A DNA stretch of 60,324 nucleotides, filler included, from Sphacelaria rigidula (lineage: Eukaryota), in NCBI GenBank assembly GCA_964200075.2. It is 8 parts of 8 records of this genome, joined end to end, with 100 filler letters (N's around TTAATTAATTAA, not from the genome) between each part and the next. Parts side by side here need not be neighbours in the genome. Positions count along the whole stretch, not along the records: positions 30,215 to 37,667 come from CAXNAA020014851.1; 7 more parts are not named here. One strand, written 5' to 3'. A program made the position numbers and the translations under genes. The notes under the pieces are model-generated. The model made no database searches, was not told the origin of the DNA, and worked only from the letters and a program-made list of their open reading frames with translations. Below are positions 1 to 60,324 of the stretch, one piece after another; the first letter of the stretch is position 1; each line of letters opens with the position of its first letter.

Positions 1-14
1 ACACCACGGCGCTT

Positions 15-135
15 CGCGCTTGGTGATTGAGTGCGACTTCGGTCCGGCGAAAATCCGGCGTGCTCCGTCCCGGCTTTGTAGGGATGCGAGGTCAATGGTC
101 TCGTGACTATGTCATGCACGATCATGAGTGAGTAC
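15..135 (+). repeat. Interspersed repeat (core ccggcgtgctccgtcccggctttgtaggga); copies at ~24684-24800 and ~58270-58317
   Basis: Direct sequence match among three contigs. Confidence 0.75.
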
Positions 136-1822
136 CCCCCCCCCCCCTCGCCCCTCCGTTCAGCACTCCTAACGGTCACGCGTACTTCATTATTTTGTAG
201 TGGTTATGTAGTCATCTGCTTAGATCTACCCTTCGACGTTTTCTCCCCGATTCTCTCCGTCTCTGCTTATTTTTCATTAGCTTTAATTCAATTGAGGGCG
301 GCGGGTTGTAACCTTTTTGAGGGCACGTCCCACGCTGAGCAAAAACTGGGAGGAATAGTTTTTTTCGCGGGGTTCAAAGATCAAGCTTGAAAAACATTTG
401 GAAAAAGGGGTAAATCCCGGGATGTATCAGCTGCGTGGAGGTGTATGTGGCGTCTGAATGGAGAGGGCGTTAATTCAACCCTTTTGGAACTCACAATGGA
501 ATATTGAACATTTGCAATTGACGGTTTTTGAGCAAGATATAGTTCATGGTTCACAGCCCAGACACAACAATTTTCGCCCAATGCGTATTTTGCAGACCCA
601 TGCGAGTGACAAGTAAAACAAAAAAAGGTTCTTCATCTACCGATGTGCCGCACCAGACTCGGGAACCCGTTGCTGTTTTTTGAATGAAATGTTTCACAGC
701 GTTTTTGCTAGTTGTTGTCGATAGATACATTTGGACACCTCATCCGTTGCGTGGTATGATTGGACAAACCTCACCCGACCTCCCCAGGTAGGACACTTTC
801 CTGCACCCGCCGCGTGCGATGCGGGATTCTTCTTCGGTCTTCCACCGTAAAAATGGCTGCCGCCGGCCTCTTCTGTTTCCATATTTTCCTCTTTGTCAGG
901 GCTTGTCATGATGAGGCGTTTGGCCCGGGGACAGGAGGGGAGGGTTCCAAAAGGTTTGACGCACGATCTCTCCGTGTCAAGCATGTAGTGTAACCCTTTG
1001 GGAACCAAAGTGCTGATTTTTGTTCTGTGCATCTTTTTGGTTAGGCACCATTATCTTGAAAATGAATGAAGACGATGCCGATTCACAGGAACAAGAAGCA
1101 GCACTCCCTGGGGGTCTAGTTCCCAAAGGTTTGAATCAAGCGTATCCAAAGAAGAGAAGAAACACGGTCTATGATCGATAAAATGTCCTCGAACAGCCCG
1201 GACACTTCTTGGAGTTTAGGGCCCCTCCGACTAGCATCTTATATTGGGATTAAAAGTTCCTCTCTGCTGATGCTACTAAATTATGGTCTACGTCAGGGTC
1301 GCCTTTCGCTCTCTGCCATTTTTTTTCAAAACCTCCACGCGTGCGAGACCCGTGGTGTTGATACCTGCGGCACTGCTGCCACGCGCGTTTGTCGTGGCTT
1401 ACCACTAGTCATCATTATCAGTAGTATTTACAGTTGTTTATTATCACTATCACGTGGTCATTAATCCCTCTACTGTTTGGCATGTCCTATCCACCCCCTG
1501 GAGAGGATATTCTATTGTAAAAAAATGTATTGCGTACAGTATGGAATCTATTGTCTAATGCAATAGGCGCAATAGTCGATACTGTACGCAGTACACTTTT
1601 TGACTGTGCATTCGTTTGCCCTATGGTCCTATCAGCATTGTAACGTACTGTACTCTCAAAGGACCTGAAATCTTGTGAATCACAAACATTCGACACGTGA
1701 CACGTGAACACCTGCGTGGGTGATATAGCGATCCTCGGAAGCTGAACTGCAACGCTGTACGAGCCCGGCTTTGGTCAACGTTTTGCGGTATCTTTTCGTA
1801 TCCAATGAGATGTATGTATGTA

Positions 1823-2871
1823 CAGGCTGACTTACAGATTTGACCCACAATTCACTCATCGGCAACTACCTTAAGCAATAGCTACCGATTAGTCCCATGT
1901 ATGGTATCATACTGACCGCTATGGACAGTTGAAAAAAAGTTTTCTTCAATGGCCATACCGGTGACGGTGGCGCTAAGGGCGAAAATGTACCTGAACTTGG
2001 AGATAAGAATTTTCAGCACAATTTCTACCCCATCGTGGCATGCCTCAAATCATAATGACCGTCATCAGCTCGGGAATCCAACAGAACAAGGATGTCCGAA
2101 AGCGTTTACGATGTGATAAAATTATACCCAAAACGCTGGTACCTCGGTGATGTGGGGTTTCGGCGTCGTCAGATTTCCACTGAGGATATGCACCACAGAC
2201 CTGGAAAGCCTCCTGACCGTTTCCCTCATATCTGTCGGAGCAAACCTCCAATCGCCCTCAAACTTGGCACTTCGGTAGGTATTGATGCTCCAGGTGAATT
2301 ATTGTTGAAGAATAGTTCACTCTCTCCGCTCCTCACCGTCTTCCGGGGGTCTACACGCCCGGACCCCCGGGAGCCGGTCCTGAATGCCTCTGAACAAGAA
2401 ATATGTGCGCGTCCCGGCGTCGTCCAAGGTACATTTACACATATGTAAGGTGCATAGGTGGAAACACTGATGGAATGGGGTCGTTCTCACGTGAAACGCA
2501 CGCGTAAGAGGTCGCTTCTATACTAGAATCAAGTAGTTGAGCCTACCCTCTAGCTCACTTGCATCGCACAAGGGCCTTTCACGCCGATTAGCGTTAGACT
2601 CTGGAAATTTGCACACGTAAACCAAGGGACATGACAAAACTTTCGATGGCAGAGTTTTTTTTCGTTGGTTATCGGGGGTCCGAGAAGGGCATCTTACTCC
2701 CTAGGACCCTGGGGTACCCTTGATAACCGAGGGGGGGAAAACACCCTTTAGAAGTTCCGTAATGTCCCATAGTATATGTGTGCAAAATTCCAGAGTTAAA
2801 CCCGAAGAAATGGCGTAAACATTCTGCGGGTGAAAGAAGTTTGGGTAATTATGATAGCGTTAACCAGCCTG
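1823..2871. mobile_element. Non-autonomous DNA transposon with TA TSD and CAGGCTG termini (Tc1/mariner-like); same family as 30454-32005
   Basis: ta|caggctg ... cagcctg|ta ends; internal 1890-2330 matches the reverse complement of ~31460-31910. Confidence 0.65.
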
Positions 2872-3519
2872 TATGCCGAGCAGCTCCTGCTCCATTCACA
2901 AGCACCGTCACTCGCCCCATTTGACACCAAAAAGTCGTTCATTCCGTGATGTACTTCCAACTCCTGTCTCATGTAACGTCTTTAACCCGAACAGCTGTAT
3001 TCACGTCATGATTTTAGTAGGCGATATAGGGTCCATAATAGGGTCTATCCCTGCCGTCTTACGTCTCCGGGATTGATGGGGTGTTGAGTGAACATCAACG
3101 GGACTTCAAGGACAGCCCGCACCTGCGTAACTTCCCCCCCAACAAAAAACTAGGGGCTGGATTCTGAGTCCCAACTATACCTACCTTCTTGAAACGGGGG
3201 GGCGGGGCCAGGAGGGGGTGAGGGGTGGATATCTAGTGTTGATATTCATGGTTGATATCCATGATTGATGATCGTGGTCACTTTCAACCTTGGCCAGAGA
3301 ACTTCGCCTCTTCCTTCTCTGTTGCTTTCCCTATCTTCGTCTCTTTCTCCATATCCCTTCCTCCCAGTAATTTTCTCCTTTCTCTGTCTTCCCGCACGGC
3401 TGCCTGATTGTATGTCTGCATCTGTTTGTCTTTGTCTGTCTGTCTCCTTTCCTCGTCTCCCTGTCCCTGTCGTGCGCGAACGTACGCAACGTCGAAATGC
3501 TTTCCTCGTTATTTTCCAG

Positions 3520-3614
3520 GCAGCGTGATTGCGACCGGCGGTGACGACGGATCGGTGACCGTTCTTAGACTCGACGGGATCGCGGTGCCTGCGGAAATAC
3601 GCAGCGCTAGCAAT
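3520..3614 (+). CDS. NEDD1: WD40 protein, NEDD1/GCP-WD-like, internal exon (GSVIATGGDDGSVTVLRLDG...)
   Basis: Pyrimidine tract + CAG acceptor; WD40 motif IATGGDDGSV; donor aat|gtgcgg gives phase 0 matching the next exon (donor choice uncertain). Confidence 0.6.
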
Positions 3615-4175
3615 GTGCGGAATACAGAGTGCGAGACGTTTTTGTGTACAGTCTTTATTATCTATTTATGTGCTGATTTTTCGTTTTTGATTCATTTGTT
3701 GACATTTCGTTTTTGATTCGTTTATTGATTTTTCATTTTACGTTTACATGCTGATCTTTCATTTTCTTGTCTTCGTTATTTTTATTTGTTTTTATTTTGT
3801 GTGACGTAATCTGATGATGAGGTTCGCCTCGCATTTCGTCCGCACCATGCACACACACACTCGTAGATGTGGTAGCGATGGAATGGGTATAAAACACACG
3901 TATTGCAGGCCATGTCATTTTTAAGTTGAAGGTATTTTGTCAATGGTACTGGGATATATAATACAGTACGTGCATACAGAATAGCATAGTTCGAAGTATG
4001 TGTGTGTATTTTCAAGAGTGCGCAGTCTATACTCTGGTGGATTCCTCAGTACTGTCACGTTTTCGACCCCACGTTGTCTGTTTCTTGTGCTCTTGGTTCT
4101 AACCAACCACGCGTCGACGTTTCGTGTCCTGTTTTCTCTTTATTTTATCATGGTACATGTATTGATTCTTCGCAG

Positions 4176-4250
4176 AAACCGATACTTGGGATCGCTTTCA
4201 GCAAAAAATCGCGGATTCTGGCTGCGGGAGGAGAAGCAGGCGTCGTCGAG
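4176..4250 (+). CDS. NEDD1: WD40 protein, NEDD1-like, internal exon (KPILGIAFSKKSRILAAGGEAGVVE)
   Basis: cgcag| acceptor, gag|gtactg donor, 75 bp phase 0-0; WD40 blade FSxxSRxLAAGG. Confidence 0.72.
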
Positions 4251-5465
4251 GTACTGTTGGTCATTATCCGGCCCACACGATATCGTCTTTTTTTCTAGAT
4301 GCACCCATATGAGGCAGTTTCCTCTCGTGGTCTTGGTACACACACAAATATGTATCGCGTGTTTTTTTGCCATTTTTTCTTTCACATGTCTTCACCAGAC
4401 GATAGCACAGAATGTACGGATAAGTTTCTTGAAAACACTCTACCGGATTCAGAGTTATGCGTACGCAGCGGGCCCAACATTTTGGAAAAGGTGGGTTTAC
4501 CCCAGTTCGCTTCGAAGGTTGACATTTTCGTCAGAACCTTGAACCTATTCCTAACCCTAAACCCAATCCAAAGGCATATCGAGAGCCCTATGGCAAGGAT
4601 GGCGCAAAGGGTGCCCCACAATTTTGCACACCTGACATCGGCGCCCGCTTGAACCGGCGTCTGTGACGCCCATTTGGACAAAACGCGTTCTGCGCGCACT
4701 ATATTAGTAGGAGCACTTGGGGCTGTGAGCCTCACGAAAGATCTGAATATTGGTGTTCACACTAAGATCAAGTGGTATCAACCATATGGCTAGTTTAGAG
4801 GCGAACTGGAACAAACTCCACTGCACCGAAGCGAGGGTCGATACTTTTAGAGAATCGCTCTGGAGTCAGTCGGGACCCCGGAACGGTTGGCGGTTAGACC
4901 CGCTGTTGTTTAGTGACCTGTTCTGTTGTGCTTGCATTTGCCGTTTTTCTTTTGTTATAGTGTTGTCCCCTGTGTTGTGCTCGTGTTGCCCTTCAAACTT
5001 GAAATTAGAGTTGTTATTGTTTGCTTTTATTTGTTGAACTGGCAGCGAATCAGAAACCATCGAACATCATTTGACTGACGCCTGAGCGTTTTCAAAAAAG
5101 AGAATGGAAAAAAAAGGAAGGCATGTTCAACTTCTTTCATGATCTCTCTCTCTGTCTGTCTGACTCCGGCTGCTTACTTTCTGCCTCTGACATGTATGCC
5201 ATATACCCTACTACATGAACTCTAAGCTGTCAGAAGTCCTTCTATCCCCCCGTGTGATGAATATATACATACAACGAAGGCCTTTTGTTCACTGGACTAT
5301 GTCATGGCTGTGGTGGTGTGTAAGTCGAGGCAGGCGATACTTATGCTGGGGGTCTCTTTTTGTTGCTCCCTTAATTTAGATGAATTTGTTGTCAGGCGTC
5401 ATCCAGAGGTTTCAGATTGCTTCACACCTTAGCATACACGCCGCGATAATCACTTCTTTAATGTG

Positions 5466-5570
5466 TTCACGGTTCGGACGAATCATTGCCGGTTCCAATC
5501 ACCGAATCTACGATTTTTCAGGTCTGATTGCTCGAAAGGGAGAAAAAAGTTGACCGTTGGTCAAGAAGGT
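5466..5570 (+). repeat. Interspersed repeat, second copy at ~7352-7454
   Basis: Shared cacggtt.ggac.aatca...aaagggagaaaaaagttga block. Confidence 0.6.
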
Positions 5571-5824
5571 CTTCACGCAGTTTTTGCGCCATTCCACGTG
5601 CCTGGGCTGCGCGCGTACCTGGGTTTCAACGCTGAAAACAAAGCCTAAGGATTGATTCGTACGGACGTACGAATCAATCACACTAAAATCAAATGATTTC
5701 CAGACGAATCATCATTTCGTCCGACCCTTGAATGCTTTTGTTATGGCTACTGTACTTGTACAGCTAGTTGATGTTATGCTCTCCCTACCTCCACCCCGCT
5801 TAACCCCATCCCTGCCTACGCCAG

Positions 5825-5983
5825 GTGTGGCACTTGAATCGCAACTCTTTCCGGGTGACCATGACGGGTCACCGAGGCGCGGTGTCGTGTGTATCGTTTT
5901 TGGATCAAGATACCAGGGTTGCTGCGGGAGACGAGCGCGGCCGGGTACTGCTCCACAAGGTCGACGCGCCGCCAGAGGAAGAG
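5825..5983 (+). CDS. NEDD1: WD40 protein, NEDD1-like, internal exon (VWHLNRNSFRVTMTGHRGAVSCVSFLDQDTRVAAGDERGRVLLHKV...)
   Basis: ccag| acceptor, gag|gtgtgc donor; joins in frame as GVVE|VWHL; GH...V..V.F WD40 motif. The blade order resembles the NEDD1 N-terminus from recall; WD40 identity is firm, orthology is moderate. Confidence 0.75.
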
Positions 5984-6863
5984 GTGTGCGTGATGTGTGC
6001 GTGTGCTTGTATTTGTTATCCAATATATGTCGTACTCCAGTTGGCGTGTCGATAGTCTTGATACATGTATCTCTTGTTGTTGGTTTTGCTCTGTTTGAGT
6101 CTCAGAGAGGAGCCGCTCAGTAAGCGGTTCTAACTGTCTCGTGTAAGGATTAGCAGTGACGCTAATGGAAAGGCGACCCTACGTCTGTGACCACGGGTTC
6201 GACAGATCGGGCTAATGTGTGGAAATAATGATGACGATAATCTTGCACGGTGCGCATGAATATAAGCGTGATTCGACACATTCTCAATATTGTACGAATC
6301 ATTGATACGATTCGTCCACAATTTGAGATTCGTACGACGTTACTTGCAGTGTTCATCTCCAGTTCGTGATTTGTGCGGTACATCGTCGGAGGTACACGTT
6401 TCCAACCTTCCATTTGTGCGGTATGAATCATCGGTACGAGCTGAGCCAGGAGCAAATCCTGCGTTCGCTTCCCCCACCACAATTTCTCGAGTTTCTCAAA
6501 TCAGCGCGGCTCGAGCATATCGCTGTGAAGTGTAAACCAACCTGGTAACACCCGGCACCGCCGTTGGTCGATTGGCGTAGTATTGGCAGTGATGTTATTA
6601 TACTACATTAAGTACCGGGTACGTCTCTTGTCGTTGCGTGACAGCGGATCTGGAGACGTTTCGTCCCACAAAATATGTTGAAATCACGATAAACAGTTGC
6701 GCCGCATAGCCACACGCACACCCGATATGCGCAGGCAAGAGCACACTGGTAGTGCTGCAAGATGTCATCAAGCTCGTCAAAAGCTACATCATGGGAGAGA
6801 ACCTCCAAGCCAACTGTCGTATATCACCGTACGAGGGAGAAGTCCCACCTGAAACTGCGCTAT

Positions 6864-6902
<39 letters not shown>

Positions 6903-7094
6903 CACCAAAAAAAATGTCACCCGCGGGGGGGGGGGGAAAAAAANNNNNNNNNNCGAGAGCACCGGAACGGTGAGAAGCCCCACGTCAAACCCCCCCCTCC
7001 CCCCCCCCCCCCCCCAAATCGAGACCGTCACCAAATATGGAGACCATTTGCGACCCGGGAGGTAAGAAAAATTATGCACGACTGGATTATGCAC

Positions 7095-7175
7095 AAAAAA
7101 AGTGGTCATGTCGGGATTCGAACTCGTGACCTGTGTAATTTGAGGCTGTTGTTTCAGTTTGACCAGTGAGGCGCA
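7095..7175 (-). mobile_element. tRNA-derived SINE-like head
   Basis: Minus-strand B-box GAGTTCGAATCCC and degenerate A-box; no acceptor stem. Confidence 0.45.
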
Positions 7176-7454
7176 GCCGTTGCGCAGCCGTTGCGCGCGA
7201 AGTATGCGACGCGATGGTTAATTCGAGGTATGTTTGGCTGAAATTGTATCAGGATGTCCTTGACGCGAGTGCCCGCAACCCACTCGCAATTGCAGCCGTT
7301 TTTATCATTTTTTCACGAAGTTATAGTATTTACCCTGTTTTTGCCAAAACTTCCACGGTTAGGACAAATCACCACGACTCAAAATCACCAAATTCACGAT
7401 TTTTTCGGCCTAAGTGACCAAAAGGGAGAAAAAAGTTGAAGGCTGGTCCAAGGG

Positions 7455-7554
7455 NNNNNNNNNNNNNNNNNNNNNNNNNNNNNNNNNNNNNNNNNNNNTT
7501 AATTAATTAANNNNNNNNNNNNNNNNNNNNNNNNNNNNNNNNNNNNNNNNNNNN
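7455..7554. other. Artificial contig linker (44 N + TTAATTAATTAA + 44 N)
   Basis: Identical 100-bp spacer recurs seven times; the core places stops in all six frames. Confidence 0.97.
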
Positions 7555-9414
7555 CGCTAGTGTTTCGCGTCTTTCGTGCAAGAGAAATATGCCACTTCAT
7601 CCCCATTTTAGAGATCAACCCCAAAATTTAAAATCGGCTGTTATTCTCAAGTCAAGTGACTTAACCGTCACTCTCCGCACCTCTGCATAAACTGCAGAAG
7701 ACAGTTGCCACATCGGCACACCATCAAGAGTGAAGCCATATTCCTTCACTTTTCACACTTGTTGACAGTACAGTGCTTGTTGCCGCCTTTTTGGTTTCTC
7801 TAAAAGCACAGTACTCTGTATGAAATACACCACACCCACAGGCGAGTGAATACATACAGAAAAGTCCACACAATATGATGAGTGTTCATGGCGTGATTGG
7901 CTGGAAATACTGGAACGTCGAGACTTGAGACGTTGCCTACAACGCTGTGACAAGCCGGACATTTGAGCGCTGGTTGCGGGTTTCTTCTTGTTAAGTGTAT
8001 TGGATTTCTCAACTAGGGAGACACGGGAGAACATTCACTGGTCGGAATTTGTCTACTTGCTTTCAAGTCCTTGTAAGCAGGGCAGTGAACGCCCAAAACA
8101 TGCTCGTGCCACGGTTGCACTTCTGTCCCGTGCTTCACGTTCGCTGGTCGGCGTTGTTTATCAATGGGTGCAGTCGAGTGTTCAGGGGCTCATGTGCACG
8201 GATGCTGTGATTGCGTTGCAGTAAGACGAAAGGAGGAGAGATATACCGGGTTTCGTTTTCCAGCATGCCTGTGCTTTGCTTGATACATTGACGAGATTGC
8301 ATTTTAACAAAGAAAGTGCCACCACTGCAACAGCTGGATGACACAATGGCATGTTTGCTCAACACTCTTGTGTAGAAATATGGGATTTTGTGGCTCCAAG
8401 TGCATAAGTGGCGCGCCACAAAGCACTTCAACGATGGTTGGATTCCACCTCCGTAATCTCTAGGTGTGCTATGAAGGCCGCTTGCGAAGTGCACAAAAGA
8501 CAACCCAATACACAATCTCCGAAATTTGTCGTTAGTCCACCGGAACACCCCGAACGAGGAAACGCATATCTCTTGTACGTCGTCATGTTCCACTTCTCCA
8601 CAGTCCGCAGTATAGCCTGACTCCCTAATTTCTGTTCTAACTCAAAACCGATCAGTCACTATTCCTCCACATGAGTATACACACCTCTTCGAATGGCTGC
8701 ATCAATTTCAGAAACCCTCCCTGTCCAATATCTCGTGAAGGAAAGACCGGGATGATCAGCAACAGCCATGCAGAAGTAGTGGGACTTAAAAGCAGGGGAT
8801 CCTGGAAAATGGGGATTGAACATTAATATGGGGCTCATCCCCCCGATTCGAATATTCCCTTTTTCTCCGGACTAGTTTGGCAGAAACAACCATCTTGGGA
8901 CTTTATCTGTCTTCTGAACCTTCTCCTAGCTCGCCTTGTGGCGCATTGTTGCTCCAGTTTCTAAAGCCATATGTCTCTTATTCCATACATTTCAGGGGGC
9001 CTCACCAGGTGAGGAAAGCCGTTCCATCAGATTCCTCCATCTGTGAATAATGTAATGCTGAATCGTTTTTCGAATCCTAGGAAAACCCGCGAAGGGCAGG
9101 GAATTTCCCACCTATGAAATTTCCTTTTTTTACATCTGTAAAATGTTTCCTGTTGAAACGGATTTGTTTTTCCGGAATACAAACGGCTGCAGTATACTTC
9201 CCAACAAAGGTAATGTTCCAAGTCCGTTCAGCTGCCAAGCCATGACGCCGGATTTGCACCCCAGGTTTACAATCATGTAAACAACACTGTAAACAACGCT
9301 GCTCAACTTGGCTAGAGTAGTACTCATTGGAATGAACAACCGGAATAATACCCGTCGGAAGTCCGCGAGGAGGGTTATTGCGATTTTGTGACCATGATCA
9401 AATGGCCGAGAAAA

Positions 9415-9494
9415 TATATCACGGGTGAGAATCGAACTCCGGACGTTAGCTTTTTCGTGATAAGTCTGTTCAGTAACCACTCAGCTACTTAGCC
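9415..9494 (-). mobile_element. tRNA-derived SINE-like head (Pol III A and B boxes)
   Basis: Minus strand TAGCTGAGTGG and GGAGTTCGATTC; the 5' and 3' ends do not pair, so not a tRNA. Confidence 0.55.
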
Positions 9495-11101
9495 AGCGTT
9501 GACTCAGTAGCTCAGTGGTTACTGTGCTTCTCAACAATCAATAGTGTTCCCTCTTTGATCATATCCAGAGACGTTCTAATATACCCTGGAACAAATTGGC
9601 ATGACACCCGAAGGCAGCCGGCGAAAGATCCCCCTTCCACCGGGTGAGAGCCGTTTCGAATGTATGAAAGGAGATACACATGATCGATTACACGTACGCT
9701 CAAGGATGATGCGTGTAAGGAGCAGGGGGGCTGATCGATTTTGCCCGCACCAAAGTTCCGCGGAAGTATATCGTGATTCTAGGAGCTCGTACCTCGGAGA
9801 GGGATCGGGTATAGACGACCAATTGAAGGTGTTATGGTCGGTGCATTTATTTGGAGGTTCATCGGAGTATTCATGTCATAAAGTATGGATATTCATCATA
9901 TAGGTAACATGGCGTGTCATATAGGTAACACATCACCCGCGTGTATTTCCGGGAGGGGGGATGTGCCCCAACTTTCCAGTCTCTTTTCAGTGTGTATCTT
10001 CTGAGTTTTTGAAGTACTTTTCAACTGTGTGTTATTTTCATGACATAATATATGATTCATTATCTCCACTGGCCTCGACCGGCCTACCGCGTATCCCGAC
10101 GATGCACCCGGACTACATGACATCCGATGATGCTAGCATAATCGCAACAGAGGTACAACGGTGCCTTGTGGCGTGGTGTCCTGTAAATGAATCTTGCCTG
10201 GGCCAGTCATGGGCCAGAAGCACGTCAAAATAAGAGGGTGCTGAAAGTCATGCACTTGTTCATTACATTGTTTCAAACCTGACGACCGAAAGCTCAATAG
10301 CCAAAGACGCGGGAAACCAGAGGATTAAAGAGACCGAACTCCGATCGCCTGCAGAAACGCGTACATGATGATTGCACACATGCCCTCATTTATGAGATTA
10401 CACGTGAGTGACGTTCATCCTATTACCTGGCACGTTGGCTTTCGATGACGCTTCATGGTTCCCATAACACAAACAATGGTCAAGCATCATTAATATTTCT
10501 AATCACCCGGTTGACCGCCGAATAGAAAACCGCTCCAACAGTACGTAGCCATTACAAATTACAACATTTCTCAGTGTATACACTTCCCTAGTTTATTGCC
10601 GAAGCGTTGGCGGATGCAGTCAGTGACCATGGACAGAGACCCTTGGAATGGAGACCTCTGAGGTGGTGAACACGCCCCCCCCCAAGCTCTTCTCCAGCAG
10701 TTCTCTCTACTAGCGAAGGCCCCGATGTATCTTCTGGAGCGGCCGCTGCCCCGTCGTCGCCCGTCTCGCGGCTTGGGCTGAGGAGCGAAGCTGGGCGTGC
10801 CGCATATGCAAGCGTGTGTTCGGCAAAAATGCTGTGCGCGATTTCCAAGAGGAAGTACTGAAAAACCATGAAGAAGGCTGAAGACACAGAGGGTGAGTGG
10901 TTTCAGAGTTGCCAACCTCAAACGATGATCCAAGGCGGCACGTTGATAGCAAAGGTATAAGCTGTGTGACTTTGTTTTGAGAGATAGTTATGGAAAAGCC
11001 AAGCATCTATGCATACATATCCAAACTCTGAATACTACCGCCTCTCTTCTACACGACTATGTAATGCGCAAACTGCTTGCGAGAACTACTGTAAAATACT
11101 T

Positions 11102-11211
11102 CACGGGTGGCCACTGGTGTGCCTGCAGCCTCAAATTTGGACGTTACAGACCTTGTGCAACGTCTGTAACGTCCAAATTTGAGGCTGCAGGCAACCCAGT
11201 GGCCACCCGTG
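11102..11211. repeat. Near-perfect 110-bp palindrome/hairpin (mini-MITE or hairpin RNA candidate)
   Basis: cacgggtggccactgg..gcctgcagcctcaaatttggacgttacagac followed by its reverse complement after a ~10-nt loop. Confidence 0.85.
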
Positions 11212-12362
11212 TACATCTGGCCGGCATCATAAGTCGGGTTTGGAAATCCGGCTATTTGAGTCGGATTTGTCATATCTCGGTCATTTAGTAGCTGTGGGAC
11301 GTCCGACAAGTTTGAATTGCGCTCAAATATCATGTTGGATGAAAGAAACAAATCCGAGACAAGGGGGGGATGGTTCATTGTCATCCCTTGATGGGGGAAA
11401 ATCGTGAAAATTCAGCTTGATTGCACCTAGCAGTCGAAACCCGGGTTCCGGTCGTGTTGTAGCCAGCAACGCCCCTTTGACAGAGGAGGAAAAGACAGTA
11501 ACGTCCCATCCATGTGCCGAATGGGGAAGGTCGTGCATCAAACGTGAGGGGGTGGGGGTGAAGTTGTCGTGTAGACCGCGCCGTGTCGCCGCCTAGCCGG
11601 AATCGCGTCGTTGCGCCTAACCTTTGAAGCTTCCCGTCGCTGGTGAGAGATGTCTTAAGCATGTTCGAGTGTGCCCTCAATCCAAACGCCTTGAGGTTGT
11701 AAGACAGCGTAGAATGGATGGGCAGTACCGAGCGCCGCAGCCAAAAAGTGCTGTGTGGTGCGGTCGTTAAGCGGAACGTCCTGGAGGCTTTTGGCCGGGG
11801 CTTGAAAGTTGGGGTGGTGATTTCGAGCGACTTCTGGTGGAGCGACACAAGGGTTTTGGATGGAACTTTCAAAAACAGCGGTCCTGATTGCACCGCACCA
11901 GTAAAACAGATGCAGGAGAAAAAACGGCCAGAAAAAGAGTAACCTGGGGTCGAGTTACGCCGCATAGTGTCCAAATTCGACCTGAAATGCCGGCCAGGGG
12001 AAGTACAATAATTGTTCGACAGTAAGACCCGGAGTCACAAGTCTACCGAAAGGTAAGTTGAAGAGAGCTGTGGTGTTTATGTTTTTTGTTGGGATGGCTG
12101 GGGCATGTCTTAGGCCGCGGCGTATTCATTTTTCATCCTCTCGATCGTGAACACGGAGAATGCGTGTAGTACAAAGCTGCACGACATCCAAGACATTTTA
12201 ACGTCGCATTGTTAGCAGAGGGAGCAGCCCTGTGCTGTCTGAGGTGTACGTTACCCACTTCCCTTTTACATCCTACTGTATGAAACACACACACACACAC
12301 CAGACAAATTGCATACAACCAGCGTGGATGGTACAGACTGTACTGCAGACAAACGACCATGC

Positions 12363-13955
12363 AACAGCCTTGATTCGTTTTTGAGATTCAACATTTGGGT
12401 GGGGTTGATTTCGCCATCGAAGTGCCATTTGTTCCGTCCAAGAAGCTCGGGATTTGCAACCGGTGTCGACCATGTAACCCTAACCCAGACGTTTCTGCAC
12501 GGCAGCGAAAGCATGATAGTAAACAGTCCAACAGAAGAACCGCCGTCATTGTGCGGCATCTTTCGAGCAGGACCCGCGTCTAAGCGCTATGGAACACGTA
12601 ACAAAGCATGCTGAAAACATACTTCTTTGGACTAGTTATCGAGATCTCGAGCGCCTCTTGTTGAGTATCGAGGTGCTTCATCCAGTCGGAGCCAGCTATC
12701 ACGCCTCGTATGGCCACTTCCGCCGCGGCTGTGTTGAGAACCAGTTTTGCGGTGAGGCTGTCGAACAATACTACTGTAGTGCAACGCGCTTGCAAAATCC
12801 GGGTCGTTTCTTTCAATTAAAAGCCCGCATCAGCTGCAGTTCGAATATCCCTCGTGACGGTCCCAAACGGGGTCTGATCCAGCAACGGAAAGTTTTGGCA
12901 CCCTCTCCCTCAGAGAGGATTTGTGACAACCCTAGGGTTAGGATCAGACCCCACGGGGAGTCCCGAAATAACGCATAGTGCTCTTGGAAAGTATTCGTTC
13001 ATTATAACAGGTATGAAGCGTTTATGTAAAGAAAGTTCGATTTTGAACAGGTAAAGATGTACTACGATACCCCTGAATACTATTCTACGTGTTTCATTCT
13101 GAGCGATGTTCCTCAAATATCTCTACACTTGTCACAAATCCTCTCTGAGGGAGAGGGTGCCAAAACTTTCCGTTGCTGGATCAGACCCCGTTTGGGACCG
13201 TCACGAGGGATATTCGAACTACAGCTGATGCGGGCTCTTAATTGAAAGAAACGACCCGGATTTTGCAAGCGCGTTGCACTACAGTAGTATTGTTCGACAG
13301 CCTCACCGCGAAACTGGTTCTCAACACAGCCGCGGCGGAAGTGGCCATACGAGGCGTGATAGCTGGCTCCGACTGGATGAAGCACCTCGCATGGGCACTA
13401 CTGGCAAAACAACCCCAAGCGTGGGGCTAACCTTTACCCCCGTTATAAGTCTCTGCAGCTTTATTGTAGGGCATCCATTTTATCCAACTGACGGCTGTAC
13501 TGTAGTGATGCTGTACGCTGGGGTGCTGGTATATCTCAGTAGACTGCTGAATGATGCTGCGCTTCAAAGATAGCTGGCGTCTGTCGCCGCATTGGATCGT
13601 TTTGCTGATGGCGGTCGTCGCCGGCGCAACAGTATGAAGAGTCTCTCAGGTACTCAACAAGAGGCGCTCGAGATCTCGATAACTAGTCCAAAGAGGTATG
13701 TTTTCAGCATGCTTGGTTACGTATTCCGTAGTTCTTAGACGCGGGTCCTGCTCGAAAGATGTCGCACGATGACGGCGGTTCTTCTGTTGGACTGTTCACT
13801 ATCATGCTTTCGCTGCCGTGCAGAACCTTCTGGGTTAGGGTTACATGGTCGACACCGGTTGCGAATCCCGAGCTTCTTGGACGAAACAAATGACATTTCG
13901 ATGGCGAAATCAACCCCACCCACATGTTGAATCTCAAAAACGAATTCAGGCTGTT
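12363..13955. mobile_element. Foldback element: ~570-bp inverted arms (12363-12929; 13129-13955 with insertion 13390-13650)
   Basis: Arms are reverse complements with few mismatches; the ORF track shows mirrored peptides (e.g. MKETTRILQARC on both strands). Confidence 0.85.
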
Positions 13956-15008
13956 ATGTGCCGTTTCATTATTTTCTTATTGGATCGTAATTTGATCATT
14001 TCTTTGGGCCCAAATCGATAAAAACGAGCGAATGTTTCTCAAATCAATACGGCGGCCTCTTATTTTTGATCGAGGACATGTTTCAAGACACCCCCTTATT
14101 TTAGTGGACCAACGTTATAGGAACGAATCTCGATTGTACGGAGACCCCACTCTGTGGGAAATCGGAAGGGCTCGCTTTCGCGAAAGCCAAATCCGTGGGT
14201 ACCGTTTTACGGTCTCAGGCTTCTTATGTAGAAAAAATGGTATGAAAACGCGTTTTCTCATAGCAGGCCAATACTCCACTTCTTACACCGACTCTAACGA
14301 AGCCGTTCAGATTTGATCTTGAAAAACTCCGAACGAGTGGTCACAAACACGACTACTACAGAACAAAATCGTCAAGATTTAGACCCCCAAAAGTTTGAAC
14401 GGGCCCGAAAAATTGACAAATCCCGGCCAGGCGCTCAGAATCGGGAGACGATCCTAAACGCTTGGGGACTTGCTTGAAATTTGGCACAAGAAGTAATCTG
14501 AGACATCTCATGTTTTAGTATAATACAGCACACACAGACTGTGAAGCCGAAGAGCCGGCCGGCGGGGAATAATCCTCCGAGTAGCCGAATACTGTGTGTG
14601 CGTGTGTGTATGTGTGTATGTGTGTGCGCGGTGAATAACCTTTTGAGTACAGTGTCGCATCGTGGTGCCTCAGGCTAATACAGCGCAGCACACTCCATCA
14701 TCACAGTACACGATAATGCCGTGTGGTGATACATGATGGCGCAGTCGCTATTGCGAGGACCGTGAACAGTATGTGAGAAGAATGGACGAGTGCGGTGCCA
14801 TGCAGCATTATTATCACCATCGCCGTAGGGTACGGCATCAACACTTATTATCCGCTTGTCGAACGCCGTGTGCTTCCGCGGCTGGCGCGGCCAGGCACGC
14901 CTTACACTGTCACGAGATTGTCTGCTGATGTGGACGCGAAGATATGAGTCATCCTACGATAGGGGGGGGGGTATTTGGTTGCACGAAAAAAGAGGCTCAT
15001 AAGTGTGT

Positions 15009-15108
15009 NNNNNNNNNNNNNNNNNNNNNNNNNNNNNNNNNNNNNNNNNNNNTTAATTAATTAANNNNNNNNNNNNNNNNNNNNNNNNNNNNNNNNNNNN
15101 NNNNNNNN
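15009..15108. other. Artificial contig linker
   Basis: Same 100-bp N/TTAATTAATTAA/N spacer. Confidence 0.97.
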
Positions 15109-15270
15109 CTTCCATTTGAACTCTACCGGATTTTCCTTATCTTCGTTACAGACGAGTACGGCGCATTTGGTGACATTCGCTGTCACTCTCCATTTCCTAG
15201 TGTAGTCTAGCGCCTTGTCTATTTGTGCCTGTAGCCCTTCAGGTGTTCCTGAAATCCCCACAAAATCAGC
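15109..15270 (-). mobile_element. Non-LTR retrotransposon (LINE) reverse transcriptase fragment
   Basis: ADFVGISGTPEGLQAQIDKALDYTRKWRVTANVTKCAVL is the typical post-YADD RT segment; cut by the contig edge. Confidence 0.75.
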
Positions 15271-16048
15271 CGCGGCGGGGGGCGGGGTGGGGGGGGGATC
15301 GACAAGAGAAGAAAAATCAAACAAACTAGATAAATATGGCAGGGATTGAACCCGTGACCCGTTCCCTAGAGATCGTGAGATCAATGTTTCACTGCTTTAC
15401 TGAATTGACGTGATGTTAATTGACGTCGGTGATTCATTTGCTTTTCTGTGCAGTAATTGGGAGCAATATATTTGCACGGTATGTATTCGAGTGGTGTTTA
15501 AGAACCACAGGAATGCCAGAACTTGCGCGCTAGTTGTTCGGACGCAAACTGTGGAATATGATTAACTCGGAAGCGATTTGAATGGGAACGGGAGTGCATC
15601 GGGTGCTTTGTAACGGTTTGAACGGTAATCGTGTTCTGATTCATGCTCCCACGTGGGAAAATTACCCGCGTAATACGTGTTTCTTTTTCAGTTTTGATAC
15701 TGTGTATTTGGTACACCTTGAATTGTTATTATTGACAATTATCTACATGCAAGAATTGATATTTTGTTACGTGTGTACGTTTAGGAATAAGCCTCCCCCT
15801 TGGCGATGTTGTGAAGAAATTCACGGTCGAGGTAACGTGTTCAGAATTTTCTCTGGCATATAGGGTCTCCCGGGCATAGCCGTCGAGTATCCTACGGCAT
15901 CGATATCATAGTTTGGGGGCTTGAGCCATCAATACGGTCCCCTCATGATGCAAGGAGCAACCGGTCTTGAACCGGTTCGCAGCCCTTGAAACGATCTATC
16001 GACTATGTTCTGAATTTGATTCGCCACTGCACTCCTTGACGCAAGCAG

Positions 16049-16131
16049 GAACTGAGTCATATTCAACCTGTGTTGGACAGCGCGAAGCAGGCGGTTGGGT
16101 CGATCAAGTCTGACCACATCAACGAGATCAG
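16049..16131 (+). CDS. DYNC2H1: Cytoplasmic dynein-2 heavy chain, internal exon (ELSHIQPVLDSAKQAVGSIKSDHINEIR)
   Basis: gcag| acceptor, ag|gtgagc donor; stalk CC1/MTBD motif QP...AK.AVG.IK...EIR; phase 2 matches the next exon; not in the ORF track. Confidence 0.88.
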
Positions 16132-17827
16132 GTGAGCTGCGGTGTTTTTGTCGAACACCACATACCACAGACCGCGAGTCGAAAATGCCGAAAAAGGGTA
16201 TCGAATATTGACTGCCTGGCAAGCGCGATATTGTTGCAGTGCTGAATTCTCGCACGCCAGTATATTGTAGCATAACGTTTCTGTCGGTCTTCCAAAGACG
16301 GACACAGATAAGACTTGGCAAGTTAGTCGGTATCGAACTTCTATTTGTACGGTATCATTTGCTGAAGGGTAGCGTCTTGATTATTTTTCCAAACAGTCTG
16401 TTGAACGTACTTCTCTGCTCTGGAGGACGTGAAAAAGCGGTCACGTACATCTCAATCGCGAGCACACTACGTCCGTTTCCTGTGTAGCTTTGTTCAGTAA
16501 GCTTCGGCACCGACTTCAGGATTGACGTTCCCGGACGACTGTCTCGGAGCTGAGTCATTGACGCTCGAGGAGGTTCTAAGTGAATAATCCCGTGAAACTG
16601 CTCGGCTTGGGGTGGTATTCTAGTAACCTCGGTGTAGTTCGAAAATCCACCCTCCCTCTCGCAACTTAGTGCCACGGAGTGCTACAATAATGAAGGTGGA
16701 GACCACGAGAGATGGCACTCCAGGGTGGAACACGCAGTTGTGTCGTGATCTGGGCTGCAACAAAAGCCCAGTCCCATTTCCCTTGAGTGACACTAACCTT
16801 TGCTGGTCATGGATCTGGAAATGCCGTCGGATAGCGGGAAAATAGAAGAAATATGTACGAAGCATCGCCAACGTCTCACCGTATTTCGGTGAAAAACCAA
16901 AGTTCACGGAACAATCCATGAAACCATCTAGTTGAAAACTTATATGCGCCTGGTCTATACCTGCTCTACTTTACTGTTCCTTTTGGGTTTCATCACTCAT
17001 GTGATCTCCCTCTGATATTTTCCTCTCTTTCTCTCCTCATTTCCCTCTCTATGTGTGCGTTCATTCCTCCTGGTGTATGCAACAAGTAACAGCTTGGTGC
17101 CTCGTTTCCGTAGAGTTTATGGATGAGAGCCTCATACCAAAAATAATAAAGATGAATCTCAACCTCTTTCCGCGATTTTCGTTTAGTTTTCTACGAGTGG
17201 ACATGACTGCGGTTTCTGCGCAATGCTGCTCCCATTCATCTACAATCTTCGCTCCTGCCCGATCTCTTTCCATTTTGGTATCAACTGTACCTACGCGTTC
17301 CAACAGCTCTGAAAAAATTACTGCATTTTTCGCCATCTCTTCTTGGAACTCTTGCCATTTTTCTTCGATTTCTATTTAACCGATTCTCCATTTGGCAGAG
17401 GCCGGCCGTCTTTAGTTTTTTCTCTCGTCTTCGTCTTGTTTTGTATCGTTCCCTCCTTTTTTTCTTCAATTTTCCTCGTCTCTGTTGCCTATTTTTTCAA
17501 TCTGTTTCCTTCTCTTTCCTTTAGCGAAAATTTCCATCTTGCTTGTATTCACCGGTACGTCTATTATGTGACCACGGCTGGATCCCTGGGGGGATCACTT
17601 CAAAGTGCGGCAATCACTCACTTAACCAATCAATCAGCGCGAGACTGTCCCGCTTTCATCGTATCACCTGGCTCTGTATATGCCTAAAACTACTCCCCTT
17701 GAACGTGCCGGGACTGGTTGATCTAAAACAACTTTACCTTCAATAAGTAGCCGTTGAAAACTCACGTGTGAGACTGGGTAAACAACACTCAATTGTCTGC
17801 GGTATTTGCGCCTCATTTGCTCGTCAG

Positions 17828-18002
17828 ATCGCTCAAGATGCCGCCTGAGCCCATTGCCGATGTACTGGGAGCCGTGCTTATGCTGCTGGGCATTCGTGAC
17901 ACGTCGTGGTTGTCAATGAAGAAATTTCTGGGGAACCGCGGCGTGAAAGAGGAAATTCTGAACTTCGACGCTCGTCGCATCGACGGGCCACTTCGGGCGC
18001 AG
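17828..18002 (+). CDS. DYNC2H1: Cytoplasmic dynein-2 heavy chain MTBD exon (SLKMPPEPIADVLGAVLMLLGIRDTSWLSMKKFLGNRGVKEEILNFDARRI...)
   Basis: tcag| acceptor, cag|gtaaat donor; SL.MPP and DTSW.SMK.FL..RGV...I..FDAR are dynein-2 type motifs. Confidence 0.93.
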
Positions 18003-19918
18003 GTAAATTGTCTTCATAAGTTGGTCCTCCTTTTCAACTTCCGGCAGAATCATTTCGATGTTCGTTATCACCGTGCAGTTTTCATGGGCACACCCTATTC
18101 AATAATGCACATGCTGCGGAGAGCCTGTTGGTTGAGTACAAAGAACGATGTAATTGTTGATGTCTGATGAAATATATTTGAAACCACTGGGTGAAGGAGG
18201 ACGGTATAAATTTCGACCCCGGTCGGTGACCAGCAGCTTTTAGCGCAGGTGCTGCATCTAGGTATATTCCCCCAACTAGAGCAGGGATGATTTGGCGGCA
18301 ACGAGGTTAGATTGATTCACACATACAGTTATTGTGGATAGAAATGAAACCTTGAGTTACAAATGTTGAGAAATACTGAAAATAAAAAGGAATACGGACA
18401 ATAAAGACCTCGTGACAAAAATCTTGTCAGCTGCAATGTAAAAGGGTAGGTTCTACACTCGACCCTGGTCGTGTCGCCCTACAGCTCCTCGAGCTAGTGC
18501 CTCGGTAGCTCTCAATTTTCATGTCGGTGGTGCTCCTTTTCCTAATACTTGCGTTATTTTTCAGGTACTGTAATGGTCGTATTTTGCCGTAGTATGAATC
18601 TAATGCTTACGCAGAGCGTAGAGTATGAGGTTGAGCGTATACACCGGATGTGGACATACATTTCTTTGCCAAGAAAAATGTCTATGATAGCGGGTTGGTT
18701 TGGAACCGAATTTCAAGATACCGCAGTTAGGCTGTGAGCTCGAAATATGCTACAAAATATACTACTGGGCTAGTTTATTAGAACTTTGAGGGGCCCGCGA
18801 GATATTGATGTCTGGAATCCGCATCAATGAAATTTGGCTGCTCCAGCAGTATGCTGAGATGTCAAAAGACTGGACACGTCTCAAGGCCAGTGCTTGTTTA
18901 CCGATGGCCACATTCGCGATGTGAATACGTTGTCACAATGGTTTATTACGACGCCCTTTCCTCCTCCAAGCGTTAGAGAAAATGCTTGGAAATGCTTCAA
19001 AATCTGCCAAGCGGGAATTATCAGCCAAAAACTCGACGTTACTCGACTTGAGCGCTGTTTTTTCCCTTGAAGGTGTTTGCTACGCATCCGACTCGTTCAC
19101 GCCATGATTTTCGCTACATTTCCCGTATGTCGCACAGTGTTAGGAGAAACACTTGTTCAGAAATGTTGCGGAACCCACCGGAAAACGCATGAATTGCGAA
19201 AAACTTGACATAGTTCGACCCCTGAGCAATTGTTTTCATCCCAGAATTTTGGTACGCATTCGAGTCATAGCCATCATTAAGTCGCCCTCTAGTTCGTTGT
19301 AATACTCGGTGAGCAGAATACGCAAACAATCGTTCTTTAACAACCTACCCAACATTTCGTTGAAACGCCCTGAACAATGTTTCCCTTCCCCCTGTTCACT
19401 TCCCGGGGTTTACACCACTAGTCCATGGTTCCCGCCACTTGTTCCCTTTCCATTTCGTCCCGTCGGTATGATCGTCGAGGATAAAGACGGCAGTTTGAGT
19501 CGGTTAGCCGGCGGAAGACTTCCATTCTTGAATAAACAGCCCAGAATTTTCCCCGACAAGCACCGTGGCCCTGTTCGAAGCGCTTTATTTTTCTTGCAAT
19601 TATCGTTTGTCGAAGCCTGTTGAACGGGTTTCAATGTTGAACTTGATAGCCGGTGATCCCACGTATGATGTACCGCCCTGTACCGGCGCTCCTTGATCGT
19701 TTGGCGTTCGTACGCGATCACTACTACACGGGAAAAAAGTCCTCATCGAAACTCGTGTTGTCCGCCGTCGGCACATAAACCGTTTTTCCGTCAACAGTCG
19801 TGTTAACACGCGAGCTGCGTGCCAAAGAAAGCAAAAAGGCGGCGTACTACTCCTTGCTCAATTTTAAAATGAGAAAACGATTCCTGGCCGCAACTCCTGT
19901 GTATACCGTCCTCTCCAG

Positions 19919-20025
19919 GTCAGCAAGCTCTTGAACCACAAGTCTGCAAGCTTCGAGCACGCGAACATCTACCGGGTCAGCGTCGCCGCTGCACCCCTGG
20001 CTACCTGGGTCAAGGCCAACATCAA
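19919..20025 (+). CDS. DYNC2H1: Cytoplasmic dynein-2 heavy chain exon (VSKLLNHKSASFEHANIYRVSVAAAPLATWVKANIK)
   Basis: ctccag| acceptor, aa|gtgagg donor; S.AAAPLA.WVKAN motif ends the MTBD; phase 0 join with the previous exon. Confidence 0.92.
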
Positions 20026-22561
20026 GTGAGGTTACGGCGGCGGGTAGTGCAGTTGTGGCATTCGTCCCGGATAGGTGCGAACCTGGCCTGAGTGGTGCTA
20101 CGGTGGGGGTGCACAAATAGTTTCTTCGGTTAAATTTGTTAAGAGCTCTTTATCTCATTCAAACCACGACTCATGAAATATGTGAGAGTACACCAGGATT
20201 ACTATTCCAATGTGCCTGGGATATCCTGGACGAAATAGCAAACGGGGATGCCCTGACCCATATTCTTGTGCATCTAGGATCCTTAGGAACCCCTGAACCA
20301 GACAAGAGCTTGCGCAAAAATTGCGCCCCTACCGTAGCCTTACTCGCCTGTCGTTTCGTCCCCGTACGTCAGGGATGAAATATCAATGGTGCAAGAGAGT
20401 GCGAGACCCTTTGTCACGCTTTTTCTTCTCCATCTTCACCAACGTATTCATCCTCGATGTAGCAAAAGGAAAGGGATGAATGAGACCTTGGTCGAGAGGT
20501 TCCGGAGACCATTGCTTTTTCGCATGATCCCTTTCACGCGAGCGTAGGTCATCTGTAAAATCGGCATCAACAGAACTGCAATCAAATATGAATGACCCCG
20601 ACGGCTTACCTTCGTAGTCAAGGGGTTAAGATTTCGAACTTGATGACGTTCGGTTCTCCTCCGAAACTACGGCACCAGAAATCGCTAGGTGGCCTTTGAG
20701 TGATGTCCACCGTAATCGGTTATATGTAGGACGTTGGCTCACTCACCGGGTGTGAGTCGGTAATCACGCGTACAGCATCAAACATGGTCGACTTCCGCGG
20801 CGTTTTCGATTTTGTTTCGCCTCAGCAAGCAAGAGTTCGCGGAACATTGTGTTCATTTCTCTGTTCGCACATGTCTTCTCACTCGTCGACGGTGAGACAG
20901 ACCGTACGCGGCGAGCGTTCCTCCATATCTGTACATTTGATTGATTAGTTATATGGATTGGTCGATTGATTGTCGCGCATTGACTGATCTCCGAGGGATG
21001 CAGTCGCGTACCGTTGTCATGATCCACAAGGTGCACATACCCAAGGAACGTTTCTCGAGAACGGGAGGGAACGAAGCAAAGAAAAATGACACAAACGGAG
21101 TAACACTAGCAGAAAATAGAGAAAAAAGAAAGAGGGAAAATACCTATAACGTTTTCTTCAAATCACACGCGACTCTCTTCCAGTAGCGCTTAAACATTGC
21201 CAGCATCATGTTCCTCTTGTTTGCCGAGCGGTTCTTCTTTCTTCCATGCTGAATGTAGTGTATGACCGTTGTGCCTCCCCTGCCTTTCATTCTCCGGGAT
21301 TTCGTGATATGCCGTGTAGGGTACGAGCTTTGCGTGCATGGTTCTATACTAGTTCCCCGCGATACTCGCAAACCGTTCCTACAAATTGTCGTTTAGCTTG
21401 TTTGAAGTCCGCTGACTTTCGTAGTCCAGTGTACAGTCTTTCAAAATCGAATGGGATGGTATCGTGTGTGATCTTGCTTCTCTAGCGTTCCTTCTTAACG
21501 ATTAGTCCTTTCCATGCTTTTCATGACATTTACACCGTCTCTGGTGATTCAAAATTCATCCGTCTCTGCACATCGTATACGCTAACCGTAGCATCCCATT
21601 GGGGCAAGCATTGGTCATTTTTACGATCCCGGATGCGATTACTCATCATGCGATTCCGCTGCAAGTAACTGGGTTTCCTTTGTTGGTTTGCAGTGTAAAA
21701 TATACTCATAGATCTTCCGGTCGTCTTCCTGTTTCATGTTTTGAATCGATTGCTAGTTCCTTTGGCCCCTTGGTCCTGCTGGTTGGAAGAGTAGGTGTTC
21801 ATTGCCAGAAAGAGTAGCATTGACGTTTGCCTATTTCACAACTGATTTCGTTTGAGTGAGTCGCCCGGTATTATGCTGCAGTGGTGTGTTTGCCTTTGCG
21901 TGTTGGACAGTCGCACATAGTAGTTGTTTTATGCCTTATTGACGGTGGTGATGACTGTCTCGTCGTTGTTGTTGTTTTCGTTGTTCATCACACTAGCCCT
22001 TTTCCAGAACTCTAGCGCCCGCGGCCACACAGCCGTGGCACCAAAAGATAGAATACAGGGGGGGGGGAAATAGCCATACGCCCACGGACATGAAAACACG
22101 GCGTGCCTGAGGGCGGGGTTCTACAAATACCTAGCGAAAAAACACGAAACAACACAAAGCAATACACGCACGAGTCGAAAGTACGAACTAAAACGAGAAG
22201 AAATCGTCGAGTTCCTCGTGTAAGCCGTTGAATGTTTCTACCGCAGCGTGTGGAGTTCGATGTTTTCGTGTTGTGGTCTAACCTCGGAGACGATTTTGGA
22301 GATTTGTAAGGCGTTCCTACTCTGTATATCTATTTTACATAGCCATTGGACGGGGGAGAGATGGGTTGATCCCTTGAGCCCCGGACTCGTCCCGAGGAAG
22401 GGTGGGGGAGGGGCGTACTCATATGTTGCTTGCCTTAGTCGTTTGATCATTGACCACGCATCCCTTTCGAGACGGAGCACCCGAGGAGGGGGGGGGGGGG
22501 GGGGTGCAGAGTGCCACCAAACACAAATTCACAAAAAATCACCCTGGGAAGCGATATGCCT

Positions 22562-22661
22562 NNNNNNNNNNNNNNNNNNNNNNNNNNNNNNNNNNNNNNN
22601 NNNNNTTAATTAATTAANNNNNNNNNNNNNNNNNNNNNNNNNNNNNNNNNNNNNNNNNNNN
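22562..22661. other. Artificial contig linker
   Basis: Same 100-bp spacer. Confidence 0.97.
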
Positions 22662-22799
22662 CTAGCCCTACAGGCTCTCTGATCAGTCGAATCCCCCTTT
22701 GATTGATGTCATGCGTGCTCACCCCCCCCTCCCCCCCCCCGCGCGCGCGCCCAAAAATAAAAATGACGTCGTTCCCACGGGTGCCGTGACACGTCGCCC

Positions 22800-24150
22800 A
22801 AGGATTTCCGACCAATCTGATACTTCGACCGTAGGCGGCGTTCTTCAAGAGGCGATTGGAACCAAAAAGCGAGTAACTGTTTCCGGCGAATGCAAAATCT
22901 GTGGGCACGTTTTCGCTTTTCGTCTACGTCTATATCAGCATGCGAGTTTGCCCCGGTAGCCCGTAGCCTAGTGAGTGAACTCGAGACCCACGCATCGGTG
23001 GGTTCGGTGGCCCACTTCCCGAACTGGCCGCATGTGTTCTACGACCGGTGGATATTTCAAAATTACCTCCGTCGATGCCAACAATCAACGAGAAAATGAG
23101 AGTTATGCACGCCCCGCTTCATGTTACAAGTCGGACATCAAAGCGCCGCACTTGCACCTATCGGAAACTCGCGTCCTTTGTTGTGAGACTAATGGGATGG
23201 AAAAAGACATGATGCAACATGGTGGGGGGTGCCGTATCGTGTGCTTGTCCTTCGCGGATCCTGTACAACAAAGAGACCTACCTTTCTTCAACGAAAGTGG
23301 AGTCTGACGCACCCCGTGTTACATCAGAAGGGATGGTTTGAGGTTCGGAAAAAGCTCATTGCAACGTCCGAGTCTTGCGTTTCTCCTTGACACTATTGTG
23401 TTGACAGGTTGGGGGAGACGGCCGGGCCGGGGAGCGTTGGCGGCTGACGGAGCGTCAACTGTTGTCACTCTCTAGGCACCACATGACACCCCTTCTCGAC
23501 AACCTTCGTCTACTGGTTGTGGCATTCGATAATATGCGGGAGAAAGACCGAGTTCATATCGCTACCGTTGGAGAGATCGTGAACAATCGAGACTGGTGAA
23601 ACATTTTCTCCATCCGCGTAGATAATGCTCGTAGAGTCGGGAATCGTGGAGACTTACGTCGAAACTCAACGGGACGGATTCGGGTCTGAACGCGCTCTAC
23701 TGTTCGTCAAGACTGCAAGCAACATTTCAATGGCGATTTTCATCATAACCGAATAATTTGAGTGCAGATTCACGCAGAGGTTTTGGTTTCATGGTAGCAT
23801 TTGAAAGCACACCGAAATAAGTATTACTTCTACAGGTGCACAAATAGCGAACCTCGCCGACATTTTTCAGATATCCCAAAGTCATCCATGACTACCTTAT
23901 GGAAATACTTGACGCACTGAAATCGATGTATTCGTCATCCGTGCCCATCCATGTTGCTTCCGTTGAACGAGCAGGTTACTCCGACTGGCAACCATCTGCA
24001 CGTCGGCAGAACGGTGCCTGGCGTCACGGCACAACCGATCAGCCCCTGCGCCTCGGAGCTCAACATTGTTTCATGGTGCCATGAACGACTTGTCCACGGA
24101 TATCGGCGGTGCGAACAATATCGGTGGCACCAGGTACGAACCTCGCGGTA
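22800..24150 (+). pseudogene. Possible highly decayed transposase, hAT-like
   Basis: Collinear fragments across frames: ECKICGHVF (BED-finger-like), GWKK, ADGAS, NLADIF, PIHVAS; many stops and shifts. Confidence 0.3.
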
Positions 24151-24393
24151 AATGCAGTTTCAAAATGAAGTGGTTATATTGTCCATGATCCTACAGCAAA
24201 TATTCCACACAAATGCTTCCAAGGTCTGGCATTTATCGTACGACATACATCTGGACGATGGATGTCCATCTTCAATATTGGTTTCTTCAGCGAGCGTTTC
24301 CGTTTTCTTTAGTTGGGGTATGTTTATCTCGTGGATAATGACCACGGTTAGGTCATGGCCCTCGGATGAGTTGTTGTCCAATAATCATTCGTT

Positions 24394-24394
<1 letters not shown>

Positions 24395-24444
<50 letters not shown>

Positions 24445-24466
24445 ATCGATCGATCGATCGATCAAT
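24395..24466. repeat. (CAAT)n/(CGAT)n compound microsatellite
   Basis: Seen directly. Confidence 0.95.
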
Positions 24467-24469
24467 AGA

Positions 24470-25250
24470 TATCCATCTGGAACATCTCGGTCCACGTAGA
24501 GTATAAATCAGGCATGTTCACATCCACGTGGGATATTCATCTGAGGTATTCATCGGGGATCTCACGTCGACGTAGAATATCCATCTGGGGTGTTCCATCT
24601 GGGATGTCAGACATACCTAGATCATTCACCTAGGATACTTCGTCTGAGGATTAGGGGTCAAGGGTAGACACTATCTTGCACTATTGCGCTTGGTGATTGA
24701 TCGCGAGCCTACTCCTGCGACCCGGCGTGCTCCGTCCCGGCTTTGTAGGGATGCGAAGTCAATGGTCATATGATCATGGCATGCAAGATCATGCGTACAC
24801 CCACTCTCCCTCCTCACCTCCATCTGGGATATTATATACATCTGGGACATCCATTGGGGTATCAATGTCCATCTGAGATGTCCATTTGGGATATGGACAT
24901 CCATCTGTGTGTGTTGTGTATGTTGTCGTCCCATTTATTCTGGGCGCCAGTCTGCCCCATTCCGTGTATGTGGGGACCTCAGGGAATCGAACCCCACAAC
25001 TCAACCATCAGAAGGTTACGAGGTTACCAACTGAACCACCGGGGCGACCGGTCATCTGGAATGTGGATATCCCAGAGACTTCTCCCAGATGAACGTCTCA
25101 CATGCACATCCATATCCAAGATAAGCGTCAATATTCCCGATGGATGTCCATACCCTAAATGGACATTCCAGATGGATCTGATATCTAAGGTGAACATTCT
25201 GGATGGAAAGATAGATACCCCAGATGGATATAATTCCCCACATGGAGGCA
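24470..25250. repeat. CATCTGGGA/TCCCAGATG motif cluster, probable MITE body with two later insertions
   Basis: Motif is forward in the left part and inverted in the right part. Confidence 0.55.
24908..25052 (-). mobile_element. tRNA-derived SINE
   Basis: Minus strand ccggtcgccccggtggttcagttgg...ggttcgattccc (A and B boxes); flanked by CATCTG on both sides; head related to 41690-41765. Confidence 0.7.
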
Positions 25251-25446
25251 TATTGCAAGGCTCTCGCCTTCCCACACTTCCAGACCCACTCCGTACATAT
25301 CGTAACAAAACAAAATCCGAACATTTCTGCGCTGACTCGTGACTTCTGGCCAATCTACGACGAATATCTGCAGTGCCTTCCCTGTCAACTCAACAACGAC
25401 GTGGGTAACATTCGCGCGCGTGCACGTCACGCGTTTGCTTCTGCAG

Positions 25447-25570
25447 GTCGATCTCCCGCGGTGACGCGACGGGCTCAGAGGGCGGTTTCAGCAAGAGCGC
25501 TCCCTCGGCGAACGGGGAGGGAACGTCGGCGGGTGCCGATCCAGGTAGCGGAGGCAGCAAGAAAATAAAG
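25447..25570 (+). CDS. Putative penultimate exon of an unknown gene (SISRGDATGSEGGFSKSAPSANGEGTSAGADPGSGGSKKIK)
   Basis: ttctgcag| acceptor; AAG|GCAAGT GC-type donor; open G/S/A-rich frame in phase with the next exon. Confidence 0.5.
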
Positions 25571-26210
25571 GCAAGTATCTCTAACATGCAGGCGTCAGCT
25601 ACGAGTCTTTTAGTTTCTTCAGAGGTACGATCATCACTGAAAGTTGACGTGCATTGCTTGTGACTCTAAAACGATGCACGTTAGCCCATGTTGTTTGGGT
25701 AATTTGTTGGCAAATCGTACGGGGGTTGTTACGCTCGCCAAGAAGCGATCAAAAGCAACGGCGAAAACACCCGCCTCAAGGCGGATGTGGAACCGAGCAG
25801 CCAGCACCCACCACAAAACCTAGACGAGTAAGTTTGATGGTGCAAGAACTTGAGGAAAAACACTCGTGGCTCAATTTAAACAATCAATACGAAGGGCCTG
25901 TTATCCGAGCACTGCACCCGCGCACATTTTGTCTTCTTATTATGCATGGTACATCGATCGATTATCCACGGCCCACAAGATCAATCTGAGTACGCGTGAC
26001 TCATGCGTCTTGTAGGGCTTAGAACGAAAAACAAAACGCGTGCCTCTCCTAGTCTCACCTGTCCCTGCTCTACTGTTCTCGCATACATGCCCTATTTATC
26101 AGACCTCGTTACCCTTGGGGGGAGATTCGTTCGTTACAGTGCAGACAAATGACGAACTTTCTCCGCCCTTCTTCTATTGTCCACCCTTGGAATGTCGTCT
26201 GTCCGCTCAG

Positions 26211-26405
26211 GCACACGATCGACATGAATCAACAGGGCTCACCGAGTCTACGCGATCTCTAGCCCCACCCCCAACCCCCGACGGCGAGACGTGGGGTGTG
26301 GAGTCCGCCTGTTCCTCGGCGGTTTCTGTTTTTTCAGCAAGTACATCAAGAGCCCGAAGCTCGGCTGAACGTGTCGAGTCCGACAATATTCACGATGGTG
26401 TTTAA
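26211..26405 (+). CDS. Putative terminal exon of the same unknown gene (AHDRHESTG...DNIHDGV*)
   Basis: Pyrimidine tract + ctcag| acceptor, phase 0, open to TAA. Confidence 0.45.
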   Translation, partial: AHDRHESTGLTESTRSLAPPPTPDGETWGVESACSSAVSVFSASTSRARSSAERVESDNIHDGV

Positions 26406-28673
26406 GGCGTGTTAATAGTGAGGCAATGGCTACGAACGCTGTAATGATTTCTGCAGTTGCCATCCACGTATAGCCTACGGAAACACAAAATAACTGCAAT
26501 CCATGTTCCTGTGGCTACATATATGCATTATATATATAGCAGTGATAACAAAGAATGACGTGTAGAAGAAGATACTCCGCAGACCCTATCCTTTGCATGC
26601 TACGCACTGTGTGAGACAAATGTGGCAGTCACGCATCGTCGGTGACCAACTCAGCTATGTAGGATATGTGCAGTTCAGTGTTAAGTGAAGTGAAGCCACA
26701 GAATCGGGCTATATTCCGAGCCAAGATCATAAGCATCACCTCTTCAGTAGAGATTACGAAAATTGAACGGTAAGTGTCATAGTTGAATGAATACTTGGTT
26801 TCAGTGTAGACGATTAATGTCGGATTTTTCGGAGGTTGGCAGTCCTAGGTGCCCGCTAGCGTGCATGGGGGGCGCTTTTTGCTCAATAGGCGCCGACTTG
26901 AGCTCTGCAAACGCACACTTGCTCAGGACACCATATGCGTCCCTCCTGCCTGAAGGCTTTCTGTATCTTCGCCTTCTACCGCCTACTGGCATTTTCGTTC
27001 TAGGGTCGTTCTATGCAAGTTGAGTTAACACCAGTTTCATGCCATCAAGCGATGATTGATGTCACGTTGTTTTTAGTGTAGGCCATCATCTTCGAATCTT
27101 CACCGGTCACACAGTCTCCGCCGTTGCCAAGCTTGCTCGCAGCGTGCGCAGCACGCGTTTCGCCTGAAATCGCCGCCTGAGGCCGCGATTAGAGTCGAAA
27201 TGAACCACATATTGCCTAAGGAATAATATCAACCCCCTTACTGTAGGGTTCTCGGTCTGCCTCGGGTTGAGGTTAGCGTTAGGGTTGGCGTACATGGTCT
27301 GACAAAAACAAAATATCAAAGGCATGTCGGGTAGGGTATGTTATCTTGTGCACCTGTGGACAATACCGGGGTATTTACTCCACCCAAGTTCCGGTTATTA
27401 TTCTACCCGAGTTCTGGTTAAATTGGGCACGATCTCGATACTTCACCCAGAAATTAGGTAGAGTTGAGTATGATCTCAGTAGTCTACCCGATCTCAGTAG
27501 TCTACCCCAACATCAGGAAAGTAAGCTCAGCGATACCCGGGCATAAAGTATCACTTACGTATAACCACAATACTCTACAGGACCCACATTTTCCGGTCAA
27601 GTTAGGTATAATTTCAATACTCTTCCCCAATTTATGAATAAGTAATGTCAACAATACCCGGATATTGTATCACTTGGATATGATCACCGTAATACTAACC
27701 GCTGGTAACGTGGCGTCAGCTCACAGACCACCTTGCCTGTGAGGACGAATGATGACCACCAGTAACACAAAATGATTAGTTTCATCACCTCCCAAAACAA
27801 TAACTCAGAATTGTGCAAGGGTCGGACGAATAATGATTCGCCTTGAAAGCACTCGCTTTCAGAGTCATTAGCTTGTACCATACGAACCAACCCTTGGGCT
27901 TTGCTTTCAGCATTACACACCAGGCACGTGGAATAGCGCCAAATTTGCGTAGAGACGTTTTTGACACGCCGTTGATGTTGCGTCTCTCTTTCGAGCACTC
28001 ATGCCCGAGGAATCGTAGATTTGATGATTGGTGCCAGCCGCGACTCGTCCGGCCCTTGGAATTGTGTCCAGATTTCAGTTTTCAGCTCAGAGTGCTCACC
28101 ACCTTTTGGCATCTGATTCCTCGATGGGGGATACAGCGTCGGAAGCGATAGTGATAGTTATAGAAATACCACGATCGCCAGGGGGAACAGCAGCAGACGC
28201 CGACAACCCAACGGCACACAAGGTTTGGGTACTTTGGGTATGATCCCGATCCTCTACCCAAACTATTGGTAAGTGATCCTAGCACTGCCCGGGCATTTAC
28301 TCTACTCAAGTTTCAGGTATATGTGGTAAGATCTCAGTGCTTCACCCAAAATTCGGGTAGAGGTGCTTATTTCTCCACCTGAACATTGAGTAGAGGCGGG
28401 TACGATCTCAATACTCTACTCAAATGTTGGGTAATTTGTGGGTGATCTCAATACTTAGCCGAACATCTCAGCAATAACCAAGTATAGAGGATCATTCGGG
28501 TCTTGTTTCAATACCCCACCCAAAATTTGGGTAGAGATGGGTACCGTTTCAACCCTCTATCCACATATTGGGTGATTTGGTTATGATCTCAATACTTTAC
28601 CCAAACATTGTGAAAGTAATCTCAGCAGTACCCAGGTATAGAATATCATCTCGGTATCGCTTCAACACTATAA

Positions 28674-29327
28674 ACAGCCGATCATCAAAATTGAGGATGG
28701 AGCTCTTCATTGAGGATAGACTGAAATCTTCGTATCCACACCAAAGCTTCGAATAATGGTTACAATCCTTCACTTCCTGGTAGCTATTAACAAGTACTAC
28801 ACGTCATAAAAAATTGGATTCGATAGCCGAAATATTGGGGTCCCAGATAAAATCGGAATCACCAAAATTCCCCGAAATTAGTTTTTCACCTAGGACCCCA
28901 ACATTTCGGTTATCGAATCCAACTTTTTATGGCGTGTAGCACTTGTCAATAGCTACCAGTAGGTGAAGGATTAGAACCATATTTCGAAGATTTAGTGTGG
29001 ATATGACTAATGCCGAGATAGCCCCTCCACAAAAAGTGCACCGGAGACCGTCCAACAAACCGGCTGCGATCCCACTATTGGGCTCGTTTGCAGCAATTTT
29101 GCCCCCATGAGAGGCGTGTAGCAGCCTGAAATCAGCTCTAACGCCCGAATGAGTCGCGTCGTGCAGCACGAAACCAGCTCTAGCGGGATTTATGATCATC
29201 GCCTCCGTGCGCTTTTTTGGCCGGTTCGGGGGGGGGGCTATCTCGGCAGCAGTCATATGACGATTTCAACCCCCCGGGTTTTCATCCTCAGTGAAAAGCT
29301 CCATTGTCAATTTCGATTATCGGCTGT
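28674..29327. mobile_element. Palindromic MITE, same family as 35175-35600
   Basis: Ends acagccgat / atcggctgt; long internal inverted arms; sequence matches the contig 5 copy. Confidence 0.75.
29005..29254. mobile_element. 250-bp MITE with 4-bp ATAT TSD (Sola1-like by TSD)
   Basis: TIR gactaatgccgagatagcccc / ggggctatctcggcagcagtc; removal restores gtggatatgacgattt as seen in the 35175-35600 copy. Confidence 0.75.
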
Positions 29328-29612
29328 TCATGCCCAAACTTTTGGCAGGGTTGGGTACTACTCAGATATTGGGTGATTTGGGTACAAATTCAAGTCCCTG
29401 CCCAATTGCTTCAGTACTGAAAGTATGGCTTTCAAGAATACCCGAATATAGGGTATATATTACCTACACGACTTACCCTTTCAAAGTATGTTTCGACGTT
29501 GCTCAATGGTGTCGACTTGGGGTAAACTCACTCCTTCCAAATGATGTGGAGAAACGTCATTTTCTTCCGGTAGTTTCCGATCCTGACCACTTTCCATAAC
29601 GGCTTTCCGATT

Positions 29613-29643
<31 letters not shown>

Positions 29644-30114
29644 GGAAGCTTGGGCGACTTCATCCCCATCGTGATGAACATTTTCGTTTCCGGTTGGAAA
29701 ATGTACAACGCCCCACCAGCCCCGTATGCACTACAAACGCAATGACTGCCCTGCACCATGCATACCATCTTGCTGTTCTCCGGGGTGATCATATCGGTGT
29801 TGGGCGCCACGGCGTTATTGTGACACGTTTGATGGGATGAAGGTACCCCAATTTTTTTTGTCACGACACAGTCATTTTCTCTGTTTTTCCAGTCGGAAAT
29901 GAGAAGGCCGTTGAGAACGGGCCTTCTAGGCCGTGTCTTATTGAAAAAAAAGTGAGAATGGGATTGTGAGGATTAGAAAGAGACTAACAGTGGATCCTAG
30001 AAAATGAGATTTATACAAAGTATGGGATTGAAGTGGCATTTTTCTTTTGCAGGGAAGACGCGAAACACTTCCGACCGAGCGAAGCCATCTCCTCCCCAAA
30101 AGTGCGGAGCAGTT

Positions 30115-30214
30115 NNNNNNNNNNNNNNNNNNNNNNNNNNNNNNNNNNNNNNNNNNNNTTAATTAATTAANNNNNNNNNNNNNNNNNNNNNNNNNNNNNN
30201 NNNNNNNNNNNNNN
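30115..30214. other. Artificial contig linker
   Basis: Same 100-bp spacer. Confidence 0.97.
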
Positions 30215-30453
30215 TTCAGTTTAGTTTTTTGGTCTTTTTTTTTTTTCCTCGGGTGCCCTGTTTTTTTTTTGACCCCCAACATATTTTTTGTCCCCCCTTG
30301 TTTTATTCCGAAGTTTGAGATTTTTCGGGGCCCCGAAAGTTAGTTACCTACCCACCAACTGGCCCTCTCCTCCTAAATATTGATTGGTTGCATCGGCACC
30401 CATGCAGGTAAGGAGGTACATAGGCTGCCCGGCGCGCCCCTTTCAGCCAACTA

Positions 30454-31950
30454 CAGGCTTGGTCACGGGAAAAACAAAACAAAACACTCATCGGCAAAAC
30501 TTCACGCCGGTGTAAGGAGTCAGACTCTGAAATTTTGCACAGGTGTTCTATGGGTCATTACGCAACTTTCCAAGGTCGAGTTTGTTTTGGACTTTTTCAC
30601 TTTTCCCCCCGTTTTCCCGGGGTCCCTGTTTATTCGGGGAAACTTTGATCGGGTTGGACCCCCGTAAAACGGTAAAATATAGAAAATAAAAATGCTCGTC
30701 CATCTACAGTTGCGTAACGACCCAAAGCACAGTTGTGCAAAATTTCAGGGTCTATTTCTTTAAAACGGCGTGAAGTTTTCCGCGTTTGTGCGATGAACCT
30801 TGCCGTGCCACGGTGAAACGGCAAACTACTAGATTTTAGAATTAAAATGGCGTTTTTGGGCTTTGTTCGACGTGGAAACATGAAAATTCAAGCACCAGTT
30901 AATCGAGTTTGGCCACGAAACTTCGCGGGGTTCTGTCTTGGATTTTGCGGCGACAGATCGTTTGCGAAAGAAAATGAAAAAAAATATCGTAGTGCCGGTT
31001 TCCCGGGGTCCCAAAATGGACGACTTCGAAAAAACGACTTGGATCCCGTCGGACCTCCGAAAATTGGTAAAAAATTCAAGAATTAGAAAAACGTCGTTGA
31101 TCGAAACTTGCGTAATGATTCACAGCACATTTGTGCAAAGTTTCAGGATCTAATTCTTGACAAATGCGTGAAAATTTGCGCGTTTGTGCGAGGATGTGGA
31201 CCTGAAACGTCCAAACTCCTAACTACTTGGTTTGAGTATGAAGAAAATCTTTGAGGGTGAATTTCACGCCAAGGCAGGAAAAATTGTATGACATTTTTGA
31301 GTTTTTCCACCGAACTTCATACATGTGTTCCTTGGACCATCCCGGGACGCATCATCTTATTATTTTTCCTTTTGATTCATTCTGTATCGCCTTCCGGGGA
31401 TCTTTGTACTGGGACCGCCGGAAGCCGGTAGAGAACGGAGAAACTTTTAACCGTTAAGAACACAATTTTTCCATTTGGAGCATCAATACCTATCGAACTG
31501 CCAAGTTTGAGGATGATCTGAGCTTTTCCACTACAGATATAAGGGGAAATCTTCACGAGGCTCCCTGAGTCTTTCCTGCGTATCATGAGTGGAAATTAGA
31601 CGACGCCAAACTCCACATCCCCGCAACATTACGGTTACGGGTATAATTCGACCCCGTCGGAACCGTTTTCAAACCCGTTTCTCCCGTTAGATTCTCGGGG
31701 TGATGACGGTCACTGCGATTTGACGCATTTGGAGATTCGGTGGAAACTGGGCTAGGAACTCATATTTTCAATTTCGGAACTGTTTGAAAGGTGCTGATTG
31801 GTCGAGACACGTTTTCGTCCATAGCGCCACCGCTACAGCCTTGAACAAAAATTCGGCCATGTCACCCTCTTCGTCCGTTCATTGCGGTCAGTATGATACC
31901 ATGTATGCGACTATTGGGTGCGCGTATCGCAGAAGGCATTTGCTGATGAC

Positions 31951-31982
<32 letters not shown>

Positions 31983-32005
31983 TTTTTTTCCCGTGAACCA
32001 GCCTG
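30454..32005. mobile_element. Non-autonomous DNA transposon with TA TSD (Tc1/mariner-like)
   Basis: ta|caggcttggtcacgggaaaaa ... tttttcccgtgaaccagcctg|ta; internal homology to 1823-2871. Confidence 0.72.
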
Positions 32006-33251
32006 TAGGGCTTCTGTATTTTGCCGCAGTACTCACATATGTCACTGCTGCTTTGTATTTTGGGCGTCGATAAAGATGGTTCTGACAGCGGGTAGGATGT
32101 GACCCCGCATACATGTACAAAAAAAATAATAGGGAACAGAAAAAGCTCCCCGAGGAAGGAAGTGGGCTTGAAAAAAAAAAGAAGCTCTCCTCCGACAACA
32201 ACCGCCCCTCAGAGCTGGCTCCAAGAAGTGAGAATGGGCCTTTAGGGCCAAAGCCTGCGGAGCAACGGTTTTGTCGTCGTCATCGATGCTCTTCAGTATT
32301 GCAAATTTTCCCTTCAAGTGATGCTACCTTAGGGTTGTGTGTGTATGTGTGGTTGCGTTTAGTGGCATTTTCGACCCCTGCCGTCCCTCGAGCGAAGTCC
32401 GTGGTCTGGAGGAGGTCAACCGATGTCGCCCCGGGTGTAGCGCGCGCCTTGCAAATGAGTATCCCGGATTGGATCATGACCAACACTCCCACTCCGCGTC
32501 GACTATTGTAAAAAAAATCTTTGCGCAATTACTCATCTCACGTTTTCATCGAAAAACCCAAATGAGTAATTGACTCACGAAAAAAAGGGGTTCATGGGTT
32601 TGTTACGCGGCCTCAAACGCTCGTTGTGTACGTTGCATCCGCACATATGGCTGCAAACGTTGTTGAACGGTGTAATGAATGAATGTCGGTGTTAATACCA
32701 GAGGGCACTCGAATGTTTTTTTTTCGCCACTTGTTCCTCTTCCTTGCAAGAAAATAGACTCGGTACGGTAGTTTTTTGTTCTTCATTTTTTTTAAATGCC
32801 CTTTAATAATATGATATTATAATATAATATTTTTCAAATTCATGTGTACGTATGCATTTTTTTTGTCTTTTATTCGTTGTCCATGTCTTATACATTCTTA
32901 TTTTCCTTCTCTACTTGTGTTGCTCCGCCCTTGAGCAGTTACAACACATAAGTGTTGGTATATGCAAAACGTTTTTTTTTTTTTTTTTTCTCTAAGTGTT
33001 TATATTAGGTTTTTCACTTTACACCAGATTCACACTCTGACTAATTTATGGTTCCGCCTGTGTAGTGTTTCCTTCTTTTGCTGTTGTCCGAGGAAGGAGA
33101 GATGTTGAAAGTATGACGAATATATAAAGGTGTATGTACGTACAAAGCTGATCGCCTCGGTGGCTCAGTTGGAAACCTCGAAACCTTCCACACCCTAGAC
33201 GATACAAAATGTTTCCAATACATATCAGTCGATCATATTGGAATTTTGCGA

Positions 33252-33537
33252 TATATTGCCGGTGTAATATATATTGGTACCCTTAGACTGCACATGTATT
33301 GCGCGCCCAATATATATTGATGTCGTGGGACTGCATACATATTGTCCGCCCAATATATGTTGGTACTATTGGGTTGAACACGTATTGTCCCATCAATATA
33401 TATTGGGGCAGCGTGGGCGACAACATATTGCACGACCAATATATATATATTAGGGTCGCATTGATGAGAACATATTGACCGGTCAATATATATTGGGGCA
33501 GCGTGGTGACAATGTATTGGCTGGTCAATATGTATTA
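33252..33537. repeat. Array 1: 7 units, period ~43 bp, YRTATTG-N6-CAATATATATTG-N17/18
   Basis: 12-mer starts at 33265, 33308, 33351, 33394, 33437, 33484, 33526. Confidence 0.9.
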
Positions 33538-34451
33538 GATATTGTAAGTATCGTGTACGCTCTAGGAGAAATCCAGACGTGATGGATGCCGGAGCCCGTG
33601 CAGATTGGGAAAAACTTTAAAGGGAGCCGCAGAAGTTCGCGTGCATTACTGCGGAAAGTTGTCGAATGCGTTTGATATATATATATATATACTGCTGAGA
33701 AAATATGGTGACAAAAGAGGCGACTCGGTATGTATGCCTCCTGATACCTATCTGGTCACCGGTGCGGGGCCGCCCATCCCCTTTCCAGCATGTAATATAA
33801 ATATCTTGGCTAAACACCACGACGACAGAAAACGCGGGTCGATATGCGCCTTTTGGTACCCCTGTGATCACCGGGGCTGTGTTGCTTATACCCTGGACAA
33901 TATAGTATGTTCCAATATGATACCAATACTTTGTATTGGAGTCGGCGAAAATATTGTCCTTTCAATATATATATATATTGTGTTGAGATGTCCTCGGAGA
34001 TATTGAAGCAACAACACATATTGCTCGTGTCATGATCATGAAGTAATGTATGTCACTATATATTGGACATGCAGTTGCTCCGAGAATAAAACATTCAATA
34101 TACATCGTGCATGCCGGCCGTGTATGTATTGAAGTGTCAATATATATTGAGTCAAGGCGATGCGTAGCATATTGTTACCATAATATATGTCGAACGCAAA
34201 CCATGCACAAGTATCGTTTTTCCAATACATGTTGCGCACGCTGATCGGATAGCTATCGTGCAGCCAATATTTATTGAACACGCTTGCGGAGGAATACATC
34301 GAGCATTTTCGGCATGTAAAATACGTCTTTGAATGGCGCGCGCGAACAAAGAACTGCCCACAATACTAATTCCAATACACTTTCCAATCTATATGTTGAA
34401 CATCAATATATTTTGCTACATCAACATGTATTGTGACCGTCGGTTCCCTCG

Positions 34452-34816
34452 TGTATTGTCCACCCAATATATATATTGGACGCATTGACGCACGACATAT
34501 TGGGGCGGCGATATATATTGGCGCTTCGGGTGTCGAGTATATTGAATCGTCAAAATATATCGACCTCGGCTGGCAGCAAATATATTACTCGATAAATATA
34601 TATTGGTGCCTTCTCGCACCAATATATTGCTCGGCCAATATATATTGAGGTGGCGCGTGTCGTGATATATTGTTCGGTCGATATATATTGCGTGTCGCGA
34701 GCCTTGATATATTGATGGCACAATATATATTTACCCTCTCTCGTGTCATCATATTGCTCGCCCAATATATATTGACCACCCGACGCCTCGATATATTGAG
34801 CGGGCAATATATATTA
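34452..34816. repeat. Array 2: 9 units, period 42-43 bp, same bipartite motif with variable spacers
   Basis: 12-mer starts at 34465, 34509, 34551, 34594, 34636, 34679, 34721, 34763, 34805. Confidence 0.9.
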
Positions 34817-35174
34817 CATATTGTACTGTCCAGGGTGTGAAACCTTCAGACGATTGGGGACGCGGGGTCGAATCTCGGTGGAGTCATACGACCTGTTTTT
34901 TTTTTCTGTCGTATATTATGCCCAACGATGGAGAGCTACTATGTAATGTAATGGGTACACAAAATTCAACTTCACGGTCGACGAGGGAACGGGACCGCTG
35001 AACCCTCATCACGATCAAAAGAAAGGCAAGCAACGTAGAAGGAAGGTGGAGTGCTAAAACAAAAGGGGAGAGGAAAAAAAAGATCTGTGCTGACCTTATT
35101 CGTGTGTGTCCCCAGCTGATGCGCCCACATTCCTATATACCGGAAGTTGTAGACTTACGCCCAGAATAGATGAC

Positions 35175-35600
35175 ACGGGATTTTACGAATTGGGGATGGG
35201 TTTTTTATCGGGGACGAGAACCCGGTGACTTGAAATCTTCATATCCACACCAAATATTCGAAATATGGTTCCGTTTCTTCACTTGCTGGTAGCTATTGAC
35301 AAGTACTACGCGCCATGCAAATATGGAGTTCAATAACCGAAATGTTGGGGTCCTAGGTGAAGAAGAAATCTTCGGGTCCGTTCGGATCACGGAAATTCCC
35401 AAAAAATGTTTTTTTCACTCAGGACCCCAACATTTCGGCTTTCGAACTCCACATTTGCATGGCGTGGAGTAGTTATCAATATCTACCAGCACGTGAAGAA
35501 ATGGAACCATATTTCGAAAACTTGGTGTGGATATGACGATTTTAATTCTCCGGGTTCTCATCCCCAACAAAAAGTCCATCCCCAATTTATGAAATCCTGT
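35175..35600. mobile_element. Palindromic MITE (~425 bp) with 7-8 bp TSD tagatga(c/g)
   Basis: Ends acgggattttacgaattggggatgg / ccatccccaatttatgaaatcctgt; ~190-bp inverted arms. Confidence 0.8.
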
Positions 35601-36442
35601 TAGATGAGATGGCAATACACACATACACACATTTTTTATACAGTATGTCCTTTTCTCGACAGGTTCCCTCCTGTTCAATCTGTGCATCCCCATTTTTTTT
35701 TCTTTTTTTTTGTTTCGGCCATTTTTTTCCTTTGCCAAGTCACTTCAGCTTACTTTTTTTCTCGCGCCCCGTTCAAATCGCCATTTCACTCTTTATTTCA
35801 AGATTCCTCGTCGTCAACGATTTTCGCTCGCCGCAAGCGCTTGGCGGTAAGCGTCATTTTACAAGTTTTGGTGGCGTGTAAATCGTCCACCATCGGGTGT
35901 AGCATCGCGGCTGCGCGTGCGCCAAGGTGCATGAAAGGAGCAGTCGGAGGTGTCCATTTTTCAAAGTGGAAATGATTTTTTTTATCGCGATGCCAGTAAG
36001 TAGTACGACTTTCCAAAAAAAAGAAGAGATAAAAACGTGTGCGCAAGAAAATATGCGAAGGTACATCAAGGGTGTCAGCGTAAGAGTTGCGGCTAGTAAA
36101 ACTGGCGACCAAGGACAACGCATGGTGGCGACAGCATGCCCCCGAAGAGTAGTATGGCCGGCGAGTGTACCGCGTGTGCCGCAAGATGTGTCCAGGTAAC
36201 TGCGTTGAAGCGATGACGAAATGTGGTCGTCATATCGAGAGATGAGAGTACTGGCACCACGTTCAATCATTGAGGGTACAGCGCTTCGTCTCAGATTTGA
36301 GAGTGCTTTCTGATCAATTGCGTCGAATGAAACCGTCAGAAACAATAAATCGGGAAATCGGGAAATCGGGGAACTACCACCATGGAAGGCTCTTCAACCT
36401 CACTCTGCTGCTTATTTTCTTGGCTCGCTCATCGTCCGTCAG

Positions 36443-36570
36443 GCGGCGAGCAACTATCACGCGGCTTGCCGCAAGCACCGACAGCAGAAGCTACAAGAGG
36501 CGGCAGAGGCTGCCGCGGACGAGCACCCCAGGACTATTCAGGGGGTCCGCAGGGAGCGGGATCGTGAAAG
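36443..36570 (+). CDS. Putative isolated exon of an unknown gene (AASNYHAACRKHRQQKLQEAAEAAADEHPRTIQGVRRERDRE)
   Basis: Pyrimidine tract + tcag| acceptor, aag|gtgtgt donor, GC-rich; two frames are open, so the frame is uncertain. Confidence 0.45.
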
Positions 36571-36957
36571 GTGTGTGTGCCCCTCGCGTAGCAGGTGGAC
36601 GGTGTCGTCTCGAAGGAATGGATCCCTCGCCGTGTTCTAGACGGCGGTATATGTATGTGTGTATATATTTACTGCATAGCGGCGGGGCCGCGCACGAATT
36701 CTGCTGGGAGCCCCCGTCCGACTTCGAACTCATCCGATTACTTTCCCGTCATTCAAACATAATTTTTGTGGTGTGGGTTTTTGTTGAAACCGTCTCATCA
36801 GGCGTTTGGTCCAGACTCACCGTGGGAAGATGGAATATTCCCCGGGGAAGTAGGTTTGAGCAATCATGTCTCCTGCAACTGTAGGTGGGCGATCACAGCC
36901 GAGGTTTACAGGCTGGACCGCCCAGGAAGCCACCAGGAATGTTGAAAATGTTGAAAC

Positions 36958-37243
36958 GCATTTTCTTCGCTCAATTTTGGATCGTGTTCGATGAAATTTT
37001 GACACGATGTACAGGACGTACGTGCGAACACCTCATCTTCCATCCCCTGTTTTTGTTTTTCTTTCTTCGTGAGTTATTGGCGATTTTGTTCCGTAAAAAC
37101 TGTTCTGAAATGTCACTTCGCCAAAAACTCACGGAGAAGAGGAAACAAAAACAGGGGATGGAGGGTGAGGTGTTCGCACATACGTCCTGTACATCGTGTC
37201 AAAATTTCATCGAACACGATCCAAAATTGAGCGAAGAAAATGC
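36958..37243. mobile_element. Palindromic MITE-like unit (~285 bp)
   Basis: ~120-bp near-perfect inverted arms starting gcattttcttcgctcaattttggatcgtgttcgatgaaattttgacacgatg. Confidence 0.8.
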
Positions 37244-37310
37244 ATCATTCCGTCGACAAGCGGTTTCCATAGTATATGGAGGTGGACCAGTTACGAATAA
37301 TTCAAACGCA

Positions 37311-37591
37311 ATTCCCGCGCTCAATTTTGGATCGTTTTCGATGAAATTTTGACACGATGCACACAGGACGTATGTGCAAATACCGAACCTTTCCTCCTAT
37401 GTTTTTTTGTTCTTCTGCGTGAATTATTGGCGATTTTGTTCCGGAAAAATGTTCTGAAATGTTCCGTCGCCAATAATATATCGAATAAAAGAAAAAAAAA
37501 CACACGGGAGGAAGGAAGGGGTGTTTGCACATACTTCCTGCACATGATGTCAAAATTTCATCGAAAACGACTGAGTATTGAGCTCGGGAAT
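37311..37591. mobile_element. Second, more diverged copy of the same palindromic unit
   Basis: Matches 36958-37243. Confidence 0.75.
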
Positions 37592-37667
37592 CGTGCCACA
37601 GCTTGTGCGGCACCACGCGGCACAAAACTGACTGTAACCGTAAATCCAATCTCAGCCGTTTTCTTTT

Positions 37668-37767
37668 NNNNNNNNNNNNNNNNNNNNNNNNNNNNNNNNN
37701 NNNNNNNNNNNTTAATTAATTAANNNNNNNNNNNNNNNNNNNNNNNNNNNNNNNNNNNNNNNNNNNN
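37668..37767. other. Artificial contig linker
   Basis: Same 100-bp spacer. Confidence 0.97.
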
Positions 37768-37859
37768 GGGGGGGGGGGGGGGGGGGGGAGGGGAGGGTGC
37801 ACAGACGAAACAAAAAAAACAGACAAGAAACTACCAGGAACAATGCTCTGCGTATCTGG

Positions 37860-39740
37860 CGTAGGCTATGATGAGTTACTGTTGGTACTCTCGGTCCCAG
37901 GTGCTGTCGGTGCATATTGGCCTGCAGCTTTCGCGTGCCGTATCGCGCTGCCTCTGCGTCATCCTTTTGGCACCAGTCCGCCATAAACCTTTCTGCTCCC
38001 TGCTCAACACAGCTGTGCCACTCTACTGCATTTAAGGCTCTGGTGGTCCACCCCTGCCATTCGATACTAAGCGCCTTCATGTCTTCCGCTAGGCAGCGGA
38101 TCCAGTCCTGGTGCCTGCCATTAAACTCTCGTTCTTGTCCCTTCACGACTGTAATTTCAGCGAACATGACGTGTTTCGGTATATCCGTTTGGGTGACATG
38201 CGCGTGACGAAACCGGCAAAATGGAGTCTCCTCTTCCCCACCGTCGTCTCGATGCTTTCCCACCCTGTCCTCGCGAGGGCCTCTCAGTATGACATAACGT
38301 GGTCTGTGCGATTGCGCTTGTGCCATCCAAGACAGCGCCTGAGCAAAGCACGGTGGGCCGTGCGCCGTGTATTGTAGTGGTCATCGAGAGGGGTCCATGT
38401 GACGCACCCGTACGGAAGCGCTTCGACAGCCTCGGTTTCGATCACGCGGATTTTGAGGTGGACGGCCGGGTTCGGTCGATTGTACAGTTGGACTTTGTAC
38501 TTGTGGCAGCTCGACCATGCCCCTTGTACGCGCTTTTTGATCTACACCGAGAGGTCCCCGCTCTCCGTAATCGACCCCCCCAGGCATACGAAGTTGTATG
38601 TTTGTATACCTGGCCAGCCGCGTTGATTTCGAGGTGCCCCGCCTGTGAGTGCAGTCGAATGGTCTTCGTCTTTGCTTCCCATGCGGTCAACCCGAACTCT
38701 CCGCAGATCGTCACAATCACAGTCATCTTCTCGAGGCTCGATGATGTCCGCGAGACGATGCAGGCGTCATCGGCGTACAGCATACTCCATAAGGACGGTA
38801 CGTCTTCCGCCGCGATTGTTATGGCCACGTCTGGCTCGACCCATGCTACTGCACATTCCTGTTGGAAATCTCCCTTTTCGCGCTTCCGGACTCGCGCCCG
38901 GTCCCCCGAGATGTCAGGGTCATTGCGGAAGGTTGCCAGGGCCACTGTGAGTACTGCCGTGAAGAAAATGTTGAACAGCAGTGGTGCTAGAACGCATCCC
39001 TGTTAGAGGCCCTGGTCGATGTCGAACCATTCCGAGTATTCCCCGTTGTTCGTGCGCACCCGAGCTTGCATGCCATCCTGGAATTGGTGGATGATCGAGA
39101 GCACGATGGGTGGGACGCCATAGCGTTCCAGAACTTTCCACGGCGATGGGCAGTCGACAGAATCGTATGCTTTCGTGAGGTCGACGAGACATACGTAAAG
39201 CGAGATCTGTCGTCTCCGGTCAAGTTCCTGGAGTCGTCGGACGGTGAACATCATGTCGACGGTTGAGCGTCCGGGGCGGAAGCCGCACTGCTCTTCAGGC
39301 AGAATTCCATTGCCGTCGCAGTAGATACTTCGGCGGCGGACGATTATCTTTAGCACTTTGCCGGCATGTGACACGAGTGAAATCCTCTGTAATTTCCGCA
39401 TTCCATCCGATCGCCCTTTTTCTGGAGCACGATGACGGTGGCATCCTTCCATTCTTGTGGTACGGCTGCTCCGCCCCAGATGTCAACGTTGAAAGCATGG
39501 AATCTCTGTAGTCGGCTAGTGTCGTCGCCGTAGACGAGTATCTTCAGCAGTTCATCCGGCAGATCTGGGCCAACGGCTTTTCCATTGGATGTAGATCGTA
39601 TGGCATCCGCTGTCTCGTCTATCGTAGGCACCTCATCTAGCGACGTGCTCGGAAGTCGCGCTTGGCGTAAGTCGATGATTGCTGTGTTGAGGTAGGGTGA
39701 CTTGGTGTTGAGGAGGGTGTGAATCCACTGTACCACCCGT
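37860..39740 (-). mobile_element. Decayed, 5'-truncated RTE-like LINE (reverse transcriptase pseudogene)
   Basis: Collinear RT motifs [70 protein letters not shown], and C-terminal PKHVMFAE; frameshifts and a stop. Confidence 0.92.
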
Positions 39741-41184
39741 CGGACAGCTCATGAGCTACCTGGATATTACTCATCATTAGAGTACTGACACGGATCATGA
39801 GCTAGCTCATTTGGCCACTTTTTCTGTATGAGCTCTCGGCAGCGATGGACGCCGAGCACGCGTTGAAGCGGGAAAGGTAACGCTTTGGCTTCTCGGACAC
39901 TGCTGTCACGTGTTTTGTGTTCTTGTACAAAGGATATGAGAGTTCTCCTCAATGGCTCATTACAGGTATCTCATGAGCCGGTATAGCGTACTCAACCCGC
40001 ATGTCAGGCGATGGAGTCGTGGCCAAACACAAACAGAAGGCATGTGCTAAACCTTGAGTGTGATGAGTAAGCACATCGGGAGTCTAAGCTGTGTGCTAAT
40101 TTTACTGACAGTCGTAGCGCCTTGTGTGAGTAATGATAAACGCGTACATAGAAGTGTCATTTAATCTCTTCCGGTATTGCTGTAATTTACCGCCAGTCAA
40201 AGCATCTTGAGCGCCTTACTGAATGCTCTAGCCTTCAGGTACAACCAGCGTCAAATGTCGATCATGTCATGTGAGTAGTATATCATCTATCCGAAGGAGT
40301 TCATTCCGAATGTTCTGTTGCTCCCAGCTGTCGTACACGTTTTGTTGTGTCAGCACAGTAGTTCCCTTTATCTTGAAATTCATTCTACTACAGTCAGGAT
40401 CGGTTCTGTGATCTGTTCAACCTCACCAGAACCAGTCCTAGTGACCAAAGTTATTACGCCCCCTAATTTTTTCAGGGTTATCCCGTAAATAAGTTATTGA
40501 TTTGGCTACACTACAGTAAGCTTGGAATTCACAGACGGAGCAGATCTACGCTCTGGCAATGATCTGTGTACTGCCAAAGGAGCAGGTATCATGTTCGGAA
40601 TGTGAAGTAAACACCGTACTGATTATCTTGCGTTTGGATGACAGTCTACAATGAGCTGCTTCATTTTCTATGAGGGGGGAGGGGGGGGTGGGTAGATGAG
40701 CTCACCCCACCAGTTGTTTTTGTGCGTTGGAACACTAATACATCCCATGAGCGGCTTGTAGAGGCCTTCATGTTGCGTAAAGAATGGTCTTTGGCCAACG
40801 CGTCTAGTCGTGACTCACACACGATAAACTTTCAACAGACAACATTAGCGTAGCGCATTTTTTTCTGGCCCAACCCAGCCCCCGTTGCGATGTGGGCGGT
40901 GTCTCTCCCCCAACCAAGATCTACCTTCCCCACCCCTGCCCCTGAAAAAAAAAGGGGAAAGGAAAAACAACAAACCCATGGTAGCTGATCATCCAACTTG
41001 GGGCCCAGGGTGTTCAAGGCGGTTCGAAAATGAGGCGGAATTGGCTGGTGCTGTCTGTATGGACACGGATACTATTCTATTATCAAACTACTTTTTCTCC
41101 TGTCTCGAATTTTACCTGCTGATTTCCCCTTGCCTCGCCCTTACGTCTCGATTTCTTTCCCACCATAATTGCCATGTTTTACAG

Positions 41185-41334
41185 GACGAGCTCTTGGCGA
41201 ACAAGAACAGGTACCAAGAGCTGACAGGAAAGCCTTTTGATCCCCCGAAGGAAGTGCCGGAGAAGAAAAAGAAGCCGAAAGGGCCGGCCCAAACACCGGC
41301 GCCCAACAGAGCCCCGGGAGAAAAGAGCAAGAAG
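41185..41334 (+). CDS. Aminoacyl-tRNA synthetase (GluRS-like) exon with WHEP-like C-terminal half (DELLANKNRYQELTGKPFDPPKE...)
   Basis: tttacag| acceptor, aag|gtgccc donor, 150 bp phase 0-0; LL..K..Y..LTG..F.P is WHEP-TRS-like. Confidence 0.75.
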
Positions 41335-41460
41335 GTGCCCGGATGTCTCTCTTTCTGTTTGTACGTGTCATGCGATCTACTAACAGTGTGTGTTGGGTTG
41401 TCGTCCCAACTAATCTGCACGCCAGTCTACACCTTTCAGTAATATGTGAGCACACGAGCC

Positions 41461-41766
41461 GGGGTCACACAGGAGGAAGGCCAACACAGTAGTTTTTATA
41501 TATATGTTTTGTTTTTGTTCTCCACCTTCCTTCTGTGGTGCTTGCCTTATTTTTTTCATCTAGAGAGGGGTTCAGCACTCTCTTTCCCTCGTCGACCGTG
41601 AGGTCGATTTTTTGTGTACCCACGACACACAGAAGTCGCTCTCCACTGTTGGGCACTGTGTGAGAAACAATCTGAGATCGTGTGACTGCACCCGAGAATT
41701 GAACCCACCACCCAAGCGTCGGGAGGTTTCCAGGTTGCCAGCCGCGCCACCGAGACGACCGGACTA
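41461..41766 (-). mobile_element. Intact tRNA-derived SINE (~305 bp) in an intron
   Basis: Degenerate A and B boxes at the 5' end; body matches 34848-35115. Confidence 0.75.
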
Positions 41767-43674
41767 TTAATTAGTACGTGCTTCTTAATTTGGAGCATTT
41801 AGTAGCAGGCGTGGTTTTCGTGGTTCCGAGGGGAGTGATGAGCAACAGCTGTGAGAGAGTGTGCGCGCCTGCGCCTGGATACTGTACTTTGTATTTTTTT
41901 CGTGGTTGCAGTGTAGTACAGCAAAGCGTCCCGTTTGTCATCGCCACAACGACGTCGCGAACCAAGCGCAAGTGATGATTGGGTATGGGGTTGGAGATGT
42001 GATCCCCGCAACACTACACCCTTGACGAAGTGATGCTCGCGCCCCCCTTGCTTAGTTTGGCGGTGGTTGTCGGTCTTGTTTTCGCACACAAACGTACCTT
42101 GTGGTACGGAGGATCTGGTTGAAGTAAGAAAGGCTTTTCGCACTGATTCATTTTTTTTCTGCTCGTTCTTGCTTGGTGGTGGCACAAGCACAAAGCATAC
42201 CTCCGTATCTCAGGATACGAACATGATGTTATTGGGTGCGGGCTTGGAATTTTTCATGAGGGTAGATTTATGCACACCCTGGACATTGAATCCCACTGTC
42301 AAAAGGTATAAAGCGTAGAGTATCGACGATAGATTTTATACCGTGCGCAGTACATTTTTCGACAACGAAATCTCATGTGCAGGGTATGGATATATGTCGA
42401 ACGCGTTATTGCGTTCGTCGAATAGGAACTGCCGGTGTTGACATTGGTATGTACTTCCTCTGTCCTACAAGATAAACCCGATTGGAAAATCTCATTGGAT
42501 AAGCCCGTGGTGAAATATTGCGGTAATGTACCCAGTGCAGTTGTTGTCGACAAACGGACCCCCAACACGTCTTCCACATATGGTTACCATCATGTAAATA
42601 TATAGATATATATCCCCAGGGGATCACATGTTGTCATCCCCGGCGTGAAAAAATCACAAAGTGGGCTTATGTAGTGAGATATTCCGAAGGAAAGCCAGAA
42701 TTTTTGCCGATGGAGCAGCAGGAGATGAGCCGACAGCAGTAGGACCCGCGCCGACAGAAGCGGAAACCGCACCAACAGCATCAACAGTAGTCTGGTTCGT
42801 CGACATGATCTGCAATGCTCAAGAAGGCGGTCCGCAGGGTGTCCTCGCTTGTTGACGGCTGCCGCCCTTGGGAGCGCGGACTGCTGTGTGCTCAAATAGT
42901 GCTGTGGTGGCGGCAGACTGTAAAATGACGGTTTCGGGCGGTTCTCCGAAACGCCTCGGGAACTATGAAAATAATCGTTTCTCCAAAAGTCGATGAGAAG
43001 GGTGTCAACCGGGAGATTCCGGTTGTGCACGACTGACACACTCTGATCGCCGTGAGAGTAGCTGCTTGTCTATTGGGGGCTCGGCAAAAGCCTCGGTTTT
43101 GAGTTCTGTCCCAAAACTTCACGAGAACAAGAAAAAAAAACGCTCGGGAAAGCCAACAATACGCACGAGAAATGCGGCAAAACCTCAAAACGGGCCTACG
43201 TTGTGGGACAGAGGAAGTATTCACGTATGCGTTTTACTTTTTGAAGGTCCACCTGATTTCAGAGGTTTGTAATACTCCGGTCGAATAAACTTGTGTGTGA
43301 AGGACGTGTTTTGATTCCTAGACAACGCGAATCATGCCTGCAGCACCCTTGCGCGCTGACACACTCACCTTTTGTCTTCCTTCAGGATAAGGGGTCGGCA
43401 CGAGAGTACTAAGGCAAACCGGAATCCGAATGGCTGTCTTGTGTGTGGAAGAGGGCTCACGAAGTCACAATAGAGAATGTGCGTGTAGCCCATGACTCCT
43501 GTACTCGTACTCCTGATTACTGAATCATGCTTGGAAAGTTTAGTGAAAAGTAAATGGCCTATAGCTTCCCCCATCGCCGTTCTGTTTTCCAGCCTCCAAT
43601 TATTCCAAGGCATAACTTTGAACAAGAACATGTTCCAACCCACACGTTGGCTGCTTGCCGTGTACAAAAATTAG

Positions 43675-43965
43675 GAACAACAGCGGGAGTTGAAAAAGGC
43701 GCAAAAAGAGGCGGCGAAAGCGGCGAAAAAATCGGAAGGGTCGGCGCCGCGCACCACGGCCTCCGGAGGCAAACCTTCGACTGAGCAGAGCTCGAGCGCC
43801 GCTGCCGGCACTACTGCTGCTGCTTCGGCGCCGGCCGTAAGCGCCAGTGGTGTTGATGCTGTGGGTGCGGGGAATACGGTGCAATTTTGCGCTGCGTCGC
43901 TTCCGACTGTGGCGTATGCGGCGTGCTCGTTGGCAGGAGTGGAGCTCAATTTCGTCCTCGGCGAG
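43675..43965 (+). CDS. GluRS-like exon: K/A-rich linker then start of the GST-like domain (TVQFCAASLPTVAYAACSLAG)
   Basis: ttag| acceptor, gag|gtgggt donor, 291 bp phase 0-0, in frame with both neighbours. Confidence 0.75.
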
Positions 43966-44689
43966 GTGGGTTGATCTGAGTGTTTTCGTTGACGGTGGTT
44001 GGTCATGTTGTTCGATTCTATCTCTAGGTTGCTGTTGTGATAATTGCTGAGTGATCCTGGTTTTTGTGTGGGCGTGTTTTCGAAGAAGGGGACAGGAGGA
44101 CGGGGGGCATGGTGGTGGATTTTTTACGATGTATCAGCCCACCGGTATCTTCTGTTAACATGTATTCGACCAAGGGGGCGGTGGTGATGATGACGATGAC
44201 TCCCTCGTTATTTTCTGATGTTTCGATTCTTGAGTTCTTGTGCTGCAATCTACCTTTCACCTCCTGAACAAGGTGTATACACAGCTTGAGGCGCGCCAAA
44301 TTTCTCGTCCCTTTTGTGGTTCGCAGAATCATCGTTGTCGCTTACATATTGCGCATGTCAACAGGGTACGTGGTGAGTGTACATGTAGTGAGTGATCCGG
44401 AGAGATCCAGCCGTAGTCACAAGACGAGAACATGCATGTATCCAAGTCGAACGAAACAGGAACAATCGCTGAAAGGAAACTCGCGAAAGAGAAAGGATAA
44501 ACTAACAAGAAGCGCGAGAAGAACGAAACAGAGGAGAGAGGTGAAGGGAAGGCAAAATGCAAGGAGAGGGAAGAATACAAGTAGTCGATCCTGATGGAAA
44601 AAATATGTAGACGGCTGTATGCTATTACAGTCATGATCCGTCACACACGCACATACGTACGTACTTTGCTGCTCCCTCGATAAGCGCAG

Positions 44690-44901
44690 GAGAGCATCCC
44701 TTGCCTGCGACTCGGGGATGGACGCAGCGTGTCCGGTGATCTCGCCATTGCTCGGTACGTGGCTCGTTCCGCCGCCGTAACGGGTCTCCTGGGCGGATCG
44801 GATCCCGTGGAGATGTCGATCGTGGATCAGTGGCTAGACCTATCCCTTGGTCGCGATCTTGCCGACCTTGCCTCGACGCTTGACGCGCACCTGGCCCCCA
44901 G
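44690..44901 (+). CDS. GluRS-like exon, GST-like domain (IPCLRLGDGRSVSGDLAIARYVARS...IVDQWLD...LDAHLAPR)
   Basis: gcgcag| acceptor, ag|gtgcgt donor; IARYVAR, VDQWLD and LD.HL match the N-terminal GST-like domain of cytosolic glutamate--tRNA ligase. Confidence 0.82.
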
Positions 44902-45220
44902 GTGCGTACTAAATCCGGTGGATAGTCATGCGGGGTGGCGCAGACGGGGGATAGGAAGGGCGGGCGGGTGCCTTGCTGTTTTTCGATGATGGATTGCAAG
45001 GCAGGTATCGGGGATGGATGGGTTGTTGATGCCGTGTTTTGTTGTTGCTGCCGAAGTGATGGTTCGATGCTCGACCGTATATTGCGAGATGCATAGCGAG
45101 GCAGAGATGGGTTGATCCCTCGAGACTATGAGCTCGTCTCGGTTGGGGGGGGGGGGGGGGGGGTGGAGATAGGGATGGCACCAAACGACAAAGACCGCCG
45201 TGGGGGGGGCGATACACCAC

Positions 45221-45320
45221 NNNNNNNNNNNNNNNNNNNNNNNNNNNNNNNNNNNNNNNNNNNNTTAATTAATTAANNNNNNNNNNNNNNNNNNNNNNNN
45301 NNNNNNNNNNNNNNNNNNNN
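45221..45320. other. Artificial contig linker
   Basis: Same 100-bp spacer. Confidence 0.97.
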
Positions 45321-45378
45321 GTTGTGGTGTGGGTTGTTGTTTGTTGGGGTTTGGGTGTGTGTGTGTGTTTGGGTGGGT

Positions 45379-45422
<44 letters not shown>

Positions 45423-45484
45423 CTGCTGTTTCTGTTCTTTTTTTACTTTTCTTCGGCCCACTCTTTGAGTCTGTTTCACCTTCA

Positions 45485-45888
45485 ACAGTGGATTCTCGAA
45501 AATGGGGTGGGAAAAAAACGTTTCACTCAAGAGCCGTGCTTTTCCTGACCTGAAGTCATGACAAACGACTTTCATACGGGCGACCTCATCCCTCCCGACC
45601 TCCCTAAAACTATTTGGGTAGATTTCTAGCCTTCAATTCTCCTACAGGGTATGTGCGAAAGCACGCTTCTGCCTCGATTTCGGAGTGAAAAAAGGACGTT
45701 CTTTGGCCCGTTCGCACATACCCTTCGGAGAACAGGGAGCTGGAAATCTCCCGAAATAGTTTGAGGGAGGCCGGGAGGAATGGGATCGTCTGTATAAAAG
45801 TCATTTGTGATTACTTGAGGTCAGGGAAAGCACGGCCTTCGAGTTGTACCTCGTTTTTTGTTCAACCCCATTTTCGAAAATCCACTGT
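45485..45888. mobile_element. Palindromic MITE (~400 bp, CAGTGG termini)
   Basis: acagtggattctcgaaaatgggg / ccccattttcgaaaatccactgt with ~175-bp imperfect arms; no clear TSD. Confidence 0.8.
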
Positions 45889-47236
45889 CCTCTCCGTCTT
45901 CTTCCCCATCATCCAGCCGACGTTTCCGCTTTAACGTAGCTTGGTAATATACGCCATGTGACAATGGCTGTATCCATGGGGCATCAGTGACTGTGCAATA
46001 ATCAAATCAACATCAAAACCAAGAAATTGAAATGGGGGAACAGCGGGTATTGTTGAATACGGAGAAATGCGAATGTGACGCGGGAACGTGCCTCAGCCCC
46101 AACTCCAACCCAGAGCAACAGCCACTGCTGACTACCGTGCCGTATTTCGGACAGATTTTATTCTAACGAGGGTGATGACGAGCAATAGAAAGAACCGTTG
46201 TAGAAGGAGGAAAGTGATGCCAAGCCAAAACATCCACCTTTCACGTCTACCTCATCCGCCCTAGAGCAGGTCCACCTTGGTACTACTGATTGTACTGAAG
46301 CACATCCTATTCAAATATCAAACCAAGAAGCGCAACCGGTACAAGCGTATGCGGCATATTTACTGTTCTTCCTAGACACATTTTTGAGACATGGTACCGA
46401 ATGCACTCGAGTTTTATGATTACGGTGTTTGCGAAGATCAAATTCGGGTCAGGACTTGGACTTTGTAATTCCCCCGAAGTCCAAAGTCAATCCAAAGTCC
46501 GATGGTTGCGTTTCGCTCGGTTTGGACTTTTAATAGAAGATTCTATTGGCCAACAGGAGTGACGTGTAACGTGTAACCGCCCTTCCGACAACACACAACA
46601 CACCAGTCACCTCGCTGCTCGGGCAAGCACCAGAGCACACGCCCAGAACATGGCGAATCAGCGGGTGATAGTGTAGTTGTGGTGTTCTTTTGAGGTCAGC
46701 ACAGCAACATATGCACAAAGAAATAGTATTTTGAGCACAACTTGACACAGACAGCGATTGACGTGACGTGTATCCGGTTTGCACAGGAGTTTTTGCAGAC
46801 CAGGAGAATAATTTTGATCACAAATCATTAATCACGTGGGCACACACGACGGACTTTATACTCGTAGCCTGTCTTTGCCGCCTGCCTGACCCCTCTTGTG
46901 TTGCCAACATAGCTTCACAATGTAGTGTTGCTGTGGAACACCAAGTAGAGACACTAGTAGCGTGCAGTAGACTGTGTTCAGTGCAGAACGATGCACGCTC
47001 ACTGTTTCTTGCTGCTGAGTCCAGCGCAGATATACAACTGATACTCACTTTGTCCGCGCTTTGAGTGCGGGTGGGTGTAAAGTCGTGAGGGTTTCTCCTG
47101 TAGTATTTCCTCTACATTTGCGGAGCATCCAGGTAAACCCTAGGTAACAGACAACAGTAGGTCGTATTGTCAAGTATCCGTGTTCAGTCCCAAACGAAGT
47201 ATCATTCCTTCAAACGGCGATCAATAAGTTGGTGCC

Positions 47237-48550
47237 ACCCCAACTCTGTGCATACCGAAACACCGCATGCTGCACGATAGCTGTTCAGGCACTCTCGAGC
47301 GCCCATCGCACCGTGATCGTCATAAGAGTGTTTAGATGCACAACGGCACAGCTACAACTACAGCATATAGATGATAGGTTTGGGAAGCGCCTTGTTCCTT
47401 TGACTCGAGACGAAATAGCCAACACACCATGAAGGTGTCAACAGGAACGGAGTCTAGAGGGCACTACGTGTTGACAGCATAATTTTTCGAGGAGATGAAC
47501 GACCAAACCGTCTTCGAAAAGGTCTGGAGACACCACAGCGCAGCGACAGCTACAGCACAAGAGACAGCCCATGAGTGTGTTTGTGCTGCAGCACAGTGAT
47601 GAAGGACATGTCCCATGCGATAGCTCTTCCCCTGATTTCGGATGAGCTCGATGTTGGCCGAATGGCGGTTTACAAACGCTTGGCCATAATCGCGATTTTT
47701 CACGCGAAGCGCGATTATGGCCAAGCGTTCAAAAATTGGCACTCGGCAAAAAATGAGCACCCGTCTGAAATGGGGGGAAGGGCTATTACATGGGACATCA
47801 AGGCTGACAGCTCCTGTCATCAAACGCTTGGGATAGAGCAGCTCCGTGCTGGCTCCGTTTGTTCGCCCCAACGTGCGCGCGTCCGCCTCGCGTGCCTTCC
47901 CCGATCCCAGCACCCGACTGTAGCTGAAGTATGGACGGGGACGCAACAGACAGCTGCACAGTAGTTCAGCCGTCACGTGATCGTTTCATCGTTTCACCTT
48001 TGTGTACAGACAGTAGGTGGTGCACAGAACTTTGATCTCACCCCACTTCTGTGCTTACTGGAACACGGCATGCAGCACTACATTTGTTCGGGCACTCTCC
48101 AGGGCACATCACATCATGTTCGTCGTAGAGTGTTCATATGCGCAACAGCACAACGACATCTACAGCATAGAAATGGTGGGTGTGGGAAGCGCCTTGTTCG
48201 TTTCATGGAAGACGAACCAGCAAACACACAACAGACAGTAGTGTGTATATAGATAGCACTGCGTACCGAAAAGCACATGTTTCATCATTTTATCATTTCC
48301 TGTAAGAACCAAGGCAGTCACAGTAAGGCAACTGACGCAATGCCAGGGAACACCAAACCGTCTTCGTGAAGGTCCGACCACACCACACCACGGTGATAGC
48401 TATAGCACATGAGAGAGAGCGTGAGTATGTTTGTGCTGCAGCACGGTGAAATAGGAAATGTCTCATGTCATTGTTCTTCCCCTCATTTTAGACGGATCCT
48501 CAATTCTTGCCGAGCGCCAATTTTTTAACGCTCGGCCATAATCGCGCTTC
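47237..48550. repeat. Diverged tandem duplication (~800-bp period) including a hairpin at 47608-47798
   Basis: 47237-47690 aligns with 48041-48550; aacgcttggccataatcgcg inverted core. Confidence 0.65.
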
Positions 48551-50822
48551 TCGCAAAAATCTTGCAATTCACCTTGAGTTACCCTCATCTGTGCTGGTGT
48601 GGTACGTGCCGGGAAAAAGGAAAACCTTCCGGCCTGTTGTCCCATAGCATGAACATCTAAAAGACCAAACCGAGCGGAGACCAGAATGGTCGTTTGGCTG
48701 CGGACTTTGGGCGCACATATGCCCCCTAAACCGGAATGATCCTAACCGTAATGTGGACTTGGGAACGTTGACCAATAGGAAAGCCTGAGCCCAAGACCCA
48801 AATTTGGCCTTCGCATCACCAAAGTTGGTGGGGTCTTTAAAAGTTAGTTGTTGAACCGAAATGGGGTTACATTCCGGTCTTGCTCTGGATTTCATGACCG
48901 GACCCAATTTTGGTCTTCGCAAACACCCTATTCAGTGTTATTCCTTTTCAATATTATGGAGGCGGTATTGTTGGAGATTAGGCGCCCCAACACGGTACAC
49001 CAGGCATCTGATGATACTGAAACTTGACGTATGTGTGGACTGAAGCCGCAGGTAGGTGTTGACGCAGCAGTTTCGGTGAACCAGGGCGTTTTGTGCGCTG
49101 CGTGGCTTGAAATGATGATTATGCACGATGCTGCGGTGATTCCGAAAACAAGAACACTTTCTGATGACAGTTCTAGAGGGTAACGGTATGAAATCCGCGC
49201 GGAGACAGGAATAGATCTTGCCATCCTTGTTGTTTACACTGCCCCCCTGTTGGTCGAGGCTGGCACCAAGGCCGGAAAAAACCGCTAGTTTAGGCTCTCC
49301 ATATATTAGAGGCACATACGCCTGAGTTTTATACGCCGTGCCGAGCAAGCCCCACAACGCAGCCAAGGAGATGAGTGTCTTCTGTCAGGGACCACTGCGG
49401 ACCTGCTCGGGCAGGGGGCAAGATCTCCTCCCTCACAATGCCAGACCTAGCTTGGGCGTTACCAGGACGGTCTGAAAATGACAGGGGCAGTAGCTGTAGT
49501 TTTCTATCAGAATCAATCAGATATTCTTCCGTAGTGTGCTCTCACGTGAAGACATTCCCCTTTCTCTGGCAGGCGCGTGATCACCCTTGTGCAGAGTTTT
49601 CACTTGGTTCCATAGTAGAACAGAGCGCGAGTTGCAATTAGTTTTTTTTGCACGAATGGATAGCGGGTATTCTAGCCCTGTCGAGCCGTGGCTCGCATCG
49701 TACTGTCAGTTCCACAGTACTCGTTGTACTGGCACTGGGAACACAGGGTGTCAACTTACAGTTGCGCGAACACATATCGTGCAATAAACGCTTTCTGCAT
49801 TTGTAGTGATGGGCATCCTTTCCTATCCGGCTGTCAAACGCGCGAAAGCTGGTCTGTAGTGCCAGGTATCCGTGCTGGTGGAGAGACCTCTCTTCCACGG
49901 ACGTCCGCCCTCTTTAGTCTCCGCATATTTTAGGCATTCGAGTATGACCGTCTTCAATTGACGCCACGGATGATGAATTATAATTTCAGTACAATGCCTC
50001 CATAACGTTGAAAAGGAACAACACTGTATTTATGCCGTATATATGTCAGCGGGGTGGATTGCTGAAAGGATTGGAATCATCGACCGCACCCAACCCGGTA
50101 CAAATTATGTTTGCAGTAACGTACCGTACTCTGCCTGTCCTGCACATTTAAACCTACTCAGGACGTTGTGTTTCATCTTCGAGGCGCTCTACCAACAACT
50201 ATTGCGACCTTTATGGGGCTAAACTTGTATCATAGGTAGGATCATGTCCTTGTATTATGCAGGCCAGCAACCTGACTCACCTGAATAAAATCCGGACAGC
50301 GGGAGACTGCCAGTCAGGATGAGAGAAGACTGTCTGTAGCACAAGAGGTGCAGGAACTTCTCCTTTGAATCAAAATTGTTACATTGAATTAAAGTTTGTA
50401 AGCACTCAGTCATTTTCTGCGCCACGGCTCTGAAATATCCGTGCTGCGGTGAGGGTGGTACAGTCTGTAGTGTACACACTCGTATAACACGATGGCAGCA
50501 ATGTCACGCCTGATAAAGCGTCAGACTCTCCACTCACCACGCCGAAAACAGGACTCAATTGAGTCAAAGAAGGGGAAAAGCCCAAATTCACAGATGACCC
50601 GTTACACAGCTGCACGGTGGTAGTGGGCGGTCTAACTATTCAGGGGTGTTTCGGTGTTTAGCTCGCGTACTACTCTTCGATAGAACTCGAAATTGTAAGC
50701 TTCGGTATATTTTGGTGAAAAAAAACAGATCATTTTCGAAACACAGTGCCCAAGACAGTTTCTACGATAGCCCCCCCCCCCCAAAAAAAAAATTGCCTGG
50801 TTTGGGGAGGCAAAATCTTCAC

Positions 50823-50880
<58 letters not shown>
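50823..50880. repeat. (TTG)n microsatellite
   Basis: Seen directly. Confidence 0.97.
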
Positions 50881-52772
50881 CTTCGCATTAAAAAACCNNN
50901 NNNNNNNGGACGCCTTCCGTGGTCACAGGCTACCAAAAATCCAAGAAAAACAAAATAGACCCAGATTAAAAACTCACAAAACGCGATACAAGCTAAACAG
51001 GAATGAAGAAGAAAGAAGAAAGGGAGTACATGTGGCTAACCTCAGAAGATCCGGTGCGGCAGGTGGCCATTCGGACTTCAGGGGGTGACACTCGTTTTTT
51101 TCTAACTCGACGCGCGACAAGTAGAAATGAACGCAGGGTCCGACTACGGCCGACGCTCAAGGCCCCAAATACCGCCAAAGAACTAAAGAACTAAGAATCG
51201 CAGCGTTCCATCTTGCGGCCTCTCGAGGGACAGCCGTACGTACAAGCATACCAGGTGTACCAAGACAAGAACTACATGACATAACGACACCCCTCATCGG
51301 GGGGATTCACCCCCCACCCTCCACTTCTCTGGACCGTCGCCATTGCCGTGCTATTTGGGCTTCGCTGGTCTCCCATCTAATCGCACGCAGTCGGCTGACC
51401 TTCTCTTCATTCCTGTGCCATGAGCTCATAAATCTCTCCGCTCCCTGCAGCACTCCCGCGTGCCACGGCACCCCCCCCTCCTTGTTTGCTGCTGGGGTCC
51501 GTAGGGCGCGGTCGATTCCGAATGGGTCTTGCTATTTACGTCAATGTTGGCGCACTGTGTTACATCCGCCAACATTGACGTAATCTGTACATCCGTCAAC
51601 GTTCAAATCCGTCCCACAAGCCCCGCATGGACACAGCAACACATGAAAAACACTCACACAGTCTCTAGCTATCGTTCAAGCCATCGCACGGAGCAAACGG
51701 ACCCGTACCGGATGAGATACATACGTGCTTAGCTGTCACAACGTTGTGCTACACACGATGCGCTGATAACAGAGGAGTGATCGAAAAGGTCACAAGCTTC
51801 GAATAGGCAAGCCCGGGCGCCGGTCGACACAACATGAAGTTGTTACCGTGAAAGCTGAGGTCATGGGCTGGGTATAGGGAGCGGGAAGACTTGATTCGTG
51901 TCCGCACTTTTCACAGCGGCAGCTTTGTAGAGTAAACGTGAGCCCGACACCGCGGCAAGCGGGGGGCACTGCTGGCTCATATTAGCATGTGAGTTGTTCT
52001 TTCTGCTTGGCGCAGTTTATAGCCGGGGAGACATTGTGAGCACAGAATTCGTAAGTCATAGATGCAGGGGCTACTCACGCGTGGTATGGCCTGTACTGTA
52101 CACGAATCATAGACCTGTCACGAAATTGTCTATACATTCCTCTACGTTGTCAAAACACAGTAGCACTGCACTGTGTTCACGCATCACCCACGTTGTACGT
52201 GTGGAGACTACAGTCGGTAGAATATGTGCCGGTTGGTGTGTAACGTATGCGGAGAAATACTCGCACACTTACATCTGTTGAGCACATATCAATCTATGCA
52301 CTATGCTCGAGCTAACTCCTTGTCTACCTTCCTGGTTTGTCTGTATTCTGTATCGTCTCGAGAAGCACCACCCTACCTGGGCATTGAGCAGCCTGCAGAG
52401 CTTTGCACACTTGAGAGTTGTAACAAACCTCAAAACGGAGCCAGCGCGCAAGCCGCTCAGCCAAGTCTGCTGCGAGCACAAAGTAGTGTTGGTGAGGGTC
52501 GGACTATGGCCTGATAGCACCGTCACACCGTGCTTTTCAGCCGAAGAAGCGTACACTTTACAGGGTGTAGCCTACTCTGTAGGTAGTACCCTCACAATTT
52601 TCGTCGGTCTTCGGGAGGAGAGACGAGGTATTTTTTTTAACAATTCTGTCCTCAGGTGTTCCACGCAAGACAAGTCATGACCGAGAGAGATGAGCCACAA
52701 AGGTTCCCATATTCAGCTGTTTCACTCGGGTACGCGAGCAGGTGCATCATGGTAAAGAGTGTTTTCGTGAGA

Positions 52773-52872
52773 NNNNNNNNNNNNNNNNNNNNNNNNNNNN
52801 NNNNNNNNNNNNNNNNTTAATTAATTAANNNNNNNNNNNNNNNNNNNNNNNNNNNNNNNNNNNNNNNNNNNN
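52773..52872. other. Artificial contig linker
   Basis: Same 100-bp spacer. Confidence 0.97.
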
Positions 52873-54027
52873 GTGAGTCGTGTTTTGGATGAGATAAAGG
52901 GCTCCTAACAATTCTAACCTCATAAAATATTTGTGTACTTCTACCGTAGCATCACTCTCGACGGACACTTTTGAGATTTCTCCCCTTCCTATACGTATGT
53001 GGTGGTTCCCGCATCATCCTCCCCTTTAATGAGAGCGTCTTCTTTCGTTCCTTCAGCTTTTAACGAGAGAGGCTTTGTGGTTTCCGCCGGCTAGCGGTGA
53101 GGATGCACACCTGCCTGTGTGGGCCCTCTTTGCCACCGATTCGCGGTGGAACGTTCTGTATACGGTCACAGTACTAGGAGGTGCAGGGTACTAGAGCACG
53201 ACAGGGTGACCTGCCATTATTCTTACTAGTACGGTAGGTGACCCGATATAAGACCGGGTTGACCGTGCCGAATGAGGCATCCTCTTCTTGTCGAAAACGA
53301 TCCACCATCGATTTAGAGTCTCCTCTGCCTTATATCGAATAAGAAAGCGTCGTACGTGTTGTGTCACCAGACTCCCCCTATTAGGCCGAACTGGCCTTGT
53401 GTTGGGTCAACGAGCGGCGAGCGTTGTCCCAGTTGACGGAGAACAGAATCACTGCAGAGTGATGGCTAGGAGGGAAGGGGGGGGGGGGATTTTGAGCTAT
53501 TTCTTCCACAAAATTCCACCTCGAAATCAATTGTCGTGGAAAATAGCATCGTTTGTTTAAACGCGCTTGTTATCAATGAGTCACACTCATTCATATCGCT
53601 TGACACCGTTTTCGCTCGAATACAGGCGCACCGCGAGTAGTTGGGTCCTCTGACACACCTGGGAGCCCCTGTTTTTCGTGGAGCCCTCCCTGCCCCCCTA
53701 TTATATGATCTATCAGTGGTTCAAACGACAAAGGCAAGCAACAAAAAATGAGTCCCCCCCCCCATTATCGTGGCATCACACCACATTTTGTTGCTTCATT
53801 TACGGTGTGGTATTGTCTGTGCAGCTGGCTGTCGCAGGAGTTCGTGCGCAGGACCGACCGATCCAATATTAGGCCAATTTTGGCCAAGACAGCAAAATCG
53901 GCCTTGTACCCAGAGATATGTGAAAATGGGATCTAGGCGGGTCTTATACCTAAAACGGCCCTAGTGAAAACGGTCTTCTTACATTATCTACCGATGACCC
54001 TCCTCGTCGAGTTCTATCCCACTTGGG

Positions 54028-54304
54028 TGTGATACCGCGATAGACGCCCCCCCCCCGCACCAGCCCCAAAACTTTCACGAAGAAAATGGCCATGCAGCGC
54101 ATGGTAGCTGGCTTCAGACTGCACGGAGCGCTTCATATGGGCGGCATTGGCGAAAACGGCCGCAAGCATGGGAGGTCCTAGCTGTTCGGTGTGCTCGACT
54201 TCCGTCATTTTGATTCGTTTACCTTTTACGTTCGTTCGTACTCTGATTTTCGTTCCTCAAAAACCAGCCTCCCCTCTGAGGGGGGGGCTATCGGGGCATC
54301 AATC
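54028..54304. mobile_element. Diverged MITE related to 29005-29254
   Basis: Ends gataccgcgatagacgcccc / gggggctatcggggcatcaatc resemble that TIR. Confidence 0.4.
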
Positions 54305-55309
54305 TTGCGAAGATCGTCACCTTCGACGTCTATCTTGTAACCAAGGCTGGGTTGGCAGCGTGTTAATTCATGTGCGACATCAAATAAATCAACCAAGCAG
54401 TCAAGCAAGCAATCAATGTAACGTCTGTTGTACTACTTCAAGCAAGCGCCAGCGATTGATTCGCGATTTGTGGCACTGAAAAATCTTGACTACTGGTCTG
54501 AGAACAAGGTTACTATGACAGCAACAAAAATATGAACTCTTGGACTTCGGGGCTCTCACCTGTGCGACCGGGAGGGGGGTATTGTGCACAAGGTTCTCCG
54601 GTATCCGCCTCTGTGAGGTGTGATCTGCAACGCCCTGGCTTCGGCTAGATACGGTGAGATTGAGTTAGCTTTTTTTCAGCTTCTGAGTAGCGGTTCGGGT
54701 GTTTGCACCGGTCGAACCCGATGTTTTGATGTGCGGCAACGGGTACGTGTGCCTACAAGGAGCACGTGCCTTTCGGTACCGTACAGACATTTGTAATGAA
54801 GAGCGTATACTGTTTGAGGACATTGACGCCGCAACTTTCCCCATTGGAAACATGTCTTGAACCTCAATAGGTTGAACGGGCCTCTTGAGAGTGCAGGTTC
54901 CCGTTGTCTCAGCATAATCGAATCTTGAAACCTGTCACTCAGGGGTGTTATACACCGTGATTAGTTTAGCACGGGTACGTCGGCGTTTTGTGCATGCTGT
55001 CCTGTTGGTATGGGGATAGAATGAGGCGAAGGCATCCTCACTGGATTGACAAAATACTTGCGCTCAAAAACTGACTGAATGCACTACTTTGCGAGAGCGG
55101 AGCTCGACTCCACTTCCTTTTCCTACTTCGATCAGGTTGCTAGGGCTGGGGGTACGATCAAAATCCCGCAGTTCGGTTGTCTTCGTTCCCCCTTCATCTC
55201 ATCCACGACTGTTTGCAGTTTTCTACACGTCGGACGAGCACAAGTGTGACTCGTGGCACTCGCACTCGTTGGGCTACTCGTAGGCCGTAAAACTTAATAG
55301 GGTGAGTAT

Positions 55310-55413
55310 TCGAGTCATTGCTCGTTGTGGAAAAAAATATTAGGCCGAGGACTCGAGTCATTGCTCGTTGCGGAAAAAATTAAGAGGGCGAGCACTCGAG
55401 TCATGCTCGTTGT
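55310..55413. repeat. Three ~43-bp tandem units (tcgagtcattgctcgttg)
   Basis: Seen directly. Confidence 0.75.
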
Positions 55414-58400
55414 GTTTTAAAAATACATCCACGAAAAACATCCACGAGTGCACTCGTTTTCGATAAGTAATGACTCGTCCGACGTGTGAAGTTTTCGTCA
55501 AATGTGGTGGTGATGTGCTAGCTGTACGGAAATGTGATTTATAATTGTGGGAACATTTTTTTAGCAATATTCCCTGTTTGACAATGCCCTCTCGAAACGG
55601 AAACCCGAAATGCCTAATATCAGTGTTTTGTAAAGTGCTCGTGTATATCCATGACCTTTTGCACCGGCTGCCCTGTTCCTGTCGGGGTGGAATGGAAGCC
55701 CCTTGCTGCCGCTGTGGTCGTCACACAAACTTCCCACGGCGTCATGGGCCTCACCCAAACTTCTCCGGTACAGTATTGCTTAATGGTGCCACCACCGTGC
55801 CTGGTTTGCTGCTCATTCATCCATCTGTCCGTCTGCCCGCCAAATCGCCACTTCGTACGCCGCAAACATGTCGGAAGTCCGCCGGGTACAGCCTGGCTGC
55901 GATCTCGTTCAATGTCCGAGTAGGTAGACCTGCGCTCTGAAGCACCTTGTCTCCGCCTCCCACCGGTAGTACCTCTGTCTGGTGCGACACGACAAACGTT
56001 TTTTACCCTTCCCGCTGCCTTTTGGTCCAATTGAACACCATCCCCGTACTTTCCGACGAGAGCTGTGCGTTACTCGCTGACATGTGCGTCTATTTCTTCC
56101 TGCGCCCTGCTGTCCGAAACACCATTGTACCGTGAAGAATTTCATTTTTCTGTCCAGCGCAATCCGATCAAGCGGGTCATTGTTCGATCCCAACTGTACC
56201 CGAATCTTCTGTCTCAATGATAGCTAAAATTGGGGCGCGACAGGAGTGCCGCCTACTTGGCGAAAACTCCTGCCTGCAATTGGTCAGCGGTCGTGAGCGT
56301 CGTGAGCGCCAAATACTCGCTGCCGGCTCACGCCCCACCGTGTTACCCGTTACCTCCATGCGCGGTTACCCACCACTCCTTGATATTGATTGATTTATTG
56401 ATTGTCGCACTTTGACTGACCCCCCAGGGATCCAACCGTGGTCTCATGATAGACGTACCCAACAAAAACGAAAGAGAAACACGCTCTGAACAAAAAAAGG
56501 AACAGAAAAAAAAAAAACAAGAATCGCGGAGGATCGCAAGAATTTTGGGATACCTTTACCTCAGCTTTAAGATATACGGCTTATTTCAGCGAGGTGAGCG
56601 TGTGGTGCTTTGCGCATCGCAAAGCTGGTCCGGTGCATCCATCCGCGCTGTTCGTACTTACCACAGGGCAGCGCTTGTCGTGTACGACCCTACCGTAGTA
56701 CCGCCCTCTTGTGAATCCCGGAGCGACAAATCGTCCACCATTTGCTCCCGGACGGTGGTCTCCCGTCCTACAGAGCCGCCAGAATGCTGCCGTACAAACG
56801 TATCAAAAGCGTCCGGCACAACACTATTGCGTCTTTACTCGATGTTGGCGGGCCGTACCGCCGAAAATCAGCTGGCGGTGTAATTCTGCAATCCCTCACC
56901 ACTTACCGCGGGTCTTTCCCCTTCAGGCCGCGGTGGCGGTTTCGCCAGGTCCGTCTCTACCCCACAGCACTAACAAAACTAGAAAACGAGAACAGTATGT
57001 ACCATCCTCGTGCCCTCAAACACTCCCTACATGAAAAGCGTGGCGCCCTGTCCGATGTCCTGTCCCCGCCTGCATGCGGGGCTTCGAGGGCCTATATCTA
57101 CCTTTTCTGCCGGCGCCGCCTTGCTGTAGACCACAGGCGGAACCGTAGTGTGCCATTCTCGCCCCGTGCGCCGCCGAGCTTGTATGAACCATCGGCCCTC
57201 TGCTGCCATCGTCTCGCGATGTCCCCCGCCTGACCGCATACACTTGGATGGACAACGGCCGACCCGGCGACCTCCGGGTGTGCTGCTGCTGCTGCTGGCT
57301 TCTGCAGCAGAGTCCGCCGACGTATGCGGTTCTCATCTTAATCCAGCGTCGCAGCCGGTAGGCCTCATTCCGAGGGTACCATGCTGTCGGCTGCCACAGC
57401 ACGCACGTGCTCGATGCGCCTGGAACGTGCCAGGGTATATCTCCGCGCTGAATCCAGCGCTGCAAGAGGGCGACGCTCTTCCAGCAGACGGTGCACGTGA
57501 GCCGGTCTTGCCGCCGCCTCGCAGCGTGGCTATCAGCTCGACTCACCCGAGTTGCTCATGGTCATCGCGAATGATGTCCAGGATACGCTTGGTGACGCGC
57601 AGGCACTGGCACGATACTGCTTTACCAGTACCGATGGGGCTGCGGTCGGCTGTTGACAAAACAGCGTCTCTCTCGATGAAGTATCTCGCGATCGAGCATA
57701 TTCGCTCGCATCTCGAAGCTGTCACGCTACACCCATTACACACTGCATATGACCAAAGCAAATAAAGCAAATCGATTGGGGTAGGATACAGCCGCTAATA
57801 TCCGCTGTCCTTGGTGCACAAAACACCCGTTTAAAGATGCGGGAGCCTTTGCGTGATTATCCCCCGCGTTTCGTCGGCATTTTTTTCCGGCTGCAATTTC
57901 CCCCCACCTGCCGCATGAAATGTCAGCCTATGCGCCTCTCCCACCGCGAAACTTCGCTCTGTTTGTGCATGCCAACGCTATGGGCATCAGCCTCTCGGTG
58001 CCCTGCCCTTGCATGCTACCCGTGCATGGGGGGTGACCCTGGACGGCGCAGCCTGCCCCTCCAACGCGCTACCGTGGATGTCTCCGATACAGAGACTGCG
58101 CATTGCTCATATTGCATATTCAACGGGTTGTACATTTGTGTCACACATATCCGACGCACAGAATGAATGCAAGTGCATGGCCTCCGCTCTTCTTGTGTGT
58201 GTGCGTGTGTGCGTGGTGTGCGCGTGTGTGTTTCAGTTTCGTCATCATTCAATCCCTCCCCTCCCCCAGCCTGGTCCGGCGAGAACCCGGCGTGCTCCGC
58301 CCCGGCTTTGTAGGGACAGACCCCCGATAGGGTTGGCGTCGGTCGGCGATGGCGCTGTAGAACACGCCACTCACTGCGTAAGCTAGGCAACCAGGTTACC

Positions 58401-60324
58401 GAATTTTTTTTGCACGCTTGAGTTATAGTTGCAGTAACCATGATGGTAGTCGAGCTACAAAAGATCATGCTGTACGGCGTGGGAGAACCTCTACACCGCA
58501 CTAAGGGAATGATCGTACTACGTAGTGTTGAAATGGTGAGACACCCAGAAGGCAGTGTGTAAGACGTGGCTGTCTCTGGAAGTGGCGATACCACAAAATA
58601 AAACAACTCATTAGAGAGGTTCGGAAGATGTTTTTTTTCATCATAGAGTCAGAGTGCAGAGTGGAAGCTTCGAAACTCCAAAGTGGACGTTAAAAAGTTC
58701 ATAGCGGAAGCTGATGTGACGTGGCTTGACGTGATTTTGTTCTGTCGCAGTGATTGGCCGCAGGTTGCCCCGCCAAATGTATGATCGACCAGCGCCCACT
58801 TCGGAAGTCATGGGCCAGCACAACACTGACTGTACCGTACACTGCAGCACCGCACGTACCACACCCTGTACGCTTTTTCAGTGCACCTGCAGTACTTAAA
58901 TCCACTACGGCGCACTACAGGACACTGTAGTGCTGTAGTGCGTTAGTACTGAGCAGCCTGGAGTACAGTAGAGTACAGAGAGGGCAATACAGAACGCTCT
59001 AACAGTGCATTGCGATGCTGTGAACTATTATACTGTACAGCGAAACCGTACAGAAAGTCAGTTGTACAAAAAACAACGTACAGACAGTACGGTACACAGC
59101 ACTTTCAAACAGCAGACCTCGGCCGCATTGCGATGATTTCTCCACATGCCACCCATAAGGGTGGTTCGTCATGATCTCTCACAGGATGGCAATACAGCCA
59201 GGGGTAGCACTACTTGTGCGCTGTAGACTACGAATCGTTTTCACCGTCTTCTTCCAGCTGAGGCTGGCAAGAGTGAGGAGCTGCACCCAAGTCAACATAT
59301 ACCCGTCGAGCATTTGAATATTCACGCAACACAACCAGGCGAATGCTGATACCATGGCGGCGTCAGGGAGGTCTTCTGATTACGATGCCAAGCTTTTCTA
59401 CTTCGTGAATGGCCCATTGTGATGAGTATGGCAGCTTTGATGGACGATGAATGTCTCACTTTGCTGGTTAGGGTGTATTGACTTTGGACTGGACGTGACC
59501 ATGGCGGTGAAAGTTGGCGTGGCTCCTTTTTCATTCCGCTATGAGCTCTGAAGAGGAACAACGGCCTTCAGAGTGAAGTGGTGCAAACGGCACTCTGACT
59601 CTGAAAAAATCGCCCTGAAGAAAACTTCAAAGCGAAAAGTGCACCGTTACCGGCTATTTTTCCTTCCACTCTGACTCCAAGATATGAAAGAGCGATTTCC
59701 GAAACTCTCCATTGTAGGTTGTCAACCAAGTGCAAAATCACGATAATCAGTAGGCTTCGGGCCGCACAATCTTAGCAGGATGCAGCTCACCAAGAGGGTC
59801 GCACCGGATACCAAAAACAAAAAACCGGTCACCGGATAAGAGGCGTTATTCTGAAAAAAAAACTGGTTCAGCCGTTTTTTTCTCAGCAGGTTCAACCGGC
59901 ACACCGGAAAAGCGGTTTTCCCTGATGAGCAGGGGAAAACGCCTCCAAATCTCTTGAAGCGCAGGGGAATTAGGCGCTGTTGTCGTGTGTTGTCGTGTGC
60001 TATGTGTTTCGTGTGTGGTGGATGATGGGTGATGCATACGCTCAAACACACCCATTGCCTGTGACGGCAAGATTCAATCTCACACCTCCGCACCCGTGCA
60101 ACAGCTGTCGAACTTACAGCATAGTGACTGGTGACAACGATCTCAATTCGTGATAGGAAACAGTGTTGGTGATTACTTGAGCAACTGCTGTTCAAATCTG
60201 GCGCCTAACTATAGCCAACACAGGGTGTCAAGAGGAAAAACTATAGGGCGAGCTGGGCCGGCAGTAAACCCAGCATTCTCTGTCGTCACCACAACTCTTC
60301 AAGTTTCCCAAATCAGCACGGCCT

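Follow-up and report, generated by a model that had tools for sequence, protein, structure and literature searches.

Introduction

Besides Hermes, the hAT elements Ac, Tag1 and Tol2 carry subterminal repeats. FB and Galileo (P superfamily), as well as MITE-borne satellites, are elements with terminal inverted repeats (TIRs) whose bulk consists of tandem sub-repeats and whose unit number varies between copies; in these elements the arrays themselves form the inverted repeats and whole units are alike. For the locus studied here, the closest characterised analogues are the subterminal repeats of Muta1 (MULE) and of Hermes. Muta1 of Aedes aegypti, a member of the MULE superfamily termed a 'type 2 foldback' element, has target-site duplications (TSDs) of 8 or 9 bp; behind its short terminal motif come many 12-bp subterminal repeats, with sequence differences limited to the variable linkers between the repeats (PMC5499845). 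The same report describes that more repeats lead to more transposase binding and excision, and that donor cleavage in vitro was detectable only with a repeat present (PMC5499845). In Hermes, BED domains attach cooperatively to two subterminal repeats that together form a quasi-palindrome, and the subterminal repeats are arranged asymmetrically at the two ends (PMC10368747).

In this study, we analysed a stretch of 60,324 bases from Sphacelaria rigidula (hereafter the window). The studied locus is a dead copy of a DNA transposon that encodes no protein and is present in many copies, and its arrays, judging from their conservation pattern and from analogy, most likely serve as docking sites for the transposase of the element.

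Results

Structure and insertion of the element

The element comprises positions 33189-34839 of the window (1651 bp), with 12-bp TIRs and a perfect 8-bp TSD. Its features and those of its host repeat are as follows.

33152..33188, plus strand: 5' part of a SINE-like host repeat, into which the element is inserted
33181..33188, no strand: left TSD copy AAACCTTC, identical to 34840-34847 (8/8)
33189..33200, plus strand: left TIR CACACCCTAGAC; a fainter likeness to the right end extends to about base 24
33201..33252, plus strand: left leader with degenerate half-sites (CCAATAC, ATATTG at 33235, GATATATTG)
33253..33556, plus strand: left array; 7 units, each 42-47 bp long and built as RTATTG-N6-CAATATATATTG with a spacer after it
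33557..33886, no strand: non-repetitive internal region (49% G+C) in which no coding signal was seen; an (AT)8.5 run occupies 33675-33691
33887..33950, plus strand: internal degenerate terminus-like sequence, TATACCCTGGAC... TTCCAATA, immediately preceding the long array
33951..34816, plus strand: long array on the right, with about 20 units that keep roughly to a single register
34828..34839, minus strand: right TIR, reading CACACCCTGGAC on that strand
34840..34847, no strand: right TSD copy AAACCTTC, matching the left copy
34848..35085, plus strand: 3' part of the SINE-like host repeat, with an A-rich tail at its end

The two 12-bp termini are identical at 11 of 12 positions, and their similarity becomes weaker out to about 24 bp. 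The terminus-like sequence at 33887..33950 gave local alignment scores of 26 and 29 against the left and right termini, respectively, where the maxima of 300 shuffles were 24 and 26. Both parts of the SINE-like repeat align to a further copy in the window at 41490-41800 (minus strand); this uninterrupted paralogue carries the target once, AAACCTCC, and represents the empty site. The contig depth of the SINE-like repeat is about 10 times that of the element, many contigs start matching at 33152, and the flanks are separate contigs. The host repeat has a 'tRNA-like' look, as judged by eye alone; ARAGORN found no tRNA in the whole window or in the computationally rebuilt empty site, and an Rfam search of the paralogous SINE-like copy with E up to 10 found none either.

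In addition, a second element of 116 bp was found at 42273-42388. It has the same termini, which can thus be regarded as a signature of the family, and an 8-bp TSD whose copies agree at 7 of 8 positions (GATTTATG/GATATATG).

Contigs from public runs revealed a high-copy family. A total of 12947 contigs of run X1 lay on 32900-35100 (SINE flanks included), each listed place within the element was covered by 57-111 distinct contigs in this run, and the depth of the arrays was similar to that of the unique middle region. Because TIRs come together with a TSD of 8 bp, an empty site in a paralogue and a family of high copy number, the reading of the element as a non-autonomous cut-and-paste (TIR, class II) DNA transposon is well supported, and the transposon that the original prediction had placed at 33189-34839 is confirmed by the same evidence.

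Matches to public contigs outside the family are chance only. The motif scan of viral contigs yielded 6 loci with a single match each and that of metagenome contigs at least 119 loci; among these loci, 125 were checked, and core-like sites numbered three at most in each, with the TIR absent from all. Two-unit patterns numbered zero in viral contigs and zero in prokaryote genomes, and four bacterial coincidences were seen. When the core motif and TIR strings (both forms, both strands) were searched in literature text, the family was not found, and the TIR matches, unrelated by title or abstract start, were presumably primers.

Coding content

None of the 14 stop-to-stop ORFs of at least 75 aa within or overlapping the element matched a Pfam family, which agrees with the earlier statement that the element holds no effector ORF. 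The ORF running through the left array had no relatives in a protein search, and the neighbouring ORFs at 35857-37349 showed a non-coding look and no Pfam family. An Atlas search with a reverse-transcriptase fragment returned no taxa. No transposase was found among the ORFs of the window, and the scans of public contigs gave no autonomous copy.

Architecture of the motif arrays

The 12-bp core CAATATATATTG (at most one mismatch) occurs 16 times in the window, always within 33265-34816, against an expected count of 0.14, and 16 occurrences were reached in 0 of 100 shuffles. Exact ATATTG/CAATAT hexamers numbered 50 in 33181-34860 versus 36 in the remaining 58645 bases. In register, the unit is RTATTG-N6-CAATATATATTG followed by a spacer of 18-19 nt, and the units of both arrays all point the same way, as in the original prediction. 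A weight matrix, partly circular in that it was trained on 14 of the units themselves, gave 23 plus-strand matches of 12.3-36.8 bits within the element; the best match outside the element had 13.6 bits, and the best on the minus strand 22.3 bits.

Some two-thirds of the element consists of the arrays, which hold about 27 units (7 left, about 20 right), abut the right terminus and lie about 64 bp from the left terminus. Within the long right-hand array of the studied copy, units are degenerate at about 34000-34450 and the last nine (34453-34816) are well kept. The original prediction had counted arrays of seven and nine units. The seven on the left stand, but the nine on the right are not separate from the units at 33951-34320 that it had called degraded, with which they jointly form, roughly in register, about 20 units over 33951-34816.

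Unit-to-unit intervals were 42 or 43 bp in 12 of 14 cases, and the two odd intervals (47 and 44 bp) coincide with (AT)n expansions inside the core, which are absent from part of the other copies. Within the studied copy, 16 of the 18 motif positions were identical in 13-16 of 16 units, and N6 was 6 nt long in all 16, with spacer columns at near background conservation. The six nucleotides had been taken as variable. Their length is indeed fixed, but their composition is not free, with 70% G+C; 11 of the 16 units carry C as the third and 12 carry G as the fourth nucleotide, and in the unit at 33472 N6 completes a perfect 18-bp palindrome.

The AT-rich palindromes (17% G+C) are clamped by GC-rich spacers (57-70%). 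This composition speaks for a motif array that acts as a cis element for a host factor and not for the transposase, candidates being a dimeric DNA-binding protein of the homeodomain or Myb kind, an element for replication or unwinding, or a signal in chromatin or silencing, and that was spread by the transposon; the CAAT...ATTG half-sites, which we take to be reminiscent of HD-Zip-type sites, were counted in the same direction. However, the arrays lie near both termini, the usual place of transposase sites, and we regard a host-factor element as improbable. The 116-bp element has no array motif and is neutral on this point.

Spacers within and between copies

Spacer pairs had a mean score of -0.90 versus -1.92 for shuffles, and their similarity was above that of all 500 shuffles. 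The spacer GGGCAGCGTGG..., the one that had already been reported to occur twice, is common to the units at 33382 and 33472, and two-unit duplications are visible, with 33382 paired with 33472 and 33425 with 33514. The earlier statement that the spacers are almost all different overlooks this residual unit-to-unit similarity.

Different units of the studied copy are only 68-75% alike, whereas other copies show about 85-95% identity to it across 4-7 units, spacers included (for example 24 differences over 34619-34842, 43 over 34321-34605 and 9 over 34592-34784). The spacers are therefore fixed by position in the family and do not turn over. Whether spacers are fixed or turn over had been set beforehand as a check, with fixed spacers counting for ordinary subterminal repeats, and by this criterion of the original prediction the arrays reduce to such repeats. 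Unit number differs between copies, as seen in joints that skip 43 or 44 bases and in back-joints from 33506 to 33473.

These observations bear on the possibility that the arrays are a minisatellite which the transposon carries and which is irrelevant to its transposition. In this view a unit within a small TIR element would have multiplied through slippage or unequal exchange and been passively taken along, and movement would depend on the TIRs and a few terminal sites alone. The spacer similarity beyond all shuffles, the two-unit duplications, the copies with one unit fewer or with extra units and the (AT)n slippage within cores all favour it. Neutral decay, however, should blur motif and spacers equally and add indels, and what we found instead are nearly invariant motif columns, an invariant N6 length and 42-43-bp intervals beside spacers close to random. 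Whole units are not alike, as they would be in an ordinary minisatellite; the 18 motif positions are kept and the spacers are weakly alike. Consequently, we consider a role-less minisatellite unlikely, although the contrast with minisatellites drawn before, sound as to whole units, is weakened by the residual spacer similarity and the variation in unit number. The arrays arose via tandem duplication, and afterwards only motif and spacing were conserved; intervals of 42-43 bp despite almost unrelated spacers indicate constraint on motif and spacing.

The studied inserted copy itself shows no motif protection, given that 15 of 24 within-array differences from most other copies fall in motif positions where about 10 are expected, a count among the differences listed (40 of 616 rows) and possibly inflated by wrongly placed contigs of other units. 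At 14 of these 15 positions the other copies carry the consensus letter.

Fixed spacers of common descent also weigh against repeat-spacer arrays that are transcribed and processed into guide RNAs of about 42 nt for an effector acting in trans, the alternative raised in the original prediction. Conserved repeats with variable spacers give it a formal likeness, and the array strand is predicted to fold more stably than shuffled sequences (plus strand z -4.66, minus strand z -3.31), which is expected because the motifs are palindromic. But the ORFs within the element and next to it match no known family, single-unit hairpins are weak (-1.5 to -3.0 kcal/mol as DNA), and Rfam gave no match in the whole window at gathering thresholds and, with E up to 1 over 33000-35200, two chance-level rows (21.1 and 20.2 bits, E 0.84 and 0.74). 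We judge such guide arrays extremely improbable.

Two candidate classes were rejected. A guide array of the CRISPR-like or transposon-nuclease dual-repeat type has spacers that vary between copies or lineages and an adjacent effector, and neither was found here. A single-strand transposon recognised through hairpins does not agree with the clear TIRs and TSD and the weak hairpins.

Superfamily signatures

The hAT terminal consensus is YARNG, the hAT TSD pattern is nTnnnnAn, and a hAT partner transposase would combine a BED finger, a DDE core and a hAT dimerisation domain; P superfamily TSDs are 8 bp long. The termini of the element start with CACAC and do not show the hAT end signature, and in both AAACCTTC and GATTTATG/GATATATG the second letter is A and the seventh is T, contrary to the hAT pattern. 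The original prediction had proposed that the 8-bp TSD fits hAT or P; the length does fit, and the hAT terminal consensus and TSD pattern do not. In length the TSD also agrees with that of hAT, usually 8 bp, and with that of Zisupton/KDZ, 8 bp in Zisupton (PMC12730594). It falls within the 8-10 bp given for MULEs in the Muta1 report (PMC5499845), as a Muta1-like foldback type would require, but the long (>100 bp) TIRs of inverted subterminal repeats of that type are absent, the inverted repeat being 12 to about 24 bp and the units all running the same way. The CACTA/Mirage/Chapaev/Transib group has 5'-CA(C)..(G)TG-3' termini and TSDs of 2-5 bp (PMC12730594); the termini of the element (CAC...GTG) fit this group, but its TSD of 8 bp does not.

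The pairing of CAC...GTG termini with 8-bp TSDs departs both from the hAT ends and from the CACTA group with its short TSDs, and an uncharacterised algal DNA-transposon lineage may be considered. Its transposase dimers would sit on the 12-bp palindrome, a four-turn, same-face spacing would be truly required, and protein bound along the approximately 27 direct units would give a coated filament of unusual size and regularity. We hold this scenario to be doubtful. The four-turn phasing is arithmetic only, because any tandem duplication yields a constant period.

Discussion

Our analyses suggested that the family is probably one of high-copy non-autonomous TIR transposons with subterminal transposase-binding arrays, which grew by duplication and kept motif and spacing. 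The putative transposase, with its gene located elsewhere, would cleave at the 12-bp termini CACACCCTRGAC and generate the 8-bp TSD. Each unit would offer the 12-bp palindrome CAATATATATTG and an extra ATATTG half-site 6 bp upstream, sites that may be bound by dimers of the DNA-binding domain of the transposase. Our data show the anatomy of the element, its insertion, its family, the positional fixation of the spacers and the difference in conservation between motif and spacers; that a protein binds, that it binds as dimers and that phasing plays any part is what we infer here. The approximately 27 units could load many protomers on both ends, so that synapsis and cleavage would be favoured and mobilisation in trans would be efficient. 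Tandem duplication of one or two units made the arrays grow, after which a master lineage would have retained motif and spacing only as spacers drifted, and a later burst might have multiplied the already fixed array many times. The studied copy has decayed since and is probably immobile.

Several findings stand against binding arrays. The two end arrays are direct and not inverted as in foldback-type elements, the arrays occupy far more of the element than the approximately 200 bp needed by characterised hAT ends, and the 42-43-bp period is explicable by tandem duplication alone. A transposase-binding scaffold is nevertheless still the best reading, drawn from the conservation pattern and from analogy to known systems.

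Compared with FB, Galileo and MITE-borne satellites, the element shares a bulk of tandem sub-repeats and variation in unit number; it differs from them in that its arrays are direct and the motif alone is kept. The sites of hAT elements are 4-6 bp long and irregularly spaced, in contrast to a 24-bp composite site at a strict period here. The likeness to hAT lies in the 8-bp TSD and in multiple short sites inside both ends beyond the TIR, and the likeness to Hermes itself in a quasi-palindromic pair of sites, which in Hermes is bound cooperatively by two DNA-binding domains (PMC10368747). Muta1 has repeats 15-16 bp apart (3-4-bp linkers) in long inverted TIRs of 145 bp (PMC5499845), versus the 42-43-bp period of the studied element. 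The latter further differs from Muta1 in that its unit is a palindrome plus an extra half-site, its end arrays are direct and fill about two-thirds of the element, and no MULE transposase was found among the window ORFs. The family opens no new kind of system and belongs to a known kind. If the arrays are transposase sites, it would provide a very clean natural example of subterminal-repeat evolution, with linkers that drift beside a preserved motif and spacing, and a handy substrate for the effects of site number and helical phase on transpososome assembly, as done for Muta1.

The element and its insertion site

The element at 33189-34839, a DNA transposon copy of 1651 bp, starts with CACACCCTAGAC, its other end being the reverse complement of CACACCCTGGAC, and a perfect 8-bp direct repeat, AAACCTTC, stands on both sides of it. 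Three exact matches to the terminal 12-mer (position 9 being R) lie in the window, two at the element ends and one at 42273. The insertion interrupts one copy of a SINE-like repeat, and a second copy serves as a paralogous empty site.

Features around the insertion and joins of the window
33152-33188 plus 34848-35085: SINE-like repeat, copy 1 (~275 bp, A-rich tail), interrupted by the element
41490-41800, minus strand: SINE-like repeat, copy 2, uninterrupted, with a single AAACCTCC at the insertion point
42273-42388: 116-bp miniature element, with termini CACACCCTGGAC and, on the other strand, CATACCCTGCAC
7455-7554, 15009-15108, 22562-22661, 30115-30214, 37668-37767, 45221-45320, 52773-52872: linkers (44 N, TTAATTAATTAA, 44 N)
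6944-6953 and 50898-50907: further 10-N gaps

An uninterrupted paralogue with one AAACCTCC demonstrates that both the insertion and its 8-bp duplication are real, and together with the termini and the perfect flanking repeat it bears out the original prediction of a transposon. The window is made of eight ~7453-base pieces joined by seven identical linkers, one every ~7553 bases; because these joins are artificial, being adjacent across a linker does not mean being adjacent in the genome. The element lies within the piece 30215-37667. Both the second repeat copy and the miniature element fall in the following piece, so that window coordinates are no measure of their distance from the element. 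In public runs, the contig depth of the SINE-like repeat was ~10x that of the transposon. The head of this repeat looks tRNA-like by eye, and neither ARAGORN nor Rfam confirmed a tRNA-like head.

Anatomy of the arrays

The core CAATATATATTG, allowing at most one mismatch, was found 16 times in the window and always inside the element, against an expectation of 0.14, and 0/100 shuffles reached 16. Each unit reads RTATTG, six bases, CAATATATATTG and then 18-19 bases, and about two-thirds of the element consists of such units.

Arrays within the element
33253-33556: left array, 7 units
from 33951: long right array, ~20 units roughly in register, the middle ones degenerate in this copy
34453-34816: well-kept outer part of the right array, 9 units

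Thus, of the arrays of seven and nine units described originally, the left one stands, whereas the right nine are the outer part of a longer array. Intervals between units were 42 or 43 bp in 12 of 14 cases; the remaining two hold (AT)n core expansions, which part of the other copies lacked in the contig comparison. The six-base insert had that length in all 16 units, with 70% G+C and a tendency to a CG centre (11/16 and 12/16), and this brings ATATTG-N6-CAATAT close to an 18-bp palindrome, which the unit at 33472 has in perfect form. G+C content was 17% in the motif and 57% in the long spacers. A degenerate internal copy of the element terminus was also observed at 33887-33950, immediately before the long array. 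It hints at an origin of the 1.65-kb form in a shorter array-only element, with partial duplication of its left end.

Spacers and motifs across the family

The spacers had been taken to be almost all different. Within this copy, however, their mean pair score was -0.90, compared with -1.92 ± 0.23 after shuffling, and 0/500 shuffles reached the observed likeness; with the evident duplicate pair reduced to a single member, the score was -0.98 vs -1.93 ± 0.26 (again 0/500). Neighbouring-unit pairs resemble two-unit duplications, and the left-array unit at 33425 is similar to the first well-kept right-array unit, at 34453.

Other copies were compared through Logan contigs from four coded public runs, placed on 32900-35100 at a likeness of at least 80% (12947, 15410, 882 and 172 contigs per run, the far more abundant SINE-like flanks counted in). 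In one run (X1), 57-111 distinct contigs covered each listed place inside the element. Contigs of 150-340 nt matched across four to seven units at ~85-95% identity, whereas within this copy one unit resembles another at only 68-75%; such matches require that other copies share the spacers of this one position by position. Summed contig depth, which is not copy number, was of about the same order over the arrays as over the unique middle region. In some contigs one unit is missing (43 or 44 bases) or extra units are present near 33473-33506. The array thus behaves as a slowly evolving tandem repeat, its spacers fixed by position and inherited instead of turning over, and by the criterion set in the original prediction this reduces the arrays to subterminal repeats. 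Contigs of the family also occurred under the label of another organism (B), mostly less than 90% identical, one of them showing just 9 differences from the 193 bases at 34592-34784; at least two labelled organisms thus share the family.

Among the best-supported 40 of 616 rows of other-letter differences, 30 fell inside the element and 24 within the arrays, 15 of these at motif positions. At 14 of these 15 positions, most other copies had the consensus letter and this copy deviated. Since this includes the "degraded" middle units, the arrays would be better kept in most copies than here, a result that misplaced contigs of other units would bias in the same direction. At 34106, 34191, 34215, 34300 and 34561, this copy reads ...TCG and nearly all others ...TTG. 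All five fall at the same half-site position, a recurrent T/C difference creating CpG; it may stem from a loss here or, alternatively, from decay of CpG in the other copies.

Coding and RNA signals

None of the 14 stop-to-stop ORFs of at least 75 aa within or overlapping the element matched Pfam, in agreement with the earlier remark that it holds no effector ORF. Across 123 window ORFs (all 91 of at least 110 aa and 32 of the 193 of 75-109 aa), the only Pfam matches were two reverse-transcriptase fragments, from a decayed retroelement:
38445-39482, minus strand: adjacent RVT_1 ORF fragments (E 3.5e-11 and 2.4e-05)

Computed folds of the array strand are more stable than those of shuffled sequence (z -4.66 and -3.31), as would be expected of any set of palindromes, and a single-unit hairpin reaches only -1.5 to -3.0 kcal/mol (as DNA). 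Rfam gave no match at gathering thresholds; relaxing E to 1 brought up rows at chance level only. With position-fixed spacers, no ORF family, chance-level Rfam rows and weak hairpins, the speculative alternative of a dual-repeat guide array is unsupported.

Family assignment and proposed mechanism

Target site duplications (TSDs) are 8 bp in the P superfamily. The hAT end consensus and TSD pattern were both lacking in the element. TSDs are usually 8 bp in hAT and 8 bp in Zisupton (PMC12730594), and 8-10 bp in MULEs (PMC5499845); hAT, MULE, Zisupton and P are accordingly the candidate superfamilies. By its CAC...GTG termini the element would suit the CACTA group, whose TSDs, however, are 2-5 bp (PMC12730594), against 8 bp in the element. 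Scans of public viral, metagenome and prokaryote sequences gave no related contig or transposase partner among the matches listed. The 116-bp element is flanked by an 8-bp repeat (GATTTATG/GATATATG, 7/8 positions alike) and contains no ATATTG units; the group marked by these shared termini is thus wider than the array-bearing family.

From the anatomy of the element, a transposase made elsewhere would recognise the 12-bp termini and cut the target with an 8-bp stagger. The units would be putative transposase binding sites, given near-invariant motif columns and fixed spacing against nearly random spacers, arrays that adjoin the termini, and the characterised precedents Muta1 and Hermes. A transposon with binding arrays is, on our sequence analysis, the best reading, and the palindromic core suggests dimer binding. 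The 42-43-bp period is about four helical turns; tandem duplication also gives a constant period, and periods within ±1 bp of a multiple of 10.5 are not uncommon by chance, so that helical phasing of the units is at most a tentative proposal.

The observation of regular arrays was confirmed and made sharper, and the element shows subterminal repeats, a known phenomenon, in an unusually regular form. In one report, 12-bp subterminal repeats with variable linkers raise transposase binding and excision of Muta1, and a cleavage product appeared only with a repeat present (PMC5499845). The arrays here are direct, not inverted, so the element is not foldback in the Muta1 sense. For Hermes, another report describes a quasi-palindromic repeat pair bound cooperatively by two BED domains, as well as an asymmetric arrangement of sites between the two ends (PMC10368747).
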